Part shown: positions 1 to 7,505 of the stretch, one piece after another
Numbering within the stretch: position 1 is the first letter of the stretch
How the letters are laid out: the number at the start of each line of letters is the position of its first letter
IMG/VR virus record: IMGVR_UViG_2706794493_000022
Source of the DNA: a virus
Lineage: Duplodnaviria > Heunggongvirae > Uroviricota > Caudoviricetes
Direction: 5' to 3' (one strand)
Length of the DNA stretch: 7,505 nt
Notes under the pieces: model-generated
What the model was told of the DNA's origin: nothing
The model's input: the letters and a program-made list of their open reading frames with translations, nothing else
Database searches by the model: none
Made by a program: the position numbers and the translations under genes

Positions 1-1
1 A

Positions 2-772
2 TCACTTTTCCGATACAACACGGCGGGAAGAATCAGTAATCTGTCGAACAATATCCCGGTGCTTGTTCAGCTCCCGCAGCGCGGCGCAGACTCGCTCCCA
101 CTTCTGAACATCACTTTTCGCCCTGCGCAGCGCCAGGTTTGCCCTGCGCAGGGACGGAAAAATCAGCTCATCTGCTTGCGTTTCGGTAAACGATGGCAAC
201 GGCTGCACAATGTCCGCCACAGTTTCTGTTTTAATTTCTTCCTGTGTTGCGGCTTCCCGGACTGGTAACGCAGCACCTGCTGGCTGAGGAAAGGCCTTAC
301 CATCATTTTTCGTTACCGGCGCGGCTTTCGGATCTGCTGGTAAATTACCCCCCGACATGCAGTAACGAAATTTACCGTTCTGATTAACGCGTGCCAGCCG
401 CCCCGTTGCGGTTACCACCGCCAGCGTGGAAGCAACCTTGCGAGTACTGACACCGAACTTACCCGCCAGTTCCTCACACGTTTTAGCCCCATCCTGACCG
501 ATAAACTCAATCATCATGTCTGCGGTAACTTTTTGTTCGACCTCCCCGGTCAGCATATCCTGTGCTTCAGATTTTACTGGCCGCTCTTCGGTTACCCGGG
601 ATTCACCTTCGCCAGCCAGAAACCAGGTGTGACCAGTTTTATCAACGACGCCATTTATTTTGAGTTCCCACAGCTCGTTGACAGCCTCTTCACGACTGAT
701 TCCAAGGCGAGCTGCCACCACATGTGAAGAGGCTTTTTTCAGTGCTTTCAGTGCGTCAGATACGGTTTCCAT
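2..772 (-). CDS. Hypothetical phage protein (256 aa), last gene of the minus-strand replication operon in this window
   Basis: Complete ORF with ATG at 772 and stop at 2-4; upstream GGAGGAAA Shine-Dalgarno 6-7 nt before the ATG; 21-nt gap after the DnaC-like gene stop. No recognisable catalytic motif; function not assignable from sequence alone. Confidence 0.7.
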   Translation of the reverse strand: METVSDALKALKKASSHVVAARLGISREEAVNELWELKINGVVDKTGHTWFLAGEGESRVTEERPVKSEAQDMLTGEVEQKVTADMMIEFIGQDGAKTCEELAGKFGVSTRKVASTLAVVTATGRLARVNQNGKFRYCMSGGNLPADPKAAPVTKNDGKAFPQPAGAALPVREAATQEEIKTETVADIVQPLPSFTETQADELIFPSLRRANLALRRAKSDVQKWERVCAALRELNKHRDIVRQITDSSRRVVSEK

Positions 773-793
773 TAAAATTTCCTCCGGACAAAA

Positions 794-1540
794 TTACTTC
801 ACAACCCTCATATTGCTGACATTTGGACGCCAGCTATCCCAGTTAAACGTCACCCATCGACCACCGTTCATGGTCATGCGGTCCATAATCCTCTCACCAA
901 GAAGTGTACTCATTGCGGCATGATTCAGGTTTGTTAACATCCCGACACTGCACAGTGATGCTGTCCGGCGATCAATTATCTGGTGTAATACCACCTGCTC
1001 GTTTTTCGTCTCCCGCTGAACGCCTATTTCATCCAGGACCAGCAAATCAACACTGCAAAGCTCCTGTAAAAATTTTTCCCCGGATTTGCCGTTGTCGTAG
1101 CTGTCATGCAACACGCTCATGACATCAGACACGGTGACGATAATCACGCTGCGCCCCTTCGCCATCAGCCGGTTACCCATCGCCGCTGCAAGGTGATTTT
1201 TCCCGGTGCCGGTTTTACCGCTGAACACAAAATTCGTGCACCCGGTCATCAGTTCGTCAGCTATGGATTTGGCCTGGCTCAGCGCGTATTTTTGCCCGTC
1301 GTTCTGCACCTGATAATTCGCAAACGAGCATTTGCTGTGCAGAGGCTGGATGCCCGAACGATTCAGGATTTTTTCCACCCGCAACTGGTGATTCTGGCGG
1401 TTAATCTCCTCGCTGCGTTTTCGTCCTTCAGCAAGTTGCCATTCCCGCCACTCCTCCACCGTCCGGTACGGTGGAACCGACGCCTGTGGTGCAAGTCTGC
1501 GAATACGTTCAAGAACCCCGGCTGCCGCAATGTTTTTCAT
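794..1540 (-). CDS. DnaC-like replicative helicase loader (AAA+ ATPase), phage P-equivalent
   Basis: 248-aa ORF; Walker A-like GKTGTGKNHLAAAMG and Walker B LLVLDEIG, characteristic of the DnaC/IstB family; size matches DnaC (~245 aa); SD GGGGGTGA upstream of ATG 1540; start lies 6 nt after the stop of the upstream replication gene (translational coupling). Confidence 0.9.
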   Translation of the reverse strand: MKNIAAAGVLERIRRLAPQASVPPYRTVEEWREWQLAEGRKRSEEINRQNHQLRVEKILNRSGIQPLHSKCSFANYQVQNDGQKYALSQAKSIADELMTGCTNFVFSGKTGTGKNHLAAAMGNRLMAKGRSVIIVTVSDVMSVLHDSYDNGKSGEKFLQELCSVDLLVLDEIGVQRETKNEQVVLHQIIDRRTASLCSVGMLTNLNHAAMSTLLGERIMDRMTMNGGRWVTFNWDSWRPNVSNMRVVK

Positions 1541-1546
1541 GCCACA

Positions 1547-2638
1547 TCACCCCCTGAATCCCGGCGGAATTTCGGTATCCGGTTCAGAAATATGATTCAC
1601 ACAACGCTGGTTGTTCGTGCCGCTTACCGGGAGCAACCAGGGGTTTTCAAAATTCCGGTCCGGCCCAAAAAACGTCGTCGCTCGCTGAACAAATTCCGTT
1701 CCCGCTTTCCCGGTCGCCGCCAGGTATCTCGCGTAACGCCTCACACCATCCAGCATGGTCTCTGGTGGCACCCCCTCGCGCAATCTGGCCTTCCAGGCAC
1801 TGAAAGCGGATTTCTTCGGGTTTGCCCCAGCACGCAACGGGTATTCCCGCCAGACCTGTTCGAACACATCCGGATAATCCACTCGTCCCACAGACTGCCC
1901 GGTGCTTTCCGGGACTACCCGATCGGCTTCCCGCTGAATGGCGGAATCGGCTTCAGGCTGCTGCAGTTGGTGTGATTGCTCCGACCCTGCGGTCATCACC
2001 TGCTGCACAGCGCCCGAATCGGCTTCCGGTGTCGTGCCTGCTGGCTGACCAGGATTGACGGTCTGAACATCCCCTGCCTGGTTCGTGGTGTTTTTTTTGC
2101 CATGAACCATAGTGTTTTTGTCCTGTTCCTGTTCTTTCTCCTGCTCCTGTTCCTGTTCTTGGCTTCGAAGCCCCTTAAAAGCCCCTTCGAAGCCCCTTAC
2201 CGAATTTCGGCTATTATTCCGCCTCACATCCAGATGGAAATCCGTTTTATATCTGTCGTAAAACACTGACAGAAAAGCGTTTTCAGGTAATGATGCATAC
2301 TCATTCCTGACACCTGCACAACGGTTATCGCCAGGCTTCAACGTTTCCCCAACCTGCCAGGCTGCCATTTCATGGACCCAGACCATCTCTGCATCATGGT
2401 CATAGCTACAAAAACCAGCTTCAACAGCCCTTTTAAGCCCCTTTGAAGCCCCTTCCAGACCAAGCCCGGTTTCATGAGCAAGGTATAAAACTGGCAGGTA
2501 ATACAAACCCAGCATATTTGCGTGAGGGGATGTCATCAGGTAAAAAGCAACAACTTGCGCTTCTGCACCCGCCTTTCTAAGTTCTCTCCCCGTTTCTCCC
2601 AGCCAGAATCGCGGAGAAACTTTTGCGTAATCACGCAT
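1547..2638 (-). CDS. Phage replication initiation protein (O-like replisome organiser) with Q/E-rich linker
   Basis: Long ORF immediately upstream of and coupled to the DnaC-like gene. Preferred start is ATG at 2638 (MRDYAKVSPRFWLG..., SD GAGGT 4 nt upstream) giving 363 aa; the ORF track's 2749 ATG has no SD. Contains a QEQEQEQEKEQEQ linker and internal direct DNA repeats. Family assignment is by gene context and architecture, not by a search. Confidence 0.75.
   Translation of the reverse strand: MRDYAKVSPRFWLGETGRELRKAGAEAQVVAFYLMTSPHANMLGLYYLPVLYLAHETGLGLEGASKGLKRAVEAGFCSYDHDAEMVWVHEMAAWQVGETLKPGDNRCAGVRNEYASLPENAFLSVFYDRYKTDFHLDVRRNNSRNSVRGFEGAFKGLRSQEQEQEQEKEQEQDKNTMVHGKKNTTNQAGDVQTVNPGQPAGTTPEADSGAVQQVMTAGSEQSHQLQQPEADSAIQREADRVVPESTGQSVGRVDYPDVFEQVWREYPLRAGANPKKSAFSAWKARLREGVPPETMLDGVRRYARYLAATGKAGTEFVQRATTFFGPDRNFENPWLLPVSGTNNQRCVNHISEPDTEIPPGFRG
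2121..2158. repeat. Imperfect hexanucleotide tandem repeat (TCCTGT-like units) encoding the Q/E-rich linker of the replication protein
   Basis: Seen directly: tcctgt tcctgt tctttc tcctgc tcctgt tcctgt; reverse complement encodes QEQEQEQEKEQEQ in frame. Confidence 0.8.
2167..2199. repeat. Three direct 11-bp repeats (consensus GAAGCCCCTT + 1), iteron-like, inside the replication gene
   Basis: gaagcccctta / aaagccccttc / gaagcccctta at 2167, 2178 and 2189, an exact 11-bp phase; flanked by the CTTCGAAG palindrome. Confidence 0.45.
2423..2455. repeat. Second cluster of three 11-bp direct repeats (AAGCCCCTT-like), iteron-like
   Basis: aacagcccttt / taagccccttt / gaagccccttc at 2423, 2434 and 2445, same 11-bp phase and core as the 2167-2199 cluster, about 256 bp away. 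Confidence 0.4.
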
Positions 2639-2672
2639 GGCTACCTCATCTGGTGCCGAACCTTCCTCCGGA

Positions 2673-2678
2673 TATAAT
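2673..2678 (+). promoter_or_regulatory. Candidate -10 hexamer (perfect TATAAT) of an antisense promoter between the replication gene and the upstream ORF
   Basis: TATAAT at 2673-2678, followed about 26 nt later by GAGGAGG (2704-2710) and ATG 2717. No good -35 seen. Confidence 0.35.
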
Positions 2679-2716
2679 CTGTGGTTCCCAATCGACAGAA
2701 CCAGAGGAGGTTCGAC

Positions 2717-3172
2717 ATGTATTTTTTGAAAAGCCTTTATCAGGCTCATGTATTAAATGTTGCAGCAACAAACCGCTGGTGTAACAGCCCCGAAATGCTC
2801 CCGGATTACAGAGCCTGGCTGCGCGCCGAAACATACCTTCGTCTCGACATATTGATTAGCGAACTTCAAAAAGAGACTGCATCCATTCATAACCTTCAGG
2901 GTATCGACGCTGTTCGCATTCTGGTATCGCGCCATAGTGCTCTCTCAATAATTGAAGTGCGTCATCTCTCTTTTTCTGAACTGATTTTCTTGCTTCAACC
3001 AGCTCTGGAATCAGCGAATATCCCGCCGGAAGTGATCCAATACCCACCTCATGTTGACGAGCAGTTACAAGATGTGCCATACAACCAGCGTGCTGGATTG
3101 ACTCCCTGCTCAGAGGCTGAATGGGATCACTCTCTGCTGAAGAAATACCAAGATTTGTATAATCCTCAATAA
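2717..3172 (+). CDS. Hypothetical 151-aa protein, antisense to the lytic operon (alternative to the minus-strand ORF 2856-3365)
   Basis: ORF with strong SD GAGGAGG 6 nt before ATG 2717 and a perfect TATAAT about 38 nt upstream. Overlaps the minus-strand ORF on the opposite strand, so both are unlikely to be real. Confidence 0.4.
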   Translation: MYFLKSLYQAHVLNVAATNRWCNSPEMLPDYRAWLRAETYLRLDILISELQKETASIHNLQGIDAVRILVSRHSALSIIEVRHLSFSELIFLLQPALESANIPPEVIQYPPHVDEQLQDVPYNQRAGLTPCSEAEWDHSLLKKYQDLYNPQ

Positions 3173-3365
3173 GCCCGGCACACGCTTCTGCATCAGCCAG
3201 CTTTATTCTGGTTTCCTTGCGCTGTTCTCTGGCTGACAAACGCCAGAGCAGCGCATTAGCTTTATGTATCAACCACTCTGCCAGCTCCACATCAGATAAA
3301 CCGCCACGCCAGATGTGCGGACTGTTTTCGTAAACGCTCAGTGTCAATTTTTTGTCATTACTCAT
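2856..3365 (-). CDS. Hypothetical 169-aa protein between the ydaT-like and replication genes (alternative to the plus-strand ORF 2717-3172)
   Basis: ATG at 3365 lies 13 nt after the ydaT-like stop, fitting the operon; SD is weak (GGGT). The ORF track's 3416 start is a GTG with no SD. Helical, acidic-looking sequence. Confidence 0.45.
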   Translation of the reverse strand: MSNDKKLTLSVYENSPHIWRGGLSDVELAEWLIHKANALLWRLSAREQRKETRIKLADAEACAGLIEDYTNLGISSAESDPIQPLSRESIQHAGCMAHLVTARQHEVGIGSLPAGYSLIPELVEARKSVQKKRDDALQLLREHYGAIPECEQRRYPEGYEWMQSLFEVR

Positions 3366-3378
3366 ATTTATTACCCAA

Positions 3379-3804
3379 TTAATGCACAGCCAGAGTGTTT
3401 CCTGCCGGGCCACCACGATTCATCTGATCGAACAGAACGATCGCTGATGCAACGAAATCATCAATATCTTTCACCAGCCGTTCCTTCGTCTCTACCAACT
3501 CCCGAAAATAAGCGGAACTGTGGCTGCGCATTCGGGCCACCAGCGGAGGCGGCATCGCTTTTTCGATCGCTGGTAACAACGCCTGAATTTTTTTAACCGC
3601 ATCAGGAGTGTCTTTCTCCACCCAGCGGAAAATTTTCTGAGTATTGCGAGCCATGGCTTCCGGATGGCTGTCGTCATACAGTTCCGGGAACGTCATTCCC
3701 AGCTCGAAATACGCTTTGGTAATTTTCGCAGCCGGTACTTTTTCGCCGTCCGGATGCGCCCAGGCATTCATCGCCATGCGGATGTGTTCATGCTTGATTT
3801 TCAT
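3379..3804 (-). CDS. ydaT: YdaT-like protein (CII-analogue regulator)
   Basis: 141-aa ORF starting MKIKHEHI and ending ...VH, immediately downstream of and overlapping the Cro-like gene by 17 nt; SD GGAG 7 nt upstream of ATG 3804. Symbol given from recalled similarity to Rac/CP-933P YdaT, not from a search. Confidence 0.75.
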   Translation of the reverse strand: MKIKHEHIRMAMNAWAHPDGEKVPAAKITKAYFELGMTFPELYDDSHPEAMARNTQKIFRWVEKDTPDAVKKIQALLPAIEKAMPPPLVARMRSHSSAYFRELVETKERLVKDIDDFVASAIVLFDQMNRGGPAGNTLAVH

Positions 3805-4060
3805 GAATCAACTCCGGCGCATTTGATGTGTTAACCTTACATCCAACAGGTAAACCGTCGGTTGGGTTAGGATAAATATCTGGGCGGATTTCATGCGGGG
3901 TAACTTCCCACTTCATTAGTTGGCATAACGGAATTACCTGCTTTGGGGGAACGCCAAAGCTAAACCATTGCCAAACAGTCTGTTGAGCGACCCCCATATA
4001 ACGACCTATTTCAGCCTGAGTGTATTTCTGCCTAATTTTTTCGCGAGTGCTATCTAGCAT
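3788..4060 (-). CDS. ydaS: Cro-like HTH DNA-binding protein (YdaS-like), first gene of the minus-strand early operon
   Basis: 90-aa ORF with helix-turn-helix segment QAEIGRYMGVAQQTVWQW; strong SD GAGGAGGG 5-6 nt upstream of ATG 4060; divergent from the repressor gene. Confidence 0.85.
   Translation of the reverse strand: MLDSTREKIRQKYTQAEIGRYMGVAQQTVWQWFSFGVPPKQVIPLCQLMKWEVTPHEIRPDIYPNPTDGLPVGCKVNTSNAPELIHENQA
3794..3811. promoter_or_regulatory. Perfect inverted repeat TTGATT-N6-AATCAA spanning the ydaT-like start codon
   Basis: Seen directly: ttgatt ttcatg aatcaa. A 6+6 palindrome of this kind is expected about once by chance in 7.5 kb, so weak on its own. Confidence 0.3.
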
Positions 4061-4093
4061 TTTGCCCTCCTCTAAAAACTATAAGCAAAGCCT

Positions 4094-4132
4094 ACAATAA
4101 AAAACTGTATGCAATCAACAGTTTTTTATTGT
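4094..4132. promoter_or_regulatory. Operator-like inverted repeat (15-bp arms, 9-bp spacer) in the divergent promoter region
   Basis: ACAATAAAAAACTGT atgcaatca ACAGTTTTTTATTGT, perfect arms, 34-72 nt upstream of the Cro-like start and 37-75 nt upstream of the repressor start. Confidence 0.65.
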
Positions 4133-4156
4133 GATGCTTTTAACAGTATTTACCTG

Positions 4157-4162
4157 TAAAAT
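4157..4162 (+). promoter_or_regulatory. Candidate -10 (TAAAAT) for a leaderless repressor transcript
   Basis: TAAAAT ends 6 nt before ATG 4169, which has no SD; resembles the leaderless cI message from lambda PRM. No good -35. Confidence 0.3.
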
Positions 4163-4168
4163 TGAATA

Positions 4169-4570
4169 ATGATGAGCGCCCTAGAAGTATCTATGTACAG
4201 AATCAGCAAGCTTCTTCAGGAAACTGGATGGAGCCAGGCTGAGCTTGCCCGTAGAATTGGTGTGACACAACAAACTGTTCAACAATGGGTCAGCGGTAAG
4301 GCTACACCTAAAGCCTCAAGTTTGGATAAACTGGTTGAGGTTTCAGGGCATCCATTGCATTGGTTTTTATTGCCTCCTGAAGAGTGTGAGCAAATTTTCA
4401 CCCCTGACACGATGAAAATTGGTCCTCGCCAACGCGAACTGCTCCAAGCTTTTAGTGCGTTTCCTGAGGAAGACCAAGAAAAAATGCTTCAAGAAATCAA
4501 AGACAAGAAAAAATCAATGGAAGAAACCATTGCTAGGTGGCTGGCGGCACAAAAAAGCCGCCGGGCGTGA
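4169..4570 (+). CDS. paaR: Prophage repressor / TA regulator, XRE-family HTH (DicA/PaaR-like)
   Basis: 133-aa ORF with N-terminal HTH (SQAELARRIGVTQQTVQQW) and C-terminal ELLQAFSAFPEEDQ segment resembling DicA; divergent from the Cro-like gene; directly upstream of the antitoxin/toxin pair. True start may be the internal ATG at 4193; no SD at either. Confidence 0.75.
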   Translation: MMSALEVSMYRISKLLQETGWSQAELARRIGVTQQTVQQWVSGKATPKASSLDKLVEVSGHPLHWFLLPPEECEQIFTPDTMKIGPRQRELLQAFSAFPEEDQEKMLQEIKDKKKSMEETIARWLAAQKSRRA

Positions 4571-4597
4571 CCACAGTACAAGAAGAGGAGTTATGCC

Positions 4598-4789
4598 ATG
4601 GGTACAGCCCTTTCTCCGATAGTTTCAGAATTCGAAACTACCGAACAAGAAAACAGTTACAACGAATGGTTGCGCACTAAAGTAACGTCAAGCCTTGCAG
4701 ACACTCGCCCCGCAATTCCACATGACGAGGTAATGGCTGAAATGGAAAATCTTATTGCTCAAATTGCTGTAACTAACAAGAGCGAGTAA
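4598..4789 (+). CDS. paaA: Small antitoxin of a three-gene ParE-type TA module (PaaA-like, 63 aa)
   Basis: 63-aa acidic ORF; SD GAGGAG 7 nt upstream of ATG 4598; stop overlaps the ParE start (TAATG). The 63-aa size matches PaaA2 of E. coli O157:H7 as recalled. Confidence 0.7.
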   Translation: MGTALSPIVSEFETTEQENSYNEWLRTKVTSSLADTRPAIPHDEVMAEMENLIAQIAVTNKSE

Positions 4790-5076
4790 TGTTACCCATT
4801 TTATGGCTACCGTCTGCTCGCGATGATTTGCGCCAGATCATAACTTACATCGCCAAGGAGAACCCACCGGCAGCACGTAGACTAAAAATACGCATTGAAA
4901 CATCGGTATTACCTCTATCTGAGCATCCGTACTTATATCCACCAAGCGAACGGGTTTCTGGATTGAGAGAGATCGTGACCCACCCTAACTACATAATCCT
5001 GTACAGAGTAGCTGCTTCAAGCATTGAGATTGTAAGCGTGACACATTCTCGGCGACAATTTCCCTTCTCTATCTGA
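4789..5076 (+). CDS. parE: ParE/RelE-superfamily toxin (ParE-like, 95 aa)
   Basis: Typical ParE pattern (W...A..DL..I..YIA..NP.AA ... GLREI ... YIILYRV ... IEIVSVTHSRR); translationally coupled to the antitoxin by a 1-nt overlap. Confidence 0.85.
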   Translation: MLPILWLPSARDDLRQIITYIAKENPPAARRLKIRIETSVLPLSEHPYLYPPSERVSGLREIVTHPNYIILYRVAASSIEIVSVTHSRRQFPFSI

Positions 5077-5094
5077 GTTGAACAATTTTCATAC

Positions 5095-5117
5095 TCCCTC
5101 TTTCGAGGGATTTTTTT
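5095..5117 (+). terminator. Intrinsic terminator after the ParE gene
   Basis: Hairpin tccctc-tttc-gaggga (6-bp stem, 4-nt loop) followed by T7 (5111-5117), 19 nt after the ParE stop. Confidence 0.6.
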
Positions 5118-5127
5118 GCCCAAAACA

Positions 5128-5167
5128 ACAATTAAAAACTGTTGACACAAAAACAGTTTTTAATTGT
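5128..5167. promoter_or_regulatory. Second operator-like inverted repeat (16-bp arms, 8-bp spacer), near-identical half-site to 4094-4132
   Basis: ACAATTAAAAACTGTT gacacaaa AACAGTTTTTAATTGT; half-site matches the first operator at 14 of 15 positions; overlaps the candidate promoter. Confidence 0.65.
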
Positions 5168-5172
5168 AGATT
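5142..5172 (+). promoter_or_regulatory. Candidate sigma70 promoter of the dicB-type operon (-35 TTGACA, -10 TAGATT, 19-bp spacer)
   Basis: Perfect TTGACA at 5142-5147 inside the operator; TAGATT at 5167-5172. The spacer is longer than optimal, so the -10 choice is uncertain. Confidence 0.4.
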
Positions 5173-5353
5173 ACATACACCAACCACCCACCCCGCCCCA
5201 CAGAACGCCGGGCAATACTTCGAGTTACCAAGCAGTGGTCAGGGGGTAAGTAGCCAGCCCGAGGCGTATGAACATGACGGCAGGGTTCAACTTTAATAAC
5301 TATGCAGCAGGTTTTTGTTCCGCTACCCGGCGTTAAGGGGAAATGAGGTCAAC

Positions 5354-5509
5354 ATGGATACTATCGATCTTGGCAACAACGAATCTCTGGTGTACGGCGT
5401 GTTTCCCAACCAGGACGGTACATTCACCGCGATGACGTATACCAAAAGCAAAACGTTTAAAACCGAAAATGGTGCCCGTCGCTGGCTGGAAAGAAACTCA
5501 GGTGAGTGA
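5354..5509 (+). CDS. ydfA: Small YdfA/YdaF-like protein (DUF1391-type, 51 aa)
   Basis: ATG at 5354 with SD GAGGT 4 nt upstream (the ORF track's 5315 start is TTG with no SD); 51-aa product MDTIDLGNNESLVYG...; first gene after the promoter, as in the Qin dicB operon. Confidence 0.7.
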   Translation: MDTIDLGNNESLVYGVFPNQDGTFTAMTYTKSKTFKTENGARRWLERNSGE

Positions 5510-5510
5510 T

Positions 5511-5639
5511 ATGGATTTCGACACAATCATGGAAAAGGCTTACGAAGAATACTTCGAAGGCCTTGCCGAAGGCGAGGAAGCTCTCAGCTTCAGTGAGTTT
5601 AAACAGGCGCTTTCCAGTTCGGCAAAATCTAACGACTAA
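5511..5639 (+). CDS. ydfB: Small acidic YdfB/YdaG-like protein (42 aa)
   Basis: Not in the ORF track (under 60 aa); found by reading: ATG 5511 one nt after the upstream stop, SD AGGTGA 5 nt upstream; MDFDTIMEKAYEEYFEGLAEGEEALSFSEFKQALSSSAKSND. Confidence 0.65.
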   Translation: MDFDTIMEKAYEEYFEGLAEGEEALSFSEFKQALSSSAKSND

Positions 5640-5650
5640 CGGAGTTAAAG

Positions 5651-6040
5651 ATGGAATTTAAAGATTTACTAAAAGAAATCCAGGAAATTGCAGCACATGC
5701 ACTTCACCAACGTCTGAACGAAGTTGAATTAGAATCTGCAACGAAGAAATACATTGATAATATGGCTCGTAATGTGCGCGATGCGTTTACCGGATTGTAC
5801 TCTGTTTCGGTAACAAACAACCAGAATACTGAAGAAACTGCAAAGCGGATTGCCTCGGTGATGGGTTTTCATGTCGAGGAAAAGTATTCAAAAAAAGAAT
5901 TCTGGAAAACTACAAAAAAATTGCAGAGCGAGAACTGTCATCTCCTGCGGCAATCGCTTCTTTCTATGAGGAAAGTTATTCAGATGACACAGGATTACCG
6001 GAACTGCTCTCATTACTTGAAAAATTCGGAATTATCATGA
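5651..6040 (+). CDS. Hypothetical protein, 0-frame ORF whose C-terminal third looks out of frame (frameshifted gene)
   Basis: ATG 5651 with SD GGAG 6 nt upstream; the N-terminal ~82 aa look protein-like, but after the A7 tract (5890-5896) the 0-frame gives low-plausibility sequence while the -1 frame stays open and protein-like to 6189. Confidence 0.55.
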   Translation: MEFKDLLKEIQEIAAHALHQRLNEVELESATKKYIDNMARNVRDAFTGLYSVSVTNNQNTEETAKRIASVMGFHVEEKYSKKEFWKTTKKLQSENCHLLRQSLLSMRKVIQMTQDYRNCSHYLKNSELS

Positions 6041-6189
6041 AAGGGACTGCGTCGGCGGATTTCACATACTCAATGATGGCTGCTGATGGAGAGCCTTTTC
6101 CTCCCGAACTTAAAATAACCCCCGGCAATCATCCGATGGTAACAATAAGAGCAATAGAGAATTACTGGTTTAATCCAGTTCAACAATAG
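6037..6189 (+). CDS. -1-frame continuation / 50-aa ORF overlapping the preceding stop (ATGA)
   Basis: ATG 6037 overlaps TGA 6038-6040; the same frame is open and protein-like upstream back to 5833, suggesting it is the C-terminus of the 5651 gene rather than an independent gene. Confidence 0.35.
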   Translation: MKGTASADFTYSMMAADGEPFPPELKITPGNHPMVTIRAIENYWFNPVQQ

Positions 6190-6226
6190 TTGGTCTTTGC
6201 AATATTTTTAATGGGCCACTACGCCC

Positions 6227-6412
6227 TTAATCTCGGGCGGCGTTTAACTCTTTATTCAGTAAATCAGACTGATACTGATTTGGCTTTGTAATGATACTGT
6301 CAAGTTTTGATATATGAAATTCAACATGTTCTGGACAGTTAAAAATGTAATAACCGCCCTTCTCTAAAAAGCCAGAAAGAGCGTTACAGGCAGGGCATGG
6401 TTTGTTTGGCAT
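6227..6412 (-). CDS. Small zinc-ribbon-like protein (61 aa; CPAC...CPEH), antisense to the dicB-type operon
   Basis: ATG at 6412 preceded by SD GGAGGA 4-5 nt upstream (a second in-frame ATG at 6424 lacks one; the ORF track's 6484 start is GTG). Product MPNKPCPACNALSGFLEKGGYYIFNCPEHVEF... has a C-x2-C ... C-x2-H arrangement. Confidence 0.5.
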   Translation of the reverse strand: MPNKPCPACNALSGFLEKGGYYIFNCPEHVEFHISKLDSIITKPNQYQSDLLNKELNAARD

Positions 6413-6747
6413 TTTATCCTCCATTAAGGGCTGAATTAAAAATGGAGACCAACACGCTGCTACGTGTGGTCGTGCGCCGGACACAGATAAGAATCCGGCA
6501 CTGACAGTTTACTGAAAGGATATATCCCTGAAAAGTCAGGGCATAACACGAAAGTGCACGGCGAAGTCCTTCTCCCTTAGAGCCGTCGTTAAATTTAATT
6601 CGACCGTGCGCTTCCGGTTGTGGCAATCCGCGAAATGGCGCGGCGGTAAGTATGGCGGGGTTATTCTTTCCCCGTTGAGGACACCGGGTTGTCAGGTTGA
6701 CCATACGCTTAAGTGACAACCCCGCTGCAACGCCCTCTGTTATCAAT

Positions 6748-6805
6748 TTTCTGGTGACGTTTGGCGGTATCAGTTTTACTCCGTGACTGCTCTGCCGCCC
6801 TTTTT
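6748..6805 (+). ncRNA. dicF: DicF small RNA (ftsZ-targeting, Hfq-dependent) with intrinsic terminator
   Basis: tttctggtgacgtttggcggtatcagttttactccgtgactgctctgccgccc followed by TTTTT matches DicF of the Qin prophage as recalled; GGCGG...CCGCC stem plus U-tail; sits between the ydfB-like and dicB genes as in Qin. Confidence 0.85.
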
Positions 6806-6974
6806 AAAGTGAATTTTGTGATGCGGTGAATGCGGCTGAGCGCACGCGGAACAGTTAAAACCAAAAACAGTGTTATGGGGGGATTCTCTGTATCCGGCGT
6901 TAATTGTTAACTGGTTAACGTCACCTGGAGGCACCAGGCACCGCATCACAAAATTCATTGTTGAGGACGCGATA

Positions 6975-7163
6975 ATGGAAACGTTATTACCAAACGTTAA
7001 TACGTCTGAAGGTTGTTTTGAAATTGGTGTCACTATCAGTAACCCTGTATTTACTGAAGATGCCATTAACAAGAGAAAACACGAACGGGAGCTATTAAAT
7101 AAAATATGCATTCTTTCAATGCTGGCCCGTTTACGTCCGATACAAAAAGGATGCTGGCAATGA
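6975..7163 (+). CDS. dicB: DicB cell-division inhibitor (62 aa)
   Basis: METLLPNVNTSEGCFEIGVTISNPVFTEDAINKRK...LNKICI.SMLARLR matches recalled DicB; SD GAGGA 7 nt upstream of ATG 6975 (the ORF track's 6870 start is upstream junk). Confidence 0.9.
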   Translation: METLLPNVNTSEGCFEIGVTISNPVFTEDAINKRKHERELLNKICILSMLARLRPIQKGCWQ

Positions 7164-7351
7164 ATACAGCATTTGCACTTGTTCTGACAGTTTTTCTTGT
7201 TTCCGGAGAGCCAGTTGATATTGCAGTCAGTGTTCACAGGACAATGCAGGAGTGTGTGACTGCAGCAACCGAACAGAAAATTCCCGGTAACTGTTACCCT
7301 GTCGATAAAGTTATTCACCAGGATAATAACGAAATCCCGGCAGGTCTTTAA
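7160..7351 (+). CDS. ydfD: YdfD small membrane/lysis protein (63 aa)
   Basis: MNTAFALVLTVFLVSGEPVDIAVSVHRTMQEC...IPAGL with N-terminal hydrophobic helix; ATG 7160 overlaps the dicB stop (ATGA); SD AAGGA 8 nt upstream. Confidence 0.85.
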   Translation: MNTAFALVLTVFLVSGEPVDIAVSVHRTMQECVTAATEQKIPGNCYPVDKVIHQDNNEIPAGL

Positions 7352-7443
7352 AACAGTTCCGTAATAAACATCCGATTTCATTCTTATATGCCAGCAATGG
7401 CAGGGATTTGTTCACCCTTAAATCTGTAATGAGGTAAAACAAA

Positions 7444-7505
7444 ATGAGTAAAGTCTTTATTTGCGCCGCCATTCCGGACGAACAGGCAATAAAGGAAGAA
7501 GGTGC
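7444..7505 (+). CDS. 5' end of the next operon gene (partial, runs off the window)
   Basis: ATG 7444 with SD GAGGT 8 nt upstream; MSKVFICAAIPDEQAIKEEG...; truncated by the window edge. Confidence 0.5.
   Translation, partial: MSKVFICAAIPDEQAIKEEG

Follow-up and report, generated by a model that had tools for sequence, protein, structure and literature searches.

In the early region of an E. coli O157:H7 lambdoid prophage, the replication initiator gene contains two clusters of the 9-bp direct repeat AAGGGGCTT. Selection maintains these repeats at the DNA level, and their inheritance is linked to that of the N-terminal domain encoded by the gene. We consider these clusters to be iterons, most likely the sites at which the N-terminal domain, a predicted winged helix, would bind, and to form with the DNA between and beside them the origin of replication of the prophage. 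We put the probability of this reading at about 75%.

Within the window (the whole stretch of DNA that was analysed, 7,505 nucleotides), the repeat-bearing part, positions 2100-2760, is present with 100% identity in many O157 chromosomes and was found in 477 of 5,426 complete E. coli genomes. In one genome a gene immediately beyond the window is broken by an IS element, so that the O157 prophage may be defective. The genes lie on the minus strand and their order, read leftwards, is a Cro/YdaS-like gene, a YdaT-like gene, the initiator gene (1547-2638), the gene of a DnaC-like AAA+ helicase loader (794-1540), and a DUF1627 gene. The initiator has 363 amino acids counted from its conserved start. 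This start is probably at 2638 and not at 2749, the first ATG to which the open frame extends: RefSeq places the initial Met at 2638, and the homolog and PHROG alignments all begin at the same residue, for which reason the 37 upstream codons are probably not translated.

Databases say little about the initiator gene itself. RefSeq calls its product a hypothetical protein; "DNA-binding protein" and "primosomal protein I" are names given to relatives. The PHROG profiles phrog_1701 and phrog_3729 match it as replication proteins; phrog_1701, to which it belongs, is labelled DnaD-like helicase loader. The next gene of the operon (794-1540, minus strand) is a DnaC-like helicase loader. It matches Pfam IstB_IS21 (E 4e-19) and phrog_50 (DnaC-like helicase loader), and it scores 509 bits with the NCBIfam model PRK12377 / NF009043, above the cutoff of 389; with the DnaC equivalog it reaches 299 bits, under the cutoff of 357.

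On the plus strand the repeat reads AAGCCCCTT, and five exact copies are present in the whole window, at 2168, 2179, 2190, 2435 and 2446, with no further copy anywhere in the 7.5 kb. The expectation in shuffled sequences is 0.07 ± 0.26 copies, and none of 200 shuffles reached five. On the sense strand of the gene the same 9-bp core reads AAGGGGCTT, and the spacing within both clusters is exactly 11 bp. Several short direct copies in helical phase, as iteron-type origins have, are thus found. Cluster B (2168-2198; gene positions 441, 452 and 463) consists of three exact 9-mers. Cluster A (2424-2454), about 256 bp away, contains two exact 9-mers (2435-2443 and 2446-2454; gene positions 196 and 185, respectively) and a degenerate copy at 2424-2432, which matches at six of nine positions if kept in phase or can be read as a copy lacking one G. 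An earlier note on this DNA had described three repeats per cluster at 11 bp; the phasing and the three copies of 2168-2198 are confirmed, but the other cluster has only two exact copies besides the degenerate one.

As the same note had pointed out, the clusters also give repeats at the protein level, cluster A encoding EGASKGL and cluster B EGAFKGL, and a hexanucleotide repeat (2121-2160, sense CAGGAR, detected with TRF) does encode a QEQEQE linker. Contrary to what had been proposed, the clusters do not flank this hexamer repeat: both lie on its N-terminal side, cluster B abutting it and cluster A 225 bp further N-terminal. In the same way, the location of the repeats in linker-coding DNA holds for cluster B but not for cluster A, whose exact copies (2435-2454) are inside the DNA coding for the folded N-terminal domain. 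One 11-bp step past the last cluster B copy there is a half-iteron, AAGCC within AAGCCAAGA (sense strand, 2157-2165), which together with that copy forms the palindrome GGCTTCGAAGCC (2161-2172). Just downstream of the hexamer repeat, in the sense of the gene, an imperfect inverted repeat of 10-12 bp surrounds an A8/T8 tract (2079-2109). The arms of this element form a perfect palindrome in some E. coli relatives, and it is also present in phage Tritos.

Homologs of the N-terminal half were gathered from annotated phages, from viral contigs and from one genome per species; the last set provided 79 loci, mostly from Gamma- and Betaproteobacteria, with GC contents of 35-71%. The family includes E. 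coli O157 prophages, Stx phages of Shigella and E. coli (75/02, POCJ13), phages of Klebsiella, Acinetobacter and Ralstonia, and prophages of many Beta- and Gammaproteobacteria. Repeats were counted in the 69 loci, each of a different species, in which the N-terminal domain is intact. A phased pair occupies gene positions 185/196 (cluster A) in 59 of them, and a phased cluster is located at gene positions of approximately 430-465 (cluster B) in 61. The earlier note had stated that homologs keeping the protein without the repeats would argue against an origin; the opposite is seen.

The manner in which the repeats are kept is that of a DNA signal. The residues E62, G63, A64, K66, G67 and L68 are encoded by GAA GGG GCT AAG GGG CTT in at least 91% of the cases (codon alignment of 75 sequences), and the same codons are used in GC-rich Burkholderiales and in AT-rich Proteus and Acinetobacter. 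Codon entropy within E62-L68 is 0-0.54 bits, versus 1.6-2.4 bits for those Gly, Ala, Leu, Pro, Thr and Val residues, with four- to sixfold degenerate codons, that are conserved elsewhere in this domain. Cluster B can be turned around with respect to the gene: 47 loci have it inverted, six have the direct orientation of the window, and 13 have both orientations within the cluster. An inverted cluster encodes EAPSKPL or a similar peptide instead of EGASKGL, yet the DNA motif stays the same, in the same 11-bp phase and at the same place. In enterobacterial copies that are nearly identical, no 9-mer differs, whereas the 2-nt spacers and the flanks vary; likewise, the information content of about 430 sites describes a 9-bp core separated by two uninformative spacer positions. 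The distances between clusters A and B (232, 244, 255-256 and 267 bp) differ by steps of one repeat unit. The half-iteron is also part of the pattern, since AAGCCA[AG] appears exactly 11 nt past the last cluster B copy in 47 of 65 loci, with either orientation of cluster B. In 61 of the 69 loci a run with hexamer periodicity comes after cluster B; the units of this run and the peptides that they encode vary, and the number of units differs even among close relatives. Taken across these alignments, the repeats are conserved as DNA and not as protein.

The repeats change when the N-terminal domain changes. Distant homologs (29-35% identity, loci L163-L168) do not have AAGGGGCTT; at both cluster positions they have GAAAGGGTTTC / GAAACCCTTTC instead, and there too a hexamer repeat comes next. 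Over its C-terminal half (1549-2118) the gene shares 91-92% nucleotide identity with initiator genes from phages such as Tritos (92%) and Evi. Similarity to initiator genes from other phages ends at 2118, on the border of the hexamer repeat, which by this comparison marks a mosaic junction of the N- and C-terminal halves. Tritos has another N-terminal domain, with a weak, sub-threshold match to Phage_rep_org_N, and other repeats: CGTGAC, four times in each of two clusters 260 bp apart, and then a 12-nt repeat encoding a DKDT linker. Among loci that keep AAGGGGCTT, the C-terminal halves and the downstream genes differ, the latter coding for a DnaC-like loader, a primase-helicase or other proteins. 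Because the swap in Tritos changes the repeats, and because the C-terminal halves and the downstream genes vary, the N-terminal domain stands out in these alignments as the sole constant partner of the repeats. As would be expected of an iteron origin, the repeats are conserved as DNA and co-vary with the N-terminal domain of the initiator, judging from the loci compared.

The N-terminal domain (amino acids 1-143; 2210-2638, minus strand) gave no match in Pfam (E up to 10), in NCBIfam, or in a PDB sequence search with the family profile. An AlphaFold2 model based on 41 sequences has pLDDT values above 90 over approximately residues 11-140 and the order α1 (25-36), β1 (45-47), α2 (50-57), α3 (60-73), β2 (77-80), wing and β3 (85-88); residues 144-173 are disordered in the model. 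A winged helix-turn-helix (wHTH) is predicted from this canonical topology and from the structural matches to known wHTH proteins. The structural neighbours of the model are DNA-binding wHTH proteins, RepA_N proteins and replisome organisers, the viral ones being annotated as replisome organisers, and a domain of the replisome-organiser class is predicted accordingly. If the modelled secondary structure is followed, helix α3, the presumed recognition helix (codons 60-73; 2420-2461, minus strand), overlaps cluster A, whose codons 62-68 would encode the first half of this helix, usually the one that recognises DNA in such domains. Cluster B and the hexamer repeat would encode the disordered linker, which would explain that cluster B can be inverted and that the linker is variable.

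The other end of the protein resembles DnaT. The last 24 residues (1550-1621, minus strand; VN.ISEPD..IPPGFRG) match positions 156-179 of the 179 positions of the NCBIfam DnaT model NF002770 (E 0.002; 17.7 bits, far below the cutoff of 201 bits), and the DnaT chains 6aep, 2ru8 and 9zbt of PDB match the same tail with E values of 0.007-0.03. The match to NF002770 is confined to these approximately 24 C-terminal residues, and the initiator is not a full-length DnaT. If the host primosome and lambda O and P are taken as models, the DnaT-like tail and the DnaC-like product of the next gene suggest that the C-terminal half recruits the complex of loader and helicase.

An origin embedded in the gene as in lambda, which the earlier note had considered plausible, gains support from the matching architecture, the predicted wHTH domain and the DnaC-like loader encoded next to it. 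With regard to binding by the domain, the identity of the origin, the site of melting and the mode of helicase loading, we infer the following course. Several initiator molecules would occupy cluster A, within the DNA coding for the domain, and cluster B, at its end, 256 bp apart, and would organise the intervening DNA into a nucleoprotein complex. A nearby stretch of low stability would then melt, and the variable C-terminal half, here with its DnaT-like tail, would recruit the phage DnaC-like loader carrying the host DnaB.

The place of melting was looked for in nearest-neighbour stability profiles. The least stable duplex segment between the clusters, 2238-2277, a short way upstream of cluster B (z = +2.05 in the window, GC 0.35), is a candidate unwinding region on weak evidence: over 63 loci the mean z is near +1.0 at gene positions 330-400, which coincides with the AT-rich codons of a conserved helix with F, Y, K and D residues, and we do not trust this weak spot as an unwinding element because it tracks those codons. 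There is also a modest dip in stability at the hexamer repeat, confounded by coding constraints. No clear, conserved AT-rich unwinding element was identified in the duplex-stability profile of the 63 loci; there is no DnaA box near the repeats, and scans for promoters and terminators gave results at chance level. A role of the hexamer repeat at the DNA level was considered and rejected, as synonymous codons replace one another freely in it (CAA/CAG, GAA/GAG) and different lineages encode different dipeptides (QE, KE, KD, PA, TI, SN); for these reasons a slippage-prone flexible linker is the simpler reading.

Could the repeats be bound by the initiator and yet be regulatory, serving autoregulation, a transcription roadblock or a copy control in which sites pair, the true origin being in another part of the phage? 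It is common for plasmid initiators to regulate their own synthesis and the copy number through extra repeats, and Acinetobacter relatives possess a further pair immediately before the start codon, an operator-like place; that the profiles contain no unambiguous unwinding element points in the same direction. However, upstream copies are absent from most loci, the window has no other copy, and the position inside the gene, at the boundary of the specificity and recruitment domains, is that of the proven origins of lambda, SPP1 and pSK41. We therefore regard a purely regulatory function as unlikely.

The end of similarity at 2118, the diversity of C-terminal halves and downstream genes among homologs, and the variation of hexamer number by slippage could also mean that the repeats and the hexamer are mainly junction sequences that promote the shuffling of N- and C-terminal halves between phages. 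Such a function would leave unexplained cluster A, which is inside the domain, the 11-bp phasing, the frozen synonymous sites, the tolerance of inversion, and the change of the repeats with the N-terminal domain; moreover, it is compatible with origin function and not an alternative to it. As a full account of the repeats it seems to us quite improbable.

A further question is whether the 9-mers are read by this N-terminal domain or by another factor, either a conserved host protein or a different phage protein. It arises from a scan of viral contigs for AAGGGGCTTNNAAGGGGCTT, in which 80 matching loci were examined. In 47 of these this N-terminal domain is encoded, the match being in or beside the gene in 44 of the 47. 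About 25 of the 80 belong to a second protein family ("MAKRFTDTEKWKKPFIRGLQ...", "MAKRFTDTEKW...") from AT-rich phages, which comprises 2,145 database proteins, all unnamed. Its genes carry one 9-mer pair near codons 14-24 and a second one, in most cases inverted, where the N-terminal domain ends, both with the 11-bp phase, and the latter pair is followed by a (GATAAR)n repeat encoding a KDKDKD linker. Profile comparison detected no homology between the second family and the first beyond the repeat-encoded peptide. An identical 9-mer in so dissimilar a family would be unexpected if specificity resided only in the N-terminal domain of the first, and it is chiefly this observation that the simple model leaves partly unexplained. 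Nevertheless, within the first family the repeats change with the N-terminal domain, while neighbouring genes and C-terminal halves vary among loci that keep the 9-mer, and we know of no host factor with this 9-mer as its site. The model of the second family, too poor for a fold search (pLDDT 60), has its helices and strands in the order of a winged helix, and a distant relationship between the two families is possible. Recognition by another factor thus appears to us to have little probability.

Finally, the two peptides resemble each other, and close homologs all have E62, G63, K66 and G67, but an origin of the DNA repeats as a mere by-product of a needed peptide motif (EGASKGL / EGAFKGL) is excluded for practical purposes, because synonymous sites are frozen across GC contents of 35-71%, cluster B inverts and then encodes a different peptide, the 9-mers are invariant while their spacers vary, and cluster B lies in a segment predicted to be disordered.

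The preferred reading, iterons bound by the N-terminal domain of their own gene product, could be one case of a common and hitherto undescribed origin design, shared by initiator families without mutual sequence similarity: two clusters about 250-300 bp apart, one inside the code of the DNA-binding domain and one at its end, and then a slippage-prone, dipeptide-encoding hexanucleotide repeat. Three families were seen, namely that of the window, the "MAKRFTDTEKW" family with the identical 9-mer, and the Tritos type with CGTGAC. We offer this generalisation tentatively and think it rather less probable than its opposite. Were it true, the protein would, in the family of the window, read the DNA that encodes its own reading head, and a change of site would be a change of reader, given that cluster A encodes the presumed recognition helix; the hexamer repeat might then act as DNA too, for instance in unwinding or helicase loading.

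The specific assignment of an origin and of initiator sites made here concerns a large family for which there is no Pfam model, no solved structure and, in the literature searched, no published study; neither a binding nor a replication assay was found there for any of its members. A full-text search for the 9-mer returned unrelated papers only, and the literature on iterons with prophage initiators and on the "Eru" replication types of Stx phages contained no description of the module or of its repeats. A known origin and specificity determinant would help to predict replication compatibility and module exchange among Stx-related phages, to build phage-derived replicons, and to annotate initiator genes correctly. 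Besides, the frozen synonymous sites show clearly how a DNA signal can be superimposed on coding sequence.

Several known systems resemble this module in part. In the host, the dnaT and dnaC genes are adjacent, and an initiator with a DnaT tail next to a DnaC-like neighbour mirrors them: the last residues (about 24) match the tail of DnaT and the next gene is DnaC-like. Only this tail matches, the remainder of the initiator being unrelated to DnaT.

In phage lambda, the iterons and an AT-rich tract (ori-lambda) are located in the middle of gene O (PMC7466680). The arrangement proposed here would be analogous, with an origin inside the initiator gene, at the boundary between an origin-specific N-terminal and a recruiting C-terminal part, and with multiple phased repeats (PMC7466680). 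As in lambda and in the variants of Stx phages, the N-terminal half and the repeats are exchanged between phages as a unit. There is no sequence relationship with lambda O, however, and neither Phage_rep_O nor any other Pfam family matches the initiator at E values up to 10. The repeats are also different. Lambda has four to six contiguous imperfect palindromes of 19 bp followed by the AT-rich tract, whereas here 9-bp cores recur every 11 bp in two clusters, which are separated by about 256 bp and of which one is inside domain-coding DNA. In addition, the loader is DnaC-like and not of the lambda P type.

The gp38 protein of SPP1 binds direct repeats of oriL that are situated within gene 38, and hands over to a helicase loader and a DnaB-type helicase (PMC6316719). 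The location of the repeats in the gene of their own initiator is shared, but the repeat sequences are unrelated. The initiator has no Pfam match to Phage_rep_org_N or DnaB_2, so that the resemblance is at the fold level only, plus the membership in phrog_1701.

The Rep protein of plasmid pSK41 binds Rep boxes placed centrally within rep; its linker is encoded by ori, and its C-terminal domain is host-specific (PMC5703833). The initiator has no RepA_N match in Pfam and is not assigned to the RepA_N plasmid initiators. It also comes from a phage of Proteobacteria, unlike pSK41 Rep, which belongs to a plasmid of Firmicutes, and its C-terminal end is DnaT-like, beside a DnaC-like loader, whereas that of pSK41 Rep binds DnaG. 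The architecture is therefore the one proven for lambda, SPP1 and pSK41, while its sequence places the initiator in none of these families, and the module is probably an uncharacterised example of an in-gene origin arrangement already known elsewhere.

The 9-mer AAGGGGCTT, the putative iteron of the initiator gene, occurs in other loci in additional or expanded clusters. A contig of a Burkholderiales MAG (L145, 1-420) carries the initiator gene a second time, in a truncated form whose clusters are expanded, about 1.2 kb upstream of an intact N-terminal copy. In this truncated copy cluster A is composed of five 9-mers and cluster B of four, and the hexamer run is long. Judging from this contig, cluster A can evidently expand by 11-bp units. 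In the Acinetobacter loci L004, L104, L113, L114, L116, and L134, an additional 9-mer pair is found 15-40 bp before the start codon of the initiator gene; this upstream pair may serve for autoregulation, or it may form a third origin cluster.

The 9-mer is also present in a second phage protein family, which is large, unnamed, begins with MAKRFTDTEKW and is found on AT-rich contigs (L170-L248). Within these genes, identical pairs of AAGGGGCTT with the same 11-bp phase occur at two places. For instance, they are located at 2317-2336 in L212, at 6003-6022 in L172, and at both 315-334 and 640-659 in L175. The second pair is followed by a (GATAAR)n repeat that encodes a KDKDKD linker. No sequence similarity is detectable between the proteins of this family and the initiator protein of the window.

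With respect to the rest of the prophage, two long ORFs located on opposite strands of the window overlap, and each is matched by a different library. The ORF at 2717-3172 (+), annotated by RefSeq, matches the ECs1072 family (NCBIfam NF033230, 105.7 bits, above the cutoff), and that at 2856-3365 (-) is a full-length match to phrog_8304 (E 4e-120). A RelB/RelE-type toxin-antitoxin pair, also annotated by RefSeq (4598-5076, +), adjoins a repressor-like HTH gene (4169-4570). The gene of the small RNA DicF, matched at full length by Rfam (6749-6800, +; 76.7 bits), is positioned upstream of dicB. It is accompanied by DUF1391 (YdfA-like) and YdfB genes, and this part of the prophage, which also includes 6975-7163 (+) and 5354-5639 (+), is a Qin-like dic region. 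In strain PV15-279, the IS66-family element ISEc8 lies immediately to the left of the window (24-2887 of locus L001) and splits the DUF977 gene, which is situated downstream of those for replication. Because of this interruption, the prophage copy of PV15-279 may be defective.

The initiator gene of Escherichia phage Tritos (L289, 2100-2441) shares the C-terminal half of the window's gene but has a different N-terminal domain. It contains CGTGAC repeats arranged in two clusters of four, 260 bp apart and followed by a 12-nt repeat, so that the layout of both genes is alike but the repeats differ. Directly behind the window's hexamer repeat, where the C-terminal segment common with other phages begins, there is an imperfect inverted repeat of 10-12 bp around an A8/T8 tract (2079-2109). 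The palindrome formed by its arms is perfect in some E. coli relatives; Tritos has the element too. It is similar to the inverted repeat of ori-lambda that adjoins the AT-rich tract there.

Follow-up and report, generated by a model that had tools for sequence, protein, structure and literature searches.

Comparative evidence for a pair of convergent, overlapping protein-coding genes behind a conserved two-way leader in prophage CP-933M

Phage lambda has a promoter, pO, in the interval that separates cII from the replication genes, and transcription from it opposes the early rightward operon. The product, oop, is non-coding, 77 nt long, and ends at a terminator of its own. Lambdoid prophages also carry units called morons, which possess their own promoter and RBS, run against the flanking operon, bring variable accessory cargo, and are expressed while the prophage is repressed.

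It is considered very rare, in bacteria and phages, for two conserved protein-coding genes to share a long antisense overlap. Most of the antisense cases reported to date depend on expression data for young ORFs of narrow distribution. The antisense overlapping genes of Escherichia coli O157:H7, such as asa, ano, and oloz, are mostly short, young ORFs embedded in older genes, and they have RNA-seq and Ribo-seq support but a narrow phylogenetic distribution (PMC6294744, PMC5960689, PMC9927249). None of the three overlapping genes in the last of these studies resides in a phage-derived region (PMC9927249). In Pseudomonas phage Fc02, the lysogeny-strand exclusion gene olg1 overlaps the early gene 10 in antisense, and both products lead to superinfection exclusion, with expression and phenotype shown experimentally (PMC9936078).

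The locus described here shares features with each of these systems. It was analyzed within a window of 7,505 nucleotides (the whole stretch of DNA), which is 100% identical to the CP-933M prophage of E. coli O157:H7 EDL933 (the equivalent of Sp4 of strain Sakai). Between a ydaT/cII-like gene and a replication gene, a short plus-strand unit faces a minus-strand ORF of similar size (Table 1). In EDL933 record CP008957, the plus ORF corresponds to 1256691-1257146 on the reverse strand and the minus ORF to 1256498-1257007 on the forward strand. A previous sequence-only reading had listed for this unit a perfect TATAAT, a GAGGAGG element, an ATG, and the two ORFs, and each of these features lies where it had been placed. 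In the early rightward operon, the minus-strand ORF occupies third place, preceded by the cro-like and ydaT genes, and the RefSeq start of the replication gene and its homology both begin at ATG 2638. Other plus-strand content of the window includes a cI-like repressor gene, relBE, ydfA/B, and DicF.

Table 1. Coordinates of the overlapping gene pair, its leader, and its neighbors in the window
Feature	Positions	Strand	Remarks
Replication gene, DnaD-like loader	1547-2638	minus	phrog_1701 match from residue 38 of the long ORF; downstream of the leader
Conserved two-way leader/junction module, about 75-80 nt	2644-2724	both directions	common to many prophages, with various plus-strand cargo genes
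Putative -35, CTGGTG	2650-2655	plus	assigned from conservation; TTGGTG in most relatives
Conserved stem-loop in the early operon RNA	2655-2716	minus	just upstream of the replication-gene SD
Predicted -10	2673-2680	plus	TATAAT at 2673-2678, or TAATCT at 2675-2680 in a shifted register
SD, GAGGAGG	2704-2710	plus	6 nt before the ATG
Plus gene, ECs1072 family, 151 aa	2717-3172	plus	WP_000273724.1; ECs_5703 in the current Sakai record
Tail-to-tail overlap, 317 nt	2856-3172	both	codon position 1 opposite position 1; 2 and 3 opposite 3 and 2
Minus gene, phrog_8304, 169 aa from ATG	2856-3365	minus	AAG55469 in the original EDL933 annotation
ydaT/cII-like gene	3379-3804	minus	Pfam PF06254, phrog_163; upstream of the minus gene

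The parallel with lambda pO/oop that the sequence-only reading had drawn is sound for position and orientation, because the plus-strand promoter likewise lies between a cII analogue and a replication gene and would fire against the early rightward operon. It does not extend to the product. No short terminated RNA is apparent, a search of Rfam at a permissive threshold found nothing in positions 2639-3378, and an SD, an ATG, and a 456-nt ORF follow the promoter. Moreover, the opposite gene here is not cII but a separate, co-evolving gene. We consider it probable, on comparative grounds, that the two ORFs form a convergent protein-coding pair that overlaps tail to tail, in which the plus gene is an autonomous unit of the lysogen type and the minus gene is an early lytic gene. 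Like asa, ano, and oloz, the pair would be a non-trivial antisense overlap of protein-coding genes in the same organism. Unlike them, it is a partial, tail-to-tail overlap of two similar-sized genes with deep comparative support (identities down to 33%, several genera). In this respect the pair is the opposite of most reported cases, as it combines deep evolutionary support across genera with an internal natural control.

Profile searches with both translations, a check proposed by the sequence-only reading, returned a match for each. The plus ORF passes NCBIfam model NF033230 (ECs1072 family phage-associated protein) with 105.7 bits against a cutoff of 70, and its residues 4-145 align to positions 3-141 of the 142 in the profile. 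PHROG 8304 matches the minus ORF end to end (E = 4.2e-120, positions 1-169 of 169). Existing annotations are accordingly in conflict: RefSeq/PGAP and NF033230 designate the plus ORF, whereas the original EDL933 annotation and PHROG 8304 designate the minus ORF, which EDL933 labels “unknown protein encoded by cryptic prophage CP-933M.” A genuine pair would account for this conflict, and either pipeline would then drop one real gene. Neither protein has a match in Pfam or PADLOC, and no defense-system model was found. A set of 50,697 deposited phage genomes, searched at the DNA and protein levels, likewise gave no match to either protein, with only the flanks and the leader matching. A pattern scan of genome contigs for the plus family also gave no match.

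Both families have the appearance of evolving proteins. Members of the plus family found by protein searches are 144-157 aa long, retain identities down to 33%, and carry in-frame indels. The minus family extends to about 30% identity (22 representatives after clustering at 50% identity) and has its own motifs and in-frame indels. Where each gene stands alone, differences between lineages show coding periodicity, with values at codon positions 1/2/3 of 0.33/0.22/0.54 for codons 1-46 of the plus ORF and 0.33/0.24/0.51 for codons 1-64 of the minus ORF. An AlphaFold model of the plus protein, built from eight sequences, is confident (pLDDT 89.5, pTM 0.86). The minus protein is modeled poorly (pLDDT 55) save for one long helix at residues 25-72, which counts against the pair. 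The weak RBS that the sequence-only reading had noted for the minus ORF is true of this allele (GGGT) but not of other lineages, in which GGAGG, GAGG, or GGGG lies 5-9 nt upstream of the start. If the GTG at 3416 were used instead, the minus protein would be 186 aa long.

The comparison covered about 15 lineages from E. coli, Salmonella, Klebsiella, Enterobacter, and Yokenella, with identities down to 33%. The pair separates cII from cro in some lambdoid prophages and cII from the replication genes in others, and it also occurs in Cox-Int-exonuclease VIII elements of Salmonella and E. coli. The plus gene opposes the early operon in every locus and has the same direction as the repressor gene wherever the latter is identifiable. 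Both ORFs are open, in a single register, at 14 loci representing about 10 lineages, and the overlap ranges from 257 to 323 nt. When the search was started from the minus family, all distinct IMG/VR loci found also held a plus-family ORF. Broken alleles are rare and affect both sides: two loci have nonsense alleles of the plus ORF (L197 and L198), and the minus ORF is frameshifted in three (L208, L009, and L010). Two further loci (L007 and L008) carry the plus gene alone, and there the minus frame is interrupted by five stops and lacks its N-terminal part. The minus ORF is thus dispensable in some lineages, and this, like the nonsense alleles of the plus ORF, counts against the pair.

Several tests were applied to the overlap itself. 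In a sliding window, periodicity follows the plus frame between 2717 and about 3060; from about 3062 onward, including the stretch up to 3172, it follows the minus frame. Between about 2912 and 3046 there is a uniformly constrained zone in which periodicity is ambiguous. When the synonymous codons of one ORF were shuffled in this stretch of DNA alone, the other frame was stop-free in 0.1-2% of trials. Lineage by lineage, the probability was 0.001-0.34 for a stop-free minus frame when the plus gene was shuffled and 0.0003-0.14 for a stop-free plus frame when the minus gene was shuffled. Open frames on both strands exceed chance, and the effect is far stronger across lineages than in the single stretch. 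Among codons for the same amino acid, synonymous differences between lineages are fewer inside the overlap than outside it: 0.40 compared with 0.63 for the plus gene, and 0.32 compared with 0.56 for the minus gene. The loci without a minus ORF provide a contrast: over the region of the overlap, comparisons that involve L007 give a synonymous divergence of 0.71 for the plus gene, and comparisons in which both loci keep the minus ORF give 0.40. Suppression of synonymous change in the plus gene is thus confined to loci in which the minus ORF is present.

The most direct test was a simulation in which codons were resampled for a fixed protein alignment of 10 lineage representatives. In the overlap, identity of the minus frame is 0.345 against an expectation of 0.174 +/- 0.007 (z = 25), with no stops where 22.6 were expected (minimum 11). 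Identity of the plus frame is 0.401 against 0.158 +/- 0.007 (z = 35), again with no stops where 31.3 were expected (minimum 16). The non-overlapped parts served as controls and stayed near expectation (27 and 28 stops, z = 1.5 and 6.5), so the signal is not created by the test itself. The lineages are not fully independent, and the slight excess seen in one of the controls (z = 6.5) reflects residual shared ancestry. Conservation of each frame is about double what the other frame by itself would impose, a pattern that points to purifying selection on both. The sequence-only reading had left it as a choice which of the two strands is coding, and this either/or does not hold up: the substitution patterns preserve both frames, as is appropriate for a true antisense-overlapping gene pair. 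Its suggestion that the plus unit could encode a protein is, by the same comparison with related prophages, well supported.

Four other accounts of the locus were weighed against these results. It is improbable that the plus ORF is the only gene and the minus ORF an antisense shadow of its codon choice. RefSeq/PGAP and NCBIfam do annotate the plus ORF alone, the plus protein has a confident fold and the minus protein has none, and the plus gene persists without a minus ORF (L007/L008) or with a frameshifted one (L009/L010). In some lineages the shuffling test for the minus frame is also not significant (P = 0.28-0.34). However, the 64 unique N-terminal codons of the minus ORF are periodic and its homologues have an SD, its family has motifs and in-frame indels of its own, the synonymous sites of the plus gene are constrained only where it is present, and its frame is free of stops in the overlap, compared with 27 stops over the plus-only part. 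The converse, in which only the minus ORF is a gene, the 151-aa ORF is open by chance, and the plus promoter yields an antisense RNA that, like oop, does not code for protein, is exceedingly hard to credit. The periodicity of the unique plus codons, the constant length of the plus family down to 33% identity, the quality of the plus model, the lack of plus-frame stops in the overlap, and the solitary plus genes of L007 and L008 all speak against it, as does an SD-ATG block that is conserved and fused to each cargo. What this account does capture is a promoter at the lambda pO position, antisense to the cII analogue, and the choice of the minus ORF by the original EDL933 annotation and PHROGs. 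It also fits a relative without cargo (L005), in which the leader abuts the 3′ end of ydaT, pointing in, and the ATG is mutated to ATA. This arrangement resembles lambda oop, as the transcript would enter the 3′ end of a cII-like gene.

An intermediate possibility, which we regard as rather unlikely, is that both genes are real but that their overlap is partly incidental. Function would then reside in roughly the first 100 minus and the first 115 plus residues, and the C-terminal tails would simply read on to a chance stop. The switch of periodicity from the plus to the minus frame near 3060 is in keeping with this idea, and the last 20-30 residues of the minus protein vary in sequence and length (148-169 aa in total) and are predicted to be disordered. 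Yet both frames are stop-free over the entire 257-323 nt in all lineages, and each protein has a conserved motif in the region concerned. For the plus protein this is LPPCSExEWD at the C terminus, which is kept even in L007, where no minus ORF is present, and is modeled with pLDDT 87-94. For the minus protein it is P-x-GY-x-L-P-[DE]-L, which lies deep in the overlap and is conserved across families. Finally, the plus unit might be mainly regulatory, with its transcript or its transcription silencing the early operon (the minus gene, ydaT, and cro) and perhaps reaching the cI-like gene, in the manner of lambda oop or pRE, and with the protein as a passenger. This is a real but minority possibility, and it is compatible with coding. 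The leader is conserved while its cargo is interchangeable or absent, the unit is directed toward ydaT, cro, and cI with no terminator found after the ORF, and the leader hairpin of the minus strand appears to be under selection. Weighing on the other side are the purifying selection that the cargo proteins themselves appear to experience and the weak -35 element.

Between 2644 and the ATG, the leader that precedes the plus gene is conserved to a far greater degree than either of the two genes. Phage pPE4 and E. coli loci with other cargo, or with none, have it at 92-93% identity. A pattern scan of IMG/VR located it in 99 stretches of DNA, and it is present in 569 of 5426 complete E. coli genomes. 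Among 53 distinct leaders, the putative -35 element reads TTGGTG in 27, CTGGTG in 15, GTGGTG in 6, and ATGGTG in 3. All 53 have a TAnnnT hexamer 15-20 nt after the -35, with T1, A2, and T6 invariant while the surrounding loop varies; 12 different hexamers occur, and an upstream TGn is found in 18 leaders. That the key -10 positions are fixed while the rest drifts matches the prediction for a functional sigma-70 promoter. The perfect TATAAT emphasized in the sequence-only reading is indeed present here, but this exact form is specific to an E. coli subtype, and the conserved form is TAnnnT. Downstream, a block reading GGAGGTTCGACATG is conserved ahead of all cargo families.

These comparisons indicate that the plus unit is served by a sigma-70-type promoter of its own, separate from the flanking operon, and they agree with the earlier description of an autonomous promoter, SD, and ATG opposed to the early genes. 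A simple promoter scan did not report the promoter of the plus unit because its -35 (CTGGTG) matches the consensus poorly. A similar scan identified no terminator for the unit; the nearest plus-strand terminator-like site, at 3542-3559, is at chance level. A YdaT operator in the leader was also considered and rejected. The inner repeat, TGATT-N4-AATCA, has the wrong spacing relative to the published TTGATT-N6-AATCAA and is degraded in this DNA.

The same junction has a second use when read on the other strand. The spacer between the -35 and -10 elements (2656-2671) is complementary to the SD region (2700-2716), and the resulting stem-loop is significant on both strands. The minus-strand fold has a predicted free energy of -29.6 kcal/mol (z = -4.2, compared with z = -3.9 for the other strand). 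When the leaders were folded one by one, the minus-strand RNA was the more stable in 51 of the 53 distinct sequences, with a mean of -29.1 kcal/mol versus -21.6 kcal/mol for the plus strand. This difference arises because positions that are C-A mismatches in the plus-strand RNA become G-U pairs, of which there are many, in the minus-strand RNA. The outer and inner stems both show compensatory changes. RNAalifold, applied to a MAFFT alignment of the leaders, produced a weak consensus because the leader loops align poorly, and folding of individual sequences was more informative. Given the systematically greater stability of the minus-strand form, selection seems to act mainly on the early operon transcript. 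The comparative data thus portray a junction that is used both ways, with a promoter and RBS on the plus strand and a conserved, stable hairpin ahead of the replication gene on the minus strand. Our guesses for the role of the hairpin are processing, stabilization, or antitermination.

In the fold-back inhibition typified by IS10, an anti-SD sequence is located upstream of the native transcription start. The leader shows the same layout, with an SD-complementary sequence (2658-2668) upstream of the predicted start site of the plus unit. The SD would therefore be sequestered in read-through plus transcripts and not in those that begin at the proximal promoter. The leader differs from IS10 in that its hairpin is more stable, through G-U pairs, in the opposite RNA.

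If the two ORFs are a convergent gene pair, as we favor, their positions suggest how they might be expressed. The plus gene has its own promoter, a strong SD, and an ATG, and it runs parallel to the cI-like repressor gene. We infer that the lysogen expresses it as it would a moron, at a time when the early promoter is repressed. The minus gene, third in the early operon, would be expressed on induction or infection. Convergent transcription across the roughly 300 shared bases could then make expression of the two genes reciprocal and antagonistic. Because the pair is co-inherited and diverges together as one cassette, the two proteins may act on the same process as cognate partners. One candidate role is an exclusion or defense function of the lysogen phase that is neutralized or replaced by the phage’s own early protein. 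With no match for either protein among the 50,697 phage genomes and no defense-system model, this proposal is speculation.

The closest counterpart to such a scheme is found in Fc02. There, as in CP-933M, the immunity region of a temperate phage has a gene on the repressor strand that overlaps, in antisense, a gene of the early lytic operon. The two systems involve unrelated proteins and phage groups, however, and their geometry differs, as olg1 also overlaps olg2 on the same strand. Expression and phenotype were established experimentally for Fc02, whereas those of the CP-933M pair are deduced. In the expression literature, ECs1072 is mentioned once, in a microarray table (PMC2241611), and the strand concerned is ambiguous, as ECs_5703 has meanwhile taken the place of ECs_1072 among the Sakai tags. 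Literature searches under the Z-number and ECs5703 produced nothing relevant to expression of the locus. A set of 72 novel translated ORFs includes one, X013 (288 bp, phage), that is near the coordinate of the locus (PMC4765031). No 288-bp ORF fits here on the strand given, and X013 may instead be the relE-like gene.

The leader is not dedicated to the ECs1072 family. At least 10 unrelated cargo families occur behind it, including the ECs1072 family (39 loci), a 97-aa family (35), relatives of pPE4 gp13 (9), a BssS-like protein (Pfam PF13991), and others. The plus unit resembles a moron in its own promoter and RBS, its orientation against the flanking operon, its variable cargo, and its occurrence in lambdoid prophages. 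It differs in that a single portable, conserved leader serves at least 10 cargo families, in that no terminator was identified, and in that many of the cargos come with a cognate convergent, overlapping partner gene. In many prophages of pathogenic E. coli, Salmonella, and Klebsiella, the leader marks a variable accessory-gene slot within the early operon, and this slot is where new lysogen-phase functions might be sought.

Several of the other cargo families also have a convergent minus-strand partner with a long overlap. In the gp13-like/gp12-like pair of the pPE4 type, the overlap is 194-239 nt and has the same register as in the ECs1072/phrog_8304 pair. In the pair formed by the 97-aa protein and a 110-117-aa partner, the overlap is 207-273 nt and the register is different. 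Both types show consistent depletion of stop codons across lineages. In hhalign comparisons, the plus family aligns with the gp13-like family at E = 2.5e-4 (probability 43%, collinear over 66 columns), and the minus family aligns with the gp12-like family at E = 7.6e-6 (probability 84%, with a common N-terminal motif). These values suggest that the gp13/gp12 pair is a distant relative of the ECs1072/phrog_8304 pair. Together with the other overlapping pairs, this relationship makes the convergent two-gene arrangement appear both old and recurrent.

A broader idea, which we put forward tentatively and think possible, not probable, is that such pairs constitute an undescribed class of exchangeable two-gene cassettes at one two-way junction. 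Each cassette would join a lysogeny-strand gene to a cognate, converging early lytic gene, several unrelated families would overlap by 200-320 nt, and the overlap would serve as a mutual-exclusion mechanism through transcriptional or antisense interference. An example might be a defense or exclusion effector made by the lysogen, paired with an antidote or counterpart made during the phage’s own lytic growth. For some cargos behind the same leader, the partner gene abuts the cargo and does not overlap it.

The leader is not tied to a single kind of cargo. The same leader stands ahead of a second cassette, unrelated to the pair of overlapping genes in the window, at four of the related prophage and phage loci compared (L070, L074, L109 and L112) and at other IMG/VR loci. 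This second cassette consists of a plus-strand ORF of 92-99 aa (beginning MKVQAVGLFWFRD) and a convergent minus-strand ORF of 92-147 aa, which overlap by 207-273 nt in a frame register that differs from that of the window pair. Four diverged lineages keep both reading frames open. At the Salmonella loci L007 and L008, two leader-plus-cargo units lie in tandem on one strand: a partnerless gene of the ECs1072 family comes first, followed by a gp13-like gene partnered by a gp12-like one. These tandem units show that cassettes can stack. At the L005 locus of E. coli VL40, the leader, with ATA in place of its ATG, directly adjoins the 3' end of ydaT. This cargo-less arrangement is the configuration most like oop, and it may represent an unoccupied cargo slot.

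Within the leader, the inner inverted repeat reads TGATTCCCCAATCA in most E. coli examples and is degraded to TGGTTCCCAATCG in the window. The same repeat forms the inner stem of the hairpin in the minus-strand early-operon RNA, where compensatory changes are present, and it could also be an operator.

The replication-gene ORF is open upstream to an ATG at 2749 (400 aa), across the leader. According to both the RefSeq annotation and homology to phrog_1701, which sets in at residue 38, the gene starts at 2638. Translated in this extension, the leader gives GNHRLYPEEGSAPDEV, and an identical peptide occurs upstream of unrelated replication genes at L001 and L003. We attribute the N-terminal extension to conservation of the leader and regard it as artefactual.

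L001 is PP818812.1, deposited as "Actinobacillus phage vB_Apl-pPE4". In this record the two overlapping ORFs are each annotated, as gp13 on the plus strand and gp12 on the minus strand. The phage leader and the E. coli prophage leader share 92.7% identity, and the phage's immunity region is of the enterobacterial type (DicA, ydaT, Kil and Ea22). The assignment of Actinobacillus as host looks surprising.

Features of the window and of the L005 leader
Feature	Position	Strand	Remark
Inner inverted repeat	2681-2696		just 3' of the -10; surrounds the predicted start site
Replication-ORF extension	2639-2749	-	
YdaT operator, perfect copy	3794-3811		matches published TTGATT-N6-AATCAA (TTGATTTTCATGAATCAA)
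YdaT operator, 2 mismatches	2852-2869		spans minus ORF stop codon; within chance expectation
relB/relE-type toxin-antitoxin pair	4598-5076	+	directly downstream of cI-like repressor gene
DicF sRNA	6749-6800	+	Rfam RF00039; 76.7 bits, above gathering
STnc100-like match	6798-7007	+	39.7 bits, below gathering score of 47
Cargo-less leader (L005)	2501-2577		E. coli VL40

The perfect YdaT operator copy sits where the cro-like gene meets ydaT, the position that operator OM occupies in CP-933P (PMC9986795). CP-933P likewise carries a relB/relE-type pair directly 3' of its cI-like repressor gene. A candidate for the translated "X013" of PMC4765031 is the 288-bp toxin ORF, but the coordinates and strand of the two could not be made to agree. 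The STnc100-like match comes directly after the DicF sRNA.

Follow-up and report, generated by a model that had tools for sequence, protein, structure and literature searches.

Introduction

The operator of phage 434 is a 14-bp site, ACAA-N6-TTGT, and the contacts between residues of its repressor and the bases of the operator are known from crystal structures. In phage lambda, the operator centers lie 24 and 23 bp apart.

Two prophages hold systems that are among the closest to the locus described here. For CP-933P (Sp12) of Escherichia coli O157:H7, the octameric regulator PaaR2 and the Cro-like protein YdaS were found to produce footprints in OR and to repress PR, PRM and PL (Jurenas et al. 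2021, PMC8630535), and 5' RACE together with N-terminal sequencing revealed a leaderless paaR2 transcript (PMC8630535). The binding motif of YdaT has been published as TTGATT-N6-AATCAA (PMC9986795). In Qin, a prophage of E. coli K-12, DicA binds Oc and represses dicBp 22-fold; it represses both the divergent dicC promoter and the promoter upstream of ydfA-ydfB-ydfC-dicF-dicB-ydfD (PMC10448788, PMC3441716).

The window studied here, that is, the whole 7,505-nt stretch of Caudoviricetes DNA that was analyzed (IMG/VR record IMGVR_UViG_2706794493_000022), was 98.1% identical to prophage Sp4 of Escherichia coli O157:H7 Sakai. An earlier note on this DNA had described two inverted repeats with nearly identical arms, and had taken each arm as a half-site. 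We consider it highly probable that they form part of a lambda-like prophage immunity region of the kind carried by Sp4/CP-933M in E. coli O157:H7, in which five 15-bp operators, OR1 to OR3 plus OL1 and OL2, serve one repressor.

Results

Gene content of the region

The features of the region are collected in Table 1. The best sequence match of the immunity repressor in the PDB was the 434 repressor (E=3e-5), while its C-terminal 97 aa showed 39% identity to PaaR2; identity to DicA was 28%. Its counterpart in Sp4 is ECs_1069, annotated as 'phage repressor protein'. The HTH of the repressor and the Cro-like protein were 54% identical over 28 aa, and beyond the cro-like gene Pfam and PHROGs identified the CII-like YdaT-family gene, a DnaD-like replication initiator and a DnaC-like loader.

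The region carries a PaaR-PaaA-ParE module, with a PaaR-type regulator, a PaaA-type antitoxin and a ParE-type toxin in one operon and a terminator after parE. Further on, ydfA, ydfB, DicF, dicB and ydfD lie in one orientation behind the promoter and operators at 5128-5172; the names that these genes had been given were right (Pfam DUF1391, DicB and DUF1482; Rfam, 76.7 bits for DicF). A minus-strand gene (6227-6412) lies between PL and dicF/dicB. By analogy with K-12, we assume that transcription from PL extends to dicF and dicB.

Table 1. Predicted features of the immunity region and adjacent genes (window coordinates)
Feature	Position	Strand	Remarks
CII-like regulator, YdaT family	3379-3804	-	Pfam YdaT_toxin; phrog_163 'CII-like transcriptional activator'
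Cro-like regulator (YdaS family)	3788-4060	-	Pfam YdaS_toxin; phrog_35; helix AQQTVWQW
YdaT-type inverted repeat, TTGATTTTCATGAATCAA	3794-3811		Exact; fits published YdaT motif
Predicted PR -10, TAGGCT (TAnnnT)	4089-4094	-	Read from sequence; layout mirrors PL
OR1, operator ACAATAAAAAACTGT	4094-4108		Fills PR spacer; shares one base with PR -10
Predicted PR -35, TTGATT	4113-4118	-	Read from sequence; 18-bp spacer
OR2, operator ACAGTTTTTTATTGT	4118-4132		Adjoins PR -35; center ~44 bp upstream of repressor start codon
OR3, weaker operator ACAGTATTTACCTGT	4143-4157		Three mismatches to arm pattern; 1-base overlap with repressor promoter -10
Predicted PRM -10, TAAAAT	4157-4162	+	6 nt before ATG at 4169; from sequence and conservation
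Immunity repressor, 133 aa	4169-4570	+	Pfam HTH_3; 434-repressor-like N-terminal HTH, PaaR2/DicA-like C-terminal domain
PaaA-type antitoxin	4598-4789	+	Pfam PaaA2, 5.6e-19; PDB 3zbe (PaaA2), E=1.4e-20
ParE-type toxin	4789-5076	+	Pfam ParE_toxin, 2.9e-17
Terminator-like hairpin and T run (intrinsic)	5095-5119	+	Closes repressor-antitoxin-toxin operon
OL2, operator ACAATTAAAAACTGT	5128-5142		Last base is first T of PL -35
Predicted PL -35, TTGACA	5142-5147	+	Begins on last base of left arm
OL1, operator ACAGTTTTTAATTGT	5153-5167		Fills PL spacer; last base is first T of PL -10
Predicted PL -10, TAGATT	5167-5172	+	Read from sequence
Untranslated PL leader	5179-5353	+	C-rich 5' end; conserved across heteroimmune alleles
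ydfA-like gene	5354-5509	+	Pfam DUF1391; RefSeq annotation ydfA
ydfB-like gene	5511-5639	+	RefSeq annotation ydfB
DicF small RNA	6749-6800	+	Rfam RF00039, 76.7 bits vs gathering score 48
dicB	6975-7163	+	Pfam DicB
ydfD-like gene	7160-7351	+	Pfam DUF1482

Each long palindrome is probably a pair of 15-bp operators

Both inverted repeats were found again in the sequence and by a repeat search of the window. The first (4094-4132), which had been placed correctly in the 108-bp gap between the divergent genes of the Cro-like protein and the HTH repressor, is formed by ACAATAAAAAACTGT, a 9-nt spacer (ATGCAATCA) and ACAGTTTTTTATTGT. The second (5128-5167) is formed by ACAATTAAAAACTGT, a 10-nt spacer (TGACACAAAA) and ACAGTTTTTAATTGT, and the reported overlap with TTGACA was also observed. 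Within each repeat the arms were complementary at all positions (15/15), and between the repeats they were identical at 14 of 15. The 1-bp difference in spacing is present as well, but it results from a lineage-specific extra A within a run of A's at OL; in most relatives the arms of either repeat are 9 nt apart.

The arm pattern, ACAATWAAAAACTGT, gave four exact matches in the window and a fifth with three mismatches (OR3). Only 0.69 matches with up to three mismatches would be expected by chance, and five were not reached in any of 200 shuffles. Every 15-nt arm was near-palindromic in itself (ACA-N9-TGT), with dyad symmetry at the conserved ends, and the operator unit can be written as the 15-bp sequence ACA(A/G)(T/G)-N5-(A/C)(C/T)TGT. 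Since each arm is a complete ACA-N9-TGT operator and not a half-site, each long palindrome is an operator pair, and the two palindromes correspond to OR and OL in a lambda-like prophage related to Sp4/CP-933M. Three operators were counted at OR, between the Cro-like and repressor genes, with center-to-center distances of 24 bp (OR1-OR2) and 25 bp (OR2-OR3), and two at OL, downstream of the toxin gene. Reading OR as a single palindrome proved wrong in a second respect, as a third operator lies over the repressor's own promoter.

Neither this third 15-mer (4143-4157) nor the internal dyad symmetry of the arms had been noticed before. In the window the arms mirror each other perfectly, including the centers that are not contacted, a symmetry that a model of two independent operators does not require. 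A literature search with the exact operator strings returned nothing relevant.

Promoters and leader

The three bases that define the predicted PR -10 (T1, A2 and T6; positions 4094, 4093 and 4089) were invariant among the relatives. Similarly, the right-hand bases of the OR1-OR2 spacer, ATCA or GTCA (TTGA on the minus strand), were largely conserved, while the first five varied freely. Positions 4158 to 4162 of the predicted PRM -10 were invariant too, and the 6-nt distance to the ATG was kept in the relatives (7 nt in Arsenophonus). No Shine-Dalgarno sequence was present upstream of the repressor ATG. A -10 hexamer only 6 nt before the ATG implies that the repressor mRNA is leaderless, a prediction drawn from this geometry. 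The PL spacer measured 19 bp in the window; among the relatives it was mostly 18 bp long, and loci L093 and L100 had 17 bp.

None of PR, PL and PRM was called by a sigma-70 consensus promoter scan of the window; given this result, the imperfect hexamers and the 19-bp PL spacer, the promoter positions rest on conservation and analogy. As for the PL leader, an Rfam search with a permissive threshold, covering the leader and the PL region, yielded only chance microRNA and Xist matches far below the gathering scores. The 175-nt leader folded no better than shuffled sequences (z=+0.7), and thus gave no evidence for a structured antiterminator RNA.

Conservation of the operators in related loci

The loci of relatives were gathered through the repressor protein and not through a DNA motif. 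Forty-five loci with repressors of 68 to 100% identity, all with the helix TQQTVQQW, were obtained; a locus from Arsenophonus (48% identity) brought the set to 46. A scan of a genome collection with the repressor returned this Arsenophonus locus only, because the collection holds one genome per species. Conservation at OR was counted in a MAFFT alignment of the 22 distinct OR sequences from the 45 loci.

The ACA/TGT ends of the three OR 15-mers were completely conserved in these loci (0 of 18 columns variable), compared with 49 variable columns out of 63 in the intergenic sequence outside the operators (Fisher p=1e-9), and 10 of the 15 columns of the operator centers varied. At OL, a pair of ACA-N9-TGT sites was found in all 46 loci; TGACA directly follows the left operator in every one of them, and AGATT abuts the right operator in 44, the exceptions being AGTTT in L088 and TAAAT in Arsenophonus (L100). 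The same kind of operator appears at both places, the divergent region and the promoter upstream of ydfA, in 46/46 loci, with the OL pair 540 to 1343 bp from OR1 and with or without toxin-antitoxin genes between them. An ACA-N9-TGT site at the OR3 position was found in every relative with the same recognition helix. The long palindrome, for its part, decays in some relatives (OL of L091 and of L100), and the 15-mers remain.

These data bear on the view that each 39- to 40-bp palindrome is one operator, bound by one repressor dimer with a 15-nt arm as each half-site, which we regard as unlikely. It would account for the perfection of both palindromes in the window (15/15), mirrored even in the central A/T tracts, and for the symmetry still seen between OR1 and OR2 in L092 and L093 (13 to 14 of 15). 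However, the arm centers lie 24 to 25 bp apart, which exceeds the reach of the HTH pair in a single small dimer and equals the OR1-OR2 spacing of lambda; each arm has dyad symmetry of its own at the conserved ends; and the third 15-mer, at 4143-4157, is conserved without being paired. Furthermore, the spacer between the arms ranges from 8 to 10 nt across loci, and in L091 the OL arms are mirror-symmetric at only 9 of 15 positions, both being still ACA-N9-TGT.

The recognition helix and the operator change together

With whole 15-bp operators as the unit, the sites can be compared with the protein predicted to read them. In a phmmer alignment to 2r63/1per, the recognition helix of the repressor, TQQTVQQW, pairs with TQQSIEQL of 434, and the residues aligned with Gln28, Gln29 and Gln33 of 434 are all Gln. 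The operators, both here and in all relatives, have the 15-bp form ACA(A/G)-N7-(C/T)TGT, and the 14-bp form of 434 was not encountered; given this difference in length, the 434 contact model serves as an analogy only.

Relatives with a different helix, AQQSVQKW (L096 to L099), carried ACAC-type operators at the same positions. Across seven heteroimmune prophage alleles, which differ in repressor and in operator type, each had a private motif common to its OR and its ydfA-upstream promoter: the best OR-to-OL match of 15-mers reached 13 to 14 of 15 within an allele and 11 to 12, with a single 13, between alleles. The region offers a compact natural example of a recognition helix and an operator changing together. 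Tentatively, these repressors may represent a natural series of 434-like DNA-binding domains that read an operator of 15 bp instead of 14. In such a series, a single replacement of Gln by Lys at the position aligned with Gln33 of 434 (TQQTVQQW to AQQSVQKW in L096 to L099) would accompany the shift from A/G to C at operator position 4, and so create a new immunity type although the proteins are otherwise 66% identical. Independently of this, and equally tentatively, the extra A of the O157 lineage, which lengthens the PL spacer to 19 bp, may have weakened expression of the toxic dicB/dicF operon while the prophage was being domesticated.

The helix of the Cro-like protein, AQQTVWQW, differs from that of the repressor at two positions, which might mean that one HTH protein alone, such as the repressor, uses the sites and that the Cro-like protein recognizes something else. 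This seems quite improbable, as every relative examined has a Cro-like protein whose helix opens with the same Gln pair, the repeat search found no second repeated motif in the 108-bp intergenic region, and in CP-933P the footprints of the two proteins overlap and either protein represses PR, PRM and PL (PMC8630535).

Partial repression of the paaR promoter by the PaaA-ParE complex (Hallez et al. 2010, cited in the review PMC4803016) raises the question of whether the sites are autoregulatory operators of that complex and not of the HTH repressor. We find this very improbable: the same operators occupy the same positions in loci without PaaA/ParE genes (L093, which has other cargo, and Arsenophonus L050/L100) or with a degraded module (L089/L090), they co-vary with the recognition helix of the repressor, and the ydfA-dicB promoter is not a place where one would expect an operator for a toxin-antitoxin complex.

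The least credible explanation, that the palindromes are nucleic-acid hairpins (a terminator, a cruciform or an RNA element) and not protein-binding sites, could draw on the flagging of minus-strand 5167-5128 by a terminator scan and on single-strand folding far better than shuffled (z=-7.1 and -6.2), but it was rejected because the hairpin potential is not conserved (at OL of L091 it is lost, z=+1.2, with no compensatory changes and invariant 15-mer ends) and a proper, separate G+C-rich terminator already exists at 5095-5110; in addition, the stems are almost pure A/T (3/16 pairs G-C) and the hairpin would lie upstream of the PL transcription start.

Proposed mechanism

Returning to the operator clusters for one repressor, from the sites, their conservation pattern, their co-variation with the repressor type and the gene content we infer binding, cooperativity, PRM activation and looping as follows. 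Dimers of the 133-aa repressor would bind each operator through the 434-like recognition helix, and neighboring dimers would bind cooperatively. Occupation of OR1 and OR2 would block PR, and with it the Cro-like, YdaT/CII-like and replication genes; likewise, occupation of OL1 and OL2 would block PL and the expression of ydfA, ydfB, DicF, dicB and ydfD. From OR2 the repressor could activate the weak, leaderless PRM, and OR3 is placed so that a high repressor concentration would shut PRM off. The Cro-like protein, with its closely similar helix, most probably binds the same operators and would flip the switch. The repressor has its C-terminal domain in common with PaaR2, an octamer in solution, so that OR and OL, at a distance of 1034 bp, could plausibly be joined in a loop around the repressor-antitoxin-toxin operon.

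Very probably, then, the phage early genes and the cell-division-inhibitor operon are kept silent by one and the same repressor. Such control of the early and ydfA-dicB promoters had been proposed in the earlier note; comparison with the 46 loci, the seven alleles, CP-933P and Qin argues strongly for the function, whereas the anatomy has to be redrawn as above.

Discussion

The layout of the region is well known; only the operator variant of Sp4/CP-933M is new, and no new kind of regulation is involved. What is gained is an operator map for Sp4/CP-933M of E. coli O157:H7, with five 15-bp sites, three promoters and a repressor mRNA predicted to be leaderless.

As in lambda, the repressor and cro genes diverge from a tripartite OR whose operator centers are 24 to 25 bp apart, and of these operators one lies inside PR, another beside the weak promoter of the repressor gene and the third over it. 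The likeness extends to the repressor mRNA, predicted to be leaderless, to a further operator cluster that covers PL at a distance of about 1 kb, and to the accessory genes that occupy the place of rexAB between repressor and OL. On the other hand, the operators are of 15 bp instead of 17, OL has two sites instead of three, the 133-aa repressor lacks a LexA-like self-cleavage domain (Pfam found HTH families only), the counterpart of CII is a YdaT-family protein, and PL drives ydfA-dicF-dicB and not gene N.

Phage 434 provides the best sequence match among solved structures, with the three aligned Gln residues kept, operator ends of the ACA(A/G) type around an A/T-rich, sequence-tolerant center, and a recognition-helix start common to repressor and Cro. 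In contrast to 434, the operator is 1 bp longer (15 bp), and the C-terminal domain of the repressor is unrelated to that of 434 CI.

Qin resembles the region in its short, non-cleavable repressor DicA, homologous in the C-terminal part (28% identity), and in the gene content downstream of PL. The fit with DicA repression that had been suggested holds for the wiring predicted here, which is the same (PMC10448788, PMC3441716), but not for the operator sequence, which is unrelated to Oc and to the PaaR2 operators. Oc is the 20-bp sequence TTGTTAGTCATAACTAACAA (PMC3441716), and OR and OL of K-12 carry TGTTAGTCAT-type sites, to which the window gave background matches only (11 to 12 of 15). Qin also differs in having no toxin-antitoxin genes and in missing most of the conserved PL leader.

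CP-933P shares the gene order YdaT, YdaS, repressor, PaaA, ParE and PL, a homologous repressor C-terminal domain and a homologous PaaA, the leaderless-type geometry from -10 to ATG, and PR and PL elements that mirror each other. (A literature search for PaaR1 returned only papers on type VI secretion.) The difference lies in DNA recognition. PaaR2 starts with MQKKE and has no HTH similarity to the repressor of the window, the N-terminal DNA-binding domains being different, and its GTTTAGTAA-type 18-bp repeats (PMC8630535) are unrelated to the ACA-N9-TGT 15-mers; the PaaR2 specificity for GTTTAGTAA-type repeats was not found in the window. With unrelated operators and unrelated DNA-binding domains, a prophage of the type seen in the window and CP-933P would be heteroimmune, and the operator map thus explains how Sp4 and Sp12 (CP-933P) coexist as heteroimmune prophages despite the common C-terminal domain of their regulators.

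Inverted repeats and the conserved unit

Both inverted repeats of the immunity region were perfect (see the table), and the description of them in an earlier note on this DNA was confirmed as written: arms 14/15 identical between the two repeats, centre spacers of 9 nt (4094-4132 repeat) and 10 nt (5128-5167 repeat), and a TTGACA at 5142-5147. The arm pattern occurred in the window as four exact copies plus one with three mismatches (4143-4157), which the note had overlooked and which lies 25 bp beyond, without a partner. At three-mismatch stringency 0.69 would be expected by chance, and five copies were obtained in 0 of 200 shuffles. Taken singly, each 15-nt arm comes close to dyad symmetry (ACAnT-N5-AnTGT), and this self-complementary pattern was present in the four arms and at one other place in the 7.5 kb (0.17 expected). 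The distance between arm centres is 24 bp at OR, the cluster between the Cro-like and repressor genes, and 25 bp at OL, the second cluster.

To ask which unit is conserved, relatives were gathered via the repressor protein, not the DNA motif. All 45 viral-contig loci, whose repressors are 68 to 100% identical and share the recognition helix TQQTVQQW, showed three ACA-N9-TGT 15-mers, whose distances from the start codon did not vary. In a MAFFT alignment of 22 distinct intergenic sequences, none of the 18 columns of the ACA and TGT ends was variable, versus 10/15 in the operator centres and 49/63 outside the operators (Fisher P = 1e-9). A downstream ACA-N9-TGT pair, 8 to 10 nt apart, was found in 46/46 loci, including that of Arsenophonus triatominarum (48% protein identity). 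TGACA adjoins the left downstream site in 46/46 loci, and AGATT the right one in 44/46, the exceptions being AGTTT in locus L088 and TAAAT in the Arsenophonus locus (L100). The long palindrome was not conserved. In locus L091, with a repressor 91% identical, mirror symmetry between the OL sites is down to 9/15 and no hairpin potential is left (z = +1.2, versus -6 to -7 in the window), and in Arsenophonus the right OL site is ACAATTATTTATTGT. Since the ends of the 15-mer are invariant and the long palindrome is not conserved, the unit is the 15-mer; each "palindrome" is an operator pair, and OR has three operators. The half-site anatomy proposed before, with two 39-bp operators, is therefore corrected to five 15-bp operators.

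In two relatives (L089 and L090), degradation of the PaaA/ParE module leaves just 683 bp between OR and OL, so the switch can be retained after loss of the toxin-antitoxin pair. L011 and L013 are one 48-kb viral contig. One end of it is 845 bp from OR and the opposite end ∼190 bp from OL, which fits a phage genome, either complete or circularly permuted, opened within the immunity region.

Features of the window and of four related loci
Feature	Coordinates	Strand	Remarks
DnaC-like loader	794-1540	minus	
Replication initiator	1547-2749	minus	
YdaT-family CII-like regulator	3379-3804	minus	
YdaS-family Cro-like regulator	3788-4060	minus	
PR -10 TAGGCT	4094-4089	minus	predicted; mirror of PL
PR -35 TTGATT	4118-4113	minus	predicted; mirror of PL
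Inverted repeat 1	4094-4108, 4118-4132		perfect; arm ACAATAAAAAACTGT, spacer ATGCAATCA, arm ACAGTTTTTTATTGT
PRM -10 TAAAAT	4157-4162	plus	predicted; 6 nt before ATG at 4169
HTH repressor	4169-4570	plus	
PaaA-type antitoxin	4598-4789	plus	
ParE-type toxin	4789-5076	plus	
Terminator-like hairpin and T run	5095-5119	plus	3' of ParE-type toxin gene, before second palindrome
Inverted repeat 2	5128-5142, 5153-5167		perfect; arm ACAATTAAAAACTGT, spacer TGACACAAAA, arm ACAGTTTTTAATTGT
PL -35 TTGACA	5142-5147	plus	predicted
PL -10 TAGATT	5167-5172	plus	predicted
Leader, 175 nt	5179-5353		untranslated; between PL and ydfA, 3' of second palindrome
ydfA	5354-5509	plus	
ydfB	5511-5639	plus	
DicF RNA	6749-6800	plus	
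dicB	6975-7163	plus	
ydfD-like gene	7160-7351	plus	
Operator regions, L096-L099	1417-1480, about 2520-2570		viral-contig coordinates

Predicted promoters

A promoter consensus scan of the window called none of PL (upstream of ydfA-dicF-dicB-ydfD), PR (Cro-like gene) and PRM (repressor gene). OL1 (5153-5167) occupies the spacer of the putative PL, and OL2 (5128-5142) adjoins its -35 box. One extra A extends the PL spacer to 19 bp in the window, against 18 bp in most Escherichia coli relatives and 17 bp in more distant ones. This A, within an A run (5143-5152), gives the 10-nt inter-operator spacer at OL and is limited to a window-like subset of relatives; most have 9-nt inter-operator and 18-bp promoter spacers. 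The right OL arm of Sakai prophage Sp4 also reads ACAGTTTTTTATTGT.

In the -10 box of PR, T1, A2 and T6 are invariant in relatives. The spacing from the PRM -10 box to the ATG is likewise conserved (7 nt in Arsenophonus), and no Shine-Dalgarno sequence precedes the repressor ATG at 4169. CP-933P shares this geometry with the predicted PRM, and leaderless translation of PaaR2 is proven there (PMC8630535). The centre of OR2 (4118-4132) lies ∼44 bp upstream of the PRM start and OR3 (4143-4157) overlaps its -10 box, the same arrangement as in lambda.

Candidate ligands

Among solved structures, the repressor N-terminal domain best matched the phage 434 repressor (E = 3e-5), and the residues aligned with Gln28, Gln29 and Gln33 of the latter are all Gln. 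In the 434 crystal structures these residues contact positions 1 to 4 of the ACAA-N6-TTGT operators. Across the HTH, the Cro-like protein (helix AQQTVWQW) and the repressor share 54% identity, and the Gln-Gln pair is kept in the Cro-like proteins of relatives. Four relatives carrying the PaaA/ParE module (L096-L099), with repressors 66% identical overall and the helix AQQSVQKW, have ACAC-type (ACACTTTTAAAGT-type) operators at exactly the same OR and OL positions; this looks like a natural specificity switch. Among seven heteroimmune prophages sharing the flanking ydaT and ydfA, including the CP-933P type, a LexA-family type and K-12 Qin, the best match between OR and ydfA-upstream 15-mers was always within the same allele (13 to 14/15, compared with 11 to 12 and one 13 between alleles).

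An antitoxin-toxin complex was ruled out as the primary operator ligand, since loci in which the toxin-antitoxin genes are missing or have been replaced still carry the operators.

Gene surroundings

Pfam, PHROG and Rfam supported the gene order. E. coli strain 472 is 100% identical over 3700-5500, and the immunity region of Sp4 of O157:H7 Sakai (ECs_1059 to ECs_1075), in whose annotation the repressor gene is labelled "phage repressor protein," is 98.1% identical to the whole window. The counterpart of Sp4 in EDL933 is prophage CP-933M.

The leader, C-rich and G-poor at its 5' end (ACCAACCACCCACCCCGCCCC), is kept across the heteroimmune prophages and partly in Arsenophonus, and mostly deleted in K-12 Qin. 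It had no Rfam match, and its predicted folding did not exceed that of shuffled sequence; it may serve as a site for Rho loading. Antisense within the ydfA-to-dicB unit, between DicF and a 129-aa ORF replacing ydfC, lies a 61-aa gene of unknown function (6227-6412, minus; phrog_10133; Cys-rich start MPNKPCPACN...).

An exact inverted repeat, TTGATTTTCATGAATCAA (3794-3811), spans the ydaT-like start codon and the 3' end of the Cro-like gene. It has the form of the binding motif of the CII-like YdaT of CP-933P, TTGATT-N6-AATCAA (PMC9986795), so a PRE-type promoter may exist here as well. Within the replication-initiator gene, AAGCCCCTT occurs in five exact copies (0.07 expected by chance): three follow an 11-bp period, and a further two lie 267 bp off (2168-2198 and 2435-2454). 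They probably represent origin iterons like those of the lambda O gene.

Proposed mechanism and comparison with known systems

The functional part of the earlier proposal, that one repressor serves both the lytic promoter and the dicB-type operon, is supported by comparative evidence (46 loci, seven alleles) and by precedent in CP-933P and Qin, with five 15-mers as operators in place of two palindromes. Repressor dimers on OR1 (4094-4108)/OR2 and OL1/OL2 would occlude PR and PL, respectively; repressor at OR2 could activate PRM, and repressor at OR3 could autorepress it. The Cro-like protein would be a competitor at these sites. Over its C-terminal 97 aa the repressor shows 39% identity to PaaR2, a protein that forms octamers in solution (PMC8630535). 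This likeness makes looping plausible between OR and OL, which are 1034 bp apart. A Pfam domain search found no LexA-type cleavage domain in the repressor; induction, if it occurs, would depend on an antirepressor or on the switch flipping spontaneously, as has been described for DicA (PMC10448788).

The architecture is the same as that of lambda. Footprints on OR have been obtained with PaaR2 and YdaS of CP-933P, and each of these proteins represses PR, PRM and PL there (PMC8630535); in Qin a lambda-type architecture has been demonstrated for DicA, DicC and dicBp (PMC3441716, PMC10448788). Both differ from the window allele in DNA-binding domain and operator sequence, and window-type operators were not found in the literature searched. 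With its own DNA-binding domain and operators, the window allele is, as judged from sequence, heteroimmune to CP-933P and Qin, and it adds a predicted member to the architecture known from lambda, CP-933P and Qin.

Follow-up and report, generated by a model that had tools for sequence, protein, structure and literature searches.

The question raised by this locus is whether a regulator followed by 2 small genes makes up a toxin-antitoxin (TA) system, and whether that regulator is at the same time the repressor of the prophage that carries it. The window, by which we mean the whole 7,505-nucleotide stretch analyzed here, very probably contains the paaR1-paaA1-parE1 operon, a three-component type II TA system that forms the repressor-side unit of an Sp4-type lambdoid immunity region of Escherichia coli O157:H7. 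The operon sits between the Cro-like/CII-like pair ydaS-ydaT and the early-left operon ydfA-dicF-dicB, and the parts first needed are these.

3379–3804, minus strand: ydaT, 141 aa, CII-like activator; Pfam YdaT_toxin, E = 1.2 × 10−9; PHROG 163 "CII-like transcriptional activator," E = 4 × 10−46
3788–4060, minus strand: ydaS, 90 aa, Cro-like HTH protein; Pfam YdaS_toxin, E = 8 × 10−10; PHROG 35 "transcriptional repressor," E = 9 × 10−29
3794–3811, no strand: YdaT operator TTGATT-N6-AATCAA at the ydaS/ydaT junction, in a PRE-like region; exact match to the site in PMC9986795
4169–4570, plus strand: paaR1, 133 aa, DicA/CI-like HTH repressor without an S24 peptidase domain
4598–4789, plus strand: paaA1, 63 aa, PaaA-family antitoxin without a DNA-binding domain
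4789–5076, plus strand: parE1, 95 aa, ParE-family toxin
5095–5117, plus strand: intrinsic terminator TCCCTC-TTTC-GAGGGA followed by 7 T residues; 6-bp stem with 4 G-C pairs

The initial annotation had read from this stretch an HTH regulator, a 63-aa antitoxin, a ParE toxin, a stop/start overlap, and a terminator, and every one of them is found at the positions it gave. Positions 3700 to 5300 match E. coli O157:H7 chromosomes at 100% identity. The Sakai counterpart lies inside prophage Sp4 as ECs1069-1067, Sp4 of Sakai corresponds to CP-933M, the EDL933 counterpart is at about 1.25 Mb, and the RefSeq annotation in O157:H7 has the same 3 CDSs. Over the whole 7.5 kb, the best-matching strains are 99.8% identical and Sakai and EDL933 98.1%, with all of the mismatches to O157:H7 strains falling outside the TA operon. 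The homologue has been placed in CP-933M (PMC8630535), and paaR1-paaA1-parE1 was published by Hallez et al. (2010, Mol Microbiol 76:719), a paper taken here as it is cited in PMC8630535, PMC4803016, and PMC3141249. As relayed by PMC4803016, it describes 2 O157:H7 paralogues, both functional, without cross-neutralization. The window locus is most probably the paaR1-paaA1-parE1 of that paper, and we infer the identity at the sequence level from the secondary citations and from a two-copy argument: both the window-type module and paa2 are present in O157:H7 genomes, and since the window module is the only paa-type module of O157:H7 other than paa2, it should be paa1. The early guess that this was an already known paaR-paaA-parE-type system of an O157:H7 prophage was thus right, with the refinement that it is the paralogue of paa2 residing in Sp4.

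The antitoxin gene has PaaA2 (PF21217) as its sole Pfam match, with E = 5.6 × 10−19, and matches NCBIfam NF050103 with E = 1.6 × 10−26; no ParD or ribbon-helix-helix model in Pfam or NCBIfam matches the 63-aa product. PaaA1 is 73% identical to the crystallized PaaA2 (Protein Data Bank [PDB] IDs: 3zbe and 5cw7) and about 70% to PaaA2 of the paa2 locus (variant L004). The toxin gene matches ParE_toxin (PF05016) over its full length with E = 2.9 × 10−17, and ParE1 is 67% identical to ParE2 (PDB ID: 5cw7_B) over 92 residues (E = 3 × 10−36). Canonical parDE systems, as in RK2, Caulobacter, and Vibrio, likewise combine a ParE-fold toxin with a small neutralizer encoded upstream, but the window antitoxin has no ribbon-helix-helix domain, and regulation falls to a distinct HTH protein, which serves as phage repressor too. 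All 3 open reading frames are intact, and paaA1 and parE1 are full length compared to the solved structures. The dN/dS of parE is 0.04 to 0.17, with dS saturated, and that of paaA is 0.04 to 0.28 in all pairs but the closest, window versus L005, which has 0.53 on few substitutions. The toxin values indicate strong purifying selection. In Hallez et al., as reported in PMC4803016, and in PMC8630535 (section 13), the toxins of the O157:H7 paralogues inhibit growth, each is neutralized specifically by its cognate antitoxin, and the modules stabilize replicons.

The 3 genes are packed as one unit. The gap from paaR1 to paaA1 is 27 nt and contains a GAGGAG Shine-Dalgarno sequence, the stop codon of paaA shares 1 base with the start codon of parE in TAATG (4787–4791), by which translation of parE1 is evidently coupled to that of paaA1, and the terminator follows parE. 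It folds at −10 kcal/mol with z = −2.5 against shuffles and is the sole plus-strand terminator-like site in 3700–5400. A hairpin with a T-run is at the matching place in 4 other variants, its sequence being different in L003, L002, and L004.

A well-studied relative is paaR2-paaA2-parE2 of CP-933P/Sp12 (PMC8630535; PDB IDs: 3zbe and 5cw7; PMC9986795). It has in common with the window the gene order and the divergent ydaS-ydaT, an identical YdaT operator (1 match in the window versus 0.04 expected), a TA pair between OR and OL/PL with a terminator after parE, a repressor without an S24 domain, and a repressor start compatible with a leaderless mRNA. That the window is paaR2-paaA2-parE2 itself is ruled out: ParE is 67% and PaaA about 70% identical, and the N-terminal repressor HTH, YdaS, and the operators are essentially unrelated. 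Identity to the CP-933P-type counterparts is 86% for YdaT and only 24% for YdaS, so YdaS varies with immunity type. The operators of the window are AAAAACTGT-based dyads, one long dyad with partial sites, whereas those of CP-933P are GTTTAGTAA repeats, four of them, each 18 bp. Because HTH, YdaS, and operators all differ, we expect the window prophage and CP-933P to be heteroimmune. Alignment to PaaR2, PaaA2, and ParE2, which the initial annotation had proposed as a check, bears out the relationship for toxin and antitoxin; the HTH of the regulator is unrelated to that of PaaR2. L002 and L003 were also considered as paa2 loci and are ruled out as such, being further variants; the true paa2 type is L004, from O55:H7, which has GTTTAGT operators and whose antitoxin and toxin show no difference from PaaA2 and ParE2 of the PDB over 53 and 92 aligned residues, respectively.

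What the TA pair does for the prophage is of interest because of where it sits. The paralogue has been described as occupying the position of lambda rexAB (PMC9986795), and the topology of lambda cI-rexA-rexB is indeed the same, in that a PRM-like promoter serves a repressor and 2 cargo genes jointly, pointing away from cro, and the unit ends ahead of OL/PL. There is no sequence relationship, however, and the cargo of the window is a ParE-type TA pair instead of the RexAB exclusion system. If the likeness to rexAB extended to function, the pair would mainly be a device for superinfection exclusion or abortive infection, set off by the entry of another phage, with addiction as a secondary effect. 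A place on the repressor's transcript upstream of OL/PL would suit such a device, and so would the absence of the pair from TA-less relatives, as is typical of defense morons: in phage Tritos and in Qin, the repressor gene is followed by a short intergenic stretch and then ydfA. The toxin allele also has been replaced independently of its neighbors, with a patch at 4814–5053 that is 70 to 80% identical to L005 between flanks of 93 to 100%, which would fit a diversifying conflict. Yet the low dN/dS values carry no sign of positive selection, PADLOC returns no defense-system model for PaaA or ParE and only generic HTH components for the regulator, and the paralogue stabilizes a plasmid by post-segregational killing, with activation of ParE2 detected in neither state of the switch (PMC8630535, section 13). 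We consider an exclusion device improbable, and prefer an addiction pair carried by the repressor operon.

In Pfam, PaaR1 matches HTH_3 (E = 2.3 × 10−12) and Phage_CI_repr (E = 7 × 10−5), and the same search gives no Peptidase_S24 match in the 133 aa. It would be CI-like in role, but it stands outside the family of autocleavable repressors of the lambda CI and LexA type, since the RecA-cleavable S24 domain of lambda CI is missing. Against the NCBIfam DicA model NF007257, residues 11 to 130 align with positions 9 to 131 of 135 at 51.5 bits, under the 101-bit cutoff, and identity to K-12 Qin DicA is 28% over the full length (E = 6 × 10−12); judged by these alignments, PaaR1 is a distant relative of DicA and not an equivalog. 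Searching the PDB with the regulator gave generic HTH matches only, such as 434 repressor, and no PaaR structure. The last 50 or so residues are common to the window type and the CP-933P type. A C-terminal motif, ELLxxFxAxPE, was examined as a possible TA-specific signature and is ruled out as one, since Qin DicA and Tritos CI, both from TA-less regions, have it too. At the repressor position, phage 813R8 has a 199-aa CI with a long C-terminal extension that is absent from the DicA-like repressors.

The start of paaR1 is unusual in having no Shine-Dalgarno sequence ahead of the ATG at 4169. A TAAAAT −10 at 4157–4162 would put the canonical +1 at A4169 of the ATG itself, a place where a consensus scan called no promoter, and the paaR1 mRNA is probably leaderless, as that of paaR2 is (PMC8630535). 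This and the other candidate control elements are as follows.

4061–4168, no strand: OR-like divergent control region, 108 bp between ydaS and paaR1
4074–4082: half-site with one mismatch, in the OR-like region
4094–4132: OR palindrome ACAATAAAAAACTGT-N9-ACAGTTTTTTATTGT, inverted repeat I4, with 15-nt arms 100% complementary
4144–4158: third dyad ACAGTATTTACCTGT, in the OR-like region
−35 at 4118–4113 and −10 at 4094–4089, minus strand: putative PR, hexamers picked by eye
−10 TAAAAT at 4157–4162, plus strand: putative PRM, picked by eye
5128–5167, no strand: OL-like palindrome ACAATTAAAAACTGT-N10-ACAGTTTTTAATTGT, inverted repeats I1 to I3, 90 to 94% match to the OR palindrome
TTGACA at 5142–5147 and TAGATT at 5167–5172: putative PL for ydfA-dicF-dicB, overlapping the OL-like palindrome, picked by eye

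The half-site AAAAACTGT occurs 11 times versus 3.6 expected, and clusters in the OR-like region and at 5134–5161. The large palindrome of the OR region recurs just past the terminator, bracketing the operon, and the 2 sites fit an OR/OL pair. OR and OL words co-vary in 5 immunity types, with 10 to 14 nt in common on the diagonal versus 6 to 9 nt off it. As to the promoters, the −10 of the putative PR, TAGGCT, is weak, the spacer of the putative PL is long at 19 nt (18 nt in L005), and a simple sigma-70 consensus scan called none of the 3 at the OR/OL positions; an analogous PL/OL has been demonstrated experimentally in CP-933P (PMC8630535, section 9). Transcription would be predicted to begin near 4082 on the minus strand for ydaS and at about 5179 for ydfA. 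By analogy, PaaR1 would bind the OR and OL palindromes, but because its HTH is unrelated to that of PaaR2, operator architecture, cooperativity, and octamerization are not simply transferable.

A different view of the regulator is that it serves the TA operon only, as the split-off DNA-binding domain of the antitoxin, and that its adjacency to ydaS is incidental. PaaR was first described as a TA operon regulator (Hallez et al. 2010, as cited in PMC4803016), PaaA has no DNA-binding domain of its own, and the S24 cleavage domain of lambda CI is absent. Such a regulator would have no role at the palindrome past the terminator, which lies over the TTGACA ahead of ydfA-dicB. Moreover, the co-variation of OR and OL extends to the HTH in all 5 immunity types, one of which is that of the TA-less Qin DicA. 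This cryptic K-12 prophage has a DicA-like repressor divergent from a small Cro-like gene in dicA-dicC, as in the window, an OR and OL with a word in common, as in the window, and the same downstream genes, ydfA-ydfB, DicF RNA, and dicB, with 97% DNA identity from window position 5317 on; no TA genes lie in the dicA–ydfA interval of its dicA-dicC/ydfABC-dicF-dicB immunity region, and its relBE-hokD is elsewhere in the prophage. PaaR1 aligns with DicA over its full length, the corresponding gene of TA-less phages encodes a DicA-like CI, and PaaR2 represses both PR and PL (PMC8630535). A role confined to the TA operon is accordingly very unlikely.

PaaR1 is then best taken as the prophage repressor with the TA pair in the rexAB position, as the initial annotation had it: the Sakai label for ECs_1069 is "phage repressor protein," ydaS is divergent, palindromes bracket the operon, and TA-less relatives keep the repressor in place. 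A regulator doubling as prophage repressor has been published for the CP-933P paralogue, and binding, cross-repression, and bistability were demonstrated there for PaaR2 and YdaS (PMC8630535). The layout supports the role suggested for the TA pair as cargo of the immunity region, a role that is not new: papers on the CP-933P paralogue describe it (mBio 2021; Acta Cryst D 2023), and for O157:H7 the literature already covers the TA system, the structure of the pair, the logic of its 3 components, and its integration in a lambda-like switch.

One could also take the module for a remnant of a cryptic prophage in decay, with genes recognizable but without function, a reading that has a negligible chance of being correct. 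In its favor, the lambdoid prophages of O157:H7 are mostly cryptic or defective, CP-933P among them (PMC8630535, introduction), and only 1 of 50,697 sequenced phage records has the cassette. Against it, the 3 reading frames are intact at full length, the parE dN/dS stays low although dS is saturated, identity is at least 99% in 438 records, and both paralogues were functional in cross-neutralization tests as related by PMC4803016.

Working by analogy with paaR2-paaA2-parE2, a mechanism can be proposed. PaaR1, a DicA-like protein without a LexA-type cleavage domain, would bind the OR and OL palindromes, silencing PR, with ydaS, ydaT, and the replication genes, and PL, with ydfA through dicB. 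It would also control its own PRM-like promoter, the transcript probably beginning at the ATG. Since paaA1 and parE1 would be on the same transcript as paaR1, the TA pair would be expressed whenever the prophage is repressed, and YdaT, when bound at TTGATT-N6-AATCAA, could switch on an alternative, PRE-like transcript that reads through the operon genes. PaaA1, presumably protease-labile, would wrap and neutralize ParE1, which would be a DNA-damaging, SOS-inducing toxin. Were the immunity region lost or replaced, the stable toxin would be left unopposed and the cell would die, so that the host would be addicted to this segment of the prophage.

The cassette is present in 833 of 5,426 complete E. 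coli genomes, and its surroundings are mosaic. A segment made up of the TA pair and about the last 50 repressor codons is found joined to at least 4 HTH/Cro/operator specificities (window type, L003, L002, and paa2). Downstream, a highly conserved leader at 5186–5345 was considered as a known or structured RNA associated with the TA pair. This is ruled out: Rfam has no match at E ≤ 1, the fold does not beat shuffled sequence (z = +0.74), and 11 phage records without TA genes have the leader too, so that it does not belong to the TA system. We tentatively entertain, as one possibility and not the leading one, that the pair with the repressor C terminus is recombination-mobile cargo whose toxin allele can be swapped alone. 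If this is true and ongoing, co-resident heteroimmune prophages with ParE/PaaA pairs that do not cross-protect might police the exchange of immunity regions, the policing being speculation, and the published idea that addiction protects the immunity region from recombination would be testable by comparative genomics.

The value of these findings is confirmatory, in that the less-studied Sp4 paralogue repeats the circuit layout and has heteroimmune operators of its own, and concrete candidate coordinates for the operators and promoters of PaaR1 are now given and can be tested. The comparison of variants presents the TA pair as optional cargo of an interchangeable immunity module, anchored by ydaT on one side and the early-left leader on the other. 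This bears on the published hypothesis that TA systems stabilize immunity regions among the many co-resident prophages of enterohemorrhagic E. coli.

The regulator, antitoxin and toxin genes of the window are packed in the manner of an operon and end at an intrinsic terminator, and the gene order, stop/start overlap and terminator described by the initial annotation are borne out by the open reading frames, the Pfam and NCBIfam assignments and the terminator fold:

4169-4570, plus strand, regulator gene paaR1, 133 aa, Pfam HTH_3 at E = 2.3e-12 with a weaker Phage_CI_repr match
4598-4789, plus strand, antitoxin gene paaA1, 63 aa, Pfam PaaA2 at E = 5.6e-19, NCBIfam concurring
4789-5076, plus strand, toxin gene parE1, 95 aa, Pfam ParE_toxin at E = 2.9e-17, NCBIfam concurring
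5095-5117, plus strand, intrinsic terminator, a hairpin and T7, fold -10 kcal/mol, z = -2.5 versus shuffles

The 27-nt gap between the regulator and the 63-aa ORF holds a GAGGAG Shine-Dalgarno sequence, and the paaA1 stop and parE1 start overlap as TAATG. The regulator aligns with DicA over its full length at 28% identity (E = 6e-12) and, at 51.5 bits, falls short of the cutoff of the DicA model; a Pfam search found no S24 cleavage domain in it.

Alignment with the solved structures gives 73% identity of the antitoxin to PaaA2 (PDB ID: 3zbe) and 67% identity of the toxin to ParE2 (PDB ID: 5cw7_B, E = 3e-36). The true paaR2-paaA2-parE2 (paa2) locus was recovered from O55:H7 as L004; over the 53 and 92 residues compared, its PaaA2 and ParE2 match the PDB chains without a difference, and the published GTTTAGT repeats are present in its intergenic region. 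Between the window and L004, ParE is 67% and PaaA 70% identical, YdaT is 86% identical but YdaS just 24%, and the regulators are alike in their C-terminal ~50 residues only.

Many E. coli O157:H7 chromosomes match positions 3700-5300 at 100% identity, and their RefSeq annotation has the same genes. The Sakai annotation puts the window within "prophage Sp4, lambda-like phage" and lists the regulator as ECs_1069 ("phage repressor protein"), the antitoxin as ECs_1068 and the toxin as ECs_1067 ("plasmid stabilization system protein"); the EDL933 copy is at ~1.25 Mb. Sp4 is paired with CP-933M by prophage order in a published table (PMC3368898), and a paa2 homologue has been placed in CP-933M (PMC8630535). 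Because O157:H7 genomes also carry both modules at separate sites (2.495 Mb for the window type and 3.842 Mb for paa2 in NZ_CP076232.1), we infer that the window operon is paaR1-paaA1-parE1. The system is thus already known, and the Sp4 match and the PaaA2/ParE2 similarity support the initial annotation, correct and careful in calling it a paaR-paaA-parE system as in O157:H7 prophages. Over its full 7,505 bases, the window has no 100% identical record in the E. coli genome collection; whole-window identity peaks at 99.8% (strain 2013C-3277 and many others) and is 98.1% for Sakai and EDL933, so there is more variation in the flanks than in the immunity/TA core, that is, the toxin-antitoxin (TA) operon with its control regions at 3700-5300.

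The module is matched in 833 of 5,426 complete E. coli genomes (531 with at least 80% coverage), with 438 records at least 99% identical, and the paa2 type is in 633 genomes. Among 50,697 phage records, the cassette is found only in Escherichia phage Evi, as the paa2 type (LR597642.1, 24332-25193); parE is unannotated in that record and was found by tblastn. All three window genes are intact, and dN/dS is 0.04-0.17 for parE, despite saturated dS, and 0.04-0.28 for paaA, except for 0.53 between the window and L005, the locus with the window's own immunity type, which is the closest pair with few substitutions. By these ratios, the two genes are under purifying selection, beside which an inert relic is a weaker reading than a working TA module.

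Divergent from the regulator are ydaS and ydaT, and the operators and promoters, named by analogy with lambda, lie on both sides of the operon:

3379-3804, minus strand, ydaT, a CII-like activator by PHROGs
3788-4060, minus strand, ydaS, a repressor by PHROGs
3794-3811, YdaT operator TTGATT-N6-AATCAA at the ydaS/ydaT junction, an exact copy of the published site (PMC9986795), 0.04 expected
4094-4132, OR-like palindrome ACAATAAAAAACTGT-N9-ACAGTTTTTTATTGT with perfect 15-nt arms, within the 108-bp intergenic region
4118-4113 (TTGATT), 18-nt spacer, 4094-4089 (TAGGCT), minus strand, putative PR, with a GGAGG Shine-Dalgarno before ydaS
4144-4158, third dyad ACAGTATTTACCTGT, overlapping the putative PRM -10
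4157-4162, putative PRM-like -10 TAAAAT, whose canonical +1 is the A of ATG 4169
5128-5167, OL-like palindrome, a near-copy of the OR-like one, ten bases beyond the terminator and spanning TTGACA
5142-5147 (TTGACA), 19-nt spacer (18 nt in L005), 5167-5172 (TAGATT), putative PL

The three promoters come from reading the sequence, and a consensus promoter scan called none of them. That the putative PRM +1 falls on the ATG at 4169, before which we read no Shine-Dalgarno, would be compatible with a leaderless paaR1 mRNA, as demonstrated for lambda cI and for paaR2 (PMC8630535); the third dyad could mediate autorepression. In CP-933P, YdaS and YdaT were shown to act as a Cro-like and a CII-like regulator rather than as a TA pair (PMC8630535). 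Pfam retains the names "Bacterial toxin YdaS" and "toxin ydaT", as does RefSeq with "toxin YdaT family protein", so these names could suggest a second TA system to an annotator.

The half-site AAAAACTGT, allowing at most 1 mismatch, occurs 11 times versus 3.6 expected, clustered at the OR-like and OL-like sites. We compared the intergenic region with the 120 nt 3' of the toxin gene (3' of dicA in the cryptic prophage Qin) in five immunity types: the window with L005, the further TA-bearing variants L003 and L002, L004, and Qin dicA. Each type has its own 10-14-nt word common to both sites, versus just 6-9 nt across types, which is the co-variation predicted for an operator pair bound by its cognate repressor. 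The pattern mirrors the PL/OL arrangement shown experimentally for CP-933P (PMC8630535), and beside it, a regulator serving the TA pair only is a weaker explanation than a prophage repressor.

Downstream of the operon, ydfA, ydfB, a 129-aa ORF, DicF RNA and dicB are arranged as in the dicA region of Qin, and the OL-like site would control this early-left operon, including:

6749-6800, plus strand, DicF antisense sRNA, Rfam RF00039 at 76.7 bits
6975-7163, plus strand, dicB, cell-division inhibitor

Interchangeable immunity modules occupy the stretch between two anchors, ydaT (~82-91% DNA identity) and a non-coding leader from ~5184 (~94-96% where compared), kept in all relatives examined but Qin, whose shared DNA starts only at 5317. 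In this slot, phage Tritos has a DicA-like CI running straight into OL and the leader without TA genes, phage 813R8 a long 199-aa CI, and Qin dicA, which argues that the TA pair is an optional insertion between the repressor stop codon and the terminator/OL. Lambda has rexAB at the position the TA pair takes here, as stated explicitly for the paralogue (PMC9986795). Thus the slot comparison and the bracketing palindromes sustain the initial annotation in placing the TA pair in the rexAB position behind the repressor, and the immunity-region role it singled out is already published. An exclusion role akin to rexAB is a weaker explanation of that position than addiction; PADLOC matched no defence model to PaaA or ParE.

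The non-coding leader at 5186-5345, from the OL-like palindrome to ydfA, opens with the C-rich run CCCACCCCGCCCCACAG and is ~95% identical across five heteroimmune variants, whereas identity in the adjoining parE is just 67-88%, its synonymous sites being saturated. The leader is also found in 11 TA-less phage records; it has no Rfam match, and its fold is not more stable than that of shuffled sequences. A rut or antitermination site and a recombination anchor are candidates for its conservation.

Elsewhere in the window, the ORF at 2717-3172 (plus strand), between ydaT and the replication gene, is a RefSeq "ECs1072 family phage-associated protein" with no PHROG match; it opposes the surrounding rightward operon, overlaps an ORF at 2856-3416 (minus strand) with no Pfam match, and may be an inserted moron. 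The replication-initiator-like ORF at 1547-2749 (minus strand) has a glutamate/glutamine low-complexity run, SQEQEQEQEKEQEQDKN, around 2100-2160, and its RefSeq start gives a shorter product than the longest ORF. Between the 129-aa ORF and DicF, a small ORF at 6227-6412 (minus strand) matches PHROG 10133 (E = 7e-51) with a CPAC...CPEH motif; L004 has a small gene under another name, "ECs_2282 family putative zinc-binding protein", at a comparable place 3' of parE2.

In the TA-bearing variants L002, L003 and L004, which have unrelated HTHs, DNA similarity begins within the repressor gene at ~4440-4505 and runs through the TA genes, and therefore the segment encoding the repressor's C-terminus moves together with the cargo. 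That part (~4440-4570) encodes the motif ELLQxFxAFPEEDQ...ARWLAAQK common to these variants, with a weaker form in DicA of Qin and CI of Tritos, both TA-less. The window and L005 are 95-100% identical over 3735-4813 but just 70-80% in the parE body (4814-5053 versus 3646-3885 of L005), with the right flank at 88-95%; dS is 0.08 for paaR and paaA versus 1.45 for parE. These differences indicate that a toxin allele was replaced by recombination with repressor and antitoxin kept. It is possible, if doubtful, that cargo and toxin alleles recombine among heteroimmune prophages and thereby police immunity-region exchange.

By analogy with the paralogue, PaaR1 would repress PR and PL and tune its own promoter, with the TA pair co-expressed with the repressor. 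PaaA1 would neutralise ParE1 and be protease-labile, ClpAP/ClpXP being the proteases of the paa2 antitoxin (PMC8630535). If the immunity region were lost or replaced, ParE1 would then be freed, leading to DNA damage, SOS induction and cell death, and such killing after segment loss would addict the host to the immunity segment (PMC8630535).

Follow-up and report, generated by a model that had tools for sequence, protein, structure and literature searches.

The gene that begins at position 5651 of the viral DNA analysed here, a stretch of 7,505 nucleotides that we call the window, raises a simple question: is it read through a programmed −1 frameshift, or has it been broken by an indel in a homopolymer? 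The features that prompted the question are present. The 0 frame is open from 5651 to 6040 (129 amino acids), and this is the only ORF that PGAP annotates in RefSeq, as the hypothetical protein WP_000394511.1. Within it lie two A7 tracts, at 5890–5896 and 5914–5920, both starting at codon position 3 and therefore both in the X_XXY_YYZ phase of a slippery heptamer. The −1 frame opens at 5833, directly after a TGA (5830–5832), and stays open to 6189; a GAGGA motif at 5876–5880 precedes the first tract by 9 nt; and a −1 shift at either tract would give a fusion of 179 amino acids. The tracts are not in themselves exceptional: A7 runs are no more numerous here than chance predicts (six on the two strands of the window, against 5.2 ± 2.8 in shuffled sequences), and both tracts arise from a Lys-Lys pair (AAA AAA) whose neighbouring codons have an A at the adjoining end.

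The window comes from a lambdoid prophage of the DicB/Qin type in E. coli O157:H7, of which it is the early region, and positions 5500–6300 match O157:H7 chromosomes at 100%. The neighbours annotated in RefSeq are a replication organiser, a DnaC-like ATPase, YdaT, the Cro-like YdaS, a cI-like HTH repressor (4169–4570), a RelB/RelE-type toxin-antitoxin pair (4598–4789 and 4789–5076, plus strand), ydfA and ydfB; 3′ of the broken gene follow a small minus-strand ORF, dicB (6975–7163), a DUF1482 gene and a RecE-type exonuclease. The antisense sRNA DicF (6749–6800, plus strand; Rfam RF00039, 76.7 bits) lies 3′ of the broken gene and 5′ of dicB. The order of repressor, ydfA, ydfB, 5651 gene, DicF and dicB is that of other DicB/Qin-type prophages, and the position between ydfB and DicF/dicB is the slot of ydfC in related prophages. 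The difference lies in the slot itself: the protein encoded here is not YdfC. In the Qin-like locus L002 a 212-aa relative adjoins ydfC. By analogy with the dicB operon of K-12, the gene presumably belongs to the repressor-controlled early-left operon.

Several other features of this region deserve mention in their own right. The RelB/RelE pair belongs to the immunity region of the prophage, where it is flanked by the cI-like repressor and ydfA, a place where it is absent from the Qin-like relatives L002–L004. Directly 3′ of relE is a terminator-like hairpin with a T7 tail (5095–5110), followed by an AT-rich inverted repeat (5128–5167) with a 16-bp stem (ACAATTAAAAACTGTT...AACAGTTTTTAATTGT); a promoter and terminator scan of 5000–7000 returned nothing that bears on the frameshift. 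On the other side, a small Cys-rich, zinc-ribbon-like ORF (WP_001133046.1, CPAC...NCPEH; 6227–6412, minus strand, extendable to 6484) converges on the broken gene, and most homologous loci have instead an 80-aa minus-strand ORF that overlaps the last 20–44 nt of the gene. In strain PE164, a pig isolate, the same A7 allele has an IS3-family element (L005, 151–1364) a short distance upstream, as an insertion between ydfA and ydfB; this element carries an annotated programmed frameshift of its own.

The comparison that decides the matter is with relatives of the gene in other prophages. A protein search with the repaired query recovered nine clusters of contiguous homologues from E. coli and Salmonella, 177–186 amino acids long and 63–94% identical, and homologue DNA was fetched for most of the nine. 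Two complete genomes carry the contiguous gene, strain A19 (L003, 179 aa, 85% nucleotide identity) and ETEC6333 (L004, 186 aa, 79%). In the DNA alignment, the sole gap of the window relative to the 179–180 aa relatives falls at the second tract. Here the window reads ACTAC-AAAAAAATTGC, with seven As, and the closest intact relatives (L006–L008, 95.7% nucleotide identity) read ACTACAAAAAAAATTGC, that is, ACTAC-A8-TTGC; L003, L009 and L010 read ACTGCAAAAAAAATTGC. Eight As are thus found throughout L006–L010, the closest of which are 95.7% and 90.7% identical to the window, and in more distant homologues the site is interrupted and contains no run at all (GCCAAAAGAATC, GCCAAACGCATC or GCCAGGGCAATC). 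Restoring one A yields ...EFWKTTKKIAERELSSP..., which is 94% identical to the homologue P0001 over its whole length. The alignment across related prophages, the check that the preliminary description had proposed, therefore identifies a simple homopolymer indel: the close relatives are single-frame, and the break lies in a mononucleotide run that differs from theirs by one base. Of the two explanations offered in the preliminary description, it is the indel that these comparisons support, and not the programmed −1 frameshift.

The same alignment defines the parts of the gene. The first 90 codons (MEFKDL...EFWKTTKK; 5651–5920, plus strand) align codon for codon with the contiguous homologues P0001–P0009 and L003–L016. 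The second tract, in A_AAA_AAA phase, is the site of a one-base deletion from an ancestral A8. Beyond it the 0 frame continues for 39 codons (LQSENCHLL...NSELS) and a TGA stop, at 5921–6040, which form the end of WP_000394511.1; no contiguous homologue has this tail. The original C-terminal coding region (IAERELSSP...NPVQQ), 89 codons and a stop, is left stranded in the −1 frame at 5920–6189 of the plus strand, and after repair it differs from P0001 at only two of its 89 residues.

The preliminary description had favoured a programmed shift at the first tract (5890–5896), stimulated by the GAGGA motif, on the ground that the 0 frame looks like junk beyond this point. The heptamer is indeed in phase and the motif 9 nt upstream of it. 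However, the residues that follow in the 0 frame, SKKEFWK, are kept in all contiguous homologues, as is the KKEFWKT that overlaps them, with S80, K81, K82, E83 and F84 invariant, and the −1 reading between the two tracts, RILENYKK, has no counterpart in any homologue. The first tract (TCA AAA AAA GAA, encoding S-K-K-E) is thus not the break point; the run and its frame are kept in intact homologues, which have either A7 or TCG followed by A6 at this position. The GAGGA lies 33 nt upstream of the second tract, where the frame is in fact lost. The motif lies within the codons GTC GAG GAA AAG, encodes part of the sequence VEEK, and varies among homologues (it is replaced by AAAGAGAAA in L003 and CAAGGGAAA in L011), so that a role as a dnaX-like stimulator does not hold up. 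The homologue alignment refutes a programmed shift at the first tract, which we regard as exceedingly improbable.

Homopolymers are classic sites of sequencing error, and a second possibility is that the true genome has A8 and that the missing base reflects a sequencing or assembly error. We searched complete E. coli genomes with A8 and A6 versions of the site. A 122-nt query repaired to A8 matched 386 genomes, with best matches of 99.2% spanning 121 bases and none at 100%. With a 42-nt A8 query all 387 records fell in the 95–99% band and none reached 99% or more; strain A19, with A8 but also one mismatch in the flank, should be among the 387. The A6 query found no exact match in the same genomes. 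Approximately 386 complete E. coli genomes thus carry A7, and neither A8 nor A6 occurs among those with this allele. The carriers include O157:H7, O121:H19 and O103 strains as well as pig and pork isolates, all with the same prophage module. The A7 tract is therefore reproducible in independent assemblies, and its agreement across ~386 complete genomes, sequenced independently in many laboratories, excludes an error of this kind to all intents and purposes. The deletion is fixed among the carriers sampled and is therefore genuine and inherited.

Other tract lengths do occur in the wider family. One assembly outside RefSeq (L017) has A6 at the second tract and would give a 105-aa product, L018 has A6 at the first tract, and in L019 both tracts are shortened, the first of them to A6; the resulting frames differ among the three. 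The A6 of L017 and the multiple indels of L019 and P0016, each seen in a single assembly, probably include errors. The two tracts thus change length in more than one manner, through mutation or sequencing error, with no single conserved direction. A short metagenome contig (P0014/L022) was considered as a more divergent example of the A7 allele, but it matches the window at 99%, its differences being scattered point changes, and is therefore uninformative on the age of the allele.

The existence of A6, A7 and A8 variants across the family might also suggest a phase-variable, or contingency, switch, in which the run toggles between A7 and A8 and the gene between off and on. Such a locus should show run-length polymorphism among close isolates, whereas the ~386 complete genomes with this allele are uniform and include no A8 revertant and no A6 variant. 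A run of seven or eight is also short for a bacterial contingency locus. We consider a switch of this type highly unlikely.

There remains the second tract itself as a site of programmed recoding, by −1 ribosomal frameshifting or transcriptional slippage, selected to provide both a 129-aa and a 179-aa product. The A_AAA_AAA heptamer is in the X_XXY_YYZ phase, the −1 frame is open as far as 6189, the allele is invariant in ~386 genomes, and A_AA.A_AA.A is among the heptamers that shift at more than 0.10% in the absence of any stimulator (PMC4066793). A_AAA_AAA is also the second most common heptamer at the frameshift sites of IS1- and IS3-family elements (PMC4066793, Sharma et al.). The comparative evidence points the other way. 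In E. coli genes AAAAAAA is depleted whatever the frame, for which indel mutation or transcriptional slippage is a plausible reason (PMC4066793). The two-frame layout is confined to one clade of near-identical sequences (at least 99% identity), and all homologues outside it have a single frame with A8 or an interrupted run, the nearest relatives having the former and the distant ones lacking a slippery run. The 39-aa tail has no homologue outside the clade. No downstream RNA structure was detected in the 70 nt after the second tract or the 64 nt after the first (z = −0.40 and −0.41, respectively, against shuffled sequences), and no conserved upstream SD-like stimulator was found, the sole SD-like element near the second tract being a GGA within Trp-Lys codons. 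As for slippage during transcription, the reviewed bacterial cases involve runs of 9 A or T (PMC5009743, Atkins et al. review), longer than the seven bases present here. Together, these observations make a selected recoding site at the second tract very unlikely.

It is useful to set the locus beside dnaX- and IS-type frameshift sites, in which an A_AAA_AAG or A_AAA_AAA heptamer is combined with an upstream SD element and a downstream hairpin or pseudoknot. The in-phase A heptamer and the open −1 frame are shared. Unlike those sites, neither the heptamer nor the two-frame architecture is conserved here, there is no downstream structure, and there is no conserved SD-like element at the right spacing. 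At dnaX, furthermore, the long frame itself is intact and shifting yields a shorter product, whereas in this gene the long frame is broken in the DNA. Sharma et al. had a background of ~0.055%, and in their data motifs lacking a stimulator stayed within about ten times the no-motif level (PMC4066793). From these published rates, leaky restoration of the frame would be expected below one percent, so that the in-phase A_AAA_AAA may support sub-percent −1 shifting at most.

What the intact gene was can be judged from selection on its two halves. Among pairs of intact homologues with dS of at least 0.4, dN/dS is 0.13–0.46 for the N-terminal half and 0.13–0.24 for the C-terminal half (at dS 0.5–2.4). 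With low values in both halves, both are coding, and in one single frame; purifying selection acts on the whole of what is one real gene. In the C-terminal half the window and its nearest intact relative are separated by two synonymous and two non-synonymous changes, which are too few for a test of relaxed selection. One of these changes, a window-specific Arg-to-Met substitution (NHPRV to NHPMV) at R163, codon 6136–6138 of the −1 frame, affects a residue that is invariant in P0001–P0009 and Lys in strain A19. This change in the stranded part fits relaxed constraint, though it is a single event. Elsewhere in the same region the 0-frame TGA (6038–6040) overlaps an ATG of the original frame (6037–6039) as ATGA, and a 50-aa remnant (MKGTASADF...PVQQ, 6037–6189) could in principle arise by termination-reinitiation. 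The overlap is accidental, since its Met is M130, which is invariant in the family.

The searches for a function gave little. Residues 1–92 match PHROG 1363 and 2151, both of unknown function; for this protein Pfam had no significant match, PADLOC nothing credible and a profile search of the PDB nothing below E = 0.06, and the AlphaFold2 model, built on a nine-sequence alignment, is unusable (pLDDT 49.9, pTM 0.34). Among sequenced phages there is no full-length match, only a 26% N-terminal match in phage Evi. The N-terminal ~50–90 residues (MEFKDLP...NMARNVRDAFTGLY; 5651–5800, and L002 2411–3049) are a module also present in proteins whose C-termini are unrelated, such as the 212-aa Ybl81/phrog_2151 proteins and the 129-aa P0053, and found in ~900 of 5,426 complete E. 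coli genomes. This distribution suggests mosaic recombination within the gene slot.

The type and location of the indel are established, as are its fixation and the single-frame state of the homologues, and we conclude that the 5651 gene has in all probability been truncated by an ordinary inherited A8-to-A7 deletion, and that the tract is no programmed recoding signal. One A was lost from the A8 run (ACA AAA AAA ATT, T-K-K-I) in an ancestor of the STEC prophage, most likely by replication slippage. Ribosomes would then read the 90 native codons, continue through the 39 out-of-frame codons and stop at 6038–6040, so that the product is likely to be a truncated protein of 129 amino acids, and we infer loss or reduction of function. 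The last 89 original codons would be left as a stranded −1 frame that is presumably still open because the mutation is too recent for stops to have accumulated. Three observations could be held against a plain indel, namely the A_AAA_AAA in phase, the −1 frame open for 89 codons, and the complete stability of A7 across several serotypes (~386 genomes). All three would also be expected of a selected recoding site; recent shared ancestry explains them equally well. The allele resembles other homopolymer-indel alleles of cryptic and lambdoid prophages in its one-base change in a run, its intact orthologues elsewhere and its still-open stranded frame. Nothing about it is notably different, and it appears widespread only because O157:H7 and other STEC have been heavily sequenced.

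A variant of the deletion model is that the A7 allele is a leaky ‘savior’ indel, with truncation favoured in the lysogen and a trace of the 179-aa protein used after prophage induction. The full-length protein might for instance be harmful, like the products of neighbouring kil-type or DicB-type genes, and the trace would come from rare −1 slippage on A_AAA_AAA, whether ribosomal or transcriptional. The idea of ‘savior’ indels with low-level compensatory frameshifting has been put forward, with the G-run indels in herpesvirus thymidine kinase as an example (PMC5009743). The two cases share a homopolymer indel for which rare slippage on that run could make up in part. In the present gene it is the phase of the run that suggests such compensation, and we consider the ‘savior’ reading very unlikely.

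The significance of the result is small: it corrects the reading of one prophage gene of O157:H7. The RefSeq ‘hypothetical protein’ WP_000394511.1 (129 aa) represents an allele, cut short by a frameshift, of a 179-aa family, and its record should preferably say so. More generally, homologues need to be checked before a slippery heptamer in phase with an open −1 frame is taken to indicate programmed recoding. Should the reading as a leaky indel prove true, compensatory frameshifting, of which examples are already known, would gain one minor case in the A7 allele of this prophage.

What the first reader, a model, noticed from the sequence alone, without database searches (positions are those of the whole stretch)
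6227..6412. Small zinc-ribbon ORF with a strong RBS, antisense within the DicF precursor region
Between the frameshifted gene and dicF the plus strand has no plausible ORF, but the minus strand carries a 61-aa ORF with a near-ideal SD and a C-x2-C ... C-x2-H motif. An antisense protein gene inside the untranslated precursor of an sRNA operon is unusual; it could be a small regulator or anti-defence protein, and transcription through it would collide with the dicB-type operon.
Basis: seen in the sequence. Interest (0 to 1): 0.55.

Follow-up and report, generated by a model that had tools for sequence, protein, structure and literature searches.

The report
Truncated prophage zinc-ribbon gene ECs1061
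The small antisense ORF is a real, already annotated but uncharacterised prophage gene for a zinc-ribbon protein, and the copy in this window is a nonsense-shortened, probably decaying allele, so it is a modest rather than a striking finding.

Summary
The ORF at 6227-6412 (minus strand) is as described: 61 aa, a GGAGG Shine-Dalgarno 5 nt before the ATG, and a CPxC...CPxH motif. It is a genuine gene. RefSeq annotates it (WP_001133046.1; ECs_1061 in O157:H7 Sakai prophage Sp4) and it matches PHROG 10133, function unknown. Alleles that have diverged to 67% nucleotide identity keep the frame open with dN/dS 0.08-0.18, and all other frames carry stops. A published Sakai Ribo-seq study reports low-level transcripts and ribosome footprints. 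Every other allele found is 80-91 aa. This window carries one C-to-A change (TCA to TAA, position 6228) that removes 19 conserved C-terminal residues. Its other two changes from the nearest full-length allele are non-synonymous, and none is synonymous. The convergent, 3'-overlapping partner gene is frameshifted in the same allele. The gene is not tied to DicF. It lies outside the leader shared with K-12 Qin and also occurs in prophages without DicF. It occupies the antisense slot of the early-left operon that sieB fills in lambda and Rac. Its function is unknown, and no significant fold or family match was found. Verdict: a real, already annotated, narrow-range (Escherichia/Salmonella) prophage accessory gene, degraded here. 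Interest is low to moderate.

The parts
6227..6412 (-). Nonsense-truncated allele (61 aa) of a small zinc-ribbon protein gene, equal to RefSeq WP_001133046.1 and Sakai ECs_1061. Cys6, Cys9, Cys26 and His29 are the putative Zn ligands.
   Evidence: ORF list and sequence; PGAP annotation at the same coordinates; PHROG 10133 at E=7e-48; dN/dS 0.08-0.18; invariant C/C/C/H; AF2 model with pLDDT 74.
6227..6229 (-). Premature stop codon TAA. The plus-strand T at 6228 is G in full-length alleles, so the coding-strand change is TCA (Ser62) to TAA.
   Evidence: BLASTN of the window against L020; allele table.
6170..6226 (-). Untranslated remnant of the ancestral C-terminus (GRSGPLKILQRPTIVELD plus the ancestral stop at 6172-6170). 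It still matches the tail of the 80-aa alleles and overlaps the 3' end of the convergent partner by 20 nt.
   Evidence: Read-through translation; P0002 and P0023 sequences.
6418..6422 (-). Shine-Dalgarno GGAGG, 5 nt before the ATG. AATGGAGGATAAA-ATG is identical in the E. coli O157-type and ETEC-type alleles; L020 has ATA in place of the ATG.
   Evidence: Upstream sequences of all loci. Huecker et al. S4 Table lists an SD 4 bp upstream with deltaG -6.3.
6419..6447 (.). Inverted repeat CTCCATT / AATGGAG (7 bp arms, 15-nt loop). In the minus-strand mRNA it would pair the SD. The arms are conserved while the loop differs between allele types. It could equally be a hairpin in the plus-strand operon RNA.
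   Evidence: RNA fold (z = -1.6, a modest value); upstream sequence comparison. Its function is inferred.
6506..6534 (-). Weak sigma-70-like promoter candidate TTTTCA-17 nt-TAAACT (8 of 12 matches). The -35 hexamer starts 122 nt upstream of the ATG.
   Evidence: Own relaxed scan. The position agrees with the promoter predicted 122 bp upstream (LDF 4.52) in PMC5597208 S4 Table. The stricter tool scan did not find it. It is also conserved in K-12 Qin, which lacks the ORF, and is absent in AJ1, so the evidence is weak.
5651..6189 (+). Convergent partner gene in the ydfC position, 179-186 aa when intact. Here it is frameshifted by loss of one A in the run at 5914-5920 (A8 to A7).
   Evidence: The partner's C-terminal domain travels with the zinc-ribbon gene even at 32% identity.
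6164..6179 (.). Palindrome ACTGGATTAAACCAGT at the convergent junction, a weak terminator-like hairpin. It is dual-coding: WFNP in the partner and ELD-stop in the ancestral zinc-ribbon frame.
   Evidence: Terminator scan; sequence. A terminator role is inferred.
6749..6800 (+). DicF sRNA, given for context only; it is not part of the gene module.
   Evidence: Rfam RF00039, 76.7 bits.

Best explanation
Shown. The ORF at 6227-6412 (minus strand) is a bona fide gene for a small protein of a very narrow Escherichia/Salmonella prophage family (PHROG 10133; ECs1061 in Sakai). It is transcribed from the strand opposite to the early-left (dicB-type, PL-like) operon. It converges on the gene in the ydfC position and overlaps its 3' end. 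This is the antisense slot that sieB occupies in lambda and Rac. Full-length alleles are 80-91 aa and under strong purifying selection. The window's allele has a single C-to-A nonsense mutation that removes the last 19 residues. It also has two further non-synonymous and no synonymous changes relative to its nearest full-length relative. Its partner gene is frameshifted in the same allele.

Inferred. The protein folds as a four-stranded zinc ribbon, with Cys6, Cys9, Cys26 and His29 holding one Zn. A helix follows, and full-length alleles add a flexible tail ending in a conserved RPxxVE(L/F) motif. It acts as a small binding module, not an enzyme. It can be made in the lysogen, where low-level footprints are seen in uninduced Sakai, so it is a lysogen-expressed accessory ('moron') gene. 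Because it is always inherited with the C-terminal domain of the partner, its most likely target is that partner protein or its mRNA. The 20-119 nt 3' overlap forces a sense/antisense duplex whenever both are transcribed. An exclusion-type function is also possible, as for sieB. In this window the two-gene module is most likely inactivated and decaying.

Approximate confidence: real gene and truncated allele 0.9; zinc ribbon 0.7; loss of function here 0.55; coupling to the partner 0.25.
For: Annotation and family. Selection: the window allele against ETEC-type alleles gives dN/dS 0.13-0.18 at 67% nucleotide identity, while the other five frames give 0.4-1.7 with 2-8 stops each. Two full-length sub-alleles (L026 and L029) differ by 12.7 synonymous and 4.3 non-synonymous changes, dN/dS 0.08. 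Invariant positions are C6 P7 C9 C26 P27 H29. Truncation: reading through the TAA gives GRSGPLKILQRPTIVELD, identical to the tail of P0002 and P0023, and a single base differs at 6228. The window against L029 shows 0 synonymous changes, 2 non-synonymous changes (S16L, G30V) and the nonsense change. At omega = 0.08 about 23% of changes would alter the protein, so three of three has P of about 0.01 (own calculation). Partner: it is frameshifted in every 61-aa locus and intact in every 80-91-aa locus. The window's partner differs from L029's by 1 synonymous change, 6 non-synonymous changes and 1 indel. Co-inheritance: the 48%-identical homologue P0005 has the same convergent overlap with a 135-aa protein that matches only the partner's C-terminal domain. 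Phages carrying only the partner's N-terminal domain lack the ORF. Expression: PMC5597208 S2 Table lists ECs1061 in LB with RPKM 12.2 (RNA) and 68.2 (Ribo-seq), RCV 5.58, coverage 0.51, and in BHI with 33.8, 30.8, 1.04 and 0.69. It is one of the 250 shortest annotated genes with RCV of at least 0.25. Slot analogy: Rac sieB lies antisense between ydaF (DUF1391, a homologue of ydfA) and kilS/kilR, and lambda sieB lies antisense abutting N. Structure: the AF2 model has pLDDT 74, strands 7-9, 16-22, 25-30 and 34-39 flanking the two knuckles, a helix at 50-66 and a low-confidence tail.
Against: The truncated allele is 100% identical across hundreds of complete genomes, including some not labelled O157. 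It keeps the whole predicted ribbon and helix and still shows ribosome footprints, so it may remain functional. The 61-aa loci are effectively one clonal allele, so the pairing of a broken partner with a broken ORF is a single evolutionary observation. The Ribo-seq read counts are very small (9 and 19 mean counts in S7 Table). No promoter passed the standard scan. Zinc binding, the partner interaction and any phenotype are untested. No structural or family match supports a function. Co-inheritance with the partner's C-terminal domain could simply reflect physical adjacency and overlap.
Confidence: 0.6

Rival explanations
1. The 61-aa protein in this window is fully functional as a small regulator or anti-defence/exclusion factor. 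The lost tail would then be dispensable.
For: The truncation leaves the entire predicted zinc ribbon and most of the helix, and the missing residues have low model confidence. The SD and ATG are intact. Footprints were detected in Sakai. The allele is maintained at 100% identity in 386 complete genomes.
Against: The tail motif RPxxVE(L/F) is conserved down to 48% identity, so it is probably needed. All three changes on the window's lineage alter the protein, and two of them hit positions that are otherwise conserved (S16, and the G after the His). The partner gene is frameshifted. The high identity across O157 genomes reflects clonality. There is no PADLOC hit.
Confidence: 0.3
2. The main function lies in the transcript, not the protein. 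Convergent antisense transcription from this unit would dampen the early-left operon (partner gene, dicF, dicB) through transcriptional interference or RNase III cleavage of the 3'-overlap duplex.
For: The orientation is convergent with a 20-119 nt overlap in all alleles. A minus-strand transcript was detected in the lysogen.
Against: The strong codon-level purifying selection (dN/dS 0.08-0.18) and the invariant Cys/His positions cannot be explained by an RNA-only role. The transcript level is very low. The two roles are not mutually exclusive.
Confidence: 0.1
3. It is a chance ORF, conserved only because the plus-strand dicBF operon RNA is conserved. The annotation and footprints would then be artefacts.
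For: ORFs of 60-110 aa are common in this window. A 110-aa minus-strand ORF also overlaps the conserved dicF leader at 6414-6746. Ribo-seq read counts are low.
Against: The segment is less conserved at the nucleotide level (67%) than the adjoining leader, yet it keeps an 80-codon frame open. Synonymous sites are near saturation (pS 0.64-0.70) while pN is 0.21-0.24, and every other frame has stops. A homologue at 48% identity sits in a prophage with no DicF. The SD is conserved.
Confidence: 0.03

Closest known systems
SieB (superinfection exclusion protein B) of phage lambda and the Rac prophage
   Same: Same genomic slot and orientation. SieB is a single gene embedded antisense in the early-left (PL) operon. 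It converges on and abuts or overlaps the 3' end of a promoter-proximal operon gene: N in lambda, and ydaF (DUF1391, a ydfA homologue) in Rac. In Rac it lies upstream of an sRNA plus FtsZ-inhibitor pair (kilS/kilR, compare dicF/dicB). By established knowledge, sieB is expressed from the prophage.
   Different: There is no sequence relationship: no Pfam SieB hit appeared. SieB is about 160-190 aa, whereas this protein is a 61-80 aa zinc ribbon. An exclusion function has not been tested here.
PHROG 10133 / RefSeq WP_001133046.1 / ECs_1061 (hypothetical protein of O157:H7 Sakai prophage Sp4)
   Same: This is the same gene. The coordinates and sequence are identical to the RefSeq annotation, and the HMM match is full length.
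   Different: The database entries carry no function. They also do not record that the O157 allele is a truncated form of an 80-aa protein.
Small prophage zinc-binding proteins of E. coli K-12: YdaE (Rac) and YnfU (Qin)
   Same: Both are small (56 aa) Cys-rich putative zinc-binding proteins encoded in lambdoid cryptic prophages.
   Different: BLASTP shows no similarity: nothing for YdaE, and only a 7-residue CPxCN match for YnfU at E=0.08. YdaE is co-oriented with its operon and YnfU lies in the late region.
Generic zinc-ribbon domains (e.g. Pfam PF13453 Zn_ribbon_TFIIB)
   Same: Two CPxC / CPxH knuckles about 16 residues apart, flanked by beta-strands.

Membership tests
PHROG 10133 (uncharacterised phage protein family) | Full-length match to the family HMM | tested here: met
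   E=7.3e-48, residues 1-61 on profile positions 5-65 of 65. The 48%-identical P0005 also matches at E=2.7e-15.
Zinc-ribbon fold | Two metal-binding knuckles (CxxC / CxxC or CxxH) conserved across homologues | tested here: met
   C6, P7, C9, C26, P27 and H29 are invariant in all alleles down to 48% identity.
Zinc-ribbon fold | Knuckles located at beta-hairpin turns of a small antiparallel sheet | tested here: inconclusive
   The AF2 model (4-sequence alignment, pLDDT 74) places strands 7-9, 16-22, 25-30 and 34-39 around the knuckles. No PDB or BFVD structure matches significantly.
Zinc-ribbon fold | Binds Zn(II) | not testable with these tools
   This needs metal analysis of purified protein.
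Pfam Zn_ribbon_TFIIB (PF13453) | Score at or above the gathering threshold (22 bits) | tested here: not met
   14.7 bits for the 80-aa allele and no hit for the window's 61-aa allele.
SieB superinfection exclusion | Gene embedded antisense in the early-left operon, convergent with a promoter-proximal operon gene | tested here: met
   The window layout compared with Rac and lambda.
SieB superinfection exclusion | Sequence homology to SieB | tested here: not met
   No Pfam, NCBIfam or PADLOC hit of any kind for the 61-aa or 80-aa proteins. The sizes also differ: 61-80 aa against 162-184 aa.
SieB superinfection exclusion | Excludes or aborts superinfecting phage | not testable with these tools
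   This needs plaque assays.
dicBF operon / DicF precursor element | Lies within the leader conserved with the K-12 Qin ydfC-dicF spacer and co-occurs with DicF | tested here: not met
   Homology with Qin begins at about 6445, just outside the ORF. Loci carrying the ORF often have no Rfam DicF hit: L002, L003, L004, L014, L015, L021, L022, L026, L027, L028, L030 and L031.
K-12 prophage zinc-binding small proteins YdaE / YnfU | Sequence similarity | tested here: not met
   BLASTP gives no alignment with YdaE and only 4 of 7 residues with YnfU at E=0.08.
Known anti-phage defence systems (PADLOC-DB v2) | HMM match of the ORF or of its neighbours | tested here: not met
   No hits for the 61-aa, 80-aa and 91-aa proteins, the 135-aa partner or the upstream 204-aa gene. 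The 186-aa partner gives only a chance-level Cas11a match at E=0.013.

The most novel reading that the evidence does not exclude
The 80-aa zinc-ribbon protein and the C-terminal domain of the convergent gene in the ydfC position may form a previously undescribed two-gene prophage module. One version is a lysogen-expressed small protein that neutralises or controls an early-operon product. Another is a new exclusion function in the sieB slot. In this reading the module has been inactivated by a double hit (nonsense plus frameshift) in the O157:H7 lineage. A second zinc-ribbon gene (PHROG 1244 type) recurs directly upstream on the same strand in two unrelated allele backgrounds, which would make this antisense slot a small hotspot for accessory genes.
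Probability: 0.2. Interest if true: 0.55.

Novelty: new member of a known kind. Interest (0 to 1): 0.27.

Why it matters
If the module has a function, it would add a member to the set of prophage genes expressed against the grain of the early-left operon, such as sieB. Such genes often mediate phage exclusion or prophage-host cross-talk. It would also give a first functional handle on the unknown gene in the ydfC position of dicBF-type operons in pathogenic E. coli. For annotation, the useful result is more modest. ECs1061 and its orthologues should be flagged as a C-terminally truncated allele of an 80-aa protein, next to a frameshifted neighbour, in O157:H7-type prophages. The long 135-199 aa calls in other strains appear to be N-terminal over-extensions. 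The finding does not change the picture of DicF biogenesis.

Tried and rejected
(1) Pfam, NCBIfam and PADLOC scans of the 61-aa, 80-aa and 91-aa proteins gave nothing above threshold.

(2) A PDB sequence-profile search gave only a chance-level match to a POGZ zinc finger at E=0.035.

(4) Distant-homologue searches were run. phmmer over 1.84 billion representatives found only one true additional cluster (P0005) plus two repeat-protein artefacts (P0003, P0004), which I judged spurious from their repetitive sequences. A profile search of 5.8 billion proteins found 5 clusters in all. The scan of GTDB species-representative genomes found none. tblastn against 50,697 phage genomes found none. The family is genuinely narrow.

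(5) Homology of the ORF to the C-terminal zinc ribbon of the upstream PHROG 1244-type protein was rejected. Only a 9-residue EH-EFHIS match appeared.

(6) Similarity to YdaE and YnfU was rejected.

(7) The idea that the ORF belongs to the DicF precursor was rejected on synteny.

(8) The standard promoter and terminator scan found no promoter upstream of the ORF. It found only a weak terminator-like hairpin at the convergent junction. A relaxed scan gave one 8-of-12 candidate.

(9) Literature searches for WP_001133046, ECs1061 and NP_309088 in main texts returned nothing. The dicBF papers do not mention an antisense ORF. The only data found were in the supplementary tables of PMC5597208.

(11) The pairwise dN/dS values involving L021 are from ungapped comparison across a 1-residue indel, and I disregarded them.

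Full report
OBSERVATION. The minus strand of the window carries an ATG at 6412 and a TAA at 6229-6227. The product is 61 aa: MPNKPCPACNALSGFLEKGGYYIFNCPEHVEFHISKLDSIITKPNQYQSDLLNKELNAARD. GGAGG lies 5 nt upstream of the ATG, and the motif is CPAC-x16-CPEH. The plus strand between the upstream gene (which ends at 6189) and DicF has only 33-36 aa ORFs. DicF itself lies at 6749-6800 (Rfam RF00039, 76.7 bits). The description is therefore accurate. An ORF of this size is not remarkable alone, because the window has 82 ORFs of at least 30 aa. The case rests on comparison with relatives.

IDENTITY. The window is 100% identical to O157:H7-type E. coli chromosomes. RefSeq/PGAP annotates exactly this ORF as the hypothetical protein WP_001133046.1. 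In O157:H7 Sakai it is ECs_1061 (NP_309088.1) in the lambda-like prophage Sp4. It matches PHROG 10133 (unknown function) over its full length at E=7e-48. It has no Pfam, NCBIfam or PADLOC match. The gene is therefore already in the databases, but it is uncharacterised. I found no mention of it in the main text of any paper. The dicBF literature describes this stretch only as a long untranslated region.

IT IS A REAL GENE. Complete E. coli genomes hold 386 copies at 99% identity or more, one at 90-95% and 24 at 60-80%. The diverged copies (ETEC4071, AJ1 and 52F4; IMG/VR loci L014-L019) keep the frame open for 80 codons. Against them the window's frame gives pS 0.64-0.71, pN 0.21-0.24 and dN/dS 0.13-0.18. 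The other five frames give 0.4-1.7 and contain 2-8 stops each. Two full-length sub-alleles that are not saturated (L026 and L029) differ by 12.7 synonymous and 4.3 non-synonymous changes, dN/dS 0.08. A 91-aa homologue at 48% identity (P0005) was found in an enterobacterial prophage that does not match E. coli genomes closely. Across all of these, C6, P7, C9, C26, P27 and H29 are invariant. The sequence AATGGAGGATAAA-ATG is identical in all the E. coli O157-type and ETEC-type alleles except L020, which has ATA in place of the ATG. The distant homologue has its own AAGGA Shine-Dalgarno.

The family is very narrow. It forms five 90%-identity clusters among 5.8 billion proteins, from Escherichia and a few Salmonella. 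It has no match in 50,697 phage genomes and none in the GTDB species representatives.

EXPRESSION. Huecker et al. 2017 (PMC5597208) used ECs1061 as one of their 250 shortest annotated Sakai genes with a ribosome-coverage value (RCV) of at least 0.25. Their strand-specific data give the following values.
- LB: RPKM 12.2 (RNA) and 68.2 (Ribo-seq), RCV 5.58, coverage 0.51.
- BHI: 33.8, 30.8, 1.04 and 0.69.
- Cold/osmotic stress: 9.6, 0.7, 0.07 and 0.10.

They predicted a sigma-70 promoter 122 bp upstream (LDF 4.52), an SD 4 bp upstream (deltaG -6.3) and no terminator. My relaxed scan finds TTTTCA-17-TAAACT at 6534-6506, whose -35 hexamer starts exactly 122 nt upstream. The stricter tool scan misses it. 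The element is also conserved in K-12 Qin, which lacks the ORF, and it is absent in AJ1. It is therefore weak evidence. The read counts are small, with means of 9 and 19.

THE WINDOW'S COPY IS A TRUNCATED ALLELE. Every other allele is 80-91 aa. Translating through the window's TAA gives GRSGPLKILQRPTIVELD followed by a stop at 6172-6170. This is identical to the tail of the 95-96%-identical full-length proteins P0002 and P0023. Alignment with L020 shows a single base difference at 6228, plus-strand T against G, which is TCA (Ser62) to TAA on the coding strand. Relative to its nearest full-length relative (L029), the window allele has no synonymous change. It has two non-synonymous changes (S16L, and G30V next to the His ligand) plus the nonsense change. 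With omega about 0.08, three protein-altering changes out of three has P of about 0.01 (own calculation). This indicates relaxed constraint on this lineage. The lost tail carries an RPxxVE(L/F) motif that is conserved to 48% identity.

THE NEIGHBOUR IS BROKEN TOO. The plus-strand gene in the ydfC position (5651-6189) is 179-186 aa when intact. In the window it is frameshifted by loss of one A from an A8 run at 5914-5920. It also has 1 synonymous and 6 non-synonymous differences from L029. In my sample, every locus with the 61-aa ORF has the frameshifted partner. Every locus with an 80-91-aa ORF has an intact partner. The 61-aa loci are essentially one clonal allele, so this counts as one evolutionary observation.

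CONTEXT: NOT A DicF FEATURE. Homology between the window and the K-12 Qin ydfC-dicF spacer begins at about 6445, just beyond the ORF's start. K-12 has a different, 72-aa ydfC and no such ORF. Among loci that carry the ORF, only the window type and L029 have an Rfam DicF hit. L028 and L031 instead carry a C4/isrK-antirepressor module, and L021 and L022 have neither. What does travel with the ORF is the C-terminal domain of the convergent partner. The 135-aa partner of P0005 aligns only to residues 64-174 of the 186-aa protein, at 32% identity. The partner's N-terminal domain is widespread in Stx and other phages that lack the ORF. The two genes converge and overlap by 20, 44 or 119 nt. The module sits in prophages with different immunity regions and integrases.

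CONTEXT: THE sieB SLOT. In Rac the early-left operon reads racR, ydaG, ydaF (DUF1391, like ydfA), kilS sRNA, kilR and onward. The gene sieB lies antisense between ydaF and kilS and overlaps ydaF's 3' end. In lambda, sieB lies antisense between ral and N and abuts N's stop. The present ORF has the same placement: antisense, convergent on a promoter-proximal operon gene, and upstream of an sRNA plus cell-division-inhibitor pair. An antisense protein gene here is therefore a known architectural theme of lambdoid prophages, not an oddity. In two loci with different ORF allele types (AJ1/L003 and L027), a second, co-oriented gene lies directly upstream of the ORF. It is 172-204 aa, with a coiled coil plus a C-terminal zinc ribbon, and it matches PHROG 1244. 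The two copies are only 34% identical to each other. This suggests the slot repeatedly accepts accessory genes. GC content is about 0.39 over the ORF and partner, against 0.52-0.56 over the dicF leader.

STRUCTURE AND FUNCTION. AF2 was run on the full-length P0002 with a shallow 4-sequence alignment. It gives pLDDT 74 and pTM 0.57. Strands at 7-9, 16-22, 25-30 and 34-39 bracket the CPxC and CPxH knuckles. A helix spans 50-66 and the tail has low confidence. This is consistent with a zinc ribbon followed by a helix. No PDB or BFVD structure matches significantly, and the Pfam zinc-ribbon match is below threshold. There is no similarity to the K-12 prophage zinc proteins YdaE and YnfU. Function therefore cannot be read from homology.

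A 7-bp inverted repeat (6419-6425 and 6441-6447) would pair the SD in the minus-strand mRNA. Its arms are conserved while its loop diverges between alleles. It could equally act in the plus-strand operon RNA, and the folding z-score is only -1.6.

MOST LIKELY MECHANISM. These points are shown: it is an independent, translated small gene on the strand opposite the early-left operon; it is under purifying selection in its full-length form; and it is truncated here, together with its frameshifted partner. These points are inferred: it is a Zn-stabilised binding module made in the lysogen as a moron-type accessory gene; it acts on the convergent partner (protein or mRNA) or as an exclusion factor in the sieB slot; and in this O157-type prophage the module is probably non-functional and decaying.

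The main rival is that the 61-aa form is still active. It keeps the ribbon and helix, it is translated, and it is widespread. An RNA-only role and a chance ORF are both disfavoured by the codon-level selection.

VERDICT. The gene is already annotated, though uncharacterised. Its orientation has clear precedent, and it is not tied to DicF. This window's copy is a degraded allele. Interest is low to moderate. The best novel possibility is an undescribed two-gene module in the sieB slot, at about 20% probability.

Noticed in passing
window 5651-6189 (+), A-run at 5914-5920: The gene in the ydfC position is split into 129-aa and 50-aa ORFs by loss of one A from an A8 homopolymer. Intact versions are 179-186 aa. 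It has two domains. The N-terminal domain (PHROG 2151/1363 type) is widespread in Stx phages. The C-terminal domain occurs only next to the zinc-ribbon ORF. One RefSeq record names an intact copy 'RNA-binding protein', but no Pfam or NCBIfam model supports that name.
   Followed up: partly
L003 4275-4889 (-) and L027 3285-3803 (+): A 172-204 aa protein with a coiled coil and a C-terminal CPxC...CxxC zinc ribbon (PHROG 1244, unknown function) lies directly upstream of the small ORF and co-oriented with it. It occurs in two different allele backgrounds, and the two copies are only 34% identical. This may be a second accessory gene of the same antisense slot.
   Followed up: partly
window 6414-6746 (-); L002 3907-4476 (-): A 110-aa minus-strand ORF runs antisense through the conserved, GC-rich dicF leader. 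In ETEC-type loci it is in frame with the zinc-ribbon ORF. As a result, PGAP and others annotate 135-, 189- and 199-aa versions (e.g. WP_236505374.1). The conserved SD and ATG at the 80-aa start, and the broken upstream frame in other alleles, suggest these are N-terminal over-extensions.
   Followed up: partly
L002 about 4480-4530, L004 about 4480-4530 (aligned to window 6749-6805): ETEC-type prophages keep the dicF leader and a terminator-like hairpin (TTTTGGCGGCATCAGTTTCATTGCTGGCTGATGTCCGCCCTTTTT). They lack the 5' part of DicF (TTTCTGGTGACG) and give no Rfam DicF hit. This may be a diverged or seed-swapped DicF-like sRNA.
   Followed up: no
L028 3178-3366 (-), L031 3194-3382 (-): In some prophages that carry the full-length ORF, the place of dicF is taken by a C4 antisense RNA plus isrK RNA upstream of a Phage_ASH/pRha antirepressor-type gene, a P1/P7 immI-like module.
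   Followed up: no
window 4598-5076 (+): A RelB/RelE-family toxin-antitoxin pair (63 aa and 95 aa) is inserted between the repressor gene and the ydfA homologue, within the early-left operon region.
   Followed up: no
window 6419-6447: An inverted repeat CTCCATT / AATGGAG overlaps the SD of the small ORF. Its arms are conserved and its loop is variable among alleles. It could sequester the SD in the minus-strand mRNA, or form a hairpin in the plus-strand operon RNA at the module junction.
   Followed up: partly
L021 6468-6541: A 74-nt element in the otherwise non-E. coli-like prophage L021 matches 869 E. coli genomes at about 92% identity. It lies between the partner gene and the next gene, and may be a conserved regulatory or operator/nut-type site.
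   Followed up: no
PMC5597208 S2 Table (Sakai ECs1058, ECs1059): The dicB and ydfD homologues of Sp4 show RNA and Ribo-seq RPKM of about 40-80 in uninduced LB cultures, so the operon does not look fully silent. Multi-mapping among the several dicB copies of O157 could inflate these values.
   Followed up: no
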